Shown here: positions 1 to 36,374 of the stretch, piece by piece
How the letters are laid out: each line of letters opens with the position of its first letter
How positions within the stretch are numbered: position 1 is the stretch's first letter
Virus record (IMG/VR): IMGVR_UViG_2531839477_000014
Length of the DNA: 36,374 bases
Strand: one strand, 5' to 3'
Source: a virus
Lineage: Duplodnaviria; Heunggongvirae; Uroviricota; Caudoviricetes
Made by a program: the position numbers and the translations under genes
The notes under the pieces: model-generated
The model's database searches: none
The model's input: the letters and a program-made list of their open reading frames with translations, nothing else
What the model was told of the DNA's origin: nothing

Positions 1-1254
1 ATGCTGGAACAAATGGGCATTGCCGCGAAGCAAGCCTCGTATAAATTAGCGCAACTCTCCAGCCGCGAAAAAAATCGCGTGCTGGAAAAAATCGCCGATG
101 AACTGGAAGCACAAAGCGAAATCATCCTCAACGCTAACGCCCAGGATGTTGCTGACGCGCGAGCCAATGGCCTTAGCGAAGCGATGCTTGACCGTCTGGC
201 ACTGACGCCCGCACGGCTGAAAGGCATTGCCGACGATGTACGTCAGGTGTGCAACCTCGCCGATCCGGTGGGGCAGGTAATCGATGGCGGCGTACTGGAC
301 AGCGGCCTGCGTCTTGAGCGTCGTCGCGTACCGCTGGGGGTTATTGGCGTGATTTATGAAGCGCGCCCGAACGTGACGGTTGATGTCGCTTCGCTGTGCC
401 TGAAAACCGGTAATGCGGTGATCCTGCGCGGTGGCAAAGAAACGTGTCGCACTAACGCTGCAACGGTGGCGGTGATTCAGGACGCCCTGAAATCCTGCGG
501 CTTACCGGCGGGTGCCGTGCAGGCGATTGATAATCCTGACCGTGCGCTGGTCAGTGAAATGCTGCGTATGGATAAATACATCGACATGCTGATCCCGCGT
601 GGTGGCGCTGGTTTGCATAAACTGTGCCGCGAACAGTCGACGATCCCGGTGATCACAGGTGGTATAGGCGTATGCCATATTTATGTTGATGAAAGTGTAG
701 AGATTGCTGAAGCATTAAAAGTGATCGTCAACGCGAAAACTCAGCGTCCGAGCACATGTAATACGGTAGAAACGTTGCTGGTGAATAAAAACATCGCCGA
801 TAGCTTCCTGCCCGCATTAAGCAAACAAATGGAGGAAAGCGGCGTGGCATTACACGCAGATGCAGCTGCGCTGGCGCAGTTGCAGACAGGCCCCGCGAAG
901 GTGGTGGCTGTTAAAGCGGAAGAGTATGACGATGAGTTTCTGTCATTAGATTTGAACGTCAAAATCGTCAGTGATCTTGACGATGCCATCGCCCATATTC
1001 GTGAACACGGCACACAACACTCCGATGCGATCCTGACCCGCGATATGCGCAACGCCCAGCGTTTTGTTAACGAAGTGGATTCGTCCGCTGTTTACGTTAA
1101 CGCCTCTACGCGTTTTACCGACGGCGGCCAGTTTGGACTGGGTGCGGAAGTGGCGGTAAGCACACAAAAACTCCACGCGCGTGGCCCAATGGGGCTGGAA
1201 GCACTGACCACTTACAAGTGGATCGGCATTGGTGATTACACCATTCGTGCGTAA
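1..1254 (+). CDS. proA: gamma-glutamyl phosphate reductase ProA, complete (417 aa)
   Basis: Full-length ORF starting [25 protein letters not shown], recognised as enterobacterial ProA (aldehyde dehydrogenase-type fold); lies directly upstream of thrW as in the E. coli chromosome. Confidence 0.96.
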
Positions 1255-1368
1255 ATAAAACCGGGTGATGCAAAAGTAGCCATTTGATTCACAAGGCCAT
1301 TGACGCATCGCCCGGTTAGTTTTAACCTTGTCCACCGTGATTCACGTTCGTGAACATGTCCTTTCAGG

Positions 1369-1444
1369 GCCGATATAGCTCAGTTGGTAGAGCAGCGCAT
1401 TCGTAATGCGAAGGTCGTAGGTTCGACTCCTATTATCGGCACCA
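1369..1444 (+). tRNA. thrW: tRNA-Thr (anticodon CGU)
   Basis: 76-nt sequence GCCGATATAGCTCAGTTGGTAGAGCAGCGCATTCGTAATGCGAAGGTCGTAGGTTCGACTCCTATTATCGGCACCA with D-loop, CGT anticodon loop, T-loop GGTTCGA and 3' CCA; matches remembered thrW. Confidence 0.95.
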
Positions 1445-1458
1445 TTTAAATCAATAAG
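1420..1458. other. prophage left attachment junction (attL) overlapping the 3' end of thrW; exact core not resolvable without attR
   Basis: Integrase gene ends at 1459, 15 bp after the tRNA 3' end; tRNA-targeting integrases regenerate the tRNA 3' end from phage DNA. Confidence 0.4.
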
Positions 1459-2622
1459 TTACACATCATTAGTACCTTCCTTATTTTTTGACTGGGACAA
1501 ATTTGGGACCGATGGGTTCAGGATCGAGTCTATTTGCCGTGCGTGTTCGGTAAGGTGATTAGGTGCAAGGTGAGCATATCGACGAACCATTTCGATAGAC
1601 TCCCAGCCTCCCATTTCCTGTAACACTGACAACGGGACTCCGGCTTGAACCAGCCAACTTGCCCAGGTGTGTCTCAAGTCGTGAAATCTGAAATCATCAA
1701 TACCAGCCCGTCTCAGCGCCGCTTTCCAGGCTGTGTTTGCGTCATACCGCATCTTCCTGACTGTTGGCGCTTTCGTTCCGTCTGGTTTGGTACAGCTTTC
1801 CTTGTACACAAATACCCAACGGTGATGATTCCCGATTTGTTTTTTCAATACGCGACATGCAGTATCATTCAGCGCAACGCCAATTGCGCGGTTTGATTTA
1901 CTCTCTTCCGGGTTTATCCATGCCACCCGGCGCTGCATATCTATTTGTTGCCATTCAAGGTTGATGATGTTCGAGCGTCTTAGGCCTGTTGCCAGTGCAA
2001 ATTCAACAACAGACTTTAATGGCTCCGGACATTCATCAATCAGCCTTTGTGCTTCATGGGGCTCCAGCCAGCGGATCCGTTTATTCTTTGGTTGGGGCAC
2101 TTTAATAATTGGTGCCTTATCCAGCATTTTCCATTCACGCTCTGCGGCTCTTAGTAGGGCCTTTATAAATGAAAGATGCGTAGCCTTCGTTGCAACGGAC
2201 GCTGGTTTTGGCGTGTATTCTGGAACAGGTTTCCCTTTTTTTCTGCATGCTTCTGCCCTGAGTTTCCAGTTTTCCTCATGACGCCGGTTCGTCATTTTCT
2301 GCATTGCTGAATAAATTTTTGATTCAGTAATGTCTCTTAGTTGCATTCCTGCGAAATGTTGAAGCCAGAATCCGATCCGGCTTTTGTCATCGTCCAGTGA
2401 TTTTTTATGTGCTTTCTCTTCAAGCCACCTGACACACGCTTCCTCGAACGTTATATCAGGTATTTCACCAAGTTTGCTGACCCGCCATGCTTCAGCCTTT
2501 AGCTTGTCATGGAGTTCTGTCGCCTGCCTTTTGTCCTTTGTTCCAAGAGACTGTTTAAATCTTTTACCGTTCGGCAATGTGAAACTGGCGTACCATATTT
2601 CACCTCTGCGGAAGAGTGACAT
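1459..2622 (-). CDS. int: tyrosine site-specific integrase, P22/SfV-type (387 aa)
   Basis: [27 protein letters not shown]... with C-terminal catalytic region ([39 protein letters not shown]); adjacent to thrW, the known target of P22-family integrases. Confidence 0.95.
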
Positions 2623-2849
2623 TTTCTTTCCTCTGTTATGCCATCACCCGCGCTCACCTGGACAGTATGCAGCGGAGACTGAAGCGCCGCAATGCAGGCT
2701 TGTCGTGTTGTGAGGTAAGGAGATTTATTCTTAGTGGGATCTTTGCGTGTTGCCTGAAGACGCCCTGTGCGTATCCAGTTAATGGCAGTCGGTCTGGATA
2801 TCTTGAGAAAATGACAGGCCTCATCGAGTGTGAGGCTGTATGGCTCCAT
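2499..2849 (-). CDS. xis: excisionase (Xis), 116 aa
   Basis: [36 protein letters not shown]... resembles P22-type Xis; start chosen at ATG 2849 with upstream GAGGTG Shine-Dalgarno; 3' end overlaps int start as in P22. Confidence 0.8.
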
Positions 2850-3154
2850 TATTTCACCTCTTGCTGTGACATTGTTGAAAAATGGATACCAGCTCGTTGC
2901 TGCCAGACGATCCAACCGAGAGTCATATCCCATGCCATGTATTCGTTATCGCCGTTTTTTGCTCTCCGACGATCTACTAAGTCACCGAAACGCTTTTCCA
3001 TGAATAATTCATAAGCTTCGCGTTCATCTGGTTCTACTTCCAGAGATAGGAGTGCGATTTCATAAGCACGGCGCTCAATATCGTCTCGCACGTCAAGGCT
3101 GCTGATACGCTCTTTAATTTCTTTAATCAGTTCTTTGTCGGTAAAAGTGGTCAT
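2849..3154 (-). CDS. hypothetical early-left (ea-type) protein, 101 aa
   Basis: Intact ORF translationally coupled to xis (TAATG overlap); acidic protein with no recognisable motif. Confidence 0.5.
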   Translation of the reverse strand: MTTFTDKELIKEIKERISSLDVRDDIERRAYEIALLSLEVEPDEREAYELFMEKRFGDLVDRRRAKNGDNEYMAWDMTLGWIVWQQRAGIHFSTMSQQEVK

Positions 3155-3516
3155 TATGCTCCAGCCTCCGGTGCTTTTGGCATTACTGCCCAGTGAGTGA
3201 TATTGACGTTTTCAAGGTCCCCGACCTGAAATGTCCACTGCCATTCTCCGGTTTCTTTTTGTCCCCAGGTGTACCAGAGAGAACGCCAGCCAATTAGCCA
3301 GCCTTCTCCGTTAGCATCGAATAACAAAACACTTTCATTTGCTGGTGGCAGTTCAGTTGACACTGGTATTACTTTGTTTTCCTGTGCTGCACATTTAGCT
3401 TCAAGCGCATCGAATTTACGCACCAGGTATTCAGCATCTGTTTCATTTACTTTCAGATCTCGCGGTACACATCTCCCACGAAGAAACCCTTCCATTTCGA
3501 AAACATTCATGCGCAT
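3154..3516 (-). CDS. DUF551-like phage protein
   Basis: Trp-rich C-terminus (GWRSLWYTWGQKETGEWQWTF) resembles DUF551 proteins of enterobacterial prophage early regions; family assignment from memory. Confidence 0.5.
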   Translation of the reverse strand: MRMNVFEMEGFLRGRCVPRDLKVNETDAEYLVRKFDALEAKCAAQENKVIPVSTELPPANESVLLFDANGEGWLIGWRSLWYTWGQKETGEWQWTFQVGDLENVNITHWAVMPKAPEAGA

Positions 3517-4043
3517 TTGCGTAACTCCGATAACTCGTTAAAGCGTTCCATAAACATCCCGTAGGCATGGCCCGGTGCCAGTGGAATCACGTTGAACATC
3601 TCTGTTGCCGGGATACCTTCCAGTACAGGCCAGAAAGAGCCATCATCAAGCCCGAGATCGCGGCGTTCGGTTGCCAGCATGATGAGATCGGCATATTTCA
3701 CGGGCGTACTCATAACCGGGGGTAACCCGTATTTCTCACGGATTACGGCGTCTATTTTTTCTTCCATTTGTTTATAGTCAGGAAGAAGGCGTTTCAGTGG
3801 TGCGGGAATGTCCTGGCAATACGCTTCTGTTGCATCATGCATTAACGCTTCAAAAGCAAATTCCTGCGGCACCAGCTGGCTGCAAAGCACCGCATGTTGG
3901 GCGACACTGTAGAAGTGTGAAAGATGTCCTGCAAAGCGACAGATATTTGAAAGGGAAACCGCGATATCGTTAATAACGATGTCGTCTTTATTTATCCTGT
4001 CATAATAAAAATGCTTCCCGGAAAAAGTTTTAATAAATGACAT
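3507..4043 (-). CDS. HD-domain phosphohydrolase (YfbR-like 5'-deoxynucleotidase family)
   Basis: H...HD metal-binding motifs (HFYSVAQHAV ... LMHDATEAY); start set to ATG 4043 with GGAGA Shine-Dalgarno rather than the upstream GTG at 4070. Confidence 0.7.
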   Translation of the reverse strand: MSFIKTFSGKHFYYDRINKDDIVINDIAVSLSNICRFAGHLSHFYSVAQHAVLCSQLVPQEFAFEALMHDATEAYCQDIPAPLKRLLPDYKQMEEKIDAVIREKYGLPPVMSTPVKYADLIMLATERRDLGLDDGSFWPVLEGIPATEMFNVIPLAPGHAYGMFMERFNELSELRKCA

Positions 4044-4556
4044 TTTGTTCTCCACGTATATGCGCTGCACCGCGCTGAATTCGGGTAAAAGGAAGCCCTC
4101 ACCGTCCGGCGATTATTGAGTCAATTACATTTCCATAAATGCCCCCGTAGGGGCGGTTAGTTTCTCCACAAAACAGAGAAGAACACCTGCGGTGGCAGCC
4201 GCCCGGATGGATTGGGTTATGAGCCCGTCGTCCGGTGATGCTCTTCTCTGTTTTGTAAAAAGGACGGTACCAGCCGGAAGCAAGGGTACAAGCTGGTACC
4301 GCCAGGACTACACACAGCATAAAGTTGTGGTGCCGGGTGCCTCCCGGTGCCTGGCGAAGGTTGCACACCAGGCGGGTGGGTATCCACAGAAGGTCGACTG
4401 TCAGCCTCAACCTTAACCCGCGTGCGCTGAGCCGCATTCACCACAACGCTAAGGATTCTCTTTGGTTGAAAATACTTAGCTGTTATGTGCCTGTCTTTTC
4501 ACCACTTCAGGCTCGGTGGTATCCTTTTAAGCCCGTATACATAAAAGGAAAATCAA

Positions 4557-4802
4557 ATGACTTTTGATGAAAAAGAACTTGATAATGCAATTAATAAAAT
4601 CATCGTAACGTCGCTCTTTTCCTGTCTCAGCGACACTCAGCAGAAACAGTTCTACGAATCGGCTTTCAACATGATCGAGCGTTGTTGTTTCTGCGATGCC
4701 GACGAGTTACCTGAAAAAATCAGGAAACAGTTGGCTGATGCTCTTCGAGTGCGACTTTCTGACCAATTTTCTGAAATGTGCTCTCCGAATTTGGACAAAT
4801 AG
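4557..4802 (+). CDS. hypothetical small acidic protein, 81 aa
   Basis: ATG preceded by AAGGAA Shine-Dalgarno at 6 nt spacing; convergent with, and overlapping by 83 bp, the minus-strand ORF 4720..4995. Confidence 0.45.
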   Translation: MTFDEKELDNAINKIIVTSLFSCLSDTQQKQFYESAFNMIERCCFCDADELPEKIRKQLADALRVRLSDQFSEMCSPNLDK

Positions 4803-4995
4803 AAAAAGGCCATTTCCATTCAGGGTCTGATGGAAATACTTCAGCCTGTTCCAAAGCACGGCGTAAAGAGAACACAACTCCAGCCATAATCTGATGTTTC
4901 CCATTGGTCCAGCTATCGCCGCTCTGATCTACAGGGGCGGCTATGTCGTATGACCAAACGACTTCACAGTTATTGTTTAAAATCTGGACTTTCAT
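4720..4995 (-). CDS. hypothetical protein, first gene downstream of predicted PL (91 aa)
   Basis: ATG at 4995 with AGGTG Shine-Dalgarno 6 nt upstream; sits where lambda has N and HK022 has nun; no Arg-rich motif, so not an obvious N homolog. Confidence 0.45.
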   Translation of the reverse strand: MKVQILNNNCEVVWSYDIAAPVDQSGDSWTNGKHQIMAGVVFSLRRALEQAEVFPSDPEWKWPFSICPNSESTFQKIGQKVALEEHQPTVS

Positions 4996-5111
4996 TTCAT
5001 ACACCTGCTTTAACATGAGTGCCTAGTGGCACAACATGACTCAACGAATCATCCTGGACTTCATATGCCCCAGGCGGCTACTTCGTGGGCGTCCTGCCTG
5101 TTCGTTATCTT

Positions 5112-5149
5112 TGATATAAAATCTAACTTAACTTAGTTATTATGGCAAG
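5112..5149 (-). promoter_or_regulatory. candidate PL promoter with OL operator
   Basis: On minus strand: -35 TTGCCA (plus 5143-5148), 17-bp spacer, -10 TAGATT (plus 5120-5125); overlaps operator-like motif ATCTAACTTAACTTAGTT (5121-5138) shared with the cI-cro intergenic region. Confidence 0.5.
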
Positions 5150-5154
5150 AGACA

Positions 5155-5180
5155 GCACCAAACTTTTCTTAGTTCGGTGC
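5155..5180 (-). terminator. possible weak terminator hairpin downstream of cI
   Basis: Imperfect inverted repeat GCACCAAAC / GTTCGGTGC (one mismatch) between cI stop and PL -35; no strong U-tract. Confidence 0.25.
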
Positions 5181-5201
5181 CTTAGTTAGAGAAGAGAGGT
5201 C

Positions 5202-5828
5202 TTAGAGTTCGTATTGAACTCCTTTGACTACACCAATGATAAGGCAATTACCATTGATAGGGATGTTGGGATACCGAGGATTTAATGGCACTAAAAACTT
5301 TTGAGGGCCATCGATGACTAATTTTTTTACTGTAGCTTCGTTTGTTCCATCAAGTCGAGCGATGACTATTTTTCCATGACGAGGTTCTGCATCTGGATCT
5401 ACAATCACTGTTGCGCCTTCTGGTATTGTTGGGAGGCCATTAGGGTTAGTCATGGAGTCACCTTTAACCTCTAATGCAAATGAGTTATCACCAATCTTTA
5501 ATGATGTATCTACCCACTTGTCCACTTCACTAAACACTTCTGCTGCCCTGCACTCAGTAAACTGCCCAGCCTGAACCCACGATATTACAGGAACTCTGCG
5601 CATGTTTGTGACGAGTTTGCCTTCAAACTCAGCACCATAAAGAATGTAATCTATTGACGTATTGAAGAACTTCGCTAATTTCGAAAGTGCCTCCCCACCA
5701 GGGGTATTGATGTCTTTCTCCCAGTACCCCACAGCAACATCGCTTACTCCACAAAATTTACCCAATTCTTTCTGGGACGTTCCGGTAACTCTTCTCAGAG
5801 CTTTTATACGCTGACCAACCGTTTCCAT
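5202..5828 (-). CDS. CI-like prophage repressor (N-terminal XRE-type HTH + C-terminal S24 LexA-like peptidase domain)
   Basis: HTH segment QRIKALRRVTGTSQKELGKFCGVSDVAVGYWE; C-terminal GDSM serine motif and downstream lysine typical of self-cleaving S24 repressors; divergent from cro. Confidence 0.9.
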   Translation of the reverse strand: METVGQRIKALRRVTGTSQKELGKFCGVSDVAVGYWEKDINTPGGEALSKLAKFFNTSIDYILYGAEFEGKLVTNMRRVPVISWVQAGQFTECRAAEVFSEVDKWVDTSLKIGDNSFALEVKGDSMTNPNGLPTIPEGATVIVDPDAEPRHGKIVIARLDGTNEATVKKLVIDGPQKFLVPLNPRYPNIPINGNCLIIGVVKGVQYEL

Positions 5829-5850
5829 AGGAGCACCATTTCTTGAATTG

Positions 5851-5913
5851 CTAAGTAATCTTAGTTTTTATTGACCAAAGATAGATTTGTAATTAGCATC
5901 TAATAAAACTTAG
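5851..5913. promoter_or_regulatory. OR operator region with PR promoter (and presumably PRM)
   Basis: Palindrome CTAAGTAATCTTAG (5851-5864) and related CTAATAAAACTTAG (5900-5913); PR as -35 TTGACC (5871-5876), 17-bp spacer, -10 TAGCAT (5894-5899); GGAG Shine-Dalgarno before cro ATG. Confidence 0.55.
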
Positions 5914-5925
5914 TTTGGAGGGCGT

Positions 5926-6126
5926 ATGACAACTGACGATATCGAAAGCTACTTCGGCAGTATTGAGAAAGTTGCTGCTTTTTTCGGCATAACAACTGAA
6001 GCCGTTTATCAGTGGCGAAACCGTCCGGGCCAGTTAATTCCAAAAGGACGTGCAGCAGAAGCTGCATATAGAACTTGCGGACGGTTGCCATTTAAACCTG
6101 AGCTTTATGAAAAATCTAATGGATAA
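5926..6126 (+). CDS. Cro-like DNA-binding protein (66 aa)
   Basis: Small basic protein transcribed divergently from the repressor and directly downstream of predicted PR; YdaS/Cro-like HTH region. Confidence 0.7.
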   Translation: MTTDDIESYFGSIEKVAAFFGITTEAVYQWRNRPGQLIPKGRAAEAAYRTCGRLPFKPELYEKSNG

Positions 6127-6715
6127 ATCGATTAACAGAAACCACAGAACGATGAGGCTAACCGTGGGTAAGCATCACTGGAAAGTAGAAAAACAGCCTG
6201 AGTGGTACGTGAAAGCTGTCAGAAAAACTATCGCAGCGTTGCCGGGTGGTTACGCTGAAGCAGCTGACTGGCTGGATGTAACAGAAAACGCATTATTTAA
6301 CCGCCTTCGTGCCGATGGCGATCAGATTTTCCCGCTGGGATGGGCAATGATTTTGCAACGTGCTGGTGGAACTCACTTCATTGCTGACGCTGTGGCGCAG
6401 TCTGCAAATGGCGTCTTTGTGTCTCTTCCTGACGTCGAGGATGTGGACAACGCCGATATTAACCAGCGCCTGCTGGAAGTCATTGAACAGATTGGCAGTT
6501 ATTCCAGACAGATTCGTTCGGCAATCGAAGACGGTGTGGTGGAACCGCATGAGAAGACAGCAATTAACGACGAGCTGTATCTCTCAATTTCGAAGCTGCA
6601 GGAGCATGCAGCACTGGTCTACAAAATCTTTTGCATTTCAGAAAGTAATGACGCCCGCGAGTGTGCAGCTCCGGGCGCCGTGGCGTGTCGTGACTGTGGA
6701 GAAACTAACGCATGA
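6107..6715 (+). CDS. CII-like / YdaT-family regulatory protein (start uncertain: 6107, 6119 or 6152)
   Basis: Immediately follows cro, overlapping its stop; position equals cII of lambdoid phages; family assignment from memory only; no clear Shine-Dalgarno for any candidate start. Confidence 0.4.
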
Positions 6716-7050
6716 ACAGTTTAACAACACACTACCGTCGCTCGCAACTGATTGCGCTTCCTGTACCGGGTGGAAAAGCGAAGGTGGAGTATTGCTATGC
6801 AGTAAATGTACCAGGTGACAGGGAAATTGTAACCCACAGCTTTGCTGAGTGGGCTGTGGGTGATTTCAACCGGCAGAAGGAGACAGTCCTTTGCGACAAG
6901 TTAACCGCTGGTTCAAAGATCACTACGGAGTGCCCGTCAGAGTCATTCGTTGGGAGCCGGAAACACAACGAGTTATCTACCTCCGCGAAGGCTATGAGCA
7001 TGAGTGCTTCAGCCTGCTCGAACAGTTTCGTCGTAAATTCAGGGAAATAG
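6712..7050 (+). CDS. hypothetical protein (112 aa); may instead be a short gene plus an overlapping TTG-start gene 6891..7070
   Basis: ATGA start-stop overlap with upstream gene; C-terminal half looks less protein-like than the alternative frame (see findings). Confidence 0.35.
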
Positions 7051-7059
7051 AGGTCGGTC

Positions 7060-8001
7060 ATGAGCACTAAATTAACCGGCTATGTATGGGATGGTTGTGC
7101 TGCATCAGGCATGAAATTATCCAGCGTGGCAATTATGGCCCGCCTGGCTGATTTCAGTAATGACGAAGGTGTGTGCTGGCCATCAATTGAAACTATTGCC
7201 CGTCAGATTGGCGCGGGGATGAGTACCGTCAGGACGGCTATCGCACGGCTGGAAGCAGAAGGCTGGTTAACGCGTAAGGCGCGTCGCCAGGGTAACCGCA
7301 ATGCGTCGAATGTTTATCAGCTTAACGTTGCGAAGCTTCAGGCAGCGGCATTTTCTCAACTGTCAGATTCTGACCCGTCAAAATCTGACGCATCAAAATC
7401 TGACCCGTCAAAATTTGATGCGTCGAAATCTGGCAAAAAAGCGGGTTTTCACCCGTCAGAATCTGGCGGGGATCCGTCAGTAAAATCAAAACATGATCCG
7501 TCAGATAAAAAACCTTCTCGTCCGGACGCTTCGCAACCGGACACGCAGACGGATGAACAGGGTTTTTTAACTCGCCATCCTGATGCGGTTGTATTCAGCC
7601 CTAAAAAGCGCCAGTGGGGAACGCAGGATGATTTGACCTGCGCACAGTGGCTCTGGAAAAAAATCATCGCCCTGTACGAGCAAGCCGCCGAATGTGACGG
7701 CGAGGTGGTTCGTCCCAAAGAACCGAACTGGACAGCCTGGGCAAACGAAATTCGCCTGATGTGTGTGCAGGATGGTCGTACTCACAAACAAATCTGCGAG
7801 ATGTACAGCCGCGTCAGCCGCGATCCGTTCTGGTGCCGTAACGTGCTCAGCCCGTCGAAGTTGCGGGAAAAATGGGATGAGCTTTCCCTGCGCTTATCAC
7901 CGTCCGTCAGCACGTACACCGAAAAACGCGAAGACCCGTACTTCAAATCCAGTTACGACAACGTGGACTACAGCCAGATCCCGGCAGGATTCAGGGGGTG
8001 A
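7060..8001 (+). CDS. replication initiator (O-like), N-terminal winged-helix domain, central Ser/Asp/Lys-rich repeat linker
   Basis: N-terminal segment MSTKLTGYVWDG...VCWPSIETIARQIGAGMSTVRTAIARLEAEGWL typical of phage replication-initiator wHTH domains; tandem iteron repeats inside the coding sequence; located downstream of cro/cII as lambda O. Confidence 0.7.
   Translation: MSTKLTGYVWDGCAASGMKLSSVAIMARLADFSNDEGVCWPSIETIARQIGAGMSTVRTAIARLEAEGWLTRKARRQGNRNASNVYQLNVAKLQAAAFSQLSDSDPSKSDASKSDPSKFDASKSGKKAGFHPSESGGDPSVKSKHDPSDKKPSRPDASQPDTQTDEQGFLTRHPDAVVFSPKKRQWGTQDDLTCAQWLWKKIIALYEQAAECDGEVVRPKEPNWTAWANEIRLMCVQDGRTHKQICEMYSRVSRDPFWCRNVLSPSKLREKWDELSLRLSPSVSTYTEKREDPYFKSSYDNVDYSQIPAGFRG
7371..7430. 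repeat. four tandem 15-bp iterons (TGACCCGTCAAAATC-like); candidate replication origin inside the initiator gene
   Basis: Direct repeats TGACCCGTCAAAATC / TGACGCATCAAAATC / TGACCCGTCAAAATT / TGATGCGTCGAAATC, with degenerate copies to about 7510 and an A-rich stretch after. Confidence 0.6.
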
Positions 8002-8003
8002 TC

Positions 8004-8492
8004 ATGAGTCTTTTGAATGAAGTTCAGAAATTCATTGAAGCCCATCCGGGATGTACTTCCGGAGACATTGCGGATGCTTTTGCAGGTTACTCACGGCAGC
8101 GCGTTCTGCAGTCAGCAAGCAAGTTACGTCAGAGTGGGCGTGTGGCTCACCGTTGTGAAGGAGATACACGCAGACATTTCCCGCGCCTGACTGAGAGAGC
8201 GCAGGAACCGGAACCACAACCAGTTCGAGAAACCAGACCTGTGCGCAATTTCTATGTCGGCACTAACGATCCACGGGTGATTTTGTGCCTGACCCGCCAG
8301 GCTGAAGAACTGGAGTCCAGGGGCTTATACCGTCGTGCTGCAACCGTGTGGATGGCGGCATTCCGTGAAAGCCACTCCCAGCCAGAACGAAACAATTTTC
8401 TGGCGCGTCGTGAGCGGTGCTTACGGAAAAGCAGCAAGCGCGCTGCATCGGGTGAAGAGTGGTATCTGTCAGGGAATTACGTGGGGGCTTAA
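8004..8492 (+). CDS. hypothetical protein (162 aa), possible DNA-binding/regulatory
   Basis: ATG at 8004 preceded by GGGGGTG; Arg-rich C-terminal half; sits where a helicase loader would be expected but has no ATPase motifs. Confidence 0.45.
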   Translation: MSLLNEVQKFIEAHPGCTSGDIADAFAGYSRQRVLQSASKLRQSGRVAHRCEGDTRRHFPRLTERAQEPEPQPVRETRPVRNFYVGTNDPRVILCLTRQAEELESRGLYRRAATVWMAAFRESHSQPERNNFLARRERCLRKSSKRAASGEEWYLSGNYVGA

Positions 8493-9145
8493 TGAGTAAT
8501 AAATATTGCCAGGCGCTGGTGGAACTGCGGAACAAACCAGCCCATGAACTGAAGGAAGTGGGCGATCAGTGGCGCACGCCGGACAACATTTTCTGGGGAA
8601 TTAACACCCTGTTTGGCCCGTTTGTTCTGGATCTGTTCACTGACGGTGATAACGCCAAATGTGCTGCGTATTACACGGCGGAAGACAACGCGCTGGCGCA
8701 TGACTGGTCAGAACGCCTTGCGGAGCTTAAAGGTGCTGCCTTTGGTAATCCCCCATACAGCCGCGCCAGTCAGCATGAGGGGCAATACATCACCGGCATG
8801 CGTTACATCATGAAACATGCCAGTGCCATGCGTGATAAGGGCGGGCGCTATGTTTTCCTGATCAAAGCTGCCACCAGCGAAGTGTGGTGGCCGGAAGATG
8901 CGGACCATATTGCTTTTATTCGCGGGCGTATTGGTTTTGAACTGCCTGCCTGGTTTATCCCGAAGGATGAGAAGCAGGTGCCGACAGGCGCTTTCTTCGC
9001 TGGTGCTATTGCTGTTTTCGACAAGACCTGGAAGGGACCGGCAATCAGCTACATCGGGCGCGATGAACTTGAGGCATGTGGTGAAGCCTTTCTGGTGCAG
9101 GTTCGCCAGCAGGCGGAAAAACTGGTCAGGGAGATGGCGGCATGA
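8492..9145 (+). CDS. phage-type DNA N6-adenine methyltransferase (orphan, Dam-like)
   Basis: Catalytic motif GNPPY (NPPY motif IV of N6-adenine methyltransferases); no adjacent restriction endonuclease gene. Confidence 0.8.
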   Translation: MSNKYCQALVELRNKPAHELKEVGDQWRTPDNIFWGINTLFGPFVLDLFTDGDNAKCAAYYTAEDNALAHDWSERLAELKGAAFGNPPYSRASQHEGQYITGMRYIMKHASAMRDKGGRYVFLIKAATSEVWWPEDADHIAFIRGRIGFELPAWFIPKDEKQVPTGAFFAGAIAVFDKTWKGPAISYIGRDELEACGEAFLVQVRQQAEKLVREMAA

Positions 9146-9468
9146 CGACGTTAACTCAATGCCAGCAGCAGGTGCTGGATATGCTGATTTCTTACCAGAA
9201 AGAGCGTGGCTTTCCGCCAACCAATCAGGAGGTGGCAACCATGCTGGGATACCGTTCAGTGAATGCAGCGGTAGAGCATCTTCGTGCACTGGAGAAAAAA
9301 GGCGTCATCACGATAAAGCGTGGCGTGGCCCGGGGGATAACGCTTCATACCGCGGTGAAGGACGACGACAGCGAGGCGGTCGGGATTATCCGCGCACTGC
9401 TTGCCGGTGAGGAAAACGCCAGGCTGCGTGCAGCCCACTGGTTACATGAGAGGGAGCTGAAAGTATGA
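9142..9468 (+). CDS. LexA N-terminal-like DNA-binding domain protein (108 aa)
   Basis: MTTLTQCQQQVLDMLISYQKERGFPPTNQEVATMLGYRSVNAAVEHLRALEKKGVI resembles the LexA winged-helix DNA-binding domain with no peptidase domain; ATGA coupling to flanking genes. Confidence 0.55.
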   Translation: MTTLTQCQQQVLDMLISYQKERGFPPTNQEVATMLGYRSVNAAVEHLRALEKKGVITIKRGVARGITLHTAVKDDDSEAVGIIRALLAGEENARLRAAHWLHERELKV

Positions 9469-9854
9469 AGCTAATACTGCCTTTTCCGCCCAGCGTGAAC
9501 ACGTACTGGCGACACCCCAACAAAGGGACGTTTGCAGGTAAGAGCCTGATAAGCGCGGCGGGGCGCAAATTCCAGAGCGCGGCATGTGCAGCAATAGTTG
9601 AGCAGTTACGTCGTCTGCCAAAACCAACGTCGGCACCTGCTTCAGTGGAGATCGTGTTGTTTCCTCCGGATAACCGGATCCGCGATCTGGACAACTATAA
9701 CAAGGCGCTGTTTGACGCCCTGACCCACGCGGGTGTGTGGGAAGACGACAGCCAGGTGAAAAGAATGCTGGTGGAGTGGGGACCGGTTATCCCGGAAGGG
9801 AAGGTCGAGATCACTATCAGTAAGTACGAGAAAACGGCGGGTGCAGACGCCTGA
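9465..9854 (+). CDS. rusA: RusA-family Holliday junction resolvase
   Basis: Conserved RusA motifs: PPSVNTYWRH near the N-terminus and RDLDNYNKALFDALT. Confidence 0.85.
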   Translation: MKLILPFPPSVNTYWRHPNKGTFAGKSLISAAGRKFQSAACAAIVEQLRRLPKPTSAPASVEIVLFPPDNRIRDLDNYNKALFDALTHAGVWEDDSQVKRMLVEWGPVIPEGKVEITISKYEKTAGADA

Positions 9855-9873
9855 GCAAAAGGAGAAACGAAGT

Positions 9874-10683
9874 ATGAATAATCTGATGGTCATTGATGGT
9901 ATTGAAGTTCGTCGTGATGCTTATGGGCGTTACAGCCTGAACGATCTGCATCGCGCAGCAGTAGCATCTGGTGCAAATGCCAGAACCAAGGAGCCAGGAA
10001 AGTTTCTTTCCAGCCAACAAACTGTTGAACTTGTTCATGAATTGACCAACACCCAGAATTTGGGTGTTGACCCGGTGAGTGTGATTCATGGGGGAAATGA
10101 ACGGGGAACTTATGTCTGCAAGGAACTGGTGTATGCCTATGCAATGTGGATCAGCCCGTCATTCCATCTGAAGGTGATCCGTACTTTCGATATGGTAACC
10201 AGCGTACCGGAAAAATTATCCGGGCAGGCTGCTGACAAGATGCAGGCTGGAGTGATTCTGCTGGACTTTATGCGCAGGGAGTTAAACCTGTCTAACTCTT
10301 CAGTGCTTGGGGCCTGTCAGAAACTCCAGGAGGCTGTTGGCTTACCGAATCTGGCACCGCGCTATGCCATTGATGCTCCTGCTGACGCGCCTGATGGCTC
10401 AAGCCGCCCGACACTGTCGCTGAGTGCACTGCTGAAACAGTATGGTATCCGCCTTACGGCTAATCAGGCATATCACCAGATGGCGAAGCTGGGGATCGTC
10501 GAGCAGCGCGAACGATACAGCCGTACCGCGATTAACAACATCAAAAAATTCTGGTCGCTGACGGCGAAAGGCTGCATGTTCGGCAAGAACATCACCAGTC
10601 CCGCAAATCCGCGTGAGACGCAGCCGCATTTCTTCGAATCCCGATTCCCTGAGCTGTTAAAGTTGCTCGATACCGTTCATTGA
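9874..10683 (+). CDS. KilA-N domain protein (antirepressor-like)
   Basis: N-terminal MNNLMVIDGIEVRRDAYGRYSLNDLHRAA is typical of KilA-N domains; start at ATG 9874 with AAGGAG Shine-Dalgarno. Confidence 0.7.
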   Translation: MNNLMVIDGIEVRRDAYGRYSLNDLHRAAVASGANARTKEPGKFLSSQQTVELVHELTNTQNLGVDPVSVIHGGNERGTYVCKELVYAYAMWISPSFHLKVIRTFDMVTSVPEKLSGQAADKMQAGVILLDFMRRELNLSNSSVLGACQKLQEAVGLPNLAPRYAIDAPADAPDGSSRPTLSLSALLKQYGIRLTANQAYHQMAKLGIVEQRERYSRTAINNIKKFWSLTAKGCMFGKNITSPANPRETQPHFFESRFPELLKLLDTVH

Positions 10684-10684
10684 G

Positions 10685-11680
10685 GTGACCGTGAGAGCAC
10701 TACTGACCCCTGAAATAGCCCCGCGTATGGGGATCGTATTGTTCAGACCAGGTTCAGAGCTGATGCCCCTGTTTATGCAGGGGCGTGTACTGCTGGAGCC
10801 TGAGCCGGAACGTTATTCATCTTTCGCCAGTGGTGCCGTTCCCGCGGCATCACAACCGCTGGCGGATGATCCTGCTGTTCGGGCCGTGTTCCGCAATGAG
10901 GCAGTGATCCGTCGTGCTGGTGGCGTGGAATGTCTTGAAAGCTGGTTACTTCGTGAAAAAGGCTGCCAGTGGCCTCATTCCGACTGGCATAGCGAGAACA
11001 TGACCACAATGCGACACGCTCCGGGCGCAATCCGTCTGTGCTGGCACTGTGATAACCAGCTGCGCGATCAGTTCACGGAACGGCTGGAATCAATGGCAAC
11101 GGATAACTGTGCCCGCTGGGTGTTGTCTGTTGTGCGTCGGGATCTCGGTTTTGATGATAGTCACGTTGTGACAATGCCGGAACTGTGCTGGTGGCTGATT
11201 CGTAATGACCTGGCGGATGCCTTACCGGAAAGTGCAGCCCGTAAGGCACTGAGATTACCAAAGCCTGTTGTGCCGTCTGTCACCCGGGAAAGTGACCTTG
11301 TGCCTTCGGTTCCTGCCACCAGCATCATCCAGGATAAGGCGAAAAAGGTGCTGACGCTGAAAGTGGATCCGGAGTCGCCGGAGTCTTTTATGTTACGCCC
11401 AAAACGTCGCCGCTGGGTTAATGAAAAGTACACGCGCTGGGTTAAGACACAGCCGTGTGCATGTTGTGGAAAGCCTGCTGATGATCCCCACCACTTGATA
11501 GGCCACGGTCAGGGTGGGATGGGTACAAAAGCGCATGACCTCTTTGTGTTGCCTTTGTGCAGAAAGCATCACGACGAGCTGCATGCGGATACCGTGGCAT
11601 TTGAAGAGAAGTATGGCTCCCAGCTGGAGCTGATATTTCGTTTTATCGATCGTGCGCTGGCAATTGGCGTACTGGCGTAA
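10685..11680 (+). CDS. DUF968/YdfU-like nin-region protein with C-terminal HNH-like zinc motif (GTG start uncertain)
   Basis: C-terminal CACCGKPADDPHHLIGHG...LPLCRKHHDELH Cys/His cluster; family assignment from memory. Confidence 0.55.
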   Translation: MTVRALLTPEIAPRMGIVLFRPGSELMPLFMQGRVLLEPEPERYSSFASGAVPAASQPLADDPAVRAVFRNEAVIRRAGGVECLESWLLREKGCQWPHSDWHSENMTTMRHAPGAIRLCWHCDNQLRDQFTERLESMATDNCARWVLSVVRRDLGFDDSHVVTMPELCWWLIRNDLADALPESAARKALRLPKPVVPSVTRESDLVPSVPATSIIQDKAKKVLTLKVDPESPESFMLRPKRRRWVNEKYTRWVKTQPCACCGKPADDPHHLIGHGQGGMGTKAHDLFVLPLCRKHHDELHADTVAFEEKYGSQLELIFRFIDRALAIGVLA

Positions 11681-11693
11681 GTGGAGAACGAGC

Positions 11694-12446
11694 ATGAACC
11701 TTGAAGCCTTACCAAAATATTACTCCCCAAAATCTCCAAAATTGAGTGATGACGCACCGGCGACAGGCTCGGGTGGTTTAACAATTACAGATGTGATGGC
11801 TGCGCAGGGGATGGTGCAGTCGAAAGCACCGCTTGGGTTTGCCTTATTCCTGGCAAAAGTTGGTGTTCAGGATCCTCAGTTTGCGATTGAAGGTCTGCTC
11901 AATTACGCGATGGCACTGGATAACCCGACATTGAACAAATTGAGTGAAGAAACCCGGCTACAGATCATTCCTTACCTTGTGAATTTTGCCTTTGCTGATT
12001 ATTCCAGGTCTGCGGCAAGTAAGGCTCGCTGTGAGCATTGTGCTGGTACTGGATTTCATAATGTATTGCGCGAAGTGGTGAAACACTCCAGAAGCGGGGA
12101 GTCTGTTATCAAGGAAGAGTGGGTGAAGGAACTATGTCAGCATTGTCATGGTAAGGGAGAAGTCAGCACAGCGTGCAGAGGGTGTAAGGGTAAAGGTATT
12201 GTCCTGGATGAAAAAAGAACCCGGCTTCATGGCACGCCTGTTTATAAGATTTGTGGGCGTTGCAATGGAAACCGGTTTAGCCGTTTACCAACCACACTGG
12301 CGCGGCTTCATGTCCAGAAGCTGGTACCAGACCTGACGGATTATCAGTGGTACAAAGGATATGCAGATGTCATTGATAAACTGGTTACAAAGTGCTGGCA
12401 GGAGGAAGCTTACGCTGAAGCACAATTGAGAAGGGTGACGAGATAA
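11694..12446 (+). CDS. late-gene antiterminator, Q-like (250 aa)
   Basis: Cys/His-rich segments (CEHCAGTGFH, CQHCHGKGEVSTACRGCKGKG, CGRCNGNRF); last gene before a promoter-hairpin-terminator arrangement and the lysis genes; start at ATG 11694 with GTGGAG Shine-Dalgarno. Confidence 0.65.
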   Translation: MNLEALPKYYSPKSPKLSDDAPATGSGGLTITDVMAAQGMVQSKAPLGFALFLAKVGVQDPQFAIEGLLNYAMALDNPTLNKLSEETRLQIIPYLVNFAFADYSRSAASKARCEHCAGTGFHNVLREVVKHSRSGESVIKEEWVKELCQHCHGKGEVSTACRGCKGKGIVLDEKRTRLHGTPVYKICGRCNGNRFSRLPTTLARLHVQKLVPDLTDYQWYKGYADVIDKLVTKCWQEEAYAEAQLRRVTR

Positions 12447-12477
12447 GCGATTTTCGCCGAAGATAACGACATAATGC

Positions 12478-12506
12478 TTGTGTTTCTCAAAAAATATGGA
12501 TAAGAT
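12478..12506 (+). promoter_or_regulatory. candidate late promoter (PR'-like)
   Basis: -35 TTGTGT (12478-12483), 17-bp spacer, -10 TAAGAT (12501-12506); followed by hairpin TCAACGAT-N15-ATCGTTGA (12511-12541). Confidence 0.4.
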
Positions 12507-12552
12507 TTTCTCAACGATGGGGCTTGTGTATCTATCGTTGAACGATTTTTAC

Positions 12553-12578
12553 GACCTCGCTATTGCGAGGTTTTTTTA
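12553..12578 (+). terminator. intrinsic terminator (tR'-like) downstream of the Q-dependent late promoter
   Basis: Stem ACCTCGC / GCGAGGT with loop TATT, followed by a run of seven T. Confidence 0.75.
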
Positions 12579-12613
12579 TGGTTTTTTCTATTCAATCTAC
12601 ATCAAAATCAATG

Positions 12614-12622
12614 TGTTATAAT
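12614..12622 (+). promoter_or_regulatory. extended -10 promoter element (TGnTATAAT) for the first moron gene
   Basis: TGTTATAAT about 38 nt upstream of ATG 12660; strong AAACAGGAGAA Shine-Dalgarno follows. Confidence 0.5.
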
Positions 12623-12659
12623 GTTTTCTGTAAAACAACATTAAAAACAGGAGAACATT

Positions 12660-12929
12660 ATGAAACTGACCTCTATCCATCTTGAAATACTACGTCGAGT
12701 GAATGAATTGCAGCCAAAGGATTCTAGAATTCAGGCTGCATCATTACCTCATCTCTCAGCAAAAGAGGTTAATTTTGCTATTTCAGATCTTGCTGATATA
12801 GGTTTTATCGATGTTATACGAAGCAAATCTGCCGAAGGTGGATTGATTGCTAATGAGATAACGTCAAAAGGTTTTGCTTTTTTGAGTGAGATTGGCGCTG
12901 AAAAAAATTCATCGATGAGCACTCATTGA
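12660..12929 (+). CDS. hypothetical small protein, possible winged-helix DNA binder (89 aa), AT-rich moron gene
   Basis: Strong RBS; segment HLEILRRVNELQP...GLIANEITSKGFAFL resembles a recognition-helix and wing pattern; atypically AT-rich by eye. Confidence 0.6.
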   Translation: MKLTSIHLEILRRVNELQPKDSRIQAASLPHLSAKEVNFAISDLADIGFIDVIRSKSAEGGLIANEITSKGFAFLSEIGAEKNSSMSTH

Positions 12930-13126
12930 TTTCTGCTTCAATCGGCTGCCAATTGGCAGCCTAAACTGTAAAGTGAATTTAAAATCGCCTACAATTGATG
13001 CTTAAATTTTGTTCTGTATCATCTGCAGGTTTAGGGATATCACAGTAGCTTTCTGACAAGAAGAGTTCTTTTCTTCTACCAATGAAGTGGTTATGTTAAC
13101 CTGCGCTAAATCGAGACTGGTGCGGA

Positions 13127-13933
13127 GTGGAATCGAAAGTGTCATATTTTTACAGAAGCAAGAATATTTCAGGTGTTTCTATAAATGAAGATAGCTTGAT
13201 TAGCTTAAGCACGGCAATTGTCGAACGCTGCGTTAAAATGAATGAGCAAGCTCAAAAGGAAAGTAGGGAAGTTTGTGCTCAATGTGTTTTTTTTATTTTG
13301 TTCGATGGTAAGGGATATAAAGTTGATTCTATCGGTGAGCTTGTGAAATACTTTAGACAGGCCACTAGGATTGATCAAATAATTTTTACTATTGAAACTT
13401 ATCAAAGTCGACAGTCTAACAGGATGAATGGATCTTGGATGGAGCTACGAATTGATGAGAGGAATTCAAATAGCAGCACAATGATTGTAGCATCGGAAGA
13501 TAATGAGTGGGTTGACTCGTTATGGATTACGATTCAGGATTTACTTAACAAGTGCAAAAATAAATTTAGATTTTTTAGAACAGCTTGGACTATGTTAAGT
13601 ATCCAGATTTCAGGTGTGACAGTTGGCTTTTTGCTTAGCTTATGGACAGCCTCAAAACTGGCGCCAAAACTATCAATCGATGGTGCATTTGCTTTATCAT
13701 TTATTTGTATCTTTATTTTGTTTTCGAACTTATGGAGCTTTGCTATTCCATTAATAATTAAGCTTATCGACTTTTTGTTTCCTAGTGTTAAGTTTGTTAT
13801 TAATGGTAAAAATTACTTTCACTGGAGTGTCCAGGCTATAATTGGAGCGATTGCCAGTGCGGTTATATTATATTTTATTAGCTCCATGTTGCTTTTTGCA
13901 TTAGAAATGTTAAATAGCATCATTAAGAAATAG
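13127..13933 (+). CDS. hypothetical membrane protein: ~150-aa N-terminal soluble domain + three predicted C-terminal TM helices (start may be GTG 13139)
   Basis: Long ORF in an AT-rich segment; hydrophobic stretches TAWTMLSIQISGVTVGFLLSLW, FALSFICIFILFSNLWSFAIPLII, AIIGAIASAVILYFISSMLLFAL; followed by an intrinsic terminator. Confidence 0.6.
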   Translation: MESKVSYFYRSKNISGVSINEDSLISLSTAIVERCVKMNEQAQKESREVCAQCVFFILFDGKGYKVDSIGELVKYFRQATRIDQIIFTIETYQSRQSNRMNGSWMELRIDERNSNSSTMIVASEDNEWVDSLWITIQDLLNKCKNKFRFFRTAWTMLSIQISGVTVGFLLSLWTASKLAPKLSIDGAFALSFICIFILFSNLWSFAIPLIIKLIDFLFPSVKFVINGKNYFHWSVQAIIGAIASAVILYFISSMLLFALEMLNSIIKK

Positions 13934-13966
13934 TTAATGAATTAGTTATAATTACATCAATTCTAT

Positions 13967-13990
13967 GGCTGCCAAATGGTGGCCTTTTTT
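13967..13990 (+). terminator. intrinsic terminator after the membrane-protein moron gene
   Basis: GGCTGCCAAATGGTGGCC hairpin (with G-U pairs) followed by TTTTTT; shares the GGCTGCCAA arm with the palindrome at 12944-12961. Confidence 0.5.
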
Positions 13991-14041
13991 ATTCCTCTCA
14001 TTTCTATTTCTGAGAGGACTCACTGCAATAAGAGGTGGCTA

Positions 14042-14428
14042 ATGTCCGATCCGATTTCCGGCACAGGGTTAGCTGGTGGAGCCCTAACGGGCGCTAGTAT
14101 TTATGGACTGCTGACCGGAACTGATTACGGCGTTGTATTTGGCGCATTTGCAGGGGCTGTATTCTATATAGCAACAGCAGCAGATCTGAGTGCATCGCGT
14201 CGACTGGCATATTTTATCGTGTCATATATTGCTGGGATCCTTTGCTCTGGGTTGGTTGGCTCCAAGCTGGCAAACTTGACCGGATACAGTGATAAACCTC
14301 TGGATGCTATTGGTGCCGTAATCGTCTCTGCTTTAGCCGTTAAAATCCTGACGTTCCTGAATAATCAGGATATCGGCTCGCTGGTGGCGCTCATAACGCG
14401 CCGGGGAGGTTCAGGTGGAGCTAAATGA
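14042..14428 (+). CDS. holin-like membrane protein (128 aa)
   Basis: ATG 14042 with GAGGTGG Shine-Dalgarno; Gly/Ala-rich hydrophobic helices; first gene of the lysis cassette. Confidence 0.55.
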   Translation: MSDPISGTGLAGGALTGASIYGLLTGTDYGVVFGAFAGAVFYIATAADLSASRRLAYFIVSYIAGILCSGLVGSKLANLTGYSDKPLDAIGAVIVSALAVKILTFLNNQDIGSLVALITRRGGSGGAK

Positions 14429-14696
14429 CCCGACAGCAACTATTAATGCGCTGTTATGTGCTTGTGTTGTTATTACTCTGATGTTTTATCGTCGTGGTGA
14501 TTCGCGGCATCGTCCTTGGGTTTCACGTTTAGCCTGGCTGATTACTGTTACATACAGTGCTGTTCCGTTGGCCTATCTCTGTGGGATTTATCCTCACTCC
14601 TCATGGCTCATTATCGTGGCGAATACTATTTTTCTTTCCGTGCTGGTGGCCGTCAGAGGCAACGTTGCACGTTTGGTTGATCATCTGAGGCACTAA
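14415..14696 (+). CDS. second small lysis-cassette membrane protein (holin or antiholin-like, 93 aa)
   Basis: GTG start after GGGGAGGT; three hydrophobic segments; stop overlaps endolysin start (TAATG). Confidence 0.5.
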   Translation: MELNDPTATINALLCACVVITLMFYRRGDSRHRPWVSRLAWLITVTYSAVPLAYLCGIYPHSSWLIIVANTIFLSVLVAVRGNVARLVDHLRH

Positions 14697-15310
14697 TGAA
14701 CCAACAATTATTTCAAAAGGCGGCTGGTATTAGTGCCGGGCTGGCTGCGCGCTGGTTTCCGCACATTGATGCGGCGATGAAGGAATTCGGCATTACAGTA
14801 CCCGCGGATCAGGCAATGTTTATCGCTCAGGTAGGCCATGAGTCGATGGGGTTTAGCGCCGTAGTTGAAAATTTTAACTACACACCATCTGCGCTGGTGG
14901 CGACGTTCGGAAAGAGGATCACACAGCAGCAGGCTGATGCCCTTGGCAGAACATCCGGACATGCAGCTCGTCAGGATGCTATTGCCAATCTGGTGTATAG
15001 CAACCGACTGGGTAACAAAGCCCCCGGTGATGGCTGGAAATATCGTGGTAGAGGATTAATTCAAATCACTGGCCTCCATAATTATCGCATCTGTGGTGCG
15101 GCGCTGAAGTTAGATCTGGTGACTTCACCTGAACAACTGGAACAGGAGCTACAGGCGGCGCGCTCAGCTGCATGGTTCTACACCTCTAAAGGCTGCATGA
15201 TCTACGGTGCCGATATTAACCGTGTTACGCGCATCATTAACGGCGGTCTGAACGGTATTGAGGATCGTAAGGTCCGATACAACAAGGCGCGGGCGGCGCT
15301 GCTGGTATGA
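14696..15310 (+). CDS. endolysin, glycoside hydrolase family 19 (chitinase-like) type
   Basis: Fold-typical segments FIAQVGHESMGF and GRGLIQITGLHNY; positioned between holins and spanins. Confidence 0.8.
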   Translation: MNQQLFQKAAGISAGLAARWFPHIDAAMKEFGITVPADQAMFIAQVGHESMGFSAVVENFNYTPSALVATFGKRITQQQADALGRTSGHAARQDAIANLVYSNRLGNKAPGDGWKYRGRGLIQITGLHNYRICGAALKLDLVTSPEQLEQELQAARSAAWFYTSKGCMIYGADINRVTRIINGGLNGIEDRKVRYNKARAALLV

Positions 15311-15699
15311 AGATGAGTTATTGGGCGCTCATTTTAACGTTTATTGCTTGTGTTGCTGGTGGTCTTGTCTGGTCAGCGAATCACTATCATGGAAAGTTTC
15401 TGGAGGAGCAGAAGCGTGCTGACGCTGCGGAACAGAGAGCTGATTCTACTGAGGCTATCACCGCGAATGTTCTGCGTACTATGGCAATAACGAACATCAT
15501 TCAGGAGGCGAATCAACATGCAAAACAGCAGATCGCACTGGAGTCACAGAGAACCCAGGAATATATCAAAGTGGCTGTTGCGAGTGATGATTGCGCTTCA
15601 CGTCCTGTGCCTGCTACCGCTGCTGACCGGTTGCGGAAGTACGCGGACAGTTTACGTGAACATTCCGGCGGCACCACTGCCAGCCAGCCTGACTTCTGA
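15307..15699 (+). CDS. Rz-like inner-membrane spanin (i-spanin)
   Basis: N-terminal TM helix (YWALILTFIACVAGGLVW) followed by a charged helical periplasmic domain; ATGA overlap with endolysin stop. Confidence 0.7.
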   Translation: MKMSYWALILTFIACVAGGLVWSANHYHGKFLEEQKRADAAEQRADSTEAITANVLRTMAITNIIQEANQHAKQQIALESQRTQEYIKVAVASDDCASRPVPATAADRLRKYADSLREHSGGTTASQPDF

Positions 15700-15865
15700 A
15701 ACACCGATTCCAATTATACCCAGTTCACTGACATATGGTGCTAGTCTGGAGTTGAATGTGGCTCTGTTGTCAGCGTTAGGACAATGTAATTTTGATAAAA
15801 CCGGAATCAGAAATATTGAATCACGGCGCGCTATTTTGCATTCAAAGTATAAATATCCAGAGTGA
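15587..15865 (+). CDS. Rz1-like outer-membrane lipoprotein spanin (o-spanin), alternate frame overlapping Rz
   Basis: Lipobox LLTGC in MIALHVLCLLPLLTGCGS; Pro-rich mature region; begins inside Rz in another frame and extends past the Rz stop. Confidence 0.6.
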   Translation: MIALHVLCLLPLLTGCGSTRTVYVNIPAAPLPASLTSETPIPIIPSSLTYGASLELNVALLSALGQCNFDKTGIRNIESRRAILHSKYKYPE

Positions 15866-16198
15866 TGTTATTTATTATAAAGATATGATGCATAAAGTTT
15901 AGGTGCTCCAGCTTCTATAGTGTAATGTAAAAGCTTACATAAAGTATGTCATCACATAGAATATGTATCGTGATTAATTATTAGCCCAACCTTTTGGGCT
16001 AGTATGAGAGAGGAAGTTAATACAAATCGTTTGTTGATGATTAAAAATGTGCATAGCAGAGTTAGTTATCAGTTGGTTCATTACGTATCATTTTTGTGCG
16101 GATTATCGATGGTACAACTGGTAGGGCATCTAATCTTTAGATAGTGCCTGTGGTGCTTAGTTACGATAAAATAACCTTTTCATTAAGTGGAGGTTATT

Positions 16199-16654
16199 AT
16201 GTGGCATACATTACTTAACTGGCATTCGGGAACAGAGTGGTCTGCTGTATCGGCTTTAGGTTCAGTTGTATCGGCTTTAGGTTCAATTTTAACTGTTATA
16301 TTAGGTTTTTGGGCAATGAATGTTTGGCGGCGACAGGAGGCTCTGAAGGCCAAAATGGCTCTGAAAATGGCAGTGGCTGATTATTCAAATGCATTATCAC
16401 AGCTACCTTTATCTCTTAGTCGTAATGTTCGTATTGAAAAAAGAGCCGAGCTACGAGAGTTAAGCCATAAATTAAATGCTATTAATAATGCTTTTTTGAT
16501 ATGCGAGCATATGTTGGAAAAATACCCAAGTGTAAACAGCGGTTGTCGTTCTTTATCTGTTGCCCACAAAGAATATATTAGAATGAGAGATAATAGCATT
16601 CAGGCGAAATGTATTTGTCATAATATTCTTTCAGAACCGTTTGTATTCAAATGA
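16199..16654 (+). CDS. hypothetical membrane-anchored protein (151 aa), AT-rich moron gene
   Basis: ATG 16199 with GTGGAGG Shine-Dalgarno; N-terminal TM helix (SAVSALGSVVSALGSILTVILGFWAMNVW) then helical soluble domain; preceded by ~330 bp AT-rich non-coding DNA. Confidence 0.6.
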   Translation: MWHTLLNWHSGTEWSAVSALGSVVSALGSILTVILGFWAMNVWRRQEALKAKMALKMAVADYSNALSQLPLSLSRNVRIEKRAELRELSHKLNAINNAFLICEHMLEKYPSVNSGCRSLSVAHKEYIRMRDNSIQAKCICHNILSEPFVFK

Positions 16655-16781
16655 AAATTAACGATTGGTATTTATTTGCCGTCTGTTCATTGGATTGAAA
16701 AGTCTATTTAACAAACCGTGTTAAAGCGGTTTTTGATTGCAGTTATGGTTAGATATTTAACGAAAACTACAGGGATAATAG

Positions 16782-17132
16782 ATGCCTCCACGAACCCCAA
16801 AAGCCTGCCGCGTTCGCGGCTGCCGCCATACCACGACTGACCCGTCAGGCTATTGCGAAAGCCACAAAAGCAAAGGCTGGAAGCAATACAAGCCAGGCCA
16901 GTCCCGACACCAGCGCGGTTATGGTTCGAAATGGGATGTTATCCGGGGGCGTGTACTGAAGCGTGACAAAGGCCTGTGTCAGTTGTGTTTGCGTGCCGGT
17001 GTGGTGCGCGAGGCGAAAACCGTTGACCACATCATCCCTAAAGCGCATGGCGGCACTGATGCCGACAGCAATCTGCAGAGCCTGTGCTGGCCGTGTCATA
17101 AGGCGAAGACGGCCCGTGAACGGTTGAAGTAA
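16782..17132 (+). CDS. HNH endonuclease (packaging-associated)
   Basis: HNH zinc-finger pattern: CxxxGC...C...HK...C, DHIIPKAHGGTD...NLQSLCWPCHKAK; immediately upstream of terminase genes. Confidence 0.85.
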   Translation: MPPRTPKACRVRGCRHTTTDPSGYCESHKSKGWKQYKPGQSRHQRGYGSKWDVIRGRVLKRDKGLCQLCLRAGVVREAKTVDHIIPKAHGGTDADSNLQSLCWPCHKAKTARERLK

Positions 17133-17257
17133 GAACCAGTTCCTACTGCCAGAGGGGAGGGGCGGGTCAAATCCCTGTGACCTGACGTCTTCCGGACTGC
17201 CCGCCCCATCGTTTTTTTATACCCGCGAAAAATGAAATTTAACCAGGAGTGCCGCAT

Positions 17258-17752
17258 ATGGCTGGAACGGCGGGGCGTTCCGGGCGTCGCCCCAAGCCAA
17301 CGGCGCGCAAGGCGCTGGCCGGAAACCCCGGCAAGCGAGCCCTGAATAAAGATGAACCTGTTTTTACGCCCATCAAAGGTGTTGAGCCACCGGAGTGGTT
17401 CGCTGAAGAAGATCTCCCTCTCGCCACGATCATGTGGCAACTGACAACCAAAGAACTCTGCGGTCAGGGCCTGCTGTGCGTGACTGACCTCGCGGTGCTT
17501 GAGCGGTGGTGCGTGGCCTACGAGTTCTGGCGGCGTGCCGTGAAAAATATTGCCAGACAGGGCAACACCATCACCGGTGCAATGGGTGGCATGGTCAAAA
17601 ATCCGGAGCTGACCGCCAAGAAAGAACAGGAGTCCGAGATGAGCAGCACGGGGGCAATGCTCGGACTCGACCCCAGCAGCCGCCAGCGTCTGATTGGCCT
17701 GGCGGGGCAGAAGAAAGCCACTAACCCGTTTCTGAAAATCATCGAATCATGA
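17258..17752 (+). CDS. terminase small subunit (P27-type)
   Basis: Start at ATG 17258 with AGGAG Shine-Dalgarno; protein resembles P27-family small terminase subunits; directly precedes terminase large subunit with ATGA overlap. Confidence 0.75.
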
Positions 17753-19482
17753 GCCGGAAATCTTACCCCAACGTAAATGCTGCCAATCAGTATGCCCGTG
17801 ATGTCGTGCGCGGAAAGATTGTGGCCTGCCAGTTTGTGATTCAGGCCTGCCAGCGCCATCTTGATGACCTGATGGCGGAAAAAAGTAAGTCGTTTCGTTA
17901 CCGCTTCGACAAGGACCTGGCTGAACGGGCCGCGAAATTTATTCAGCTGTTGCCACACACCAAGGGGGAGTGGGCATTCAAGAGGATGCCCATCACGCTG
18001 GAACCGTGGCAGCTCTTTGTGATCTGCTGTGCGTTTGGCTGGGTCAATAAAGGCTCCCGGCTGCGCCGCTTCAGGGAGGTGTATACCGAAATCCCCCGTA
18101 AGAACGGCAAATCGGCAATCTCTGCCGGTGTTGCCCTGTATTGTTTTGCCTGTGATAACGAGTTTGGCGCGGAAGTGTATTCCGGTGCCACGACAGAGAA
18201 ACAGGCGTGGGAAGTCTTTCGCCCGGCGCGACTGATGTGTAAACGCACACCCATGCTGACGGAAGCGTTCGGGATTGAGGTTAACGCCTCAAACATGAAC
18301 CGTCCGGAGGATGGCGCGCGGTTTGAACCGCTGATCGGTAACCCCGGTGATGGCTCATCACCCCACTGTGCCGTGGTGGATGAATATCACGAGCACGCCA
18401 CCGATGCGCTTTATACCACGATGCTTACCGGGATGGGCGCGCGACGTCAGCCACTGATGTGGGCCATCACCACCGCCGGGTACAACATTGAGGGGCCGTG
18501 CTACGACAAGCGGCGGGAAGTTATCGAGATGCTCAACGGTTCGGTACCCAACGATGAACTGTTCGGGATCATCTATACCGTTGACGAAGGCGATGACTGG
18601 ACCGACCCGCAGGTGCTGGAAAAAGCCAATCCAAATATTGGCGTGTCGGTTTATCGCGAATTTTTGTTAAGTCAGCAGCAGCGTGCGAAAAATAACGCCC
18701 GTCTGGCAAACGTCTTTAAAACAAAACACCTCAATATCTGGGTGTCGGCGCGTTCGGCGTATTTCAACCTGGTGAGCTGGCAGAGCTGCGAGGATAAATC
18801 ACTGACCCTTGAGCAGTTCGAGGGGCAGCCGTGCATTCTGGCCTTTGACCTGGCGCGTAAGCTGGATATGAACAGCATGGCGCGACTTTATACCCGCGAG
18901 ATTGACGGTAAAACGCATTACTACAGTGTGGCTCCGCGCTTCTGGGTACCGTATGACACGGTGTACAGCGTCGAGAAAAATGAAGATCGCCGGACAGCCG
19001 AACGCTTTCAGAAATGGGTGGAAATGGGCGTTCTGACCGTTACCGATGGTGCGGAGGTGGATTATCGCTACATCCTCGAGGAGGCCAAAGCGGCGAACAA
19101 AATCAGCCCGGTCAGTGAGTCACCCATCGACCCCTTCGGGGCGACCGGGTTGTCACATGACCTTGCTGATGAAGACCTGAATCCCGTCACTATCATTCAG
19201 AACTACACCAACATGTCCGACCCGATGAAAGAGCTGGAAGCGGCAATTGAATCGGGGCGCTTTCATCATGATGGCAATCCCATCATGACCTGGTGTATCG
19301 GCAATGTGGTCGGCAAAACCATTCCGGGTAACGATGATGTGGTGAAACCCGTCAAAGAGCAGGCGGAAAACAAAATTGACGGTGCAGTTGCGCTGATTAT
19401 GGCGGTTGGCAGAGCCATGCTGTACGAGAAAGAAGACACGCTGTCTGACCACATTGAGTCCTATGGGATCCGCTCGCTTTAA
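17749..19482 (+). CDS. terminase large subunit
   Basis: 577-aa protein with ATPase region ([18 protein letters not shown], Walker A-like) and C-terminal nuclease region; canonical position. Confidence 0.93.
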
Positions 19483-19493
19483 CTGAGGTAATT

Positions 19494-19676
19494 ATGATCA
19501 TGCTGATTCTCGCGCCTCTGGTGGGCGTGCTGGGGGCGCTTTTGCTGGCGTATGGTGCCTGGCTGATTTATCCCCCGGCGGGGTTTGTTGTTGCCGGGGC
19601 GTTGTGCCTGTTCTGGTCGTGGCTGGTAGCGCGATATCTCGATCGTACACAGCTGTCTGTTGGTGGAGGTAAATAG
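19494..19676 (+). CDS. hypothetical small membrane protein (60 aa) between terminase and portal
   Basis: ATG with GAGGT Shine-Dalgarno; two hydrophobic helices ([23 protein letters not shown]; [16 protein letters not shown]). Confidence 0.45.
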
Positions 19677-20917
19677 TGTTCTTTTCGGGATTATTTCAAC
19701 GAAAAAGTGACGCACCGGTGACCACGCCAGCAGAGCTGGCGGATGCCATCGGGTTGTCCTACGACACCTATACCGGAAAGCAGATCAGCAGTCAGCGGGC
19801 CATGCGACTGACGGCGGTTTTTTCCTGCGTCAGAGTGCTGGCAGAGTCGGTTGGGATGTTGCCCTGCAATCTGTATCACCTGAACGGCAGCCTGAAGCAG
19901 AGAGCCACCGGCGAACGTCTGCATAAACTGATCTCCACGCATCCCAATGGCTATATGACGCCGCAGGAGTTCTGGGAGCTGGTGGTCACCTGTCTGTGCC
20001 TGCGGGGAAACTTTTACGCCTACAAAGTGAAAGCATTTGGCGAAGTGGCTGAACTGCTGCCCGTCGATCCCGGCTGTGTGGTACCGAAGCTTAACAGTAG
20101 CTGGGAGCCGATCTATCAGGTCACATTCCCGGATGGATCCACGGATGTACTGAGCCAGGAGGATATCTGGCATGTGCGCACGCTGACGCTGGACGGACTG
20201 GTGGGGCTGAATCCCATCGCCTATGCCCGCGAGGCAATATCGCTGGCGGCAGCGACCGAAGAGCACGGGGCCAGACTGTTCAGCAATGGCGCGGTGACGT
20301 CGGGTGTGTTGCGTACAGAGCAGACGCTGTCAGATCAGGCTTATGAGCGCCTGAAGAAAGATTTTGAGGAGCGTCACACCGGGCTTGGCAATGCTCACCG
20401 CCCGATGATCCTTGAGATGGGGCTGGACTGGAAGTCGATGGCGCTGAACGCCGAGGACAGCCAGTTCCTGGAAACCCGCAAGTTTCAGCTTGAAGAAATC
20501 TGTCGTCTGTTCCGGGTGCCGTTGCACATGGTGCAGAACACCGATCGCGCCACCTTCAACAATATCGAAGAGCTGGGGCTGGGATTTATCAACTATTCAC
20601 TGGTGCCGTATCTGACCCGCATCGAACAGCGGATCAACACCGGACTGGTACGAAAAAGTAAGCAGGGCGTTTATTACGCCAAATTTAACGCCGGGGCGTT
20701 ACTGCGCGGGGATATGAAGTCCCGTTTTGAAGCCTACGCCACCGGGATCAACTGGGGAATTTACTCTCCCAATGACTGCCGCGACCTGGAAGATATGAAT
20801 CCGCGTCCCGGTGGTGATGTCTATCTCACACCGATGAACATGACCACGAAACCCTCCGATGGCAGTAAAGCCGGTAAGCAGAAGGATAACGCCAATGCAG
20901 ACGAAACAACGTCTTGA
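19676..20917 (+). CDS. portal protein (HK97 family)
   Basis: 413-aa protein following terminase, GTG start after GGAGG; resembles HK97-family portal proteins. Confidence 0.88.
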   Translation: MFFSGLFQRKSDAPVTTPAELADAIGLSYDTYTGKQISSQRAMRLTAVFSCVRVLAESVGMLPCNLYHLNGSLKQRATGERLHKLISTHPNGYMTPQEFWELVVTCLCLRGNFYAYKVKAFGEVAELLPVDPGCVVPKLNSSWEPIYQVTFPDGSTDVLSQEDIWHVRTLTLDGLVGLNPIAYAREAISLAAATEEHGARLFSNGAVTSGVLRTEQTLSDQAYERLKKDFEERHTGLGNAHRPMILEMGLDWKSMALNAEDSQFLETRKFQLEEICRLFRVPLHMVQNTDRATFNNIEELGLGFINYSLVPYLTRIEQRINTGLVRKSKQGVYYAKFNAGALLRGDMKSRFEAYATGINWGIYSPNDCRDLEDMNPRPGGDVYLTPMNMTTKPSDGSKAGKQKDNANADETTS

Positions 20918-21545
20918 TGTACCGCTGAGTCTGAAATCTGTCAGTGACTCCGGTGAGTTTGAAGGGTATGGCTCCGTCTTTGGTGTAAAGGACAGCCACG
21001 ATGATGTGGTGATGTCCGGGGCATTTGCTGCTTCCCTGCGGGCGTGGAGTGACAGAAAAGCGTTACCTGCGCTGCTCTGGCAGCACCGCATGGATGAACC
21101 CATCGGTGTTTACACCGAAATGAAGGAAGACGATGTCGGGCTTTACGTCAGGGGACGGTTGCTTATTGATGATGATCCCCTCGCAAAACGCGCACATGCA
21201 CACATGAAGGCCGGTTCGTTAACCGGCCTTTCTATTGGGTACGTCCTGAAAGACTGGGAATACGACCGGAGCAAAGAAGCCTTTCTGCTGAAAGAAATCG
21301 ACCTCTGGGAAGTCAGCCTGGTGACGTTCCCGTCTAACGACGAGGCGCGGATCAGCGACGTCAAGAACGCACTGGCCCGCGGGGAAATCCCCGAACAGAA
21401 AAAAATCGAAAGAGTCCTGCGTGATGTCGGACTCTCCCGTACCCAGGCCAAAGCATTCATGGCCGGGGGCTATGGCGCACTGTCCCTGCGCGACGCTGAG
21501 GATGTGGGCTCTGCACTGAATGCACTGAAAAATCTGAACTTCTAA
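20895..21545 (+). CDS. prohead maturation protease (HK97 family)
   Basis: Between portal and major capsid; start at ATG 20895 (AAGGA Shine-Dalgarno) overlapping portal 3' end; resembles HK97-family prohead proteases. Confidence 0.85.
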   Translation: MQTKQRLDVPLSLKSVSDSGEFEGYGSVFGVKDSHDDVVMSGAFAASLRAWSDRKALPALLWQHRMDEPIGVYTEMKEDDVGLYVRGRLLIDDDPLAKRAHAHMKAGSLTGLSIGYVLKDWEYDRSKEAFLLKEIDLWEVSLVTFPSNDEARISDVKNALARGEIPEQKKIERVLRDVGLSRTQAKAFMAGGYGALSLRDAEDVGSALNALKNLNF

Positions 21546-21559
21546 TCAGGAGAAATACG

Positions 21560-22765
21560 ATGGCGGTTGATATTAAAGATGTCGAACAGGTCGCGCAGGA
21601 GCTGCAGCAGAAGTTTGACGACTTCAAAGCAAAGAACGACAAGCGCGTGGATGCGATTGAGCAGGAAAAAGGCAAGCTTGCCGGGCAGGTGGAAACCCTG
21701 AACGGGAAACTCAGCGAGCTGGAAAATCTCAAAAGCGACCTTGAAAAAGAGCTGCTTGAGCTGAAACGTCCGGCTGGTGGAGCGCAAAATAAACTGGCCA
21801 CCGAGCATAAAGAGGCGTTTGTGGGCTTCCTGCGTAAAGGCCGTGAAGACGGTCTGCGCGATCTGGAGCGTAAGGCATTGCAGGTGGGTACCGATGAAGA
21901 CGGTGGCTACGCCGTGCCGGAAGAACTGGATCGCAACATTCTTAACCTGCTGAAAGATGAAGTGGTGATGCGTCAGGAAGCCACGGTGATCACCGTTGGC
22001 GGTTCCGACTACAAAAAACTGGTGAATCTGGGCGGTACGGCTTCCGGATGGGTGGGGGAAACGGATACGCGATCCCAGACTGCCACCTCCAGACTGGAGC
22101 TGATTGAACCTCTCATGGGGGAAATTTACGGCAACCCGCAGGCTACCCAGAAAATGCTGGACGATGCCTTCTTCAACGTGGAGGCCTGGATCAACAGCGA
22201 GCTGGCAACCGAATTTGCCGAACAGGAAGAAATTGCCTTTACCTCAGGCGATGGCACCAAGAAGCCGAAAGGGTTCCTGGCGTATGAATCCACTGATGAA
22301 ACCGACAAGGTCCGGGCGTTCGGCAAACTTCAGCATATTGTATCCGGCGAAGCGACCGCGGTGACCGCAGACGCCATTATCAAACTGATTTACACGCTGC
22401 GTAAGGCACACCGCACTGGCGCGAAGTTCATGATGAACAACAACAGCCTGTTTGCCATCCGTCTGCTGAAAGACACCGAGGGTAACTATCTGTGGCGTCC
22501 TGGGCTGGAACTGGGGCAGCCATCCTCTCTGGCGGGTTACGGTATCGCTGAAAACGAGCAGATGCCGGATATTGCCGCGGATGCGAAAGCCATTGCATTT
22601 GGTAACTTCAAACGGGGTTACACCATCGTTGACCGTATCGGTACCCGCATTCTTCGCGATCCGTACACCAATAAACCGTTTGTCGGTTTTTATACCACCA
22701 AGCGCACCGGCGGCATGCTGGTCGATTCGCAGGCCATCAAACTGCTGAAGATTGCTGCGGCGTAA
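21560..22765 (+). CDS. major capsid protein (HK97 fold) with N-terminal coiled-coil delta domain
   Basis: N-terminal ~100 aa is a heptad-rich scaffold-like domain (QELQQKFDDFKAKNDKRVDAIEQEKGKLAGQVETLNGKLSELENLKSDLEKELLELK) followed by a capsid body. Confidence 0.9.
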   Translation: MAVDIKDVEQVAQELQQKFDDFKAKNDKRVDAIEQEKGKLAGQVETLNGKLSELENLKSDLEKELLELKRPAGGAQNKLATEHKEAFVGFLRKGREDGLRDLERKALQVGTDEDGGYAVPEELDRNILNLLKDEVVMRQEATVITVGGSDYKKLVNLGGTASGWVGETDTRSQTATSRLELIEPLMGEIYGNPQATQKMLDDAFFNVEAWINSELATEFAEQEEIAFTSGDGTKKPKGFLAYESTDETDKVRAFGKLQHIVSGEATAVTADAIIKLIYTLRKAHRTGAKFMMNNNSLFAIRLLKDTEGNYLWRPGLELGQPSSLAGYGIAENEQMPDIAADAKAIAFGNFKRGYTIVDRIGTRILRDPYTNKPFVGFYTTKRTGGMLVDSQAIKLLKIAAA

Positions 22766-22772
22766 TCACTCA

Positions 22773-22795
22773 GGGGCGCGGAACCGCGCCCCCTG
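22773..22795 (+). terminator. GC-rich hairpin downstream of major capsid gene (possible attenuator/terminator)
   Basis: Perfect inverted repeat GGGGCGCGG / CCGCGCCCC directly after the capsid stop; only a short T-containing tail. Confidence 0.4.
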
Positions 22796-22814
22796 TTCTG
22801 ACGGGTGAAGAATC

Positions 22815-23015
22815 ATGATCCTGAAACAAGATCTGAAATGGTCACCGGACGGTATGCGTGTTGAGGTCATTCGGGCCGGTGAGTATGACGACGGGGCGCT
22901 TCCTGCCCGGGTGCAGGAGATTGCACTTCAGGCCGGGTTAGCAGAGCGCGGAACCAGTGCAAAAAGCAGTAAAGCGACAAAAGAGAATAAAGCCACGACC
23001 AGTAAAGAGGGCTGA
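22815..23015 (+). CDS. hypothetical head-module protein (66 aa)
   Basis: Small ORF between capsid and connector genes; no recognisable motif. Confidence 0.4.
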   Translation: MILKQDLKWSPDGMRVEVIRAGEYDDGALPARVQEIALQAGLAERGTSAKSSKATKENKATTSKEG

Positions 23016-23017
23016 GT

Positions 23018-23341
23018 ATGCTTCTGACAATGGAAGAGATTAAAGCCCAACTCCGGCTGGATGAGGATTTCGATGCTGATGACCGCCATCTGCAACTGCT
23101 GGCCTGTGCGGCGCAAAAGCGGACGGAAACGTATCTGAACCGGAAGCTCTATGCTCCGGATGAAACCATTCCGGACAGCGATCCGGACGGGCTGCACCTG
23201 CCGGATGATATTCGTCTGGGGATGCTGATGCTTATCAGCCATTTTTACGAAAATCGCTCGTCGGTTACAGACGTTGAGAAAATGGAGTTGCCAATGAGCT
23301 TTAACTGGCTTGTCGGCCCGTACAGGTATTTCCCGCAATGA
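23018..23341 (+). CDS. head-tail connector protein (gp6-like)
   Basis: N-terminal MEEIKAQLRLDEDFDADDRHLQLLACAAQKRTE pattern typical of gp6-like connector proteins. Confidence 0.65.
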   Translation: MLLTMEEIKAQLRLDEDFDADDRHLQLLACAAQKRTETYLNRKLYAPDETIPDSDPDGLHLPDDIRLGMLMLISHFYENRSSVTDVEKMELPMSFNWLVGPYRYFPQ

Positions 23342-23748
23342 AAATTCGTCAGGCGCAGACCAGCGCAACCTACATTCTGCCGGACCCCGGTGAACTGAAT
23401 AAACGCGTCCTGATCCGCCAGCGGGTGGATATGCCCGCGGATAACTTTGGCGTGGAGCCTCAATACCCGGTTGCGTTCCGGACATGGGCGAAGGTTGTCC
23501 AGACCAGTGCTACCACCTGGCAGGAAACCGCGCAGACCGGGGACGCCATCACCCATTACATCACCATTCGTTACCACCGGGGGATCACCGCTGATTATGA
23601 GGTGGTCTGCGGTGACAGTGTGTACCGGGTGAAACGTCAGCGCGATCTGAACGGGGCGCGGCGCTTTCTGCTGCTGGAGTGTACGGAGCTGGGCGAATGT
23701 AGGCAGAGTCACGGAGGCAACAATGACGACTTCCTTTTTGCACGTTGA
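23338..23748 (+). CDS. head closure / head-tail adaptor protein
   Basis: Position and size in an HK97-like head-completion gene series; weak motif recognition. Confidence 0.5.
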   Translation: MKIRQAQTSATYILPDPGELNKRVLIRQRVDMPADNFGVEPQYPVAFRTWAKVVQTSATTWQETAQTGDAITHYITIRYHRGITADYEVVCGDSVYRVKRQRDLNGARRFLLLECTELGECRQSHGGNNDDFLFAR

Positions 23749-24229
23749 TTTTCAGCAGCCCGCGGAGATGCGCTTTAACCGCGCCCGTGTCCGGCGGGCG
23801 TTTGTCACGATTGGTCAGCGTCATATGCGTGATGCCCGTCGGCTGGTGATGCGCCGTGCGCGGTCGGCACCGGGTGAAAACCCCGGTTATCAGACCGGAC
23901 GCCTGGCTCGTTCGATTGGTTACATGGTACCCAGAGCCAGTAAACATCGCCCTGGTTTTATGGCACGTATAGCCCCTAACCAGCGTAATGGAGAGGGAAA
24001 CCGCCGTATCACCGGTGATTTTTATCCGGCTTTTTTGTTCTATGGCGTGAGGCGAGGGGCAAAGCGTCGTCGCAGCCATCATCGTGGTGCATCCGGTGGC
24101 AGCGGCTGGCGACTGGCTCCACGTAATAACTTCATGGTGGAAACTCTTGAAAAGAACCGCAGCTGGACACGCTATTTTCTGGCGCGGGAATTGCGTAAAT
24201 CACTGAAGCCGGAGCGACGACACAGATGA
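23723..24229 (+). CDS. HK97 gp10-like head-tail joining protein
   Basis: Basic 168-aa protein in canonical position; start with GGAGG Shine-Dalgarno. Confidence 0.5.
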   Translation: MTTSFLHVDFQQPAEMRFNRARVRRAFVTIGQRHMRDARRLVMRRARSAPGENPGYQTGRLARSIGYMVPRASKHRPGFMARIAPNQRNGEGNRRITGDFYPAFLFYGVRRGAKRRRSHHRGASGGSGWRLAPRNNFMVETLEKNRSWTRYFLARELRKSLKPERRHR

Positions 24230-24786
24230 AACTGACGCCTGTTATTGCTGCGCTGCGTGCCCGCTGCCCGTATTTTGAAAACCGGGTGGCAGGCGCGGCA
24301 CAGTTCAAAAATCTGCCGGAGGTCGGAAAGCTGAGACTCCCGGCGGCGTATGTGGTACCGGGGGATGATTCTCCGGGAGAAAACAAAAGCCAGACCGACT
24401 ACTGGCAGGAGCTGAAAGAGGGCTTCTCCGTGGTTGTCATACTGAGTAACGGGGGTGATGAGCGCGGTCAGTTTGCTTCGTATGATGTGGTGGACGATGT
24501 CCGGCAGATGCTCTTTAAGGCCCTGCTGGGCTGGAACCCGGAAGAGTGCGGTAACCCGATTAACTATGACGGCGGCACGCTGCTGGATCTGAATCGTCAT
24601 GAGCTGATTTATCAGTTCGATTTTTCGATCATCAGCGAGCTGACTGAAGACGATACCCGCCAGCAGGATGACCTGAACAGTCTGGATGAACTGCGAACGC
24701 TGGCGATTGATGTTGATTATCTCGATCCCGGTAACGGGCCTGACGGCGATATCGAACATCACACCGAAATAACCCTTCCTTCCTGA
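24226..24786 (+). CDS. tail completion / tail terminator-like protein (Mu-like myovirus module)
   Basis: Gene immediately upstream of the small DUF2635-like ORF and the tail sheath; acidic 186-aa protein. Confidence 0.4.
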   Translation: MKLTPVIAALRARCPYFENRVAGAAQFKNLPEVGKLRLPAAYVVPGDDSPGENKSQTDYWQELKEGFSVVVILSNGGDERGQFASYDVVDDVRQMLFKALLGWNPEECGNPINYDGGTLLDLNRHELIYQFDFSIISELTEDDTRQQDDLNSLDELRTLAIDVDYLDPGNGPDGDIEHHTEITLPS

Positions 24787-24794
24787 GAATCTTC

Positions 24795-24965
24795 ATGTTT
24801 GTGAAACCTGTTAAAGGGCGGTCAGTGCCTGACCCTGCCCGCGGTGACCTTTTGCCCGCCGAAGGGCGAAAGGTTGACGAGAACAACTACTGGCTGCGCC
24901 GTGAAGCAGCGGGTGATATCCGGCGCGTGAATAAAAAGGTGAACACCGATGACGATAAGCTTTAA
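24795..24965 (+). CDS. small DUF2635-like protein (56 aa), not in the supplied ORF track
   Basis: Own translation: MFVKPVKGRSVPDPARGDLLPAEGRKVDENNYWLRREAAGDIRRVNKKVNTDDDKL; sits before the sheath gene with its 3' end overlapping the sheath start. Confidence 0.5.
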   Translation: MFVKPVKGRSVPDPARGDLLPAEGRKVDENNYWLRREAAGDIRRVNKKVNTDDDKL

Positions 24966-26445
24966 CACCATTCCGTCGAATACGCTGGTTCCGCTGTTTT
25001 ATGCGGAAATGGATAACCAGGCGGCGAATACTGCACAGGACAGCGGAGCATCGCTGCTGATTGGTCATGCCAATAACGGTGCAGAGATTGTTGCCAACAG
25101 TCTGTTGCTGATGCCGTCGGCAGACTATGCACGCCAGATTTGTGGTGCGGGAAGTCAGCTGGCGCGTATGGTCGAGGCTTATCGCCAGACCGACCCGTTT
25201 GGTGAACTGTATGTAATTGCCGTTCCTGAATCCACGGGCGCGGCGGCAACAGTTACGCTGACGGTGACCGGGGCGGCAACCGAAACCGGCACGGTGAATG
25301 TTTATGTGGGACGTACCCGCGTGCAGGCACCGGTGACTAACGGCGATAACGTCACGACGATTGCCAGCAGTATCCAGGATGCCATCAATGCCGTTCCGGC
25401 CCTGCCGTTTACGGCCTCATCTTCGGCTGGCGTGGTCACACTGACCGCGCGTCATAAGGGGCTTTGCGGGAATGAAATTCCTGTCAGCCTCAATTACTAC
25501 GGCTTTGGTGGGGGCGAAGTGCTGCCTGCGGGCGTACAGATTGCCGTGGCGACGGGGACCGCCGGAACGGGCTCTCCTGTTCTCACCGGCGCGGTGGCTG
25601 CAATGGCGGATGAGCCGTTTGATTATATCGGCCTGCCGTTCAACGACACGGCCTCCGTTAACACACTGGTGACCGAGATGAACGATACCAGCGGTCGCTG
25701 GAGCTATGCGCGTCAGCTGTATGGTCATGTGTATACGGCAAAGATCGGCACGCTGTCAGAACTGGTGACCGCAGGTGACCAGTTTAACCAGCAGCACATT
25801 ACCCTGGCGGGGTACGAAAAAGAGACCCAGACGCCTGCCGACGAGCTGGCGGCAAGCCGTACCGCCCGCGCAGCGGTGTTTATCCGCAACGATCCGGCAC
25901 GTCCCACGCAGACCGGTGAGCTGGTGGGTATGCTGCCTGCGCCGAAGGGGAAACGGTTCACGATGACCGAGCAGCAGACCCTGCTGTCTCATGGCGTGGC
26001 AACGGCGTATGTCGAAAGCGGGGTGCTGCGCATTCAGCGTGATGTCACCACGTACAGGAAAAACGCTTACGGGGTTGCGGATAACAGCTACCTCGACAGC
26101 GAGACGCTGCATACCAGTGCGTATGTACTGCGCAAACTGAAATCCGTCATTACCAGTAAGTACGGGCGTCACAAGCTTGCCAGCGACGGTACCCGCTTTG
26201 GTCCCGGTCAGGCGATTGTCACCCCGGCGGTAATCAAAGGGGAACTGCTGGCAACCTACCGTCAGCTTGAGCGTGCGGGGATCGTGGAAAACTACGAACT
26301 GTTTAAGCAGTACCTGGTTGTGGAGCGTGATGCCAGCGATCCGAACCGCCTGAACACGCTGTTCCCGCCTGACTATGTTAACCAGTTGCGTGTTTTTGCC
26401 GTGGTTAACCAGTTCCGTCTTCAGTATTCAGAGGAGTCTGCATAA
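24949..26445 (+). CDS. contractile tail sheath protein
   Basis: 498-aa protein followed by a tube gene and a frameshifted chaperone pair; resembles Mu-like sheath proteins. Confidence 0.88.
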   Translation: MTISFNTIPSNTLVPLFYAEMDNQAANTAQDSGASLLIGHANNGAEIVANSLLLMPSADYARQICGAGSQLARMVEAYRQTDPFGELYVIAVPESTGAAATVTLTVTGAATETGTVNVYVGRTRVQAPVTNGDNVTTIASSIQDAINAVPALPFTASSSAGVVTLTARHKGLCGNEIPVSLNYYGFGGGEVLPAGVQIAVATGTAGTGSPVLTGAVAAMADEPFDYIGLPFNDTASVNTLVTEMNDTSGRWSYARQLYGHVYTAKIGTLSELVTAGDQFNQQHITLAGYEKETQTPADELAASRTARAAVFIRNDPARPTQTGELVGMLPAPKGKRFTMTEQQTLLSHGVATAYVESGVLRIQRDVTTYRKNAYGVADNSYLDSETLHTSAYVLRKLKSVITSKYGRHKLASDGTRFGPGQAIVTPAVIKGELLATYRQLERAGIVENYELFKQYLVVERDASDPNRLNTLFPPDYVNQLRVFAVVNQFRLQYSEESA

Positions 26446-26801
26446 TGGCCCGTATCGGGGGAACCTGTTATTTCAAAATTGACGGTCAGCAGCTATCGCT
26501 GACCGGCGGCATTGAGGTGCCCATGAACAGGACGGTCAATGATGACATCATCGGCCTGGACGGTTCAGTGGACCGCAAGGAAACTCACCGTGCGCCTTAT
26601 GTCAAAGGGACCTTCAAGGTGCCGAAGAATTTTCCGGTGAGCAAAATCACCTCGTCTGATGAGATGACAATCACTGCCGAGCTGGCGAACGGTCAGGTCT
26701 ATGTACTGTCGTCTGCATGGCTGCACGGCGAAGCGAACCATAATGCCGAAGAAGGCACGGTTGATCTTGAGTTCCACGGTGAAGAAGGGGATTACCAGTA
26801 A
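26445..26801 (+). CDS. tail tube protein
   Basis: 118-aa protein directly after the sheath gene with ATGA coupling. Confidence 0.8.
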   Translation: MARIGGTCYFKIDGQQLSLTGGIEVPMNRTVNDDIIGLDGSVDRKETHRAPYVKGTFKVPKNFPVSKITSSDEMTITAELANGQVYVLSSAWLHGEANHNAEEGTVDLEFHGEEGDYQ

Positions 26802-27070
26802 TGAAAGAGCTTGAGTTAAAGAAACCGATTACTGCTCATGGCGAGACACTCTCCGTACTGGAGTTTGATGAGCCCACCGGGAAGGATGTCCGCGAGCTTG
26901 GGTATCCCTACCAGATGAATCAGGATGAGTCAGTCAGACTTCTGGCGCATGTGGTGTCGAAATACATTGTGCGGCTGGCGAAAGTGCCGCAAAGCTCTGT
27001 CGACCAGATGTCTCCGGCAGACCTGAATGCAGCGGCGTGGCTTGTGGCTGGTTTTTTCCTCCAGGCCTGA
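26801..27070 (+). CDS. tail assembly chaperone (G-like, unshifted product)
   Basis: Small acidic protein between tube and tape measure genes; contains slippery heptamer near its 3' end. Confidence 0.7.
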   Translation: MKELELKKPITAHGETLSVLEFDEPTGKDVRELGYPYQMNQDESVRLLAHVVSKYIVRLAKVPQSSVDQMSPADLNAAAWLVAGFFLQA

Positions 27071-27219
27071 CGGCTGAATACCTCACTGATCGCTTCTTTG
27101 ACTGCGCCAGCTACTGGCGCATTAATCCTTTCGAATTGCTGAATATGCCGATCAGTGAAATTCCCTTACTGGTCAGTCAGGCAAACAGGATAGAGCAGGA
27201 GAAACGCACACATGGCTGA
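26801..27219 (+). CDS. tail assembly chaperone, -1 frameshift fusion product (GT-like)
   Basis: Slippery heptamer T_TTT_TTC at 27052-27058; the -1 frame stays open to 27219 and overlaps the tape measure start. Confidence 0.6.
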
Positions 27220-29047
27220 ATTTGAGCTTAAGGCGTTGATCACCGGTGTCGACAGGCTTTCTCCCGCGCTGTCGAAAATGCAAAAGAAAATCCGGGGATT
27301 TAAACGCCAGGCGGAAGAAGCGTCACAGGGTGGGCTGGCGCTTGGTGGCGGACTGGCAGCGGGTCTGACGCTTTCCCTGAAATCTTATGCCGATCAGGAA
27401 AACGCCGCCACCGGGCTGAAAGTCGCCATGATGGATGCGAACGGCGAGGTTGGAAAGAGCTTTCAGGACATCAATAAACTGGCTATTGGCCTGGGTAACC
27501 AGCTACCCGGTACAACGGCTGATTTCCAGAACATGATGCAGATGCTGGTGCGTCAGGGGATCCCGGCAGAAAACATTCTGGGTGGTGTGGGTAAAGCGAC
27601 AGCTTATCTTGCGGTACAACTGAAAAAAACACCGGAAGCGGCTGCTGAGTTTGCTGCAAAGATGCAGGATGCTACCGGAACGGCGTCAGAAGACATGATG
27701 GGGCTGTTCGACACTATCCAGAAGGCGTTTTATCTGGGCGTTGACGATACCAACATGTTGTCCTTCTTCACTAAAACCAGTTCTGTTCTGAAGATGGTGA
27801 ACAAGGACGGTCTTCAGGCTGCACAGAGCCTTGCCCCCATCAGCGTCATGATGGATCAGATGGGGATGAACGGGGAGTCGGCAGGTAATGCCCTGCGAAA
27901 AGTTATCCAGTCCGGATTAAGCGTTAAGAAAATCAGGGACGTTAATAAAGTTATGGCCCGCCAGAAACTCGGGGTACAGCTCGATTTTACTGACGGCAAA
28001 GGAAGTTTTGGCGGTCTTGATAACATGTTCAGGCAACTGGCAAAGCTGCGAAAACTGACCGACGTTAAGCGAACAGGTGTACTTAAGGCAATATTTGGTG
28101 ATGATGCTGAAACCCTTCAGGTGGTCAATGCTCTGATCGATAAAGGAAAGGATGGTTACGATCAGATCCAGCAGAAGATGAATAAACAGGCCAGCCTGAA
28201 TAAACGTGTTCAGGCCCAGCTTGGTACGCTGTCCAACCTGTGGGAGGCAATGACGGGGACCGCAACTAACGGCCTTGCGGCTATTGGCGGCGCATTTTCT
28301 GGTGACGCCAAAAATATCACGCAATGGCTGGGAGAGTTAGGGGAAAAATTCACGAAGTTTGCGGATGAAAATCCCCGGGTTATTCGCGGCGTCGTCGGGC
28401 TTGCTGCCGGTCTTGCGATTCTGAAACTGGGATTGATGGGCGTTGGCGGTGCCATCAGTATTGTCAGCAGGATCATGTCGATGACGCCGATTGGAATGAT
28501 TGCGACGGCGATAGCCCTGGCTGCGGGATTAATTATCACTAACTGGGATGTTGTCGGACCTTATTTCAAGAAGCTCTGGGAAACCATTGGTCCTTATTTT
28601 GAGGCTGGCTGGGAACTTCTGAAGAAGGTTTTTGCCTGGTCGCCGCTGGGGATGGTAATCAATAACTGGGGACCGGTTGTTAAGTGGTTTCAGGATATGT
28701 GGGACAAGCTGAAGCCAATTATTGAGTGGTTTACCGACAGTTCCGGTGACACGGTCGATGTCATTAACTCTGCGCAGTGGGGCGCGGGTGCTTATGATGC
28801 TTATGGGACGGGAATACCGGCACGGGGATACACACCTTATCAGGCGGTAGATCCGGCTCAGTCAAACAACGCCTCCGATGCCACAGGCCCGAATCCCTTC
28901 ATGATTAACAAAGCTTCTGCGCCAAAAGTTGATGGTGAGATCAAGGTCTCTTTTGTGAATTCGCCTCCGGGTATGCGGGTTATGGAAACGCGATCCAGCG
29001 GTTTTGATGTCAGCCATGATGTTGGCTATACGCGCTTTGGCAGGTAA
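27212..29047 (+). CDS. tail tape measure protein
   Basis: 611-aa protein with Gly/Ala-rich hydrophobic segments and long helical regions; canonical position after the chaperone pair. Confidence 0.88.
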   Translation: MAEFELKALITGVDRLSPALSKMQKKIRGFKRQAEEASQGGLALGGGLAAGLTLSLKSYADQENAATGLKVAMMDANGEVGKSFQDINKLAIGLGNQLPGTTADFQNMMQMLVRQGIPAENILGGVGKATAYLAVQLKKTPEAAAEFAAKMQDATGTASEDMMGLFDTIQKAFYLGVDDTNMLSFFTKTSSVLKMVNKDGLQAAQSLAPISVMMDQMGMNGESAGNALRKVIQSGLSVKKIRDVNKVMARQKLGVQLDFTDGKGSFGGLDNMFRQLAKLRKLTDVKRTGVLKAIFGDDAETLQVVNALIDKGKDGYDQIQQKMNKQASLNKRVQAQLGTLSNLWEAMTGTATNGLAAIGGAFSGDAKNITQWLGELGEKFTKFADENPRVIRGVVGLAAGLAILKLGLMGVGGAISIVSRIMSMTPIGMIATAIALAAGLIITNWDVVGPYFKKLWETIGPYFEAGWELLKKVFAWSPLGMVINNWGPVVKWFQDMWDKLKPIIEWFTDSSGDTVDVINSAQWGAGAYDAYGTGIPARGYTPYQAVDPAQSNNASDATGPNPFMINKASAPKVDGEIKVSFVNSPPGMRVMETRSSGFDVSHDVGYTRFGR

Positions 29048-29107
29048 TGAAAAATTAATCTGTTAATGAGTCCCACTCCGGTGGGATTTTTTATGTACGG
29101 AGTTTAT

Positions 29108-30433
29108 ATGACGTGGAAAGACAGACTTCAGGACGCGTCATTTCGCGGTGTGCCGTTTAAGGTTGAAGAAGAAAGTGCGGGAACCGGTCGTCGTGTGGAA
29201 ACGCACGAATACCCGAACCGCGACAAACCCTATACCGAAGACCTGGGGAAAATCACTTTCCGCCCGTCCATCACAGCTTATGTGGTGGGAGATGACTGCT
29301 TTGACCAGCGCGATCGCCTGATTGACGCGCTGAATAAACCCGGTCCCGGCACGCTTGTCCATCCGACTTACGGTGAGCTGAAAGTCTGTGTTGACGGGGA
29401 AGTTCGGGTCAGCACATCGAAGAGTGAAGGGCGTATTGTCCGCTTTGACCTGAAGTTTGTCGAAGCGGGAGAACTCTCTTACCCCACTTCAGGTGCGGCG
29501 ACGGCGCAGACGCTGATGTCATCCTGTTCTGCACTGGATGACTGCATCAGTGACAGCTTCAGTGGTTTCAGTATCGATGGCGTGGCAGATTTTGTGCAGA
29601 ACGACGTCGTCGGTAATGCCAGCACAATGCTTGGGTATGTTTCTGATGCGATGAAAGTGGTGGATTCTGCCGTATCGGATGCCGCCAGGCTGTTGCAGGG
29701 GGATATCTCGGTACTTCTGCCGCCGCCATCGTCAGGCAAAAATTTCGTTGAGCAGGTGCAGAAAATGTGGCGTACCGGGAAACGCCTTTATGGTAACGCC
29801 AGCGACCTGGTCACCATGATCAAAACGCTTTCCGGTGTCAGCCTCGGCAGCGATCTGCAACCGCGCGGCGTCTGGAAAACGGACAGTAAAACCACCGCCA
29901 CGGCGACGCAGCAGCGTAACGTGGTTGCCAGCACCCTTCGTACGACCGCAATCAGCGAAGCGGCGTATGCCGTCACCCGATTGCCTGCGCCAACAACTTC
30001 CGCGGTGATGCAGAATGCCGCAGTGGGGCAGGCAACAACACCCGCGCAGAGCACTGGCTGGCCTTCCGTCACGCATCCGGCACTGAACAATGCACCGGCG
30101 GTGAAAAGCACGGTTGACCTGCCGACGTGGGAAGAACTGACTGACATTCGCGACACACTGAATACGGCAATTGATAAGGAGTTGTCCCGAACAACCAGTG
30201 ATGCGCTGTTTCTGGCGCTGCGCCGGGTGAAAGCAGATCTGAATGCGGATATCAACACGCGCCTTGAACAGTCTGCACGGATCATTCAGCGCACGCCGGA
30301 TGAGGTTTTACCCGCGCTGGTGCTGGCGGCGACCTGGTTTGATAACGCGGCGCGTGACGCGGACATTATCCGGCGTAATGCCATTACGCATCCCGGCTTT
30401 GTGCCGGTGATCCCTCTGAAGGTGCCAGTGTAA
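29108..30433 (+). CDS. DNA circularization protein (Mu N-like) / baseplate-associated
   Basis: Start at ATG 29108 with ACGGAG Shine-Dalgarno; resembles Mu gpN-family proteins; follows the tape measure gene. Confidence 0.7.
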   Translation: MTWKDRLQDASFRGVPFKVEEESAGTGRRVETHEYPNRDKPYTEDLGKITFRPSITAYVVGDDCFDQRDRLIDALNKPGPGTLVHPTYGELKVCVDGEVRVSTSKSEGRIVRFDLKFVEAGELSYPTSGAATAQTLMSSCSALDDCISDSFSGFSIDGVADFVQNDVVGNASTMLGYVSDAMKVVDSAVSDAARLLQGDISVLLPPPSSGKNFVEQVQKMWRTGKRLYGNASDLVTMIKTLSGVSLGSDLQPRGVWKTDSKTTATATQQRNVVASTLRTTAISEAAYAVTRLPAPTTSAVMQNAAVGQATTPAQSTGWPSVTHPALNNAPAVKSTVDLPTWEELTDIRDTLNTAIDKELSRTTSDALFLALRRVKADLNADINTRLEQSARIIQRTPDEVLPALVLAATWFDNAARDADIIRRNAITHPGFVPVIPLKVPV

Positions 30434-31512
30434 TGAACGATAACGTCACGCTACGGGTAAATGGCCGGGAGTGGAATGGCTGGACATCGGTGCGCATCGG
30501 TGCCGGTGTTGAACGACTGGCGCGGGATTTCAGTGTGGAGATCACCCGCCAGTGGCCGGGAGATGAGGGTATTACCACGCTTCAGTCGCGCATTAAAAAC
30601 GGTTCAAAAGTGGAGGTGCTGATTGGTGATGAGCTGGTGATCACCGGCTGGGTGGAGGCGACGCCCGTTCGTTACGATGCCCGTTCGGTCAGCACCGGTA
30701 TTGCCGGACGTAGTCTGACCGCTGACCTGATTGACTGTGCAGCCGAACCGACACAGTTTAACGGACGATCGCTGGTACAGATTGCGCAGGCGCTTGCTGC
30801 GCCTTTCGGCATTGAGGTGGTGAACAGCGGTGCGCCGTCGGGTGTTATTCCTGATGTCCAGCCTGATCACGGTGAAACGGTGATTGAGGTGATCAACAAA
30901 ATACTCGGTCAGCAGCAGGCGCTGGCTTACGACGACCCGCACGGCAGGCTGGTGATTGGTAGTATTGGCTCAACGCGGGCACATACCGCGCTGGTACTTG
31001 GGGAAAACATCCTTTCCTGCGATACGGAGAAGAGTATCCGGGAGCGGTTTTCTGTTTACCAGGTGGCGGGGCAGCGTGCCGGAAACGACGATGATTTCGG
31101 TGAGGCCACCACCACCGCGCTGCGGGCCCGCACAGAGGACGCATTTATTGCCCGTTACCGTCCGATGTATATCAGGCAGACAGGGCAGGCTACGGGGGCA
31201 GGCTGTATTGCGCGTGCTGACTTTGAAGCCCGGCAACGGGCGGCGCGGACGGATGAAACCACCTATGTGGTGCAGGGCTGGCGACAGGGTAACGGTACGC
31301 TGTGGCAACCCAACCAGCGGGTGATTGTCTTTGATCCGGTCTGTGGTTTTGACAATACCGAACTGCTTGTTTCGGAAGTCACGTTTACTCAGGACCAGAA
31401 CGGCACCCTGACGGAAATCCGTGTCGGCCCGCCTGATGCTTATCTGCCTGAACCTGAAGACCCCGGCGCGCGGAAAAAGAAAAAAGCCAGAGTACAGGAG
31501 GACCCGTTCTGA
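30433..31512 (+). CDS. baseplate hub protein (Mu P-like / P2 D-like)
   Basis: 359-aa protein in conserved Mu-like baseplate gene order; ATGA coupling. Confidence 0.7.
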   Translation: MNDNVTLRVNGREWNGWTSVRIGAGVERLARDFSVEITRQWPGDEGITTLQSRIKNGSKVEVLIGDELVITGWVEATPVRYDARSVSTGIAGRSLTADLIDCAAEPTQFNGRSLVQIAQALAAPFGIEVVNSGAPSGVIPDVQPDHGETVIEVINKILGQQQALAYDDPHGRLVIGSIGSTRAHTALVLGENILSCDTEKSIRERFSVYQVAGQRAGNDDDFGEATTTALRARTEDAFIARYRPMYIRQTGQATGAGCIARADFEARQRAARTDETTYVVQGWRQGNGTLWQPNQRVIVFDPVCGFDNTELLVSEVTFTQDQNGTLTEIRVGPPDAYLPEPEDPGARKKKKARVQEDPF

Positions 31513-32060
31513 TGAGGACGATTGAAGCCATGCAGCGACAACTTCTCGGCCTGATTGGGCGGGCAGTGGTGAAAAGCATCAGTGCCGCCACGAAATGTCA
31601 GACCGTGGATGTGTCCCTGATTGCCGGTGAACCCAAAGCCGGGGTTGAACATCTTGAACCCTACGGTTTTACCGCAAGGGCAAACAGCGGTGCGGAAGCG
31701 GTGGTGTTGTTTCCGGATGGCGACCGTTCTCATGCGGTGGTTGTTACGGTGTCGGACCGGCGCTACCGCATGAAAGGGCTGCAGACGGGGGAGGTGGCTG
31801 TCTATGACGATCAGGGGCAGTCTGTGACGCTGACCCGGGAGGGGATCGTGGTGGACGGTGCAGGTAAAACGATCACGTTTCGCAATGCGCCCAGAGCACG
31901 TTTTGAAATGGACCTGGAAGTGACCGGACAGGTGAAAGACCTGTGCGACTCCGGCGGCACCACCATGTCAGCGATGCGGCTTGCCTATAACGGCCATCGT
32001 CACAGAGAGAACGGTCAGGGCAGTAACACCGACAAACCGGATAAAGCGATGGAGGCATGA
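31512..32060 (+). CDS. baseplate assembly protein V-like (spike)
   Basis: 182-aa protein following the hub gene. Confidence 0.7.
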   Translation: MRTIEAMQRQLLGLIGRAVVKSISAATKCQTVDVSLIAGEPKAGVEHLEPYGFTARANSGAEAVVLFPDGDRSHAVVVTVSDRRYRMKGLQTGEVAVYDDQGQSVTLTREGIVVDGAGKTITFRNAPRARFEMDLEVTGQVKDLCDSGGTTMSAMRLAYNGHRHRENGQGSNTDKPDKAMEA

Positions 32061-32485
32061 TGGAACTGTGGCTGACGGTGAACGGTAAACGCACCTGCGC
32101 CAGCGCACCGCTGGATCCGCTGACCCGCGCCGTGGTGATTTCCCTGTTCACCTGGCGGCGGGCGGAGCCTGATGACAATGCCGACGTCCCGATGGGATGG
32201 TGGGGGGATACCTGGCCTGCGGTACAGAATGACCGTTACGGCTCCCGGCTGTGGCTGCTTCAGCGCGGCAAACTGACCAATCAGCTGGTGCAGACGGTAA
32301 GGGGGTATATCCGCGAATGCCTGCAATGGATGATTGATGACGGTGTGGTGTCCCGTATTGATCTGGATATCCGCCGCACCGGGATTAATGAACTGGGTAA
32401 CAGTATCACTCTCTGGCGTCGTGACGGACCGGTAATGATTTCTTTTGATGATCTGTGGAGTGCGATAACGCATGGCGGACAGTGA
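32057..32485 (+). CDS. baseplate wedge protein (Mu gp46-like / P2 W-like)
   Basis: 142-aa protein in conserved order, translationally coupled. Confidence 0.65.
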   Translation: MMELWLTVNGKRTCASAPLDPLTRAVVISLFTWRRAEPDDNADVPMGWWGDTWPAVQNDRYGSRLWLLQRGKLTNQLVQTVRGYIRECLQWMIDDGVVSRIDLDIRRTGINELGNSITLWRRDGPVMISFDDLWSAITHGGQ

Positions 32486-33530
32486 ATTTCAGCGCCCGAC
32501 GCTGGCAGAAAATATCAGTATGCTCCGTAACGATTTATTCGCCAGGCTGGACGTCAGCGACACGCTCCGGCGCATGGATGAAGACGTGCGGGCAAAGGTG
32601 TATGCGGCGGCGCTGCATACGGTTTACGGTTACATCGATTATCTGGCAATGAACATGCTGCCTGACCTGTGCGATGAGTCCTGGCTGGCGCGACATGCTG
32701 CGATGAAACGGTGTCCGCGCAAGGGGGCCACGGCTGCCAGCGGGTATATGCGCTGGGAAGGTGTCAGCGATGGCCTGAAGGTGACCGCCGGGAGTGTTAT
32801 TCAGCGCGATGACCTGGTTCAGTACACGGCAACTGCCGATGCAACCAGCTCCGGTGGTGTCCTGCGCGTGCCGATCGCCTGCTCAAGTGCAGGCGCGGTC
32901 GGTAACGCTGACGACGGTACGTCATTAATCCTGGTCACGCCGGTGAATGGTCTGCCGTCTTCCGGCGTGGCAGACACTCTGACAGGTGGATTTGATACTG
33001 AAGAGCTGGAAACGTGGCGCGCCCGCGTCATTGAGCGGTATTACTGGACGCCTCAGGGCGGGGCTGACGGGGACTATGTTGTCTGGGCTAAAGAAGTGCC
33101 AGGCATTACCCGTGCATGGACATACCGCCACTGGATGGGAACGGGGACTGTCGGTGTGATGATTGCCAGCAGTGACCTGATTAATCCCATTCCGGAAGAA
33201 TCAACGGAAACGGCGGCAAGACAACACATTGAGCCACTGGCCCCGGTGGCAGGCTCTGATTTGTATGTATTCAGGCCGGTGGCGCATAAAGTGGATTTTC
33301 ATATCCGCGTGACGCCGGACACACCGGAAATACGGACTGCCATCACCGCGGAGTTGCGTTCGTTCCTGCTGCGTGATGGTTATCCGCAGGGAGAACTGAA
33401 GGTGTCGCGTATCAGTGAGGCGATTTCCGGTGCGAACGGGGAATACAGCCATCAGTTGCTTGCACCGGCGGACAATATCTCCATTGCAAAAAATGAACTG
33501 GCGGTACTGGGGACGATTTCATGGACGTGA
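32472..33530 (+). CDS. baseplate J-like protein (Mu gp47-like)
   Basis: 352-aa protein in conserved position between the gp46-like and gp48-like genes. Confidence 0.8.
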
Positions 33531-34105
33531 CAAACGATGATTACATCCATCTGTTGTCGGCACTGTTGCCCCCCGGTCCGGCGTGGTCAGCCAGCGATCC
33601 GGCGATTGCCGGTGCGGCACCGTCATTAACTCGCGTTCATCAGCGTGCGGATGCCCTGATGCGGGAGCTGGATCCGCGCACCACCACCGAACTGATAAAT
33701 CGCTGGGAGCGTCTGTGCGGCCTGCCGGATGAATGTATTCCCGCAGGGACACAGACCCTTCGCCAGCGTCAGCAACGACTGGATGCGAAGGTTAACCTGG
33801 CGGGCGGCATCAATGAGGATTTTTACCTTGCACAGCTTGCTGCCCTGGGCAGACCAGACGCCACCATCACGCGATACGACAAAAGCACGTTCACCTGCTC
33901 ATCGGTCTGTACTGACGCGGTGAATGCGCCGGAATGGCGGTATTACTGGCAGGTCAACATGCCAGCCGCCACCAACACCACCTGGATGACATGTGGCGAC
34001 CCCTGCGATTCCGCACTGCGTATCTGGGGGGACACCGTTGTCGAATGTGTGCTTAACAAACTCTGCCCGTCGCATACCTACGTAATTTTTAAATATCCGG
34101 AGTAA
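33521..34105 (+). CDS. tail protein, Mu gp48-like / YmfQ-like (DUF2313)
   Basis: 194-aa Cys-containing protein preceding the tail fibre gene, as in Mu-like and e14-like tail modules. Confidence 0.65.
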
Positions 34106-34108
34106 TCC

Positions 34109-34870
34109 ATGCATCGTATAGACACGAAAACCGCGCAGAAGGATAAGTTCGGCGCGGGTAAGAACGGTTTTACCCGTGGTAACCCCCAGACCGGCACGCC
34201 TGCCACCGATCTGGATGATGACTACTTTGACATGTTGCAGGAAGAGCTTTGTGGCGTGGTGGAGGCATCCGGTGCCAGCCTGGAGAAGGGGAGGCACGAC
34301 CAGCTGCTTACCGCGCTTCGTGCGCTGCTGTTAAGCCGCAAGAATCCGTTTGGCGATATCAAATCGGATGGCACCGTGAAAACAGCTCTCGAAAACCTTG
34401 GTTTGGGAGAAGGCTCTGCATTACCGGTTGGTGTGCCTGTTCCGTGGCCTTCAGCCACTCCGCCAACGGGGTGGCTAAAATGTAACGGAGCAGTATTTTC
34501 TTCTGAAAAGTACCCAAATCTGGCAAAGGCTTACCCAACATTAAAATTACCAGATTTACGCGGTGAATTTATTCGTGGCTGGGATGATGGGCGCGGGATT
34601 GACTCTGGTCGTAACTTATTATCTGCACAGAATGATGCAATTCAGAATATTGTTGGTTCTTTTGGGCGTACCCAGCTTTTTAGAGACGTACTTAGTTCAG
34701 GGCCATTTAGTCAACATGGGCAAGTATTATCTACAGGTCTAAAGGAAGCCGAAATTATTGAGGGTTATGGCGCTTATAACTGGACATTCGACGCATCTCG
34801 CTCAGTTCGCACAGCATCTGAAACCCGCTCCCGTAACATCGCCTTTAATTATATTGTGAGGGCTGCATGA
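34109..34870 (+). CDS. tail fibre protein with C-terminal tail-collar domain
   Basis: Conserved N-terminus [26 protein letters not shown]...; collar-like segment [58 protein letters not shown]; 3' third visibly AT-richer. Confidence 0.8.
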
Positions 34871-35028
34871 TAAGTAAAGCTGTATTAAATAATGAACTCA
34901 TCGCCACAAAGGCCGTAACCGGCTCATTTAAACCGTCTGGTCTGTTTCCTCCGGCTCTACAAAAATAATGTCCATCATTTTTGAACTGCGCCCCAAAGGT
35001 TAGACACCAGACCAAAAACTGAGGATGC

Positions 35029-35535
35029 ATGGAAAAGTTTTCATTGGAGTTCAAAAAGGTAGTATCAGAAAAGTACCTGGAGGGAGAGTTGAGTCTGAAA
35101 TCTGTAGCAAGGATGTACGGTATCAGTCCCTGCACAGTAAGAAAATGGGCTTATGCCTATCGGGAACATGGGATAAGCATACTTACGGGTAAAAAAGGAC
35201 GCTATTCTGCTGAGTTAAAACTCACAGTAGTAAAAGAAGTCGTGGATGACTGTTTTTCTGTTCGTGAAGTAGCGGTAAAACACGGAATACCAGCCTTTGG
35301 TACTGTATGCAACTGGCTTGAAAAATATAGAAAATATGGCGAAGATGCTTTCATTCGAAAAAATAAAAAGAGTATTCCTGTGCCGGATAAAAGCGCCATT
35401 TCAGCACCACCACTACCAACATTAACCAAAGATGAGAGAGAAGAACTTGAACAACTCAGGGTCGAGAATGCCTACTTAAAAAAGCTGAAAGCCTTGGTTC
35501 AGCAGAAAACATGCTCAACGTTCAGGAAAAAGTGA
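35029..35535 (+). CDS. IS3-family transposase OrfA (HTH and leucine-zipper region)
   Basis: 168-aa protein with HTH near the N-terminus and heptad-leucine segment (EELEQLRVENAYLKKLKALV) ending at the frameshift window. Confidence 0.85.
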   Translation: MEKFSLEFKKVVSEKYLEGELSLKSVARMYGISPCTVRKWAYAYREHGISILTGKKGRYSAELKLTVVKEVVDDCFSVREVAVKHGIPAFGTVCNWLEKYRKYGEDAFIRKNKKSIPVPDKSAISAPPLPTLTKDEREELEQLRVENAYLKKLKALVQQKTCSTFRKK

Positions 35536-36374
35536 GCATTGTGAATGAACTAAGGCAGGAATGGCCATTGTCCCGATTGTTAATTGTTTCCGGGCTGCCC
35601 CGGAGTACATTTTACTATCATGTCAGACGGCTTGCTGCTCCTGACCGGTATCAGTCTGCCAGAGCGCTTGTGCTGAAAATTTATCACCAGCACAAAGGCC
35701 GCTATGGTTACAGACGCATCAGGCTGGCATGTCGTAACGAGGGGGTTTTACTTAATGGTAAAACCGTCAGAAAACTGATGAAGGAACTGGGTATTAGCAG
35801 CCTGATCCGCGTTAAAAAATACCGTTCATATAAAGGAGAACAAGGACGAATTTGCGATAATCTCCTGAAACGCAATTTTGATGCAAAACGCCCCAACGAG
35901 AAGTGGGTTACAGATGTCACTGAATTTAAAGTGAATGGCAAGAAGCTGTATTTGTCGCCCGTCATGGATCTTTATAATGGAGAAATAATTTCCTATAACC
36001 TCGCCACTCGCCCTCAACCTTCAATGGTGCAGACTATGCTTACGGATGCGCTGAAACAGCTGTCGAAAGATGAACACCCCATACTGCACAGCGATCAAGG
36101 TTGGCAATATCAGATGTCCCGGTGGCAACGATGGTTAAAGGATAGCGGTATAGTCCAGAGTATGTCTCGCCGGGGAAATTGTCTTGATAATGCAGTTATA
36201 GAGAGCTTTTTTGGAACATTGAAATCAGAATGTTATTACCTCAATGAATATAAAAATGTGGAGGACTTAAAGCGAGACATCATTGATTACATAAACTATT
36301 ATAATCAATTGAGGATAAAGGAAAAACTTGGCGGTCTTAGCCCGGTACAATATCGATTGAGTCAGGCTGCATAA
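35511..36374 (+). CDS. IS3-family transposase OrfB (DDE catalytic domain), made as an OrfAB fusion by -1 frameshift
   Basis: Integrase-core features (KWVTDVTEF..., HSDQGWQY, NAVIESFFGTLKSE); frame is -1 relative to OrfA; slippery A_AAA_AAG at 35478-35484. Confidence 0.88.
   Translation: MLNVQEKVSIVNELRQEWPLSRLLIVSGLPRSTFYYHVRRLAAPDRYQSARALVLKIYHQHKGRYGYRRIRLACRNEGVLLNGKTVRKLMKELGISSLIRVKKYRSYKGEQGRICDNLLKRNFDAKRPNEKWVTDVTEFKVNGKKLYLSPVMDLYNGEIISYNLATRPQPSMVQTMLTDALKQLSKDEHPILHSDQGWQYQMSRWQRWLKDSGIVQSMSRRGNCLDNAVIESFFGTLKSECYYLNEYKNVEDLKRDIIDYINYYNQLRIKEKLGGLSPVQYRLSQAA

Follow-up and report, generated by a model that had tools for sequence, protein, structure and literature searches.

We propose that the minus strand at 4469-4141 carries a composite non-coding RNA locus, placed in a leftward (PL-type) early operon and organised much like the dicF locus of the Qin prophage in E. 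coli K-12, and we put the probability of this reading at roughly 0.7. Judged from sequence comparison, the segment is a diverged relative of the prophage sRNAs STnc100 (RF02076) and, in its 3' part, DicF (RF00039). Three parts are distinguished on the minus strand: a 5' domain (4446-4325), a putative seed with a terminator (4324-4257), and a three-way-junction RNA (4262-4160), here called module A. All positions refer to the window, that is, the whole stretch of 36,374 nucleotides that was analysed, and the statistics are based on Rfam models, pair counts and permutation tests.

The prophage is SfV/SfII-like, and its leftward early transcription uses the minus strand. An earlier reading of this DNA, made from the sequence only, had described a GC-rich segment of about 400 bp between the HD-hydrolase gene and the PL-proximal ORFs, and both points hold. 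The GC content is 0.53-0.585 across 4100-4500, compared with 0.41-0.46 in the windows adjoining on both sides, and the segment is located between yfdR, the HD 5'-deoxynucleotidase gene (3507-4043/4070, minus), and cI (5202-5828, minus), at least 650 nt downstream of a PL-like promoter (5148-5120). A sigma-70 promoter scan of the same (minus) strand passed no candidate; the best one found by eye (-35 AAGACA, 4497-4492; -10 TATTTT, 4474-4469) has only 8 of 12 matches. There is no second copy of the element in the window. At least part of the segment is present in 2788 of 5426 complete E. coli genomes, where annotation either passes over it or calls it a spurious hypothetical protein or pseudogene.

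The Rfam STnc100 model matched the minus strand at 4254-4469 over its full length (model positions 1-206 of 206) with 41.4 bits, below the 47-bit gathering score (E 1.6e-7 in a 701-nt search, 8.1e-6 in the whole window), and a whole-window Rfam scan at gathering thresholds returned tRNA-Thr only. The features of the family are present in the window: a P1-closed multi-helix core with UGGUGAAU ... CACCGGGAGGCACCCGGCACCA, the core being at 4349-4328, and a 3' Rho-independent terminator after a short linker, which cmscan aligns to the family terminator. The sequence-only reading had been unable to match the segment to any RNA family. This no longer applies, given the STnc100 match, sub-threshold as it is, and the DicF-related 3' part; the Rfam check it proposed was positive in this limited sense over 4254-4469 and gave nothing credible over 4160-4262, even at relaxed thresholds.

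The locus begins with a 5' leader, UCAACCAAAGAGAAUCCUUAGCG (4447-4469, minus), whose start coincides with that of the STnc100 model and whose part closest to P1 (..CUCU.A.CGUUGUGG) is kept in ST64B, sal3, mEp460 and phiES15. The following domain of about 120 nt (4325-4446, minus) was assigned to a pseudoknotted STnc100 type from the Rfam match and the shared architecture. In this domain, P1 pairs UUGUGGUG (4446-4439) with CACCACAA (4332-4325), and an AAU junction after P1, the P2 region (4435-4417), a variable P3 (4406-4373), P4 (4372-4350) and the P5 hairpin CCGGG-AGGCA-CCCGG, all on the minus strand, complete the fold. The P5 hairpin and the 3' strand of P1 together form an invariant 22-nt core, CACCGGGAGGCACCCGGCACCA (4328-4349, minus). 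At least 120 IMG/VR viral contigs contain this exact core, and in most of the core-bearing contigs listed nothing beyond it could be aligned to the window. The same architecture, recognised by the GGUGAA...core spacing, occurs in 70 distinct variants; in the window, GGUGAAU sits 93 nt upstream of the core. The P1 extension covaries (AU 15/GC 13; CG 14/UA 7/UG 5).

Just 3' of P2, the strand AAGGUUG (4408-4414, minus) pairs with CAACCUU (4357-4363, minus) in the P4 loop to form the pseudoknot, and phiES15 carries the compensated pair AAGGCUG/CAGCCUU. Since the registers of P2, P4 and the pseudoknot differ between subtypes, pair counts from the MAFFT alignment were dropped for these helices and an alignment-free test of matched versus swapped strands was used instead. 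The average pairing was 6.26 bp for matched pseudoknot strands and 4.21 bp for cross pairs, and none of 2000 permutations reached the observed value (22 distinct helices). The conservation of the pseudoknotted core suggests that it binds a protein or another factor. If the domain were simply an sRNA scaffold, so conserved a core with a pseudoknot would be unusual, which speaks against the sRNA reading.

With STnc100 and its relatives PasD and EcOnc27/sRNA103 the locus shares, besides the full-length match to the STnc100 model, the identical 22-nt core, the P1/P4/P5 layout, the UGGUGAAU junction, the linker, the 3' terminator, the prophage location and a length of about 200 nt. The differences are a P2 of GCGGCUCAGCGCACGC rather than CCCCCUGUGCGGAGGGG, another seed, the presence of module A downstream, and the position, which is the early-left operon here and not the late region around Q and stx. 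The pseudoknot is also missing from the Rfam consensus structure line; the PasD preprint presents an RNAalifold consensus, a kind that is unable to show pseudoknots. Expressed, Hfq-associated transcripts of about 160-210 nt are characteristic of the family, as known from other copies. STnc100 copies are expressed, and one has been seen on a northern blot (PMC5331693). EcOnc27/sRNA103, an Hfq-bound sRNA, partly overlaps an STnc100 copy downstream of stx2B (PMC12711010), and the related sRNA PasD is among the Hfq-bound RNAs detected by RIL-seq (PasD preprint); these two are the members reported as Hfq-associated, and the hosts of STnc100-type prophage sRNAs are E. coli and Salmonella. In the EDL933 ncRNA tables, the STnc100 copies listed lie at other loci, and none of the entries could be placed at the window locus.

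Downstream of the 5' domain, a single-stranded linker with a putative GU-rich seed, CUUUAUGCUGUGUGUAGUCCU (4304-4324, minus), leads into a 12-bp hairpin of the intrinsic-terminator type, GGCGGUACCAGC...GCUGGUACCGUC (4303-4263, minus), and its U-run (4262-4257, minus). The 10-bp stem of the sequence-only reading (arms 4265-4274/4292-4301, pairing 10/10) turned out to be the core of this hairpin. A simple terminator scan did not list the 4303-4257 hairpin, probably because its 17-nt loop exceeds the 3-8 nt limit of the scan. In almost every family member a hairpin and U-run follow 25-50 nt after the core. The stretch UGCUGUGUG(U/A)AGUC is kept in ST64B, sal3, phiES15 and several IMG/VR lineages despite their differing terminators, and different lineages combine this seed and terminator with different 5' domains. 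Within the window, no complementary site for the putative seed was found.

The Rfam DicF model scored 15.9 bits (E 1.2) at 4262-4316, below its 48-bit gathering score; K-12 DicF itself scored 76.7 bits. The likeness to DicF lies in the arrangement. The element is located in a repressor-controlled early operon, downstream of the leftward promoter and upstream of early accessory genes, a structured, P1-closed 5' domain precedes an unpaired seed that aligns with the 5' part of DicF, and a DicF-like hairpin, UGGCGGUA(U/C)CAG..UAC, ends the unit with a U-tail. Domains of the same kinds flank dicF in K-12, an STnc100-like domain of the window type lying beside it. The same kind of domain is also found in the dicB 5' UTR of K-12, directly after the DicF terminator and with no terminator of its own, so that by analogy the domain may also act in cis. 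The seed is UGCUGUGUGUAGUC here versus UUUCUGGUGACGUUUGG in DicF, and thus ftsZ targeting cannot be assumed; in addition, the type of 5' domain here is unlike that of K-12, which has no module A after the terminator. In the dicBF operon of Qin, according to published work, RNase III and RNase E process the operon RNA to DicF species of 190 nt and 53 nt, and the DicF seed targets the ftsZ, xylR, pykA and manX mRNAs.

Module A (4160-4262, minus) was defined by folding and covariation. It consists of a basal helix (4256-4237 with 4187-4168), extended by pairing of the terminator U-run with GGAGAA (4167-4160) and 25-30 bp long with this tract included, and of two hairpins, hairpin 1 (4235-4203) and hairpin 2 (4202-4189), all on the minus strand. 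The nested inverted repeats noticed in the sequence-only reading are both present: the arms 4168-4192/4232-4256 are 25 nt long and 84% complementary, the outer 15 bp pairing without a mismatch, and they enclose the CCGGA/UCCGG stem (4235-4231/4207-4203). Where the 25-nt arms are mismatched, minus-strand RNA, but not plus-strand RNA, can form G-U pairs. The sequence 4160-4266(-) folds at -51.2 kcal/mol, compared with -26.3 +/- 2.9 for shuffles (z = -8.5, 0 of 200), and in an alignment of 23 variants 95.5% of the cells were paired versus at most 48% for slid partners. Nine pairs are changed on both sides, and none of 500 shuffles reached the score; the basal-stem pair 21-114 is mismatched in 16 of the 23 relatives. 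In homologues, covariation is seen in both helices, and the covariation and folding checks that the sequence-only reading had proposed came out in favour of a structured RNA.

At least 120 viral contigs and the genomes of 23 Enterobacterales species contain module A. Its loop and junction nucleotides are invariant across at least 14 genera, its place and orientation are constant, right after the terminator U-run, and the three-way architecture is common to types I and II though their stems differ. Hairpin 2 carries inserts of many different lengths. Five motif matches outside Enterobacterales were judged to be chance 21-mers, with no flanking similarity and about 4 expected in 596 billion bases by our own estimate. 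The K-12 prophage CPS-53 was rejected as a model with module A, which is missing there.

The tip of hairpin 1, GGGCUCAUAACCC (4214-4226, minus), falls in invariant columns of the module A alignment (A2) and is identical over 13 nt to the anticodon stem-loop of E. coli tRNA-fMet, with three G-C pairs and the loop CUCAUAA (GGG-CUCAUAA-CCC, CAU anticodon); all 5426 E. coli genomes contain the tRNA-fMet reference sequence with 100% identity. As in a tRNA arm, the loop has 7 nt, with U33 and a purine at 37, while ST64B and sal3 have U at 37. The identity of the element as a tRNA gene was rejected, ARAGORN being negative in all strict modes: no cloverleaf was called at 4160-4266 in the default, mitochondrial or mammalian-mitochondrial mode, nor was there an Rfam tRNA match, relaxed thresholds giving junk only. 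Unlike a tRNA, module A has neither D arm nor T loop, and the 'acceptor' in the window is a helix of 25-30 bp without CCA. Klebsiella and Raoultella phages carry a short-stem version that ends in (A/G)CCA and follows real tRNA genes in a tRNA array. Among known tRNA mimics are the anticodon-arm mimic of the thrS operator and the tRNA-like domain of bacterial Y RNA (YrlA); module A resembles such mimics in copying the initiator anticodon stem-loop and, in its Klebsiella version, in having an acceptor-like stem and a CCA end. The YrlA model gave no match up to E 10 over 3950-4650, hence none in module A; on the Klebsiella type II version it gave a weak 20.7-bit match (L132 1388-1452) that lies over real tRNA genes.

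The conservation of the tRNA-like arm likewise suggests the binding of a protein or another factor. A bolder joint reading, which we consider rather unlikely, is that module A represents an undescribed prophage RNA class mimicking the initiator anticodon arm and that the 22-nt core is a protein- or ligand-binding module with a second, pairing-independent function. The factor decoyed or captured by such a mimic would be, for example, a VapC-type anticodon nuclease, another tRNA-targeting defence, MetRS, or the 30S P site with IF3, and the core would be a 22-nt module common to STnc100, PasD and the DicF-neighbouring domains. Phage tRNAs are reported to counter anticodon nucleases (PMC11464382).

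Explanations other than a composite RNA locus were weighed against the same evidence. It is hardly credible that the segment is a gene, intact or decayed, whether as the 112-aa minus-strand ORF 4099-4437 (SfII_35; a frameshifted pseudogene in PGAP) or as the plus-strand ORF 4192-4416 (phrog_3651). Stop-free frames of 74-112 codons do exist, PGAP calls a 'frameshifted hypothetical protein', SfII_35, mEp460_036 and sal3_00049 are annotated over the region, and the plus-strand ORF matches phrog_3651 with E 3.4e-49. However, the annotators differ on strand and frame, with nothing annotated in SfV, ST64B and 4F5, and neither Pfam nor NCBIfam gave a match. The substitutions relative to ST64B are spread evenly over the codon positions, as 19/22/17 in the plus-strand ORF and 18/23/20 in the minus-strand ORF, sal3 and a second minus-strand ORF also lacking a third-position excess; indels are 1, 5, 8 and 9 nt long, to which the variable hairpin-2 inserts add, and the variation follows base-pairing. 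Across the Pfam, NCBIfam, PHROGs, codon-phase and indel tests, the only match was one PHROG of no known function on the antisense strand, which we attribute to DNA-level conservation of annotated spurious ORFs. Coding was rejected because there is no codon phase, the indels are not confined to multiples of three and no curated family matches. Thus the decayed gene suggested in the sequence-only reading falls away, and its statement that the segment has no convincing ORF stands as regards a coding signature, though mechanical ORFs of 74-112 aa are present in four frames. Its view of a structured RNA or cis element on the leftward transcript is supported because of the covariation, the minus-strand-only G-U pairs, the missing codon-phase signal and the full-length sub-threshold STnc100 match. 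Quite improbable, too, is that module A is a relic of a tRNA-Met-like gene or a DNA element (a palindrome, a recombination joint or a MITE-like repeat) with no RNA function of its own. The 13-nt identity to the tRNA-fMet anticodon arm, the (A/G)CCA version behind real tRNA genes, and the mosaic nature of lambdoid genomes with their conserved joints would fit such an origin, but the nine compensatory pairs, the G-U/U-G pairs that work in minus-strand RNA only, the architecture kept across both types, the invariant loop and junction nucleotides and the constant position after the U-run argue against it.

It is also unlikely that the domain and terminator form a cis-acting device of transcription control, either a put-like processive antitermination RNA or a riboswitch-like attenuator with a ligand- or protein-binding core, where readthrough into yfdR-xis-int would be decided and the sRNA of about 200 nt would be only a terminated by-product. 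The invariant core, pseudoknot and junction nucleotides do look more like an aptamer or an RNA that binds polymerase than like a scaffold for an sRNA. In nearly all members the terminator lies 25-50 nt downstream, the elements are always found in long operons that need read-through (PL; late, downstream of Q and stx2; P1 ban), one K-12 copy sits in the dicB 5' UTR, and no N-like protein is evident downstream of PL. Yet terminated species of the family accumulate and bind Hfq, which an efficient antiterminator would not lead one to expect; lineages exchange the 5' domain but keep seed and terminator; and inspection saw no antiterminator pairing conserved across subfamilies. The last point, together with the missing Rfam support, also led us to reject a retron, ribozyme or riboswitch identity. 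Like the put elements of HK022, the segment is a cis-encoded structured RNA of the early operons in a lambdoid phage without an obvious N protein, but direct comparison with putL and putR showed no sequence or structure resemblance, and the put-like option of the sequence-only reading is not supported for 4100-4500. The put RNAs measure about 70 nt and form two stem-loops (PMC9378689); putL follows immediately after PL and putR about 270 nt after the PR start, whereas the segment is at least 650 nt from the PL-like promoter. A separate region at about 5104-5041, just downstream of PL, is the better put-like candidate. Among the options listed in the sequence-only reading, 'sRNA' and 'processing or terminator cluster' fit best.

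For the composite RNA locus we infer the following course, by analogy with DicF and the Hfq-bound members of the STnc100/PasD group. Transcription from PL, or from a weak promoter close by, would stop at the terminator and yield a trans-acting sRNA of about 190-215 nt, which RNase E may trim to a seed-plus-terminator form of about 65 nt, and the seed would base-pair with mRNAs. A further step, with less support, is that after induction antiterminated polymerase would read through, the long helix would form and RNase III might cut it, freeing the sRNA and leaving the downstream yfdR-xis-int mRNA with a structured 5' end. This cleavage is conjectural; a 25-bp helix is predicted in module A and covaries, and RNase III substrates have about two uninterrupted helix turns. 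The known RNase III hairpins of lambda sib, the N leader and the T7 R sites resemble module A in having a near-perfect helix of at least 22 bp between units of a polycistronic early transcript; its conserved branched apex is unusual for known sites.

The recognition of a DicF/STnc100-type locus joins three largely separate literatures, on DicF, on STnc100/EcOnc27 beside stx2 and on Pas sRNAs, and all three fit one modular design, in which a terminator is combined with a structured 5' domain and a seed that can each be exchanged. The analysis contributes the pseudoknot tertiary contact and the invariant core, both directly testable, and a widespread, covariation-supported Enterobacterales prophage RNA with an initiator-tRNA anticodon arm that is absent from Rfam. 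If functional, the locus would bear on the prophage timing of early-operon read-through and sRNA maturation, and possibly on interference with tRNA-directed host functions. Downstream of module A, a small G+C hairpin, GCCCCUACGGGGGC (4141-4154, minus), completes the locus; at the equivalent place, immediately upstream of the next gene's ribosome-binding site, relatives have a hairpin of other sequence.

The prophage in the window is SfV/SfII-like and is inserted beside tRNA-Thr, downstream of proA. First comes the integrase gene (1459-2622, minus), followed by xis, yfdT and the gene of a phage protein, and then yfdR, encoding an HD 5'-deoxynucleotidase (3507-4043/4070, minus), which precedes the RNA locus (4469-4141, minus strand) in the gene order. 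Two ORFs, 4557-4802 (plus) and 4720-5016 (minus), are located between the RNA locus and the gene of a LexA-type repressor (5202-5828, minus), beyond which stands cro (5926-6126, plus). A promoter scan returned a PL-like promoter at 5148-5120 (minus), which together with the gene order places the RNA locus within the leftward early operon, in agreement with the sequence-only reading. The two ORFs overlap convergently by 83 nt and belong to PHROG families phrog_3311 and phrog_3195; annotators are split on this pair, with SfII_36 for one ORF and SfV orf33 and PGAP for the other.

The GC content of the segment is 0.53-0.585 versus 0.41-0.46 in the flanking windows on each side, and both inverted repeats noticed by eye at 4100-4500 are present where they had been placed. 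Around the long repeat, folding is far more favourable than for shuffled sequences: z is -7.4 over 4120-4262 and -8.5 over 4160-4266 (0 of 200 shuffles as good). The mismatches of the 25-nt repeat are G-U on the minus strand and A-C on the plus strand; we infer that the minus strand is transcribed from these G-U pairs, from the U-runs and from the direction in which the RNA family described below matches. Covariation across homologues, also proposed as a check, was found as compensatory pairs in helix P1, a pseudoknot and a three-way junction, module A.

The remark that the segment has no convincing ORF needs qualification, as ORFs of 74-112 aa occur in four frames, but all of them were rejected by the coding test. 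Against ST64B and sal3 (~77% identity), substitutions fall evenly on first, second and third codon positions in all candidate frames (e.g., 19/22/17), the indels measure 1, 5, 8 and 9 nt, and hairpin 2 of module A differs in length between variants. Searches of Pfam and NCBIfam gave no match to any ORF of the segment, and protein coding of the RNA locus was rejected on this codon-position and indel evidence, with no curated family match. An antisense ORF at 4192-4416 (plus) matches phrog_3651, a PHROG of unknown function, and annotators of the segment are inconsistent in strand and frame or annotate nothing. Several frames are free of stops in every homologue, which we attribute to the high G+C content.

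The failure to assign the segment to an RNA family held at curated Rfam thresholds, at which tRNA alone was found in the whole window, but not at relaxed ones. There, the sRNA family STnc100 (RF02076) matched 4254-4469 (minus) over all 206 model positions with 41.4 bits versus a gathering score of 47 (E 1.6e-7, or 8.1e-6 for the whole window), the common parts being UGGUGAAU ... CACCGGGAGGCACCCGGCACCA and a 3' terminator. A 22-nt core (4349-4328, minus), made of hairpin P5 and the 3' strand of P1, recurs in at least 120 IMG/VR contigs by exact-motif scan; among the matches listed, most of these contigs have nothing further that can be aligned with the window, and in nearly all, GGUGAA precedes the core by 61-109 nt. 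A single architecture runs through the 70 distinct variants among these matches: the closing helix P1, an AAU junction, hairpin P2, a variable insert P3, CGCGG, hairpin P4, hairpin P5 (CCGGG-AGGCA-CCCGG) and the 3' strand of P1. Covariation is seen in the outer pairs of P1 (AU 15/GC 13 and CG 14/UA 7/UG 5), and 98.4% of P1 cells are paired overall versus at most 46% with slid partners; the inner pairs of P1 and those of P5 do not vary, an ascertainment effect, since the variants were gathered by exact-motif scans. At four IMG/VR loci (L023, L040, L054 and L074), two STnc100 cores stand in tandem on the same strand, 484 nt apart. The P1-like plasmid prophages RCS47, SJ46 and JL22 have a domain ~71% identical to that of the window (2501-2629 of L006, the RCS47 locus). 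It is situated among tRNA genes of the ban operon, where it separates upl from the lipoprotein gene that lies downstream. In phage P1 itself (locus L007) just ~32 nt match at this site, and ~1.2 kb upstream of it the operon has an annotated "dicF-like region".

In each variant, the P4 loop has a complementary stretch directly 3' of P2, even as the sequences differ. In the window, AAGGUUG (4414-4408, minus) faces CAACCUU (4363-4357, minus); phiES15 has the compensated AAGGCUG/CAGCCUU, a copy in the dicF-dicB spacer of E. coli K-12 has CAGUUAA/UUAACUG, and other family variants have AUCAGC/GCUGGU, CCAGUC/GACUGG, CUGGUGU/ACACCGG and GCCAGGUCG/UGACCUGGC. In an alignment-free test with a purpose-written parsing script, which mis-parsed a few variants, the mean helix was 6.26 bp for matched strands versus 4.21 bp with loops swapped between variants; 0 of 2000 permutations attained the observed mean, and there were 22 distinct helices. 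The structure line of STnc100 in Rfam lacks this pseudoknot, which is found in neither Rfam nor the cited literature.

In nearly every family member, the core is followed by 25-50 variable nt and then a hairpin with a U-run. In the window, the linker (4324-4304, minus) reads CUUUAUGCUGUGUGUAGUCCU, and the terminator hairpin (4303-4263, minus), whose core is the shorter 10-bp stem of the sequence-only reading, reads GGCGGUACCAGC...GCUGGUACCGUC, then CCUUUUU. ST64B, sal3, phiES15 and a number of IMG/VR lineages all keep the stretch UGCUGUGUG(U/A)AGUC, while the sequences of their terminator hairpins show no relation, the pattern expected for an sRNA seed. Seed and hairpin align with the sRNA DicF (RF00039) as CUG.GUG..GU..UGGCGGUA(U/C)CAG.UU.UAC, with only 15.9 bits for the DicF model.

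K-12 DicF itself scores 76.7 bits and is preceded by a structured domain closed by P1 (GUUGUGGCAAC...GCUGCAAC), the same layout of domain plus DicF as window 4469-4257. In K-12, a 190-nt DicF species, with a 5' end made by RNase III, and a 53-nt species, made by RNase E, both come from the dicBp operon transcript, in which an internal promoter was not found (bioRxiv 10.1101/2023.04.14.536235); by count on the K-12 sequence, 190 nt corresponds to the structured domain plus DicF, the domain being the 5' part of that species. The dicF-dicB spacer holds a domain of the window type, similar to STnc100 (NC_000913 1649446-1649586, or 2447-2587 of our K-12 locus L266; 34.1 bits, E 9.7e-6), with covarying, compensated P5 CCUGG/CCAGG; it is unannotated in the record and, as no terminator follows, belongs to the dicB 5' UTR. 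In other prophages (L137, L145, L146, L148 and L154), the upstream K-12 domain (L266 ~2254-2366) recurs at ~90% identity, as estimated by eye, and there precedes seeds and terminators of the window type as well as module A. The 5' domains, seeds and terminators thus behave like interchangeable modules. Judged by sequence comparison, the layout of the RNA locus is homologous to that of the dicF locus: an STnc100-type 5' domain and a DicF-like 3' part, with a different seed and in the early-left operon. Its kinship to DicF and STnc100, both of whose Rfam thresholds it falls below, suggests a likeness in working as well.

RNA-seq reads exist for eleven STnc100 copies of EDL933, and a northern blot showed one (PMC5331693). 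Downstream of stx2B, the STnc100 copy is partly overlapped by EcOnc27/sRNA103, an Hfq-bound sRNA (PMC12711010), and PasD was reported as a structural relative of STnc100 (bioRxiv 10.64898/2026.05.13.724894); members of this family are therefore real RNAs. By analogy with DicF and STnc100, the RNA locus may yield an Hfq-type sRNA with its 3' end at ~4257, as a long species of ~190-215 nt and, perhaps, a shorter one of ~65 nt, which RNase E would release by cutting between domain and seed. We propose that transcription comes mainly from PL, since no minus-strand promoter passed the scan. The main rival, which is less probable, is that domain and terminator form a cis-acting attenuator or antiterminator, as the aptamer-like conservation of the domain and the place of its K-12 counterpart within the dicB 5' UTR would suggest; however, terminated, Hfq-bound relatives accumulate, and inspection showed no alternative pairing conserved across subfamilies.

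Module A (4262-4160, minus) directly follows the terminator U-run. It consists of a 25-bp basal helix (4256-4237 with 4187-4168, minus, lengthened by U-run/GGAGAA pairs), hairpin 1 (4235-4203, minus; CCGGA-C-GA-C-GGG-CUCAUAA-CCC-AA-UC-CA-UCCGG) and hairpin 2 (4202-4189, minus), the latter differing in length among variants that span 107 to 134 nt. A motif scan found it in at least 120 IMG/VR contigs, and in one-genome-per-species data it occurs with full flanks in 23 genomes, from Escherichia, Shigella, Citrobacter, Enterobacter, Kosakonia, Mixta, Leclercia, Phytobacter, Pseudescherichia, Raoultella, Pseudocitrobacter, Erwinia, Klebsiella and Buttiauxella, plus one assembly labelled Chryseobacterium; five more matches without flanking similarity are about the number we estimate by chance for a collection of this size. 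Across 23 distinct variants, paired cells make up 95.5%, versus 37-48% with slid partners, nine pairs are altered on both sides (e.g., GC 12/CG 11, AU 19/GC 4, CG 16/AU 4), G-U/U-G pairs occur at several positions, and the covariation score was attained by 0 of 500 shuffles. At its tip, hairpin 1 carries GGGCUCAUAACCC, which occupies invariant alignment columns and is identical to the anticodon stem-loop of the E. coli initiator tRNA, a tRNA sequence at 100% in 5426 of 5426 genomes; a module with this tRNA-fMet arm is found in neither Rfam nor the cited literature. Of 114 distinct contexts, 104 have a T-run just ahead of module A, as expected behind a terminator. A weaker inference is that the helix containing the U-tract forms upon read-through and is then cleaved by RNase III, which would part the sRNA from the yfdR-xis-int message.

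Short-stem versions in Klebsiella and Raoultella prophages (L132 1503-1585, L133, L142, L144, L157, L159, L162 and L259) keep the three-way layout, with a 7-bp acceptor-like stem, a 3' (A/G)CCA, a CAU "anticodon" arm and a second hairpin, and are followed by linker and terminator. They are located downstream of Q, where a tRNA-Asn or tRNA-Arg gene directly precedes them. Neither the window nor short-stem module A gave a tRNA call by ARAGORN or any Rfam family match. A third small hairpin follows at 4154-4141 (minus), where relatives have an unrelated hairpin just ahead of the ribosome-binding site of the next gene. Compared over 4070-4142 with SfV (locus L001), mEp460 and ST64B, the window prophage is without the yfdP/yfdQ-like genes (SfV orf32/orf31), module A is almost directly joined to yfdR, and the third-hairpin sequence (GCCCCUACGGGGGC) is unlike theirs.

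The suggestion of a put-like antitermination RNA at 4100-4500 fits better elsewhere, at a noncoding block of ~60 nt (~5104-5041, minus) immediately 3' of the PL-like promoter. No N-like protein was found after PL in the window. The block shares GAAC(A/G)G and CAGGAUGA with the putL and putR RNAs of HK022 and is 84-95% conserved across a highly varied set of temperate phages (SfV/SfII/SfIV, ST64B, Yersinia YeP2/3, Klebsiella, Citrobacter, Pectobacterium ZF40 and mEp237), which makes it a candidate put-like antitermination site. On the plus strand, terminator-like hairpins with T-runs lie at 4140-4155 and 4501-4520, on either side of the RNA locus, and could stop antisense transcription across it.

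Follow-up and report, generated by a model that had tools for sequence, protein, structure and literature searches.

A convergent, overlapping pair of small genes at the PL-proximal position of an SfV-like prophage and its possible expression as an excludon

Organization of the locus

The stretch of viral DNA analysed here (the window; 36,374 nt) contains an SfV-like lambdoid prophage, in which two small ORFs of opposite orientation (ORF81 and ORF91) converge on each other and overlap at their 3′ ends on the PL side of the repressor gene. The features considered below are the following.

1369-1441: tRNA gene beside which the prophage is integrated, downstream of proA
1459-2622: integrase gene
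4254..4469, minus strand: STnc100/PasD-like sRNA element, downstream of the ORF pair on the PL strand
4256..4303, minus strand: leftward intrinsic terminator with a 13-bp stem and UCCUUUUU behind it
4490..4523: junction element GCCTGTCTTTTCACCACTTCAGGCTCGGTGGTAT, delimited by alignments, immediately upstream of the ORF81 ribosome-binding site
4557..4802, plus strand: ORF81 (81 aa, ATG start), the rightward gene of the pair
4720..4802, both strands: double-coding stretch of 83 bp, made up of the 3′ ends of ORF81 and ORF91
4720..4995, minus strand: ORF91 (91 aa; orf33 of phage SfV), the first gene after the PL-like promoter
5037..5108, minus strand: structured leader RNA (~62 nt) with which the PL transcript begins, immediately preceding ORF91
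5120..5148, minus strand: PL-like sigma-70 promoter (TTGCCA, 17 nt, TAGATT; 9/12 in a consensus scan)
5121-5138 and 5157-5174, both within 5121..5174: OL-like operator repeats CTAAnnnnnnCTTAGTT
5202-5828, minus strand: S24/HTH cI-type repressor gene of the immunity region
5926-6126, plus strand: P22-Cro-type gene of the immunity region
Immunity region: CP76-type cII gene

A preliminary description of this DNA, made from the sequence alone, had given the coordinates of both ORFs, their lengths of 81 and 91 aa, their convergence and their 83-bp overlap, all of which were confirmed from the ORF listing. The good Shine-Dalgarno sequences that it ascribed to both could likewise be read upstream of the ATGs, as AAGGA (7 nt before the ATG at 4557) for ORF81 and as AGGTG (6 nt before the ATG at 4995) for ORF91. 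The minus frame can be read from further upstream (4720..5016, 98 aa), in which case the ATG at 4995 is internal and gives the 91-aa form. Because all ORF91 relatives begin with MKVQ, we take 4995 to be the real start; PGAP also picks this position, and the ATG at 5016 is preceded by no Shine-Dalgarno sequence, which makes the 98-aa form unlikely.

The same description had placed PL and OL at 5112..5149, with ORF91 as the first leftward gene behind them. This placement is reasonable given the promoter-like sequence at 5148-5120, which overlaps the operator-like repeat at 5121-5138, and given the recurrence of the operator-like motif, which is found twice more between cI and cro (5851-5864 and 5900-5913). 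ORF91 is indeed the first gene leftward of this PL-like promoter. The PL operon encodes no N-like protein according to the ORF list and to family profile and PHROG searches.

Over positions 4151-5107 the window is 99.3% identical to phage SfV, in which the minus ORF is orf33, annotated as "unknown". The identity with SfV ends at window position ~5107, which coincides exactly with the predicted PL transcript start, and the repressor/operator/cro module to the right of ~5107 is common to phages Kati, 689R6 and 569R4. By these alignments a mosaic joint lies at the +1 of PL.

Substitution patterns point to two protein-coding genes

Substitution patterns (pN, pS and stops) were compared over 7 distinct diverged lineages. 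Outside the overlap, codons 1-54 of ORF81 gave a pN of 0.17 and a pS of 0.61 (ratio 0.28), and codons 1-64 of ORF91 a pN of 0.16 and a pS of 0.51 (ratio 0.32), with no stops in either frame. The remaining five frames in both segments contained 1-9 stops and had ratios of 0.8-2.0, with the exception of the wobble-aligned antisense frame, whose ratio of 0.38-0.43 is a known artefact. Inside the overlap pS dropped to 0.35 in the ORF81 frame and to 0.29 in the ORF91 frame, as is expected there because both strands code. Judged by these substitution patterns, ORF81 and ORF91 are both real protein-coding genes under purifying selection.

Existing annotation holds one of the two genes. In RefSeq/PGAP and in the SfV record only the minus ORF is annotated and ORF81 is missing, and since frames antisense to real genes frequently lack stops, the choice of PGAP and of the SfV authors could mean that SfV orf33 is the only gene and ORF81 a chance antisense shadow ORF. 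We consider this very improbable, as 54 of the 81 codons of ORF81 lie outside ORF91 and there show the pN/pS of 0.28 at saturated synonymous sites, the frame is open in every diverged lineage, its strong ribosome-binding site is conserved, and other gene callers do call it. The substitution pattern, in other words, contradicts the reading of ORF81 as a shadow. The frame that behaves like a shadow is instead the 122-aa form of ORF91, which has a pN/pS of 1.67 and was rejected as a gene form. This long ORF91 (122-162 aa in some lineages) reads on through the antisense of ORF81, its apparently conserved Cys/His tail is the antisense of the most conserved motif of ORF81, and its frame is truncated in the window and in Salmonella. 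With RefSeq annotating one of two genes, a conserved protein family is systematically missing from annotation.

Gene callers differ in which of the two genes they report (L006, L009, L010, L013 (3001-3369 or equivalent); L014). In some records they give an ORF91 of 122-162 aa and skip ORF81; in other records ORF81 is called and ORF91 skipped, and no fetched record annotates both.

The two genes occur together

Protein searches retrieved ORF91 relatives at 50-68% identity, and for ORF81 they first gave near-identical copies only. When the DNA around the diverged ORF91 relatives was fetched and searched for ORF81 by tblastn, each of these loci turned out to contain an ORF81 relative (59-63% identity) on the opposite strand and in convergent orientation. 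The sparse protein matches to ORF81 are thus explained by gene callers having called just one gene per record. An exhaustive search extended the ORF91 domain to distant proteins at 40-51% identity, and their loci hold a convergent ORF81 relative at 33-44%, which brings ORF81 relatives overall to 33-63% identity, present in each ORF91-holding locus. A 428-aa repeat protein from the exhaustive search (P0064) is an Ig-like repeat protein and was therefore discarded as spurious.

In total, an ORF81 relative accompanied ORF91 at 170 of 170 loci (160 of them contributed by two viral-contig scans), always convergently. These loci comprise 37 distinct protein pairs from Escherichia, Salmonella and Klebsiella hosts; contigs taken at one genome per species yielded one weak locus only. 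With the short ORF91 forms the overlap measures 74-83 bp, and it grows to 125-231 bp in loci whose ORF91 frame continues further. The convergent overlap of the preliminary description is therefore real and is conserved across other lineages. Taken together, the selection on both frames and the co-occurrence in 170 of 170 loci indicate, at the level of sequence, an association that is more than chance. A few copies have one broken partner (ORF91 in L016, ORF81 in L150), so loss of one gene seems to be tolerated, at least in the short term.

At a coverage of at least 80%, 425 of the 5426 complete E. coli genomes contain the cassette, for which RefSeq has just one hypothetical protein. The pair is hosted by SfV-like prophages and also by Rac-like prophages with YdaS/YdaT modules and other repressors; overall it is usually, though not always, first after the repressor.

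Two variants of the locus may be mentioned separately. In L017 (3501-4079) and L111 a helical extension of ~85 aa precedes the ORF91 domain at the N-terminus, giving fusion proteins of 192-198 aa, and a convergent ORF81 relative is again present. In a Salmonella prophage (L004, 1552-2706), the repressor gene and the ORF91 relative are separated by a gene for a 384-aa protein with an HSDR_N domain (restriction-enzyme-like), which is read from the strand of the repressor; this is possibly a lysogen-expressed defence gene in the rex position.

Properties of the encoded proteins

Both ORFs had been described as family-less, which holds for Pfam, NCBIfam and PADLOC and fails for PHROG: ORF81 matches phrog_3311 (residues 1-81 of 81, E 1.2e-55) and ORF91 matches phrog_3195 (residues 1-98 of 98, E 6.4e-70), both over their full length. 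These families have no assigned function and are not recorded as a linked pair. Neither protein gave a significant match to Pfam, NCBIfam, PADLOC or PDB sequence profiles, the fold search with both models returned no significant structural neighbour, and the sequence and structure searches thus provided neither protein with a homologue or fold relative of known function. The SfI paper contains nothing on this gene.

Both proteins are acidic. ORF81 (pI 4.56) is predicted to form a three-helix bundle and ORF91 (pI 4.95) a beta-hairpin with helices, in AF2 models that are moderately confident only (pLDDT 71 and 72, respectively). No membrane segment was found in ORF81 or ORF91, the top 19-residue hydropathy being 0.8-0.9. 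Metal binding by ORF81 via its CCxC motif was considered and dropped, since only one Cys is invariant across the family.

By its position, first after PL and with terminators downstream, ORF91 holds the place of N or nun and might be taken for an N-type (or Nun-type) transcription antiterminator. The preliminary description had already pointed out that it lacks the Arg-rich motif of such proteins, and the composition bears this out: at a pI of 4.95, ORF91 has 2 arginines in total and at most 2 in any 12 residues, and it therefore does not resemble an N- or Nun-type protein. The homology and structure searches that had been proposed were run and revealed no similarity of ORF91 to any antiterminator family. 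Lambda N and P22 gp24 are basic, with an N-terminal Arg-rich, boxB-binding region, which ORF91 does not have; they are also essential and conserved partners of a nut site, whereas phages that share the leader described below, and the genes downstream, carry unrelated genes in the slot of ORF91. Moreover, ORF91 is not the first gene after the repressor in some prophages. An antiterminator role for ORF91 is in our estimation extremely improbable; the composition of the protein and the swappable nature of the cassette contradict it, and on these sequence grounds ORF91 is not N-like.

Conserved elements flank the pair on both sides

The leader RNA that separates PL from ORF91 is conserved in 51 phage records. 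It combines an outer stem with two hairpins, the first of them small and invariant, and between these contains the stretch CCCACGAAGUAGCC, which does not vary either. Among 15 distinct sequences, compensatory changes occurred in 10 of the 14 predicted pairs, and the outer stem was found as CGAAC/GUUCG, GUCAUC/GAUGAC, CCACC/GGUGG and GGAAC/GUUCC. A covariance model (R1) scored the leader at 91 bits as the sole copy in the window, the next best hit reaching 13 bits, and comparison with Rfam gave no match. In 5 further temperate phages the leader likewise directly follows the repressor gene, and its position beside the repressor is seen in phages of Escherichia, Salmonella, Yersinia, Pectobacterium and Aeromonas. 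A copy was also detected (R1, 76 bits; L027, 1501-1574) in Providencia phage vB_PreS_PR1, a T5-like, virulent phage, where it is situated in the terminal repeat, upstream of small early genes and far from any lambdoid immunity region.

On the other side of the pair, the junction element GCCTGTCTTTTCACCACTTCAGGCTCGGTGGTAT precedes ORF81 in all contexts and is also found before ymfI of e14 and before SfII_36, with a variant before SfIV_36 and in Kati. It might serve as a promoter, as a 5′UTR structure or as a recombination joint. Two alternative 5-bp stems (GCCUG/CAGGC and ACCAC/GUGGU) can be drawn in it in a pseudoknot-like arrangement; paired changes affect both stems in L009 and G-U pairs favour the plus strand, with few independent changes. 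The folding of the element is not thermodynamically remarkable, and it is not a stable hairpin.

Further along the PL strand, the sRNA-like element at 4254..4469 resembles Rfam family RF02076 (STnc100) over the full model length, with a score below the threshold (41.4 bits against a gathering threshold of 47, E 2.7e-7); the STnc100/PasD family is set in context in bioRxiv 10.64898/2026.05.13.724894. Conservation of the block around this element (4152-4526) extends to 3057 of 5426 E. coli genomes. In e14 it is annotated as a protein, "YmfH", and in a genome identical to the window as a frameshifted pseudogene; the protein annotation is probably spurious. The element ends in the intrinsic terminator at 4256-4303 (-27.3 kcal/mol, z -3.7; none of 200 shuffled sequences folds equally well), which separates ORF91 from yfdR, xis and int, and a second hairpin is present at 4140-4155. 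Transcripts from PL must pass both the terminator and the second hairpin to reach yfdR, xis and int. In these N-less phages, read-through of the terminators between PL and xis/int may depend on the leader RNA, a candidate that lends itself to testing.

The PL-proximal slot carries exchangeable convergent pairs

SfIV, SfII, e14, ST64B and others retain both sides of the slot (4152-4526 and ~5043-5107), and the part in between is swapped. As far as comparison of these sequences can show, the ORF81/ORF91 cassette moves as one unit. In heteroimmune relatives it is replaced by unrelated genes in the same convergent layout, amounting to at least 5 unrelated cassettes, as follows.

e14: ymfI / ymfJ, overlap 63 bp
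SfIV and Kati: 144-aa gene (SfIV_36) / 68-aa ORF, overlap 29 bp
SfII: 63-aa gene (SfII_36) / 68-aa ORF, overlap 39 bp
Yersinia YeP1: convergent pair after the same leader, overlap 4 bp
Aeromonas pAEv1818: convergent pair after the same leader, overlap 30 bp

In e14, SfIV/Kati and SfII the shared junction element is closely followed by the AAGGAAA ribosome-binding site of the rightward gene, and YeP1 and pAEv1818 each have a relative of YmfJ as their PL-sense gene. These YmfJ relatives (L028, 1663-2190, in pAEv1818, with 67% identity over the N-terminal 43 aa; L024, 1593-2083, in YeP1) are followed by a convergent overlapping gene, so that the ymfI/ymfJ-type pair also looks like a conserved module.

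Proposed expression of the pair as an excludon and alternative readings

A scan of positions 4557-4995 found no terminator-like site. ORF81 and ORF91 are thus convergent neighbours without a terminator between them and with coding regions that overlap by 83 bp, which is the arrangement of an excludon; given this overlap and the missing terminator, each transcript would run antisense into the other gene. We give about an even chance to the reading that the pair is a two-gene mobile accessory cassette in the PL-promoter-proximal slot of an N-less SfV-like prophage, expressed as an excludon. ORF91 would be translated from the PL transcript, directly after the structured leader RNA, so that its synthesis would require inactivation of the cI-type repressor. 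ORF81 would be translated from an opposite-strand transcript starting at or just upstream of the junction element (4490-4523). While PL is silent, ORF81 would be expressed; upon induction, PL transcription would collide with ORF81 expression, antisense pairing would silence ORF81, and ORF91 would be made. The two small, acidic, cytoplasmic proteins may have a target in common or may act upon one another, for instance as a lysogen-phase factor and its lytic-phase antagonist; that the pair is never found apart makes one of these two relations the most likely. The promoter of ORF81, the reciprocal expression and any relation between the two proteins or exclusion phenotype are inferred.

A consensus scan for sigma-70 promoters gave none above threshold upstream of ORF81. 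By eye, a TGnTATnnT motif resembling an extended -10 can be made out at the junction, with a speculative start at GCCTGTC.

The overlap could also reflect compact packing, and the broken partner in L016 and in L150 counts against an excludon as well. ORF81 and ORF91 would then be independent small accessory genes, linked because they lie between two recombination joints, and their overlap would have no regulatory meaning. Phage genomes are compact and short 3′ overlaps common, the overlap varies from 4 to 83 bp among analogous cassettes, and the conserved flanks could act as joints that move anything between them. This reading is nevertheless weakened by the complete linkage and by the recurring design: the two genes co-occur in all 170 loci, also in those with relatives at 33-45% identity and next to different repressors and neighbours, at least 5 unrelated cassettes share the convergent layout, and the e14 analogue shows overlapping transcription (PMC12288877). 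We regard an incidental overlap as possible and appreciably short of probable. The pair might, alternatively, constitute a toxin/antidote or exclusion/anti-exclusion module with the logic of P22 SieB/Esc, in which one protein damages the host or a superinfecting phage and is counteracted by the other, which leaves the prophage free to grow lytically. Consistent with such a module are the obligate linkage, the placement of the genes for opposite expression phases and the equivalence of the slot to that occupied in other lambdoid phages by nun, sieB and rex; in Rac, moreover, sieB itself converges on PL-side genes (PMC12288877). Against it stand the one-sided loss in some prophages, the lack of a match to any PADLOC defence model, the absence of a membrane segment, unlike in SieB and RexB, and a layout that is that of neither a type I nor a type II toxin-antitoxin system. 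Neither protein is thus a membrane protein of the SieB/RexB type or a match to a known defence model, both strands encode conserved soluble proteins, which departs from the small hydrophobic toxin and non-coding antisense RNA of type I, and the genes are convergent with no HTH, RHH or AbrB match, which departs from the co-directional operon and DNA-binding antitoxin of type II. We deem a module of this kind unlikely, and the exclusion role suggested in the preliminary description finds no support in these results.

Beyond the excludon proposed for this pair, the PL-proximal slot may be a standard "socket" for interchangeable convergent two-gene switch cassettes, RNA-bracketed, whose antisense-coupled partners belong to the lysogenic and the lytic phase. 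This wider proposal is tentative and rather doubtful at present, and might span N-less lambdoid prophages including SfV, e14, ST64B, Rac-like prophages and Yersinia and Aeromonas phages. If true, the brackets would be an undescribed 62-nt leader, which could be a put-like, protein-independent antiterminator, and a junction beside an STnc100/PasD-type sRNA, and ORF81/ORF91 would be one such switch, with proteins that antagonise each other. The pair and its unrelated look-alikes offer a compact natural system for testing a lysogeny/lysis toggle based on convergent overlap.

Comparison with known systems

In the early-left region of HK022, which is N-less, putL forms a structured RNA directly after PL (PMC9378689). 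The locus studied here resembles HK022 nun/putL in having no N and in having an RNA of ~60-70 nt immediately behind PL and a non-essential accessory gene next in line, and the leader fits HK022 put in position and size, with two internal hairpins plus an extra closing stem. In contrast to HK022, the leader has this closing stem and no second copy after PR, and ORF91, unlike Nun, contains no Arg-rich motif. Identity of the leader with HK022 put was rejected, as blastn, nhmmer and covariance models gave no match, with no hit in the HK022 immunity region, and the second copy is absent; the leader is a candidate put-like antiterminator.

Compared with SieB, which is larger and acts as an exclusion protein in the membrane, ORF81 is small, soluble and helical and matches no defence model. 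The arrangement in Rac is nonetheless alike, as sieB converges from the opposite strand on the small PL-side genes ydaF/ydaG beside racR and forms a recorded convergent excludon (PMC12288877), and the ORF81/ORF91 cassette itself occurs in Rac-like prophages.

The closest parallel is e14 ymfI/ymfJ. These proteins have no detectable sequence similarity to ORF81 and ORF91, and YmfJ is basic (pI 9.1) whereas ORF91 is acidic. The pair nevertheless sits in the same slot, which runs from the STnc100-like element and junction to the PL leader beside a cI-type repressor, and a rightward gene preceded by AAGGAAA again converges on a small PL-sense gene, with an overlap of 63 bp compared to 83 bp. Late in the SOS response ymfJ RNA and YmfJ protein go up, and ymfI changes little (PMC11002266). 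Both ymfI-ymfJ and Rac sieB-ydaF belong to the core convergent overlapping transcripts of 58 K-12 transcriptomes (PMC12288877), and the presence of ymfI-ymfJ in this core set makes the antisense interference between the two genes that was suggested in the preliminary description plausible by analogy. The best-supported reading is that ORF81 and ORF91 form a convergent, excludon-type prophage accessory pair like ymfI/ymfJ of e14.

Follow-up and report, generated by a model that had tools for sequence, protein, structure and literature searches.

Organization of the locus

The stretch of DNA analyzed here, 36,374 nucleotides long and referred to below as the window, is a lambdoid prophage of the SfII/SfIV/CPS-53 type, from E. 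coli or Shigella. An O-like replication initiator gene lies among the following genes.

5202–5828, minus strand: cI-like repressor gene
5926–6126: cro-like gene
6050–6715: cII/CP76-like gene
6712–7050: DUF4222 gene, directly preceding the initiator gene
7060–8001, plus strand: O-like replication initiator gene (313 aa)
7998–8492: PerC/YfdN-like gene, next after the initiator gene
8459–9145: Dam methylase gene

Downstream of the initiator gene are the genes for PerC and Dam, a LexA-like gene, and RusA. No P-like or DnaC-like helicase loader is encoded downstream of the initiator among the ORFs of the 36-kb window. P, DnaC, and DnaB genes are likewise absent from the window as a whole and from the annotation of SfIV, which is a functional phage (PMC3851460).

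E. coli CFSAN064035 carries a copy of the initiator gene with 100% identity, and the replication genes of the serotype-converting Shigella phages SfIV and SfII match it at ~98.5%. Of 5426 complete E. coli genomes, 1576 have a match that covers at least 80% of the gene. Proteins of this type are currently labelled 'helix-turn-helix domain protein', 'primosomal protein', or 'replication protein O'.

Domains of the initiator

The initiator is composed of two folded domains connected by a long linker.

7060–7353, plus strand: N-terminal winged-helix DNA-binding domain (residues 1–98), Pfam HTH_36
7555–7893, plus strand: C-terminal helical domain (residues 166–278), homologous by sequence comparison to the lambda O C-domain

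An earlier note on this DNA called the gene O-like, and database comparisons agree. The protein matches PHROG 391 ('replication initiation O-like') with an E-value of 7e-135. Pairwise BLASTP aligns it through the C-domain with lambda O (E 7e-25, 30% identity over 216 columns), and tblastn gives 38% identity for residues 166–277 (E 7e-17), indicating homology with the lambda O C-domain. In the AlphaFold model the C-domain is confidently folded (pLDDT 86–96 for residues 166–278); searches of the PDB by sequence and by fold return no match to it.

The N-domain gives no alignment with the N-terminus of lambda O in BLASTP. It matches Pfam HTH_36 (residues 23–70, E 4e-11), and the other Pfam matches in the initiator at E-values up to 0.01 are GntR, HTH_29, PaaX, DnaD_N, RP-C, and MarR; Phage_rep_O is absent at this threshold. 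The modelled N-domain has the topology H-H-H-H-strand-strand. The PDB yields only generic winged-helix proteins of MarR/ArsR type as its best matches, and these are weak (Foldseek, E 5e-3 or worse). The N-domain is presumably the domain that recognizes the repeats described below. The linker (residues 102–161) is predicted to be disordered (pLDDT <50).

Repeat array and A-rich block

The linker-coding part of the gene contains the following elements.

7362–7434, plus strand: five iterons in exact 15-bp phasing, with cores (G)TCARAATCTGRC at 7362, 7377, 7392, 7407, and 7422
7446–7467, plus strand: sixth, separate iteron TTTTCACCCGTCAGAATCTGGC, 33 bp from the last array unit
7470–7516, plus strand: two degenerate half-iteron GATC boxes in an A-rich stretch, with the GC minimum and the weakest duplex of the gene
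7514–7516, no strand: right boundary of an exchangeable module (N-domain, iterons, and A-rich block), where homology to mEp460_4F5 begins

Tandem Repeats Finder reports an array at 7369–7432 with a period of 15, 4.3 copies, 81% matches, and the consensus TCTGACCCGTCAAAA. The same array also fits a period of 30 (2.1 copies, 88%). Since spacers are free to vary across the family, the 30-bp period in the window is best read as a recent two-unit duplication. The earlier note described four near-identical 15-bp repeats at 7371–7510. The tandem period-15 array is real, but near-identity is slightly generous: the units at 7369 and 7399 are identical, and those at 7384 and 7414 carry two and four mismatches, respectively. 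The location was right as well, but the element starts nine bases earlier, at 7362, and ends at ~7513–7516. The degenerate copies that the note mentioned are found at 7446–7467, 7470–7488, and 7494–7513, and its A-rich tract is present in the form of two A6 runs (7435–7440 and 7506–7511) and a GC minimum at 7477.

The number of repeats exceeds the expectation for DNA of this length. Allowing up to three mismatches, the 15-mer occurs five times in the 36-kb window (0.88 expected), a number reached in none of 100 shuffles, and all five copies lie in 7369–7461. The 12-nt core TCARAATCTGRC, with at most one mismatch, occurs six times (0.69 expected), always within 7362–7467. No further cluster of the motif is found elsewhere in the 36-kb window. 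The heptamer CCGTCAR occurs 31 times (9.9 expected), five times in 7375–7504.

Each iteron of the array consists of a conserved 12–13-bp core and a variable 3-bp spacer, and each core is an imperfect palindrome, GTCA-N5-TGAC. The cores span approximately residues 102–136, between the N- and C-domains. As the earlier note stated, the repeats lie inside the O-like gene (ORF 7060–8001) and encode a Ser/Asp/Lys-rich linker made of SDPSK-type units (SDPSK SDASK SDPSK FDASK...FHPSESGGDPSVKSKHDPSDKK).

The two GATC boxes, GATCCGTCAGTAAAA at 7471 and GATCCGTCAGATAAAA at 7495, are 24 bp apart, and both begin with GATC. The 40-bp GC minimum of the gene (0.30, at 7477) and its weakest 40-bp duplex both fall in this A-rich stretch, making 7470–7516 a candidate DNA-unwinding region. 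The stretch is only moderately unstable, with a GC content of 0.30–0.33 over 40 bp, at about the 4th–5th percentile of the window. No exact DnaA box is present within 1 kb of the repeats; one-mismatch 9-mers occur there, none of them adjoining the repeats. A promoter/terminator scan finds no promoter-like site. With 30.7 bits, the sole Rfam match (mir-5880) stays far below the threshold of 97 and is spurious.

Conservation of the repeats in related initiator genes

In the window, every copy lies in one frame and encodes SDPSK-type pentapeptides, so that the window alone cannot separate a DNA repeat from a protein repeat. We compare the gene with homologues from 80 loci of species-representative genomes, spanning many genera of Enterobacterales, together with phage homologues, giving 79 distinct ORFs with N-domains that are 52–100% identical. 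The earlier note had proposed an alignment with related initiator genes as a check, and this alignment bears it out: the 79 homologous ORFs keep the repeats, and they do so with signs of constraint on the DNA.

Codon usage in the SDxSK unit is nearly fixed. Across the 79 ORFs, the first Ser is encoded by TCT in 239 of 263 cases (TCC in the other 24), and the second by TCA in 304 of 335 (TCG in 31). AGC and AGT together make up ~6% of the Ser codons of the linker; AGC is the commonest Ser codon elsewhere in the same genes. Lys is encoded by AAA in 96% of cases in the linker versus 62% elsewhere in the homologues. In the nucleotide logo, third codon positions carry 1.4–1.55 bits and the entire 'x' codon of SDxSK is variable. 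On the alignment, the conserved entity is a 12-nt core, TCA-AAA-TCT-GAC, which runs across the boundaries of the peptide units and is followed by a free 3-nt spacer.

The block downstream of the array behaves in a similar way. Several third positions are invariant despite residue changes (S/P, S/L/Q, and S/Q/L/V), and wherever the residue is kept, Val is GTA, Phe is TTT, and Asp is GAT. At conserved residues, codon identity to the window is 0.87 in the 22-codon block versus 0.42 in the N-domain, where the value is near saturation, and it is higher in the block than in the N-domain in all 74 divergent homologues. Of the two GATC sites, the first is retained by all 75 homologues and the second by ~64 of the 75. 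Asp is always encoded by GAT at these boxes and preferentially by GAC in the iteron units.

In the P27-like subgroup, the same DNA is read in another frame. The sequence GTTTTCACCCGTCAGAATCTG is identical in a P27-like Citrobacter homologue (L077), where it reads VFTRQNL versus GFHPSES in the window. This sequence belongs to the sixth iteron, 21 nt of which are shared exactly with L077, and phage P27 (L17) shows the same frame switch there. Across the family, 302 of 305 motif matches are in frame 0, and the frame test is uninformative outside the P27-like subgroup, on which the frame argument rests. Because of the fixed Ser codons, the invariant wobble positions, the synonymous conservation, and the frame switch, we conclude from the alignments that the repeats are constrained as DNA, beyond the needs of the protein.

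The number of units ranges from one to nine across the family, with a mode of four. Among 80 near-identical copies in IMG/VR, ~72 have four units, rare alleles have two, three, five, or six, and the 3-nt spacer accounts for most of the point variants within the array. The core itself varies between subgroups: the Providencia/Proteus group has TCTGTY cores, P27-like genes have TCTGAA, and the most distant homologues have CCAGAATCTGGA. Within the family, residues of the recognition helix appear to covary with the final bases of the core, an observation that is suggestive only.

Association of the repeats with the N-domain

Within 1.5 kb of the repeats, the N-domain is the sole constant neighbor, being present at 76 of 76 distinct loci. 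The other neighbors come and go:

cII-like gene: 58 of 76 loci
Dam: 34 of 76 loci
DUF4222: 33 of 76 loci
lambda-O-like C-domain: 18 of 76 loci
PerC: 16 of 76 loci

At least three unrelated C-domains occur fused to this combination of N-domain and repeats, namely the window, phiNP/YeP3, and P27 types.

The converse exchange is seen in sibling initiators. The mEp460_4F5 gene ('primosomal protein I'), SfV orf39, Stx2a_F403 'O', and the gene of Klebsiella phage RothC occupy the same gene position in the early-right operon and have the same layout of a winged-helix N-domain, linker repeats, and a swappable C-domain. The mEp460_4F5 gene shares the C-domain of the window with 96.6% nucleotide identity, but its N-domain is unrelated, and at the same place it has four 23-nt palindromic repeats of its own (spacing 23, 46, and 24) and an A-rich tract of its own. 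Homology to the window extends from ~7514, right after the A-rich block, to the end of the gene. Stx2a_F403 'O', RothC, and SfV orf39 represent a further N-domain subfamily, each with a different repeat at the same place; SfV orf39 shares the last 76 bp of its gene with the window gene.

The siblings differ from the window in having their own repeat sequences, with a pitch of 21–24 bp, and in being partly out of frame: the RothC repeats are spaced by 23, 22, and 24 nt, which are not multiples of three. Their linker peptides differ as well (GGAGAA-type, PPMPSDGT-type, and others). Linker peptides are unrelated in composition across the N-domain groups, as expected if the DNA sites dictate the peptide. 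Taken at the level of sequence, these comparisons indicate that the repeats are inherited with the N-domain as one exchangeable specificity module, which is separable from the C-domain.

Comparison with lambda and plasmid origins

We compare the element with ori-lambda and its variants in 434, 21, phi80, and 933W. In lambda, the annotated iterons correspond to O residues 116–144 and are followed by an AT-rich tract (PMC7466680); the window element has the same interdomain position. Shared with ori-lambda are the location inside the initiator gene and the tandem iterons, which display internal dyad symmetry and contain A-runs. A moderately A/T-rich stretch, the candidate unwinding region, directly adjoins the iterons on their promoter-distal side. 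Shared with lambda O are the homologous C-domain and the association of N-domain and origin as one exchangeable module. The number of iterons varies among relatives of lambda too, being four in lambda and six in Stx phages (PMC7466680).

The parallel to lambda drawn in the earlier note holds for the interdomain repeats and the C-domain and breaks down for the N-domain family, the 15-bp pitch, and the P-like gene. The N-domain is HTH_36 in the window and Phage_rep_O in lambda O. The iterons of the window have 12-bp cores at a pitch of 15 bp and are always in frame, whereas those of lambda are 18 bp long and spaced by 20–24 bp. The lambda tract is more extreme than the A-rich stretch of the window, in which two conserved GATC boxes lie. 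Finally, lambda has a P-like gene after O and the window does not. The window element thus departs from ori-lambda in two features, the N-domain family and the P-like partner.

Plasmid iterons are usually intergenic, ~17–22 bp long, and arranged with a pitch of ~22 bp, together with DnaA boxes. Most characterized iteron origins have a spacing of ~20–24 bp. Those of the window differ in being intragenic and in having a 15-bp pitch, and no exact DnaA box lies within 1 kb of them; iteron-type plasmid origins combine iterons spaced at about two helical turns with DnaA boxes next to them, a combination that is not found here. What the window does share with iteron-type plasmid replicons is a winged-helix initiator, tandem direct repeats, and a candidate AT-rich unwinding element (PMC4980987), and HTH_36 Rep proteins have been described for Paracoccus plasmids (PMC3832669). 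Searching plasmids for a minimal replicon with the module yields, for the most part, prophages carried by large replicons or small circular records of doubtful nature, and we discount these hits as evidence.

Proposed origin and initiation mechanism

The repeats occur beyond chance, are constrained at the DNA level, are linked to the N-domain, and occupy a lambda-like position. For these reasons, we propose that 7362–7516, in the linker-coding part of the initiator gene, is probably the vegetative replication origin of this SfII/SfIV/CPS-53-type prophage. The N-terminal winged-helix domain would bind the six 12-bp palindromic cores, probably as dimers. The resulting nucleoprotein complex would destabilize the adjacent A-rich GATC-box stretch at 7470–7516, and the lambda-O-like C-domain would bring in the host helicase. 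Rightward early transcription would pass through the site, as in lambda. In the predicted structure, the Ser/Asp/Lys-rich peptide is a disordered tether, with a sequence largely dictated by the DNA sites. The explanation that the earlier note offered for the low-complexity segment is thus borne out, in that the DNA sites constrain both codons and peptide in a part of the protein with pLDDT below 50.

Some properties of the locus count against an origin at this site. The 15-bp pitch is unusually tight for a dimeric winged-helix protein, and the A-rich stretch is unstable to a moderate degree only. The lack of a helicase loader encoded nearby counts against a simple transfer of the lambda mechanism.

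The locus could also represent a distinct design, although we regard this as doubtful. In such a design, 15-bp-pitch iterons would each specify one pentapeptide of the tether, an unwinding region with GATC boxes would be gated by Dam methylation and SeqA, and a lambda-O-type C-domain would recruit the host helicase without a phage loader. The conserved GATC sites and their GAT codons hint at Dam/SeqA sensitivity, a point that we offer as speculation. In many phages of the family, a phage-borne dam gene adjoins the initiator gene. SfIV has no phage dam gene, so that Dam/SeqA control there would rely on host Dam.

Alternative explanations for the repeats

The repeats could be a low-complexity protein linker of SDxSK pentapeptides that arose by slippage and has no function as DNA. 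The window copies, all in one frame and encoding a disordered Ser/Asp/Lys-rich tether, fit this explanation, as do the unit numbers of one to nine among the homologues and of two to six in the E. coli population, which slippage predicts. However, a linker under selection as protein does not account for two Ser positions having different fixed synonymous codons across genera, for synonymous sites with about double the conservation of those in the N-domain (74 of 74 comparisons), or for third positions that are invariant where residues vary. Identical DNA is kept in another frame in L077 and P27, and the most variable part of the unit is the whole spacer codon and not the wobble positions. A purely protein-level repeat is contradicted by these synonymous-site comparisons, and we consider it very improbable. 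Conservation could instead act on the structure of mRNA or antisense RNA, affecting translation, stability, or termination in the gene, and not on duplex DNA. The plus strand of 7350–7520 folds at −53.2 kcal/mol (z −5.7 versus shuffles), and the minus strand has a weak terminator-like hairpin with a T-run at 7455–7442. However, it is the dyad symmetry of the iterons that produces this fold, and the long-range pairs in it rely on 3-nt spacers that vary freely and on a unit number that changes from one to nine. In addition, the repeats of other N-domain families are unrelated but share this tandem-palindrome layout, a typical arrangement for sites bound by proteins. An RNA element is hence scarcely to be expected here.

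The sites could be DNA targets of the N-domain with a role other than that of an origin. They may autoregulate the early-right operon, act in titration or in copy control (handcuffing), or exclude related phages, and the origin would then lie elsewhere. The comparative data indicate a DNA constraint linked to the N-domain that would fit more than one biochemical outcome, plasmid iterons do have control roles (PMC4980987, PMC5397158), and the only moderate AT-richness of the A-rich stretch is in line with such a role. Against it, the 36-kb window holds no second cluster of the motif and, near the replication gene, no better AT-rich or iteron candidate. The succession of N-domain, iterons, A-rich block, and lambda-O-like C-domain copies the experimentally defined lambda origin (PMC7466680), and the module ends just past the A-rich block, where the boundary of a module for origin specificity would be expected. 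We therefore judge a purely regulatory role to be rather unlikely and favor the reading of 7362–7516 as the replication origin.

Discussion

An origin inside the initiator gene, in the manner of lambda, is a textbook concept, and HTH_36 initiators with iterons are known from some plasmids (PMC3832669). In the literature that we searched (SfV/SfII/SfIV, the repeat sequence, HTH_36 iterons, and lambdoid iterons), we find no description of the origin of SfII/SfIV/CPS-53-type prophages; the SfIV genome paper goes no further than naming a 'replication module'. The origin of a prophage family that is common in E. coli and Shigella has thus apparently gone undescribed.

The initiator type is very widespread yet poorly annotated. 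The location proposed here provides a concrete target for studies of the replication and induction of these prophages and explains an odd low-complexity segment of the protein. The locus would also be an unusually clean example of an overlapping code, in which binding sites set both codon choice and peptide sequence. It raises the question of how a lambda-O-like C-domain works without P. The finding extends the lambda paradigm and does not overturn it.

Sequence features of the probable origin block

Within the E. coli population, the length of the iteron array (the equivalent of window 7362-7440) is polymorphic. Among the 80 near-identical IMG/VR copies in which array length variation was scored (L089-L168), about 8 carry 2, 3, 5 or 6 units. 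In one IMG/VR copy, a slip from A6 to A7 in the tract at 7435-7440 cuts the protein to 145 aa. Elsewhere in the prophage, a perfect 21-bp tandem repeat, TGTATCGGCTTTAGGTTCAGT, is present in 1.9 copies (window 16246-16285).

Three further features lie at or within the origin block:

7442-7455, minus strand: terminator-like hairpin CGGGTGAAAACCCG, followed by CTTTTTT
7471-7474: GATC site
7495-7498: GATC site, 24 bp from the other

The hairpin separates the array from the sixth iteron; it could halt leftward transcription into the origin, or could be incidental.

Of 75 homologues, all 75 keep the GATC site at 7471-7474 and about 64 keep the one at 7495-7498. The Asp codon at these sites is always GAT, and the Asp of the iteron units is mostly encoded by GAC. 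In addition, a dam gene is located at most 1.5 kb away in 34 of 76 loci. The conservation of the pair, the choice of GAT at these positions and the proximity of dam suggest a possible control of the origin by Dam/SeqA.

Immediately to the right of its AT-rich tract, lambda contains GTCAGAGAATTCTGGCGAATCC (L169 564-585), which is similar to the sixth iteron plus first GATC box of the window, GTCAGAATCTGGCGGGGATCC (7455-7475). This likeness could be due to chance or could be the remnant of a shared origin.

Partners of the specificity module

The C-domain of the initiator is lambda-O-like, yet no P-like gene is found downstream of it. The segment 7998-9854 encodes PerC-like, Dam, LexA-like and RusA proteins, and no DnaC- or DnaB-like gene was found there either. 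Likewise, no P-, DnaC- or DnaB-like gene was found in the corresponding segment of the functional phage SfIV (L170 4444-8569).

The whole of a 15,977-bp circular 'plasmid' record (NZ_CP148542.1) is lambdoid prophage DNA, namely the cI-to-lysis segment. Within it are a region that matches a P27-like N-domain initiator with 66% identity, where the PLSDB table lists no gene, and a DnaC-like ATPase. The record represents a natural replicon resembling lambda-dv, or else an artefact of assembly.

The same or a related module of N-domain and repeats is present in phage P27 (L004 1501-2427 and 2558-3300), where the downstream partner is DnaC-like, and in Klebsiella phage RothC (L007 1744-3245), where it is P-like. 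Therefore, the specificity module appears to have been freely recombined with different helicase-loading strategies.

Follow-up and report, generated by a model that had tools for sequence, protein, structure and literature searches.

In lambdoid prophages, the slot between Q/tR' and the holin carries Stx, methylase or other cargo genes, the morons of the concept of Hendrix and Juhala. A second group of relevant proteins acts in exclusion or abortive infection at the membrane level and includes RexA/RexB of lambda, SieB of P22, gp15 of HK97 and Imm of T4; the Rex and Sie genes sit in immunity or early regions. The locus considered here is found in an e14/SfV-like Escherichia coli prophage, within a stretch of 36,374 nucleotides that was analysed as a whole (the window), and contains two genes named A and B. 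It resembles the lambdoid morons in its position after tR' and before the holin, its deviant base composition, the presence of a promoter-like element and a terminator in each unit, and the alternative cargo of sibling prophages. It differs from them in that its cargo is not a toxin, a methylase or a member of a named family, in that two unrelated morons are stacked, and in that the promoters are predicted ones. Taken as a joint structural and evolutionary claim, the segment 12577-13990 very probably corresponds to two independently acquired cargo genes stacked in this variable slot.

The B protein shares with the Rex/Sie-type proteins its prophage location, its small size, the inner-membrane placement as an often solitary protein and an expected expression in the lysogen, and its cytoplasmic domain joined to a transmembrane (TM) module recalls the logic of the RexA sensor and the RexB membrane protein combined in one chain. 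However, B has no detected sequence or structural similarity to these proteins and occupies another genomic slot. SieA of P22 is a further prophage-encoded exclusion protein of this membrane-level group (PMC10461980). SNIPE is a nuclease bound to the membrane that cleaves phage DNA as it is injected, with an N-terminal single TM segment followed by DUF4041 and a C-terminal GIY-YIG nuclease (PMC13190303), whereas B has the opposite domain order, three TM segments and no match to DUF4041 or GIY-YIG. Tai (tail assembly inhibition) is placed upstream of the packaging module (PMC11364771); together with other prophage moron defences from that source, it is comparable to the cargo described here as a single gene at moron loci of lambdoid prophages and satellites, but its slot is not the Q-holin slot, it belongs to a separate protein family and it is not membrane-bound. 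SNIPE, Tai and GiPD474 were considered and rejected because their families, architectures or slots are different.

Composition and boundaries of the island

The GC content of the region 12450-13990 was 0.351, compared with 0.514 for the whole window. When calculated in 300-nt windows, values of 0.31-0.37 were obtained inside the island and of about 0.48-0.55 in both flanks, and the lowest-GC kilobase of the window is this island. The first-pass annotation had proposed an AT-rich insert located between a tR'-like terminator and the holin, in the slot that is classic for morons, and these proposals have been confirmed by the windowed calculation and by the gene order, with a Q gene (PF03589) upstream and a PF16931 holin, a PF05449 holin and a GH19 endolysin downstream. 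Homology found by blastn to three sibling prophages (L027-L029) extends from Q to 12576/12577 and stops there, which sets the left edge of the island. Siblings with the same Q carry other cargo before the holin, either an ORF of 111 aa or one of 67 aa together with a methyltransferase, and downstream of Q the homology of about 250 E. coli genomes to the window ends after 76-127 nt. The slot had also been likened to the position of the Stx toxin, a comparison that stands for the genomic position, which is common, but not for the content, since searches with A and B in Pfam, PHROGs and NCBIfam yielded no toxin or virulence homology. No tRNA or Rfam element scored above threshold in 12300-14200.

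The cassette was present in 41 of 5,426 E. coli genomes, from sources as varied as human, poultry, pig, panda and seawater. Its copies in E. coli are at least 99.6% identical, compared with 92.8% for the neighbouring holins and 66-68% for the endolysins.

The boundary inside the island has been revealed by a relative with 77% nucleotide identity (L043), whose collinearity with the window spans 13090 to 15267, including B, the holins and the endolysin, and does not continue to the left of 13090. This mosaic boundary indicates that genes A and B belong to separate units. Unit 1 (12577-13090) includes an extended -10-like site, a strong ribosome-binding site, gene A and a hairpin, and unit 2 (13091-13990) includes gene B and an intrinsic terminator. 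The coordinates of all these features are compiled in Table 1.

Table 1. Features of the Q-holin region, with coordinates given as positions in the window
Feature	Position	Strand	Remarks
Q-proximal late leader, expected pR'/qut region (predicted)	12447..12552	+	Common to sibling prophages without the cassette
tR'-like intrinsic terminator	12553..12580	+	8-bp stem (5 GC pairs) at 12553-12572, 4-nt loop, T-run
Extended -10 promoter-like element TGtTATAAT	12614..12622	+	Sequence match only, upstream of gene A
Shine-Dalgarno AGGAG	12649..12653	+	Spacing of 6 nt to the gene A start codon
Gene A, 89 aa, pI 6.3	12660..12929	+	Start ATG; probable small winged-helix (DUF2513-like) protein
Perfect hairpin GGCTGCCAATTGGCAGCC, no T-run	12944..12962	+	After gene A
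Mosaic junction with the conserved region ahead of gene B	13090..13138	+	GGAG at 13123-13126; upstream alignment
Gene B, 264 aa	13139..13933	+	Start GTG, from family alignment and PGAP
Gene B, N-terminal cytoplasmic alpha/beta domain (aa 1-148)	13139..13582	+	No recognisable fold
Gene B, C-terminal 3-TM module (aa 149-264 and stop codon)	13583..13933	+	Hydropathy
Intrinsic terminator of gene B, right island edge	13967..13990	+	7-bp stem at 13967-13984 and TTTTTT
First holin, PF16931	14042..14428	+	Phage_holin_8, E 8.5e-35; phrog_198 holin

The tR'-like terminator has a calculated dG of -13.7 kcal/mol (z -4.98) and the terminator of gene B a dG of -11.4 kcal/mol. The latter had already been assigned to the second gene and was found as described, and a hairpin with a T-run is present downstream of B in the four close enteric relatives that were aligned (4/4), with a hairpin and an interrupted T tract in Edwardsiella. 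The extended -10 element and the strong ribosome-binding site ascribed to gene A were also located, the former as a consensus match; it was missing from a simple promoter scan because its -35 is weak. Promoter-like sites were not enriched over shuffled sequences in a consensus scan.

An N6/N4 methylase gene lies upstream of B in several relatives, and a methylase-B pair was considered. This pairing was rejected, as the methylase also fills the slot without B, and B is found without the methylase in this window and at another locus, and the methylase is treated as another independent cargo gene.

Architecture and spread of the B family

In the first-pass annotation the second gene was read as 13127..13933 (268 aa). 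The reading frame was correct, but the start is the GTG at 13139, as supported by PGAP and by the alignment of relatives, in which 62 of 62 begin at the same column with M-x-x-Y-L-R-D. A soluble N-terminal domain followed by three TM helices had been predicted, and hydropathy, the secondary structure of the AlphaFold2 model and a family-wide positive-inside pattern agreed with this architecture. Across the family, the segment preceding TM1 had a lysine and arginine count of 3.5, loop 1 one of 1.2 and loop 2 one of 3.3, a pattern that gives a predicted topology with the N-terminus inside and the C-terminus outside. Conserved positions of the 3-TM module are Q156, a GxxxG motif (G159/G163), S196-N197-x-W199, P215 and F219, and polar residues within the TM helices are conserved across the family. 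The confidence of the AlphaFold2 model was low in this module (pLDDT 45-63). Cloning and mutagenesis can build directly on the alignment of the family, on the start codon as corrected here, and on the topology and conserved residues.

Outside this module, D7, R54 and R80 are near-invariant in the B family, and all three have been lost in the enteric clade, in which the activity of B could, judging by these losses, differ from that of the rest of the family. Their joint loss points to a salt bridge with a structural role and not to a catalytic site, and no catalytic motif was found to be conserved across the family. An assignment to the PD-(D/E)xK nucleases, considered for an 'RFDxKGY' motif with an echo of EcoRII, was rejected: the order of secondary structure elements is unlike the alpha-beta-beta-beta-alpha-beta core and D7, R54 and R80 were lost together.

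An exhaustive search has placed B in a family without a name, whose members are solitary genes; at the 50% level it comprises about 230 clusters, and nearly all representatives are 255-270 aa long. A word-indexed homologue search under-reported this family, with 9-11 proteins. The genome scan for B produced two distant loci only. No B homologues were found in 50,697 deposited phage genomes or in plasmids, and a pattern scan of IMG/VR found no member of the distant clade. Gene B had no match in Pfam, NCBIfam, the PDB (including a PDB sequence profile) or BFVD, nor to any transporter or enzyme family, and its PHROGs hits were restricted to families of 'unknown function'. In PADLOC-DB v2.0.0, no family was obtained at E <= 1 for A, B or the 155-aa ORF at 16187. 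The earlier statement that neither protein could be placed in a named family was upheld, for characterised families, by the profile searches of Pfam, NCBIfam, PHROGs and PADLOC, and literature searches with the protein accessions, DUF2513 and PF10711 retrieved no paper naming either protein.

The dN/dS ratio of the B family was 0.14-0.16, and by this measure the family is under purifying selection. The family is AT-rich in comparison with every host, and gene B was AT-richer than its flanks at 16 of 17 loci of relatives (for example, 0.29 against 0.53 and 0.39 against 0.62 GC), the exception being L053 (0.41 against 0.40). Among 23 cassette copies from E. coli, 22 carry an intact B, and the remaining one (L018) has an 11-bp deletion that shifts the frame; in Hafnia/Citrobacter, the copy of B is interrupted at codon 35 by an in-frame stop. 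A truncated B in another genome (L021) was discarded as a gene-calling artefact, its DNA being 100% identical to that of the window.

In Enterobacterales, B is located directly upstream of the holin wherever the downstream gene is visible, and these contexts span three Q families and the lysis cassettes PF16931+PF05449+GH19, PF16931+PF05449+GH108 and PF04971+lysozyme. Outside Enterobacterales, B was found in small accessory islets or among housekeeping genes, with no lysis genes nearby. Neighbours of the defence or toxin-antitoxin type were observed at about 5 of about 18 informative non-enteric loci, a raw count on short contigs in which PADLOC HMM matches represent single proteins and not system calls. 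They include two proteins whose genes flank B at one locus (L066), namely a PDC-S73 TIR protein (3e-143) and an ATPase of the Ppl/AriA-like type, a match to the PADLOC 'dCTPase' model (1e-95) directly upstream of B at a second (L057), a mad3/mad8 ATPase at a third (L062) and a HigB/HigA-like pair directly upstream of a distant relative. Integrase, resolvase and AAA_15/21 ATPase genes were other neighbours of distant relatives, some of them with integrase or transposase remnants nearby, and many other non-enteric loci showed housekeeping neighbours such as MltA, ApaG, SelO, OsmC and MFS proteins. No gene recurred as a neighbour of B across loci.

Candidate roles of the B protein

The best overall explanation, stacked independent morons of which B is anti-phage, is given a probability of roughly 0.4. 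For B considered on its own, a single-protein factor of phage exclusion or abortive infection at the membrane level is our best guess, held tentatively and somewhat short of even odds, and a role of the A/B cargo in blocking other phages is a reasonable guess only. Established lambdoid biology is that Q-modified RNA polymerase reads through terminators. In the lysogen the cassette would be transcribed from its own promoter or promoters up to the terminator before the holin, and after induction the Q-modified enzyme would transcribe through it. At the inner membrane, B could serve as a single-protein protection factor against superinfecting phages, with a cytoplasmic domain that would receive a signal or a partner and an oligomerising TM module that would block DNA entry (exclusion) or dissipate the membrane potential (abortive infection). 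The A protein would be a separate small DNA-binding regulator that may tune its own expression or that of the cassette, and B would not need it. Any toxic activity of B would have to be gated, because a protein that depolarises the membrane constitutively and is made at an early point of the late operon would probably set off the holin too soon.

If B protects lysogens, a compact, single-gene, membrane-acting family would join the anti-phage repertoire, and the Q-holin leader of e14/SfV-like prophages would be a slot for defence cargo beside the better-known immunity-region and packaging-proximal slots. A broader version of this proposal, which we regard as doubtful, is that B founds a new single-gene anti-phage family of membrane-anchored proteins, in which a cytoplasmic domain of previously unseen fold gates the conserved 3-TM module. 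Prophages would have spread this family in Enterobacterales, and small islets in other Proteobacteria. The carrier phage could also use B in its own lytic cycle, a use considered because B opens the late operon and directly precedes the holin.

Among the other explanations, B may be a membrane protein of lysogenic conversion that serves host physiology (envelope stress, ion homeostasis or niche fitness), with A as an unrelated small regulator. This is unlikely, although it fits with the varied hosts and sources of the carriers and with the many distant relatives that lie among housekeeping genes without defence context; a transport or channel role would also fit the conserved polar TM residues and the structural similarity to CorA-type channels, which was faint and not significant. 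The patchy distribution and low frequency of B, its strongly AT-rich composition and its association with mobile elements are, however, seen more typically in conflict genes than in genes of physiological function, and the searches gave no match to a transporter or enzyme family.

A late function for the phage itself, either as a lysis accessory with antiholin-like tuning of holin timing or in the exclusion of secondary infection during lytic growth, is quite unlikely for B. It would account for the constant position of B directly ahead of the holin across three Q families and several lysis cassettes, and for its collinearity with the holins and the endolysin in L043, and Q-modified polymerase is expected to pass the terminator of B. 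Nevertheless, that terminator does precede the holin, and the soluble domain of 148 aa is unlike a small holin or antiholin with 1-4 TM segments. A holin-like membrane domain was looked for and rejected, as B showed no profile similarity to either adjacent holin (hhalign probability 0.1%) and no match to a Pfam holin. Distant members also occur away from lysis genes, the family is missing from the deposited phage genomes and its distant clade from the IMG/VR scan, and in a Klebsiella phage no B-like gene is found between Q and a 128-aa holin, which is PF16931-like by length only.

Gene A and its association with B

A small winged-helix DNA binder had been suggested for the first gene, and this reading was supported in part: the matches to DUF2513, HTH_45, Lrs14 and MarR-type proteins are consistent with one another, but all of them are weak. 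The match to DUF2513 (PF10711) had an E value of 2.4e-4 and 21.8 bits, below the Pfam gathering cut-off of 29.6, and the alignment covered nearly the full model (9-81 of 100) for gene A and both Klebsiella homologues, that is, 3 of 3 family members. HTH_45 (E 0.026) and Lrs14 (E 0.06) were the other matches, together with faint sequence similarity to the MarR and RPC39 winged helices. From these data A is probably a small winged-helix protein. The single-sequence AlphaFold2 model (pLDDT 54) was too poor to confirm the fold or to be used in a structure search. The family phrog_32916 covers 89 of 89 residues of gene A (E 3e-61).

Almost no relatives of gene A were found among 5.8 billion proteins. 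Its sole homologues, with 34-37% identity, occupy the Q-holin slot by themselves in three Klebsiella phages, where the same layout of a tR'-like hairpin, an extended -10 element, AGGAG, an A-like gene and a terminator of its own is repeated; the equivalent of the -10 element in a Klebsiella phage is TGgTAAAAT at the same relative position. Gene A and these homologues share a C-terminal motif, ITSKGFxFLxExG, which is invariant across genera and carries the 'ITxKGxxFL' helix typical of DUF2513, a domain for which we know of no function.

The first-pass annotation had presented the two genes as a candidate regulator plus membrane effector, and a conserved system of this type was contradicted by the comparison of relatives. 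In such a two-component system, the membrane effector B would be controlled or neutralised by A, acting as a winged-helix regulator or an antitoxin. Both genes are indeed adjacent on the same strand in each of the 23 copies inspected in E. coli and in 41 complete genomes, at the sequence identity mentioned above while the flanks diverge; two short sequence elements (D4 and D6) are duplicated around the two units; and A and B may be co-transcribed, since the hairpin after A has no T-run. This co-occurrence is, however, confined to one near-clonal cassette and has for this reason no independent evolutionary weight. The only divergent homologues of A are alone in their slot, and no B homologue, over an identity range of 79% to about 22%, has an A-like gene next to it: none was detected beside B in six other enteric contexts or in about 18 environmental and genomic loci, including tblastn searches with A. 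With the mosaic junction at 13090 lying between the two genes, a single system is very unlikely. The more certain result is therefore one of caution, as adjacent AT-rich genes with a promoter and a terminator resemble a system, yet their relatives show them to be independent passengers, and pairing A with B would misdirect experiments. The overall picture is one of ordinary moron biology carrying one uncharacterised family. That both ORFs are decaying or non-functional passenger DNA, as the two disrupted copies of B and the scarcity of A relatives might suggest, is hardly credible given the dN/dS values of B, its full-length architecture in about 230 clusters and its intact state in nearly all E. 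coli copies, and given that A keeps a strong ribosome-binding site, its identity across genera and its C-terminal motif.

The strong hairpin that follows gene A was missing from the first-pass annotation. It has a dG of -15.7 kcal/mol (z -4.4) and is 84% identical to the terminator stem after gene B.

Organization of the region between antiterminator and holin

The window corresponds to an entire E. coli prophage of the lambdoid, e14/SfV-like kind, with synteny to NZ_CP024273 around the island (ymfK, ymfT, ymfL ... ymfR neighbours), and an ENA contig (L021) is 100% identical to it across 11600-15400. The low GC content of the insert (0.351 at 12450-13990 versus 0.514 for the whole window), the tR'-like terminator preceding it, the signals of gene A and the terminator of gene B were all found as described in the first-pass annotation. 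The reading frame proposed there for gene B was also correct, but its start at 13127 has been replaced by a GTG at 13139, which is the PGAP start and a column common to 62/62 aligned relatives, with the motif M-x-x-Y-L-R-D. The island sits where stx is found in Stx phages, the textbook moron slot; this part of the earlier interpretation is retained, whereas the proposed two-gene system is not, the genes having separate histories.

Features of the Q-holin region and neighboring genes
Feature	Position	Remarks
KilA-N protein	9841-10683	
DUF968/HNH protein	10685-11680	
Antiterminator Q (PF03589)	11694-12446	250 aa; PGAP start
tR'-like hairpin	12553-12572	followed by T-run
AT-rich island	12577-13990	between Q and holin PF16931
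Promoter-like element, copy 1	12606-12622	extended -10 TGtTATAAT at 12614-12622
Gene A	12660-12929	89 aa; ATG; AGGAG six nt 5'
Hairpin, copy 1	12944-12962	
Gene B	13139-13933	264 aa; GTG
Promoter-like element, copy 2	13936-13952	14 nt 5' of terminator hairpin
Hairpin, copy 2	13967-13985	terminator of gene B, 13967-13984 + T6
Holin PF16931	14042-14428	
Holin PF05449	14415-14696	
GH19 endolysin	14696-15310	
Spanin-like ORFs		after GH19 endolysin
Second AT-rich island	15750-16700	GC 0.33-0.40
155-aa ORF	16187-16654	+ strand

Mechanical ORF calling has Q begin at GTG 11652, with overlap of the DUF968 gene; the later start is agreed by PGAP and by PHROG/Pfam matches beginning at residue 15 of the longer ORF. 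Two elements are present twice in the island, the promoter-like AATnAATnnGTTATAAT (82% identical) and the hairpin GGCTGCCAAnTGGnnGCCT (84% identical), and a promoter-like copy paired with a hairpin, similar to the pair 3' of gene B, is seen after the Edwardsiella homologue (L047, 7800-7862). These duplicated elements around the two units of the island could be recombination scars, common regulatory sites or the result of chance.

Composite origin and spread of the cassette

Sibling prophages of E. coli share Q (94% nucleotide identity), and their homology to the window stops precisely where the tR' hairpin ends, at 12576/12577; beyond this point the cargo is either a single ORF of 111 aa or a DNA methyltransferase together with a 67-aa ORF. 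In a relative at 77% identity (L043), collinearity with the window is confined to the part rightwards of 13090, through gene B, both holins and the endolysin. Unit 1 (12577-13090; gene A and its hairpin) and unit 2 (gene B and its terminator) therefore have different histories, and as judged from these alignments the island is shown to consist of two independent, stacked morons.

The whole cassette is present in 41 of 5,426 complete E. coli genomes, with an identity of at least 99.6% even beside holins at 92.8% and endolysins at 66-68%, a near-identity that points to a single recent origin followed by dispersal through recombination. At several loci (L001, L019, L034 and others) the near-identical cassette is accompanied by endolysin alleles 66-68% identical to the window GH19 gene (14697-15267); together with the diverged holins this places recombination breakpoints immediately to the right of the cassette and within the lysis module. 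The Q-holin slot is very often occupied by an N6/N4 DNA methyltransferase (PF01555), with or without a B-like gene after it (for instance at L028, 4104-5156); the methyltransferase gene lies 5' of B homologues at loci L002, L003, L007, L009, L012, L015 and L016.

The products of genes A and B

Among 5.8 billion proteins gene A matched essentially itself only. A tblastn search of deposited phages revealed homologues in three Klebsiella temperate phages (79 aa, 34-37% identity), alone between a Q-like antiterminator and a holin and with the layout of the window (tR'-like hairpin, TGgTAAAAT, AGGAG, gene, strong terminator), so A-type genes are self-contained morons of this slot. The best reading of the product is a small winged-helix protein, as first suggested: at sequence level, a weak, nearly full-length DUF2513 match in all three A proteins (best E 2.4e-4, under the Pfam cut-off) agrees with fainter ones to HTH_45, Lrs14, MarR and RPC39. 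The C-terminal motif ITSKGFxFLxExG is invariant among A proteins, and the AlphaFold2 model made from the single sequence was of too low quality to verify the fold.

Just 9 gene B clusters were returned by a word-indexed search and 230 family representatives (50% clustering) by an exhaustive profile search, 126 of them at E <= 1e-30 and nearly all full length, with 255-270 aa. At a level of 90% or more among 62 aligned sequences, the soluble domain conserves D7, R54, D56, G59, A75, E79 and W124, and the membrane part Q156, S196, W199, P215 and F219; conservation extends to N197 (87%) and to a GxxxG in TM1. D7, R54 and R80, which about 80-92% of the aligned family members keep, are replaced in the enteric phage-borne clade that includes the window protein (D7 by S/N, R54 by L/Y/T/W, R80 by Q/K/S), and D56, G59, W124 and the membrane motifs are retained. 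This joint replacement looks like a coordinated loss of a charge network and is easier to reconcile with loss of a salt bridge than with a catalytic site.

The N-domain was modeled confidently by AlphaFold2 (pLDDT about 85, order b-a-b-b-a-b-b-b-a) and is followed by three long low-confidence helices. K/R numbers across the family (3.5 before TM1, 1.2 in loop 1, 3.3 in loop 2) indicate an N-in, C-out topology. No significant match was obtained against solved and viral predicted structures, and no family match in Pfam, NCBIfam, PADLOC or PDB sequences. In Hafnia/Citrobacter MAGs (L012/L013) the protein begins at Met38 (231 aa), with an in-frame TAA at codon 35 in L012; phrog_30208 also starts at M38 and appears to have been built on this form. 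Within the literature library searched, no mention of either protein, DUF2513 or PF10711 was found. From comparative data gene B is shown to encode a selected, mobile and solitary predicted membrane protein, carried here as moron cargo and representing an unnamed, uncharacterised family of about 230 clusters.

Genomic context and possible functions of gene B

Gene B is tentatively read as encoding a factor that works at the membrane to protect against superinfecting phages, acting by exclusion or gated abortive infection (probability about 0.35-0.4), on the basis of its architecture, mobility signature, slot and partial association with defence and toxin-antitoxin genes. Of 17 relatives' loci examined, 16 have gene B at a lower GC content than its surroundings (exception L053, 0.41 versus 0.40), and outside the Enterobacterales it is solitary in small islets, some adjoining integrase, resolvase or transposase remnants. 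One such relative lies 3' of a HigB/HigA-like pair, and other distant ones adjoin a match to the PADLOC 'dCTPase' model or a mad3/mad8 ATPase. On metagenome contig CEQE01324501.1 (L066, 323-7120) a distant homologue has on one side a TIR protein of 770 aa that matches the PADLOC candidate PDC-S73 (E 3e-143) and on the other an ABC/SMC-type ATPase of 873 aa whose C-terminus is Ppl/AriA-like, by gene content a clear defence-island context. The cassette would be expressed in the lysogen from its own putative promoter(s), the transcript probably ending before the holin, and after induction Q-modified polymerase would pass through it. The likeness of gene B to SNIPE and to membrane defences of the Rex/Sie type is one of logic only; membership tests placed it outside SNIPE and all PADLOC families (no matches), and Tai and GiPD474 differ in slot and family.

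As a raw fraction, no more than about a third of the informative loci had defence-type neighbours. Plain housekeeping or hypothetical neighbours were equally frequent at the non-enteric loci, and no neighbour recurred between any two loci; a membrane function in lysogenic conversion unrelated to defence is a rather less probable reading. Searches of deposited phage genomes (50,697) and of plasmids (72,556) found no family member, and a pattern scan of IMG/VR none of the distant clade.

In the Enterobacterales gene B is always directly 5' of a holin, after three different Q families and before several lysis cassettes. A hairpin terminator with a T-run follows it in all four of the close enteric relatives that were aligned, and a hairpin and then an interrupted T tract in Edwardsiella. 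The protein falls outside the holins in the membership test, and a late or lysis accessory role seems unlikely. The 5' neighbour varies (N6/N4 methylase, small ORF, none in Edwardsiella, gene A), and gene A precedes gene B in this cassette only; with A homologues standing alone in Klebsiella phages, the regulator-effector pair of the first-pass annotation was not borne out, and joint action of A and B is improbable. Gene B is under purifying selection (dN/dS 0.14-0.16 against relatives at 77-79% identity). Of 23 E. coli copies of the cassette, 22 have it intact, and an 11-bp deletion with a stop at codon 102 is found in GCA_900603045.1 (L018). That the ORFs represent decay is very improbable.

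The second AT-rich island of the window is situated after the spanin-like ORFs and before the HNH/terminase genes. Its 155-aa ORF has a hydrophobic segment at the N-terminus, no PADLOC match and a match to phrog_6169 (unknown function). The island is located in the 'upstream of packaging' moron slot, which Tai systems occupy in phi80-like phages (PMC11364771).

Follow-up and report, generated by a model that had tools for sequence, protein, structure and literature searches.

The cargo slot and its two hairpins

The window (the whole stretch of 36,374 nucleotides that was analysed) is the late region of an E. coli lambdoid prophage, with Q, tR', an AT-rich cargo of two genes, holin and endolysin. 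Its genes run in the order DUF968, Q, terminator, AT-rich cargo, two holins and a GH19 endolysin. Morons of lambdoid phages were reportedly described in 2000, by Juhala and colleagues and by Hendrix and colleagues. A moron is an autonomous cargo unit that has a sigma-70-type promoter at one end and a factor-independent terminator at the other; it sits between two genes that are neighbours in related phages, and its G+C content differs from theirs (PMC3714127). The cargo of the window has such a base composition unlike that of the backbone, its G+C content being 0.31-0.37 over 12450-13950 as compared to 0.47-0.57 in the flanks. The two cargo genes encode an 89-aa protein and a membrane protein, and each of them is followed by a hairpin (Table 1).

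Table 1. Features of the cargo slot and its surroundings, in window coordinates
Feature	Position	Strand	Description
tR'-like intrinsic terminator after Q	12553..12577	+	stem GACCTCGC-TATT-GCGAGGTT followed by T7; from the terminator scan
Promoter block of the first moron	12590..12622	+	extended -10 TGTTATAAT at 12614-12622; candidate promoter, from consensus only
89-aa gene, first moron	12660..12929	+	from the ORF list
Hairpin 1	12944-12961	+	perfect 18-bp palindrome GGCTGCCAATTGGCAGCC; read as the terminator stem-loop of the first moron, its T tract gone
Junction segment between the morons	12962..13085		read as replacing the T tract of hairpin 1 and the native -35 region of the membrane-protein gene
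Second moron	13086..13933	+	conserved 5' leader and membrane-protein gene
Hairpin 2 with T6	13967..13990	+	predicted intrinsic terminator; 5' edge of the conserved lysis module
Holin leader and Phage_holin_8-type holin gene	13993..14428	+	backbone module that hairpin 2 would protect; gene at 14042-14428
Holin-leader hairpin	13993-14018	+	UCCUCUCA-N10-UGAGAGGA; predicted fold

Hairpin 1 starts 14 nt past the stop codon of the 89-aa ORF and has a T run on neither strand. Hairpin 2 lies 33 nt past the stop of the membrane-protein ORF (13933) and 57 nt ahead of the holin ATG (14042), and consists of the stem-loop GGCTGCCAAATGGTGGCC (13967-13984) and TTTTTT (13985-13990). The initial annotation had placed two related palindromes here, and we found its coordinates to be exact and the relationship to hold: the hairpins are identical at 15 of 18 positions, and when up to 3 mismatches are allowed the window has two matches to the 18-mer, where 0.02 are expected by chance (none of 100 shuffles gave two). 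The 9-mer GGCTGCCAA has three strand-specific matches in the whole window against 0.47 expected, and these are confined to the two hairpin sites.

Both hairpins have the G+C-rich stem (about 5-10 bp) and the short loop of an intrinsic terminator, each folding into a 7-bp stem with a 4-nt loop, at -15.7 kcal/mol (z -3.9) for hairpin 1, the most stable of the hairpins, and at -11.4 kcal/mol (z -2.8) for hairpin 2. The T6 of hairpin 2 supplies the U-rich tract that an intrinsic terminator has directly 3' of its stem. Hairpin 1 is followed by TAAACTGT on the + strand and by GATTGAAG on the - strand, and because there is no U tract 3' of its stem we do not class it as an active terminator; the terminator scan called hairpin 2 and did not call hairpin 1. 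Hairpin 2 is poor as a DNA palindrome and good as a plus-strand RNA hairpin, its G.U pairs restricting it to RNA of the plus strand. It has two such pairs and is of moderate stability only. We also considered hairpin 1 as a promoter, with TTGGCA (12953-12958) as the -35 element, but the best -10-like hexamer is 21 nt off and the scan reports nothing, while a minus-strand terminator at this site is ruled out by the absence of a T tract. Searching the literature for the hairpin sequence as a string returned unrelated primer matches only.

Hairpin 2 at the boundary of the lysis module

The homology of the window with other prophages breaks at both ends of the cargo: with other Q-type prophages it stops at about 12576, and it resumes at 13964/13967. 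In an alignment of 7 loci (A2), conservation begins at the first G of hairpin 2 and the sequences upstream are unrelated. Upstream of the holin leader with this hairpin, at least 8 different sequences are found, among them those of 'empty' phages, in which the hairpin comes about 10 nt after the first terminator; the hairpin and the holin leader are also present in mEp390, an isolated coliphage. This leader is kept in all 32 distinct pre-holin sequences, and the holin belongs to PHROG 198 (Pfam PF16931 on the L230 homolog); Phage_holin_8 loci number at least 581. The tR'-like terminator after Q (-13.7 kcal/mol, z -5.0) is the first of a tandem terminator pair and adjoins the GGCTGCC hairpin in cargo-free phages. 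Homologous CCTCGC..GGGG hairpins are found about 10 nt 5' of a GGCTGCC-type hairpin in L022, L066, L070 and phage mEp390, and the distance from the first terminator to the GGCTGCC hairpin, which is about 10 nt in these four and in L025, is 1.39 kb in the window. The cargo is inserted, as morons are, between elements that are adjacent in related phages.

The stem of hairpin 2 changes its letters and keeps its pairs. Stem pair 5-14 is G.U in the window, A-U in L147 and mEp390, G-C in L001 and C-G in L224, and 11 of 14 variants have U.G as pair 4-15. Over these 14 hairpin variants, which were hand-picked and some of which may be terminators of other descent that occupy this site, 99% of the cells are paired and 3 pairs show double changes, and none of 500 shuffles did as well. 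Compensatory changes of this kind are those of an intrinsic terminator, and the U.G and G.U pairs fit an RNA of the + strand only. We predict that hairpin 2 with its T6 is an intrinsic terminator at the cargo/lysis boundary, common to prophages with other cargos. It would be the downstream factor-independent terminator of a moron, and the homologous single-gene morons each have a hairpin with a T tract. In the late operon of phage lambda, with its pR'-tR' and Q antitermination, Q-modified polymerase overrides terminators in lytic growth. In a lysogen of the present prophage, hairpin 2 with U6 would act as a Rho-independent terminator and stop transcripts from the cargo promoter or promoters short of the holin, and in lytic growth Q-modified polymerase coming from pR' would pass it.

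In lambda-type late operons, Stx and other cargo have their site between Q and holin S (PMC4104026; PMC8065619). The cargo of the window, in the same way, lies downstream of Q and tR' and upstream of the lysis cassette. Unlike in lambda, the backbone here has a second terminator directly before the holin leader, which gives the tandem pair of cargo-free phages; to our knowledge, lambda itself has no terminator at that position. The Q and holin families here also differ from those of lambda.

Two proposed morons and the joint between them

The promoter block of the first moron (33 nt, alignment A6) is invariant in 6 loci whose 89-aa-family proteins share only 49-60% identity, and its consensus suggests that it may drive the first moron. 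The 89-aa family is very small, with 3-4 true homolog clusters among 1.8 billion representatives in an exhaustive HMMER search; a word-based homolog search returned identical proteins or fragments only, a scan of contigs with a two-protein alignment gave no confirmed relative, and a PDB sequence search with the profile gave nothing significant. The protein belongs to PHROG 32916, a family without assigned function. Its Pfam matches, both sub-threshold (DUF2513, E=2.4e-4; HTH_45, E=0.026), suggest that it is possibly a winged helix-turn-helix (wHTH) protein, and its AF2 single-sequence model was unusable (pLDDT 54).

Homologs of the 89-aa protein at 49-60% identity are present in five loci (L149, L251, L252, L253, L254), each with the same promoter block. 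In all five, the gene stands alone in front of the holin (which in L253 is of the same family as that of the window), and GGCTGCCATT[T/C]GG[C/T]GGCC with a T tract lies 33-37 nt past its stop, the holin coming directly next. The window is collinear with the terminators of these homologs through the hairpin and diverges right after it (alignment A7), and by this alignment hairpin 1 is the positional homolog of the terminator behind the 89-aa-gene homologs.

The second moron has relatives of its own, and homology to L147 and L230 begins at about 13085. The membrane-protein gene most likely starts at the GTG at 13139 (264 aa), which the alignment of homologs favours, while the longest ORF runs from 13127 (268 aa); of a promoter for this gene, only a -10-like TATGTT is kept. 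Pfam, PADLOC and PHROGs place the membrane protein only in a family without assigned function, and neither cargo protein matches any defence-system model of PADLOC-DB 2.0 at E<=1. In L147, L230 and L234-237, the membrane-protein gene is followed by a terminator and a holin, and the 89-aa gene and hairpin 1 are missing. The downstream stem is of the GGCTGCC type in the close homologs L147 and L230, and related but different in L234-237 (the 51%-identity group).

Between the two lies the junction segment, for which blastn found no homolog in any of the fetched loci, nor, in distant searches, in E. coli genomes beyond the cassette or in phage records; a metagenome scan with a 20-mer of the hairpin 1/junction found the same cassette only. 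Of 5426 complete E. coli genomes, 41 contain the cassette with an identity of >=99%; E. coli F9792 (NZ_CP024273) and ACN001 are among its carriers. Both hairpins are unaltered in 50 of 50 fetched copies (6 sequence variants), which are all >=99% identical, near-clonal, and hold no within-cassette variation for testing selection on hairpin 1.

From what can be observed here, namely the anatomy of the slot, the points at which homology breaks off, a homology of position and a stem that is maintained, we infer terminator activity, read-through at hairpin 1 and an order of events. With a probability of roughly 70%, we propose that the slot between the Q antiterminator with tR' and the lysis genes holds two nested morons, one with its terminator intact and the other with its terminator disabled, that their hairpins are related by descent, and that their operon ends at hairpin 2. 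The original first moron would have consisted of the promoter, the 89-aa gene, a GGCTGCC-type hairpin and its T tract, followed by the holin. A recombination joint at the 3' base of the hairpin 1 stem (12961/12962) would then have swapped the T tract for the membrane-gene segment, the membrane-protein gene arriving with its own copy of the same terminator family (hairpin 2). No parent of 12962-13085 was found in any collection searched, which bars a reconstruction of the event at 12961/12962; this parent could already have had a hairpin without a T tract. Hairpin 1, having no U tract, would be expected to terminate poorly, and transcription probably reads through it. It is for this reason probable that the 89-aa and membrane-protein genes are co-transcribed from the extended -10 promoter, with transcripts ending at hairpin 2. 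The perfect palindromy of hairpin 1 is a trait that descent from a terminator does not demand.

The arrangement is ordinary phage mosaic architecture, as is expected for the field. Like the morons of lambdoid phages, the cargo has a candidate promoter, a terminator, an insertion in a slot and a deviant G+C content; unlike in these, two morons are nested, the inner terminator lacks a T tract and the pair is probably one operon. What the locus offers is a base-resolved example of how cargo may build up in the lambdoid Q-to-holin slot, which in other phages is the slot of Shiga toxin: a second gene would have been added to a complete single-gene moron precisely at the foot of its terminator stem, turning this terminator into a read-through hairpin and probably fusing the two morons into one operon. 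Furthermore, the hairpin and holin leader provide a practical landmark for delimiting cargo in E. coli prophages.

Origin of the hairpin pair

A search for the motif across related prophages, which the initial annotation had advised, showed that the motif family recurs in many prophages and homologous loci. It is present in at least 120 loci, 106 of them T-tailed, in 34-40 contexts, and a T tract accompanies 109 of the 132 motif occurrences in viral contigs. The matched control stem GGCGTCC gave 30 loci, 7 with a T tail, which makes the motif at least 4 times commoner than the control overall and at least 15 times commoner among T-tailed sites. Both hairpins are copies of a terminator stem-loop that is found repeatedly where cargo meets the lysis genes in E. 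coli lambda-like prophages, and both would descend from one widespread terminator allele at module boundaries. The common origin first suggested, a duplicated terminator or cassette boundary, is upheld in the sense of copies of a terminator family at module boundaries. We rejected its simplest form, a local duplication, since the hairpins show 3 differences despite an otherwise near-clonal cassette and each copy accompanies its own gene in other genomes.

Part of the similarity across distant contexts may be convergent, as GGC...GCC terminator stems are common in these phages. Taken further, the two hairpins would be independent GC-rich structures of the terminator type that share an arm by chance or convergence and have no common origin. 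Stems of this form followed by T runs are indeed generic here: a second stem family, GGCTCGC, was found in 15 contexts, L157, L224, L226 and L255-257 have other stems at this pre-holin site, and chance alone should yield tens of degenerate 18-mers of this type in the viral collection, as the 30 control loci illustrate. However, an independent origin is unlikely in view of a 15/18 match within 1 kb, of this very stem at the same position in 5 of 5 diverged 89-aa homologs and downstream of the close membrane-gene homologs L147 and L230, and of the excess over the control, above all for T-tailed sites.

A binding site for the wHTH-like protein had also been suggested. Hairpin 1 would then be a DNA operator through which a dimer of the 89-aa protein controls the membrane-protein gene, and hairpin 2 maybe a second, weaker site. 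What hairpin 1 has in common with the palindromic operators of dimeric (winged) HTH regulators is a perfect inverted repeat of 18 bp beside a possible wHTH gene, to which the weak Pfam matches of this type point; the hairpin is intergenic, between the gene of the candidate DNA-binding protein and the next gene, and its perfect form is nearly cassette-specific, being found elsewhere only in one unrelated contig (L045). Its position, distribution and terminator homology are unlike those of such operators. The homologs have an ordinary terminator at the position of the palindrome and no target gene downstream, the hairpin family is found in about 40 contexts (34-40) without the 89-aa protein, and the invariant promoter block of the 89-aa gene contains no GGCTGCCAA half-site. 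The palindrome overlaps no promoter-like site, its end being about 34 nt from the nearest promoter-like hexamers (12995-13022), and it lies about 130 nt ahead of the conserved upstream block of the membrane-protein gene. In addition, the 89-aa and membrane-protein genes each occur without the other, and the wHTH fold is unconfirmed at a model pLDDT of 54. The motif does not co-occur with the protein family at a regulated promoter, and we consider the suggested binding improbable.

Hairpin 1 could also have been retained as a functional RNA element, either as a 3'-end stabiliser or processing site of the 89-aa mRNA or as a partial attenuator that sets the product ratio. This would fit the same origin as the nested morons that we prefer, and it would suit the high stability of hairpin 1 and a stem which was perfected rather than decayed and which is unaltered in all copies. 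In a near-clonal cassette, however, such invariance is uninformative, and no Rfam family matches; we regard a retained function as possible, if rather doubtful. With Rfam 15 at the gathering threshold, only the tRNA at 1369-1441 passes in the whole window, and at E<=10 no relevant family was found on 12400-14200, where even the best matches stay far below threshold (isrD, for example, at 19 bits against 37). In EHEC prophages, the moron site 3' of pR' encodes the convergent Hfq-bound anti-sRNAs AsxR and AgvB (Tree et al., 2014, PMC4104026). As with these, short structured RNA with terminator hairpins would fill the interval from the moron CDS to the conserved phage ORF that follows it. Unlike them, the region has no sRNA-family match in Rfam even at E<=10, terminator-driven noise aside, and only about 30 nt are left from the promoter-like site to hairpin 2.

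Finally, the hairpins could themselves have taken part in recombination. They would then be the sites at which a dedicated hairpin-specific system (attC-like or transposon-end-like) inserted, as a cassette, the 1005-bp segment 12962-13966. The hairpin copies bound this segment exactly, and the hairpin is the sole sequence common to many mix-and-match junctions. But the left edge of the first moron is a different hairpin, tR', there is no hairpin upstream of the membrane-protein gene in L147, L230 and L234-237, 3 of the 18 positions distinguish the two copies although the cassette is near-clonal, the cassette has no recombinase gene, and in about 33 of the 80 closest holin loci the junction lacks a hairpin, all of which makes such sites scarcely credible. 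That GGCTGCC-N4-GGYGGCC is an active sequence-specific recombination joint for cargo swaps, with the hairpin pair as the footprint of one hairpin-targeted insertion, also appears very unlikely to us. Short conserved boundary (linker) sequences have been proposed to mediate module exchange between lambdoid phages (Susskind & Botstein; Clark et al., 2001; both cited in PMC3029335). The 18-nt sequence resembles these in standing at junctions with independently exchanged left and right neighbours; it differs from them in that the shared sequence is a predicted terminator and that many junctions at the same site lack it. The retention of the hairpin at joints can be explained without a role in recombination, because selection for termination could suffice. 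The presence of one 18-nt terminator allele at many mosaic joints bears on the choice between boundary-sequence exchange and random illegitimate recombination followed by selection. An active joint of this kind would extend beyond the Q-lysis slot, to junctions at U-like/V-like tail genes and at decoration/capsid genes.

Sequence, fold and setting of the two hairpins

The window is an E. coli lambdoid prophage with the gene order DUF968 gene, Q, terminator, 89-aa gene, membrane-protein gene, two holins and GH19 endolysin, in which the two cargo genes are AT-rich (GC 0.31-0.37, versus 0.47-0.57 in the flanks). The initial annotation had placed two related palindromes with a shared arm around the membrane-protein gene, and both motifs, their coordinates and the arm proved exact: with up to three mismatches allowed, the 18-mer occurs twice in the window where 0.02 sites are expected, and the 9-mer arm has no further site in the 36 kb. 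As RNA, each hairpin forms a 7-bp stem with a 4-nt loop (-15.7 kcal/mol for hairpin 1 and -11.4 kcal/mol for hairpin 2, both far under shuffled controls). Hairpin 1 lacks a T run on both strands and was not called by the consensus terminator scan; hairpin 2, which lies 33 nt past the membrane-protein stop (13933) and 57 nt ahead of the holin start, and the hairpin at 12553-12572 were scored terminator-like. Promoter-like hexamers overlap or flank hairpin 2 in a number at chance level; going by sequence, the minus-strand site could conceivably drive antisense transcription into the membrane gene's 3' end.

Features of the window and of fetched comparison loci (L handles)
Feature	Position	Strand	Remarks
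tRNA gene	1369-1441		71.8 bits; sole Rfam match above threshold in the window
Q antiterminator	11652-12446		after DUF968 gene
Terminator	12553-12577		between Q and 89-aa gene
T6 tract	12582-12587		T7 in all 50 other fetched cassette copies; sole cassette indel
Block TTCAATCTAC[A/G]TCAAAATCAAT[G/A]TGTTATAAT	12590-12622		upstream of all six 89-aa-family genes
89-aa ORF	12660-12929		hairpin 1 downstream
Hairpin 1, GGCTGCCAATTGGCAGCC	12944-12961		perfect palindrome, 14 nt past 89-aa ORF stop
TTAAGA-18-TATAAT	13923-13952	plus	promoter-like hexamers near hairpin 2
TTGGCA-16-AATTAT, upstream TG	13975-13948	minus	promoter-like; -35 inside hairpin 2
Hairpin 2, GGCTGCCAAATGGTGGCC	13967-13984		T6 at 13985-13990
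Holin-leader hairpin, UCCUCUCA-N10-UGAGAGGA	13993-14018		between terminator and ribosome-binding site
Holins	14042-14428 and 14415-14696		then GH19 endolysin
Tandem hairpins, CCTCGCTACGGCGGGG+T then GGCTACCTGCGGGTGGCC+T6	L263 1955-2010		phage mEp390 (NC_019721), immediately ahead of holin
18-mer with T tract	L004 4260-4277 (and >24 similar loci); L027 5380-5397; L100 3513-3530; L036 2595-2612		enterobacterial phages
Inverted repeats, e.g. CAGGCTCTGGG...CCCAGAAGCCTG, TAGCGCCCAGCC...GGCTGGGCGCTA	L149 3373-3430; L048, L006, L202; L234 3345-3420		
Methyltransferase and membrane genes	L230 1760-3696; L147 1850-3795; L235-L237		Q-holin slot
Cassette in prophage remnant	L238 2292-7524		E. coli XB2 (NZ_CP162303)

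Of 5426 complete E. coli genomes, 41 carry the 1.7-kb cassette stretch at 99% identity or more, invariably in one piece; the stretch has no match among 50,697 deposited phage genomes. In strain XB2, cassette and lysis genes persist in a heavily degraded prophage remnant adjoining yfdP/yfdQ/yfdR, amid phage genes with frameshifts and truncations. Neither cargo protein matches a Pfam family at threshold or a PADLOC defence model; the membrane protein is predicted to have an N-terminal alpha/beta domain followed by three C-terminal helices, and no convincing structural relative of this model was found.

The boundary between cargo and holin

Comparison of loci indicates that hairpin 2 is a backbone element marking the cargo boundary. 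In about 270 other E. coli genomes only the Q side matches, ending at ~12576, just beyond the first terminator, and in a smaller group the match runs only rightwards from 13964/13967, at the first base of hairpin 2. Two loci (L001, L002) carry a different 261-aa cargo gene, then GGCTGCCATATGGCGGCC with T5, then the window's holin leader; in an alignment of seven loci (A2), conservation starts at the hairpin's first G and the sequences upstream are unrelated. Among pre-holin loci gathered by holin protein, independently of the motif, the conserved leader (TTCCCCTCAT..CTGAGAGGA) has directly 5' of it a variable element: a GGCTGCC-type hairpin after several cargos, and in other loci another terminator (for example GGCCGC-CTTAAT-GCGGCC, GGCTCGC-TTAG-GCGGGCC or GGCCTCT-TCTT-AGAGGCC) or a long inverted repeat; of the 80 closest holin loci, about 33 have no such element. 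Four cargo-less phage loci (L022, L025, L066, L070) and the isolated coliphage mEp390 carry a CCTCGC..GGGG terminator, homologous to the 12553-12572 hairpin, about 10 nt upstream of a GGCTGCC/GGCTACC hairpin, so that the cargo of the window separates two terminators that otherwise form a tandem pair. Prophages that share the Q family but differ in cargo and holin family likewise close the cargo with a GC-rich hairpin and T run. The arrangement fits the textbook layout of a moron, in which a promoter, a gene and a factor-independent terminator are inserted where relatives have adjacent genes (PMC3714127).

Pair counting covered 14 distinct hairpins from the pre-holin site, hand-picked from lists, of which three may be unrelated terminators there; 99% of cells were paired, both sides had changed at three pairs, and the observed covariation was reached by none of 500 shuffles. 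Stem pair 5-14 occurs as G-C, G.U, A-U, C-G and U-A, and pair 4-15 is U.G in 11 of the 14. Since a G.U pair turns into an A.C mismatch on the opposite strand, hairpin 2 folds in rightward transcripts only, as a terminator of cargo and late transcripts would be expected to do.

Several minor observations concern the same boundary. Both tandem hairpins of mEp390 are unannotated in its record, though other terminators are annotated. In several loci with different holin families, long inverted repeats separate the terminator hairpin from the holin; the window has none. The holin-leader hairpin was found in 32 of 32 distinct pre-holin sequences collected and could control holin translation.

Origin of hairpin 1 and of the two cargo genes

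Diverged relatives of the 89-aa protein escaped the word-based protein search; distant blastn with an alignment-based scan gave five (L149, L251, L252, L253, L254), at 49-60% identity. All five share with the window a 33-nt upstream block, invariant in the alignment of these blocks (A6) and ending in a predicted extended -10, TGTTATAAT; since it is conserved beyond the need of a bare promoter between genes whose proteins are this diverged, it may hold a regulatory site. Each homolog is followed, 33-37 nt past its stop, by GGCTGCCATT[T/C]GG[C/T]GGCC and a T tract, with a holin module immediately behind. This module is lambda-type in four of the five; L253 has the window's own holin leader and family, and so displays the layout to be expected prior to the arrival of the second gene. 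The alignment of 3' ends (A7) is collinear across coding sequence, spacer and hairpin and diverges at the first base past the stem, where the window reads TAAACTG and the others TTTTTTATT or TTTTCTATTT. The next 124 bp (12962-13085) have no detectable relative in any collection examined.

Homologs of the membrane protein (34-79% identity) have an N6_N4 DNA methyltransferase gene or a 66-aa gene upstream, without the 89-aa gene and without an upstream hairpin, and homology of their loci to the window begins only at ~13085. In L230 and L147 it runs through the hairpin 2 homolog (GGCTGCCAAATGGTGGCC and GGCTACCAAGTGGTGGCC, respectively) into the holin; L234-237 have a different terminator hairpin, GGCCCACCTATAGTGGCC with T5, before another holin family. 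Outside the E. coli cassette, the membrane gene nearly always follows the methyltransferase gene in the Q-holin slot, which suggests a functional pairing that was lost in the window.

We propose that the cargo consists of two nested morons, one comprising the promoter block, the 89-aa gene and hairpin 1, the other ~13086-13933 and hairpin 2, and that the joint at 12961/12962 deprived the first terminator of its U tract. The initial annotation had considered a common origin as terminator or cassette boundary, a reading that is right in substance. Recent duplication of the hairpin was rejected, as 3 of 18 positions differ though cassette copies differ by at most five substitutions per 1.4 kb; such divergence in a near-clonal cassette points to two alleles of one terminator family from two parents. 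Lacking a U tract, hairpin 1 should let polymerase pass, so that one transcript would cover both genes. The joint would also have removed the -35 upstream of the membrane gene (TTGCAC in L147, the window keeping only a -10-like TATGTT), a loss which, speculatively, would make read-through useful. From established lambda biology we infer that in the lysogen hairpin 2 should insulate the holin from transcription of the cargo, and that Q-modified polymerase should override it during lytic growth. The feature adds a new, well-resolved case to a kind already known, that of moron terminators at mosaic joints.

Rival readings and distribution of the motif

The other reading first offered, in which the motif is a binding site for the wHTH-like 89-aa protein, found no support and is improbable: the distribution of the hairpins, their position and the independent occurrence of the two genes all speak against it. 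Pure coincidence would draw on the generic nature of GGC..GCC terminator stems, but the positional homology of the hairpins makes it unlikely. GGCTGCC recurred in the viral collection at 120 loci or more, at least 106 of them T-tailed, in 34-40 contexts; there a second real stem, GGCTCGC, has 37 loci in 15 contexts, and the matched control stem GGCGTCC has 30 loci, only seven with a T tail. For EHEC prophages, convergent anti-sRNAs have been described at the moron site (PMC4104026); no Rfam family matches the cargo region, and anti-sRNAs of the EHEC type are not recognisable there.

Elsewhere in the late operon, the 18-mer with its T tract separates U-like from V-like tail genes, decoration from major capsid genes and a Q-like gene from other holins, and precedes an L-like tail gene; its neighbours on either side combine independently. 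This pattern fits the 'short conserved boundary sequence' model of module exchange (PMC3029335) and illegitimate recombination with selection for terminator-keeping joints equally well; that the 18-mer itself acts as a recombination joint we consider very improbable. A second recurrent phage terminator allele, GGCTCGC-AWWT-GCGGGCC with a T tract (L294-L330, about 15 contexts), likewise has U.G at stem position 4, which may be a general feature of such terminators.

Follow-up and report, generated by a model that had tools for sequence, protein, structure and literature searches.

The window analysed here, a stretch of 36,374 nt, comes from an SfV/SfI-like prophage of E. coli, and the locus of interest lies where its lysis cassette gives way to its packaging module. 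The prophage has two holin-family genes (13976..14696) and a GH19 endolysin without an obvious SAR domain, and the lysis cassette ends with Rz (15307..15699, with a weak Pfam DUF2570 match) and the overlapping o-spanin gene Rz1/LysC (15518..15865, annotated lysC), which closes it. Packaging functions open with an HNH endonuclease gene (16782..17132; Pfam HNH, 4.2e-16, and RefSeq annotation). Between the two modules are a non-coding spacer of 333 bp (15866..16198, 33.0% GC), a single gene for a 151-aa protein, which is the third gene after the endolysin (16199..16654, ATG at 16199, stop ending at 16654, 37.5% GC), and a second AT-rich spacer of 127 bp that precedes the HNH gene (16655..16781, 31.5% GC), all on the plus strand. 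An earlier reading made from the letters alone (the sequence-only reading) had described about 330 bp of AT-rich spacer, one gene and a further spacer, and its coordinates for these were confirmed.

In phage SfV the HNH gene lies 27 bp after Rz1, and the window has approximately 950 bp more at the same place. Blastn similarity to SfV ended at 15819 and restarted at 16769, which delimits a cargo cassette at 15820..16768 (35.2% GC) that is absent from SfV. Its left limit (~15820) falls within the 3' end of Rz1 and its right limit is at ~16768; the AT-rich stretch proposed previously is real, with these limits replacing those first given to it. The flanks have a higher GC content (49.4% in the lysis cassette and 55.8% from HNH to TerL). 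The 333-bp spacer was found in the E. coli lineage only, where 28 of the 5426 genomes have it, always adjoining the 151-aa gene, and it shares just its last ~85 nt with relatives of the gene in other backbones. No conserved ORF was found in it: a 46-aa ORF at 16004..16144 was rejected as its frame was lost at locus L002 and its changes were mostly non-synonymous. A scan of 15700..16900 against Rfam gave no credible match.

The open reading frame at 16199..16654 is a real gene. Its product is represented in RefSeq as hypothetical protein WP_032300356.1. The median pairwise dN/dS in the family was 0.16 (from pairs whose dS was above 1), indicating purifying selection, and an alignment of 20 close relatives had 30 invariant columns. 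In every relative examined the length was conserved and the frame intact. The window allele has one peculiarity, a perfect 21-bp tandem duplication of 1.9 copies (16246..16285, plus strand, identified by Tandem Repeats Finder), which is in frame and adds seven residues (VSALGSV) to the membrane helix relative to all of the 144–147-aa relatives; protein alignment showed this insertion to be specific to the window allele.

The protein is predicted to cross the inner membrane once, its N-terminus lying outside and its C-terminus inside. The predicted layout has ~11 residues outside, one membrane helix (residues ~12–42, encoded at 16232..16324 and rich in Gly/Ala/Ser/Thr), a cytoplasmic four-helix bundle of ~100 residues and a conserved FVFK tail. 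An AlphaFold2 model (pLDDT 79) placed one helix at residues 12–67 and further helices up to residue 145, in agreement with the N-terminal TM helix and helical soluble domain proposed from the sequence. The best 19-residue window of the family had a mean Kyte-Doolittle value of 1.95 and 52% small residues. All 47 family sequences satisfied the positive-inside rule, with more K+R on the C-terminal than on the N-terminal flank in 47/47 (means of 4.36 and 0.15, respectively). That the soluble domain would be on the cytoplasmic side is a point absent from the sequence-only reading.

That reading had recognised no family for the protein, and the sole match in the family libraries was phrog_6169 (PHROGs), an orphan family whose function is not annotated. 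There was no match in Pfam at E <= 0.1, in NCBIfam or among holin families, none at E <= 1 to the 5027 defence-protein models of PADLOC-DB 2.0, and nothing under E = 0.2 when the family profile was compared with PDB sequences. A comparison of viral folds produced no relative either. A literature search by accession and PHROG number returned no papers on the protein or its family. At cluster level there were 22 close and 69 distant relatives (69 clusters among 1.84 billion representatives). Family members have 145–185 aa, of which a large folded soluble domain is part. They were found in phages and prophages only, the named hosts being Enterobacterales, and a plasmid search yielded a single weak match.

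In backbones that are unrelated to each other, the gene was repeatedly accompanied by three signals, namely a -10-like hexamer, a hairpin over the Shine-Dalgarno (SD) sequence and, often, an intrinsic terminator. The hexamer in the window is TAAAAT (16167..16172, plus strand), 32 nt before the ATG, and its family-wide form is TAnAAT at ~32 nt upstream. Counting as -10-like any hexamer that matched at least five of the six positions of TATAAT and started between -31 and -41, we identified one in 15 of 18 family contexts, in 1 of 51 control genes taken from the prophage itself and in 3.9 +/- 1.7 of 18 shuffled contexts, figures that overstate independence because the family contexts are phylogenetically related. 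No -35 element was recognisable upstream of the gene, and a generic search for promoters and terminators over 15600..17000 yielded about as many sites as expected by chance. On the antisense strand the window has a single promoter-like site, at 16225..16196, which comes from the ATTATG start context and was not retained among relatives.

The hexamer abuts the 5' arm of the leader hairpin (16171..16197, plus strand), in which the SD sequence GGAGGTT (16189..16195) is paired with AACCTTT (16173..16179). A strong ribosome-binding site had been claimed for the gene from the letters: the GGAGG core is indeed there (16189..16193), 5 nt ahead of the ATG, and the site is buried in this hairpin, for which RNAfold gave -11.1 kcal/mol (z = -2.44). 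The computed probability that the SD is paired was 0.97 in the window, with a family median of ~0.85 and a median of 0.43 for the 51 control genes. When leaders were cut at the predicted transcription start, computed SD pairing dropped only from 0.83 to 0.54, and from 0.97 to 0.71 in the window. Covariation in the alignment of the hairpin was not significant (66 of 500 shuffles reached the observed score) because the SD side hardly varies. HK97 gene 15, the first moron to be described, had similar SD pairing that was statistically unremarkable.

Downstream of the gene, the window has a weak terminator-like hairpin (16713..16734, plus strand; AAACCGT-GTTAAA-GCGGTTT, then TT) of -5.4 kcal/mol, which the terminator scan itself did not list. 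Strong terminators (-9.8 to -17 kcal/mol) were identified no more than 120 nt past the stop codon in 10 of 19 contexts of relatives. Upstream, a block of ~38 bp, GGYATTAC-N4-GGCATTCACTGAGTGCCTGTGATAAT, precedes the gene in other backbones. It was intact at 58–67 nt upstream in loci L003/L004/L005/L032, L025, L030, L031, L040-42, L053 and L056 and was retained even between proteins of just 19–35% identity. The window has a degenerate copy (16110..16155, plus strand), which is interrupted and in which TGTGATAAT reads TGTGGTGCT. Folding of the GGCATTCACTGAGTGCC block was no better than that of shuffles (z = -0.5 and -1.2), which is why we took it as a DNA element and not as a hairpin; it is possibly a regulator site or an upstream promoter.

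Comparison of genomes indicated that the lysis-packaging junction is a cargo hot spot. The Rz1-HNH junction is empty in SfV and in some sister E. coli prophages (H39), and other cargo at the junction includes a GrlR-family regulator, antisense hypothetical genes, a 169-aa protein and the 125-aa ORF of SfI. At the 31 loci compared, the GC content of the 151-aa gene or its relative was below that of the flanks whatever the backbone (0.37–0.44 versus 0.46–0.57), and the gene was joined to at least five types of lysis cassette and at least four types of packaging module. Relatives down to ~20% identity usually occupied the junction between lysis and packaging genes, in backbones that are unrelated; four were exceptions. 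The independent acquisition that had been proposed from composition and placement is borne out by the empty site in SfV, the unrelated cargo of sister prophages, the AT-richness in all backbones and the variety of modules to which the gene is joined. One relative (L059) is antisense to both flanking modules and nonetheless keeps the TAAAAT at -32 and the SD hairpin, and it must therefore have its own transcription. No small neighbouring ORF was common to different backbones, and the lack of a conserved partner gene makes the cassette a single-gene unit. In the lambda-type cos phages among the relatives (L025/L030/L036) the gene stands last before cosN, at the DNA end that, given the packaging polarity of lambda, is taken to enter the cell first.

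A moron is recognised as an obvious addition relative to related genomes that has its own promoter and terminator and is expressed from a repressed prophage (PMC3594210). The window cassette is such an addition by comparison with related phages, and its GC content deviates. We consider it well supported by these comparisons that 15820..16768 is an independently acquired, self-contained moron cassette in the SfV-like Rz1-to-HNH junction, and we are highly confident of its anatomy as described above. That the cassette is expressed independently of the late operon is somewhat probable. Expression of the gene in the lysogen is plausible: the recurrent -10-like hexamer, the terminators downstream in many relatives and the antisense relative L059 speak for it, and the lack of a recognisable -35 and the chance-level promoter scan of the window spacer speak against it.

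The cassette resembles the morons of lambdoid phages such as HK97 gene 15 and lambda bor, which are likewise single genes on extra DNA of deviating GC, with promoter- and terminator-like signals, placed in or beside the late genes. The HK97 gp15 protein, an inner-membrane exclusion protein, provides a precedent for a moron with such a role (PMC3594210). Like the window product it is a small inner-membrane protein; however, gp15/YebO has no sequence relationship to the 151-aa protein (hhalign probability 0.2%), which is 2.5 times the size of gp15 and adds a folded cytoplasmic bundle. As for lambda bor, it lies at the Rz-cos junction, which we take to be the equivalent of the site of the window cassette, although it differs in encoding a lipoprotein on the opposite strand.

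Our tentative best explanation is that of a self-contained cassette with its own expression and a role in exclusion or abortive infection. The cassette would be transcribed by itself, in the lysogen and/or just after DNA entry, without the late operon, and the hairpin would hold translation low, above all on late read-through transcripts with the complete 5' arm. The protein would work on the cytoplasmic side of the inner membrane, where the small-residue face of its helix and its bundle most likely would serve oligomerisation or the binding of a partner. As an outcome, the entry of other phages' DNA would be blocked or their infection aborted. The function itself, superinfection exclusion or abortive infection, which the sequence-only reading had also suggested, is only a guess and a rather doubtful one. 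Several observations sit less easily with the whole explanation, as the ~38-bp block is degenerate in the window and the window terminator is weak. In addition, the gene is mostly co-oriented with the late operon and comes right after the lysis genes, so a late or lysis role fits too.

A possible model for the regulation, and for the regulation only, is the fold-back inhibition of IS10/Tn10, in which translation of the transposase is protected from read-through transcripts that come from outside. In the cassette, as in IS10, the sequence complementary to the ribosome-binding site is located at the predicted start of the element or ahead of it, and therefore only transcripts entering from outside would have the complete hairpin. 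The analogy has its differences, since the start in the window is a predicted one, the SD becomes only modestly more accessible in the computation (0.83 to 0.54), and, if the upstream TGTGATAAT element is the real promoter, the cassette's own mRNA would also have the hairpin. To our knowledge, an IS10-like insulation device has not yet been described for phage morons. A more extreme proposal, which we regard as unlikely, makes the cassette an expression unit within the late operon that works in lysogeny only, or on first entry, and makes its protein the founder of a new family of inner-membrane, cytoplasm-facing exclusion or abortive-infection factors. Transcripts of its own would then start within the anti-Shine-Dalgarno arm or past it and be translated, and late read-through transcripts would fold back and remain silent.

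We also weighed whether the protein is instead an accessory late or lysis protein, made in small amounts off a hairpin-throttled late transcript, that acts from the cytoplasmic side of the membrane to tune the triggering of holins or the release of endolysin, as do the Mu gp25 releasin and LambdaSo Lcc6. The gene lies on the same strand directly past the lysis cassette in at least 14 backbones, including those of relatives of ~20% identity, its small-residue membrane helix is like helices that pack against holins, and there are precedents for lysis that requires extra membrane proteins (PMC9239132; bioRxiv 10.1101/2024.01.23.576932). Releasins are defined by an N-out/C-in N-terminal helix and by a position no more than five genes downstream of the endolysin (PMC9239132), and the window gene has this position and, as predicted, this topology. 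The likeness to Mu gp25 (DUF2730) extends to the helical cytoplasmic domain of the single-pass protein, the late strand and the placement of the gene, which in Mu is a few genes past the endolysin, between the spanin genes and terminase. Homology to gp25/DUF2730 (PF10805) was nevertheless rejected (hhalign probability 3.6%, no Pfam match). Moreover, Mu is without a holin and needs gp25, whereas the window prophage has its two holin-family genes, GH19 endolysin and Rz/Rz1, and close relatives of the prophage lack the gene. A requirement for it in the release of SAR endolysins is unlikely, judging from gene content, because SfV is without the gene and the endolysins that accompany it elsewhere include SAR-type as well as soluble ones. 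The same facts weigh against a lysis role in general: SfV, whose holin, endolysin and Rz/Rz1 are annotated, dispenses with the gene, as do many sister prophages; the gene occurs beside no fewer than five unrelated holin/endolysin sets, and four relatives, including an antisense one, are remote from lysis genes altogether. Terminators directly downstream would also be purposeless in an antiterminated operon. On balance a lysis role appears improbable.

Two specific lysis assignments were considered and rejected. The i-spanin Rz shares with the window protein an N-terminal membrane helix, then a helical domain with some conserved cysteines, and a gene position where the lysis cassette ends. However, its topology is the reverse of that predicted for the window protein (N-in/C-out with a periplasmic coiled coil). 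There was no embedded lipobox ORF, lipoprotein partner or Pfam spanin match, and the prophage already has a complete Rz/Rz1 pair upstream of the gene. A holin was rejected as no holin family was matched and the two holin-family genes exist upstream.

Several moron functions other than defence are known (PMC3594210), and the protein could be a lysogenic-conversion factor of this kind, a membrane-tethered bundle that binds a host protein, possibly of the division, envelope-stress, transport or signalling machinery, and alters host physiology or fitness. A sister prophage has its GrlR-family regulator at the site, four-helix bundles are generic protein-binding modules, and bor, the classical cargo at the equivalent site of lambda, is a host-fitness gene. 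Nothing specific points to conversion, however, as the protein has no similarity to host-interaction domains, and the family occurs in phages and prophages alone and diverges strongly while its site stays fixed, a pattern more typical of genes in phage-phage conflict; we think this role unlikely as well. We consider it very unlikely that the gene encodes a membrane toxin of an addiction type, with its ribosome site closed as in the mRNAs of type I toxins. A very strong SD buried by a conserved hairpin and a membrane helix rich in small residues would suit such a toxin, but type I toxins have ~30–60 aa as opposed to 145–185 aa with a large folded domain, and neither a conserved antisense promoter nor a small RNA was found, the Rfam scan being without a match. 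Lastly, a spurious or decaying ORF within AT-rich junk DNA, as the low GC, the absence of a known domain and the tandem duplication inside the ORF might suggest, is effectively refuted by the dN/dS of 0.16, the 30 invariant columns, the conserved length and the intact frames, with the duplication itself keeping the reading frame.

The cargo of temperate phages is one of the main sources of new functions in phage defence and host fitness, most of it annotated as "hypothetical". The gene has merits as an experimental candidate, as it is single, under purifying selection, confined to phages and prophages and found again and again, with conserved control signals, in a defined hot spot of many unrelated backbones. 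If the hairpin silences late read-through, it would explain how a lysogeny gene can reside inside an operon that is heavily transcribed in lytic growth, and the idea could be extended to other morons. If the gene instead modulates lysis, it would represent a fourth class of lysis component beside Mu gp25 and LambdaSo Lcc6.

The window carries a phage of the SfV/SfI type, with a gene order running from integrase through early genes, Q antiterminator, two holin-family genes, GH19 endolysin and Rz/Rz1 to the gene in question, and on to the HNH gene, a P27-type small terminase, the large terminase, HK97-type head genes and a Mu-type contractile tail. Over the region compared (15500..17100) it was 99.8% identical to a prophage of E. 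coli strain CFIAFB20190172 that is integrated at the tRNA-Thr adjoining proA. The features described in the sequence-only reading were all located where it had placed them: Rz1 ends at 15865 and is followed by a 333-bp spacer (33.0% GC), the gene itself (16199 to 16654, plus strand; 151 aa, 37.5% GC) with GGAGG 5 nt before its ATG, a 127-bp spacer (31.5% GC) and, from 16782, the HNH gene; the cassette flanks have 49.4% and 55.8% GC. The ORF is a real gene, based on its RefSeq annotation (hypothetical protein, WP_032300356.1), 22 close relatives of ~145 aa in Escherichia, Salmonella, Enterobacter and Hafnia, 30 invariant columns across an alignment of 20 sequences and a dN/dS of 0.16 (median over pairs; dS > 1).

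In SfV the HNH gene lies 27 bp after Rz1, and since nucleotide similarity between the window and SfV ends at 15819 and restarts at 16769, ~950 bp of the window are extra. Among 5426 complete E. coli genomes, one or both flanks were found in 1188, and most of the query including the insert in only 27. The Rz1-to-HNH junction is a cargo hot spot. It is empty in H39, and in sister prophages (alternative cargo at L046, L047, L048, L049 and L008) it holds a GrlR-family regulator, two antisense hypothetical genes (189 and 111 aa), an antisense gene of 113 aa, or an unrelated 169-aa protein starting MERFIKSIES; SfI has a 125-aa protein there, and Salmonella phage 118970_sal3 a distant family member of 184 aa at the identical junction. 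A moron at the Rz-to-packaging junction is an element of a kind already known, the junction being where lambda carries bor. In E. coli strain L3Cip3 (L002:6230-9192), IS26 copies have cut a related prophage just past the small terminase gene, and the defective remnant retains the cargo gene and the lysis cassette.

A second AT-rich gene (13127..13933, 34.3% GC) separates the Q antiterminator from the holins and is presumably what the sequence-only reading had in mind as the first moron. Its 268-aa product has several C-terminal membrane helices and matches phrog_30208 (unknown function), with no match in Pfam, PADLOC or NCBIfam. In backbones with distant members of the 151-aa family, the Q-to-holin cargo site is occupied by a KwaA-like (Kiwa) gene and partner or by an Abi_alpha gene (L036:3025-4186 and L038:874-1638), so that known defence cargo and the phrog_6169 family reside in the same prophages.

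Searches of Pfam, NCBIfam and PADLOC with the 151-aa protein gave no match, and PHROGs returned only phrog_6169, of unknown function, in agreement with the earlier statement that no family could be recognised. When 1.84 billion representative proteins were searched with an HMM, only 69 clusters emerged, nearly all of 137–195 aa save for shorter fragments and one repetitive 966-aa protein. Cultured phages with a member were limited to Enterobacter phage CobraSix and Salmonella phage 118970_sal3, and the family was essentially absent from plasmids. Neither Foldseek against viral and PDB structures nor a profile comparison with PDB sequences gave anything significant. Among viral folds the top match, BFVD P51700, an uncharacterised protein encoded between int and cI in the lysogeny region of Haemophilus phage HP1, was too weak to use (Foldseek probability 0.96, E = 0.12, TM 0.45). 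Homology to Mu gp25 and to HK97 gp15 was rejected (profile comparison probabilities 3.6% and 0.2%), and DUF2730 membership was tested and failed. As judged from these comparisons, the family, itself uncharacterised, lacks detectable relatives.

The gene lies on the late strand, directly after the last lysis gene and before the packaging module, in at least 14 different backbones. The lysis cassettes concerned comprise holin_8, holin_3_7, GH19 and Rz; holin_2_1, lysozyme and DUF2514; holin_3_1, GH108 and a small lipoprotein; SfV-type S/R/Rz; SAR-type lysozyme and Rz; and a muramidase set, and the packaging modules are of the HNH and P27 terminase, lambda Nu1/GpA, ParB/TAGT and Terminase_2, and P22-portal types. 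Even members sharing ~20% identity with the window protein (P0062, P0057 and P0079) keep this placement. The exceptions are CobraSix, in which the gene separates the putative large terminase gene from the next gene of the head module; L057, where it follows a Mu-F-like head gene; the borderline relative L051, where it is within a tail module; and L059, where it runs antisense to the modules on both sides. The gene is AT-richer than its flanks in every locus, and no small neighbour gene was common to different backbones, which indicates that the unit is a single gene. In lambda-type terminase backbones, a lambda-like cosN (ACGGGGCGGCG[AC/TG]CTCGC) occurs ~100–130 nt past the stop codon (L025:6540-6575, L030:6545-6580, L036:6590-6625), making it the right-most gene of the packaged chromosome.

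AlphaFold2 with the 20-sequence alignment (pLDDT 79, pTM 0.64) modelled residues 12–67 as a single long helix, with the membrane segment in its first part, and the helices up to residue 145 packed as a four-helix bundle. Within 15 residues either side of the hydrophobic segment, Lys+Arg averaged 0.15 before and 4.36 after, and were more numerous on the C-terminal side in 47 of 47 family members. By the positive-inside rule, this asymmetry predicts an external N-terminus and a cytoplasmic bundle, a topology absent from the sequence-only reading and opposite to that of an i-spanin. Gly/Ala/Ser/Thr make up 52% of the membrane helix, and small residues recur in it every four positions, a spacing that suggests helix-helix packing. 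Conserved motifs are W-[RK]-x-Q-E-x-L-K-A-K, directly past the membrane segment, and F-V-F-K at the C-terminus; the family alignment has no invariant cysteines. The membrane helix of this allele has gained seven residues (VSALGSV) by a perfect 21-bp tandem duplication (16246..16285), which could alter its length or packing; all other relatives are 144–147 aa at this point, and the 151-aa allele was limited to three E. coli genomes and two IMG/VR contigs.

The protein would act on the cytoplasmic side of the inner membrane, by way of its bundle and of helix packing. Exclusion of, or an abortive response to, other phages is its most likely role, which we propose tentatively and as unproven. A main rival, rather unlikely in our view, is a lysis modulator, dispensable and comparable to the Mu gp25 releasin, which is N-out/C-in and encoded after the spanins and before the terminase, in parallel with the predicted architecture here. 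The other main rival, a host-conversion factor without a defence function, is about as unlikely. A toxin-like role is very unlikely, and a spurious ORF scarcely credible given the conservation of the coding sequence.

Only the CDS and ~85 nt before it are shared between backbones at the DNA level; the remainder of the 333-bp spacer is E. coli lineage-specific. A -10-like hexamer, TAnAAT (TAAAAT, TACAAT or TAGAAT; GATAAT in one locus), starts 31–41 nt (mostly 32) ahead of the start codon in 15 of 18 contexts; shuffles have one in 3.9 ± 1.7 of 18, and the prophage's other genes in 1 of 51. This and the other recurrence statistics overstate independence, since the contexts share ancestry. The window has TAAAAT (16167..16172). 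The TAnAAT forms vary at the third position only, which is among the least conserved in sigma-70 -10 elements. No -35 element was evident, and a generic promoter scan was at chance level. Immediately 3' of the hexamer, a sequence complementary to the Shine-Dalgarno (SD) forms a hairpin with the SD region, of type form AACCTCCTT-N5-AAGGAGGTT; in the window AACCTTT (16173..16179) pairs with GGAGGTT (16189..16195) at -11.1 kcal/mol (z = -2.4). Distant members have other sequences that pair in the same way: CTCACT/AGTGAG (sal3), ATCCTTT/AAAGGAT (L036) and TCACC/GGTGA (L040). SD pairing with upstream bases had a computed probability of ~0.85 as the family median and of 0.97 for the window gene; for 51 control genes the median was 0.43, with only 3 above 0.8. 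Alignment-based covariation of the hairpin was not significant. The SD of HK97 gene 15, the moron gene described first, can likewise pair with upstream UUUCCUU in its leader (L055:1159-1209; -10.7 kcal/mol), a fold that does not surpass those of shuffles (z = -0.7) and gives only a hint that morons may commonly have SD-hiding leaders.

A 38-bp block, GGYATTAC-N4-GGCATTCACTGAGTGCCTGTGATAAT, lies 58–67 nt upstream of the gene in nine backbones with proteins as low as 19–35% identical (e.g., L031:5925-5962 and L056:3922-3958). It includes an extended -10-like TGTGATAAT and two direct GGCATTnAC repeats ~12 bp apart, and looks like a regulator-bound promoter; in L053, which has the block at 1042-1078 and 1780-1815, a second copy precedes a ParB-like gene, and the window copy (16110..16155) is interrupted and mutated. 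Strong intrinsic terminators were found within 120 nt downstream in 10 of 19 contexts, the window's own (16713..16734) being weak.

A moron is defined as extra DNA of deviant GC with its own promoter and terminator (PMC3594210). The cassette anatomy fits this definition, as had been proposed, outright for the extra DNA relative to SfV and the deviant GC; a promoter and a terminator of its own are supported by comparison with relatives, through the recurrent hexamer and the relatives' terminators, and are putative in the window itself. Terminators directly before terminase genes, together with the antisense relative L059, argue that the cassette would be transcribed on its own, and expression in the lysogen, suggested earlier, is plausible.

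The hexamer adjoins the 5' arm of the hairpin (in L059 it is within the loop), so that a transcript starting ~7 nt downstream would lack the greater part of the anti-SD arm or even the whole of it. The arm would be present in transcripts coming from the late promoter. The transposase of IS10 has fold-back protection from outside transcription. The predicted leader resembles this arrangement, and by analogy we hypothesize that fold-back may protect the cassette from late transcripts. Without the upstream part, computed SD pairing fell from a mean of 0.83 to 0.54 (window, 0.97 to 0.71) and was lower in 13 of 15 contexts, a moderate effect; if TGTGATAAT were the real promoter, the mechanism would not apply at all. 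The most original aspect of this cassette is its conserved leader.
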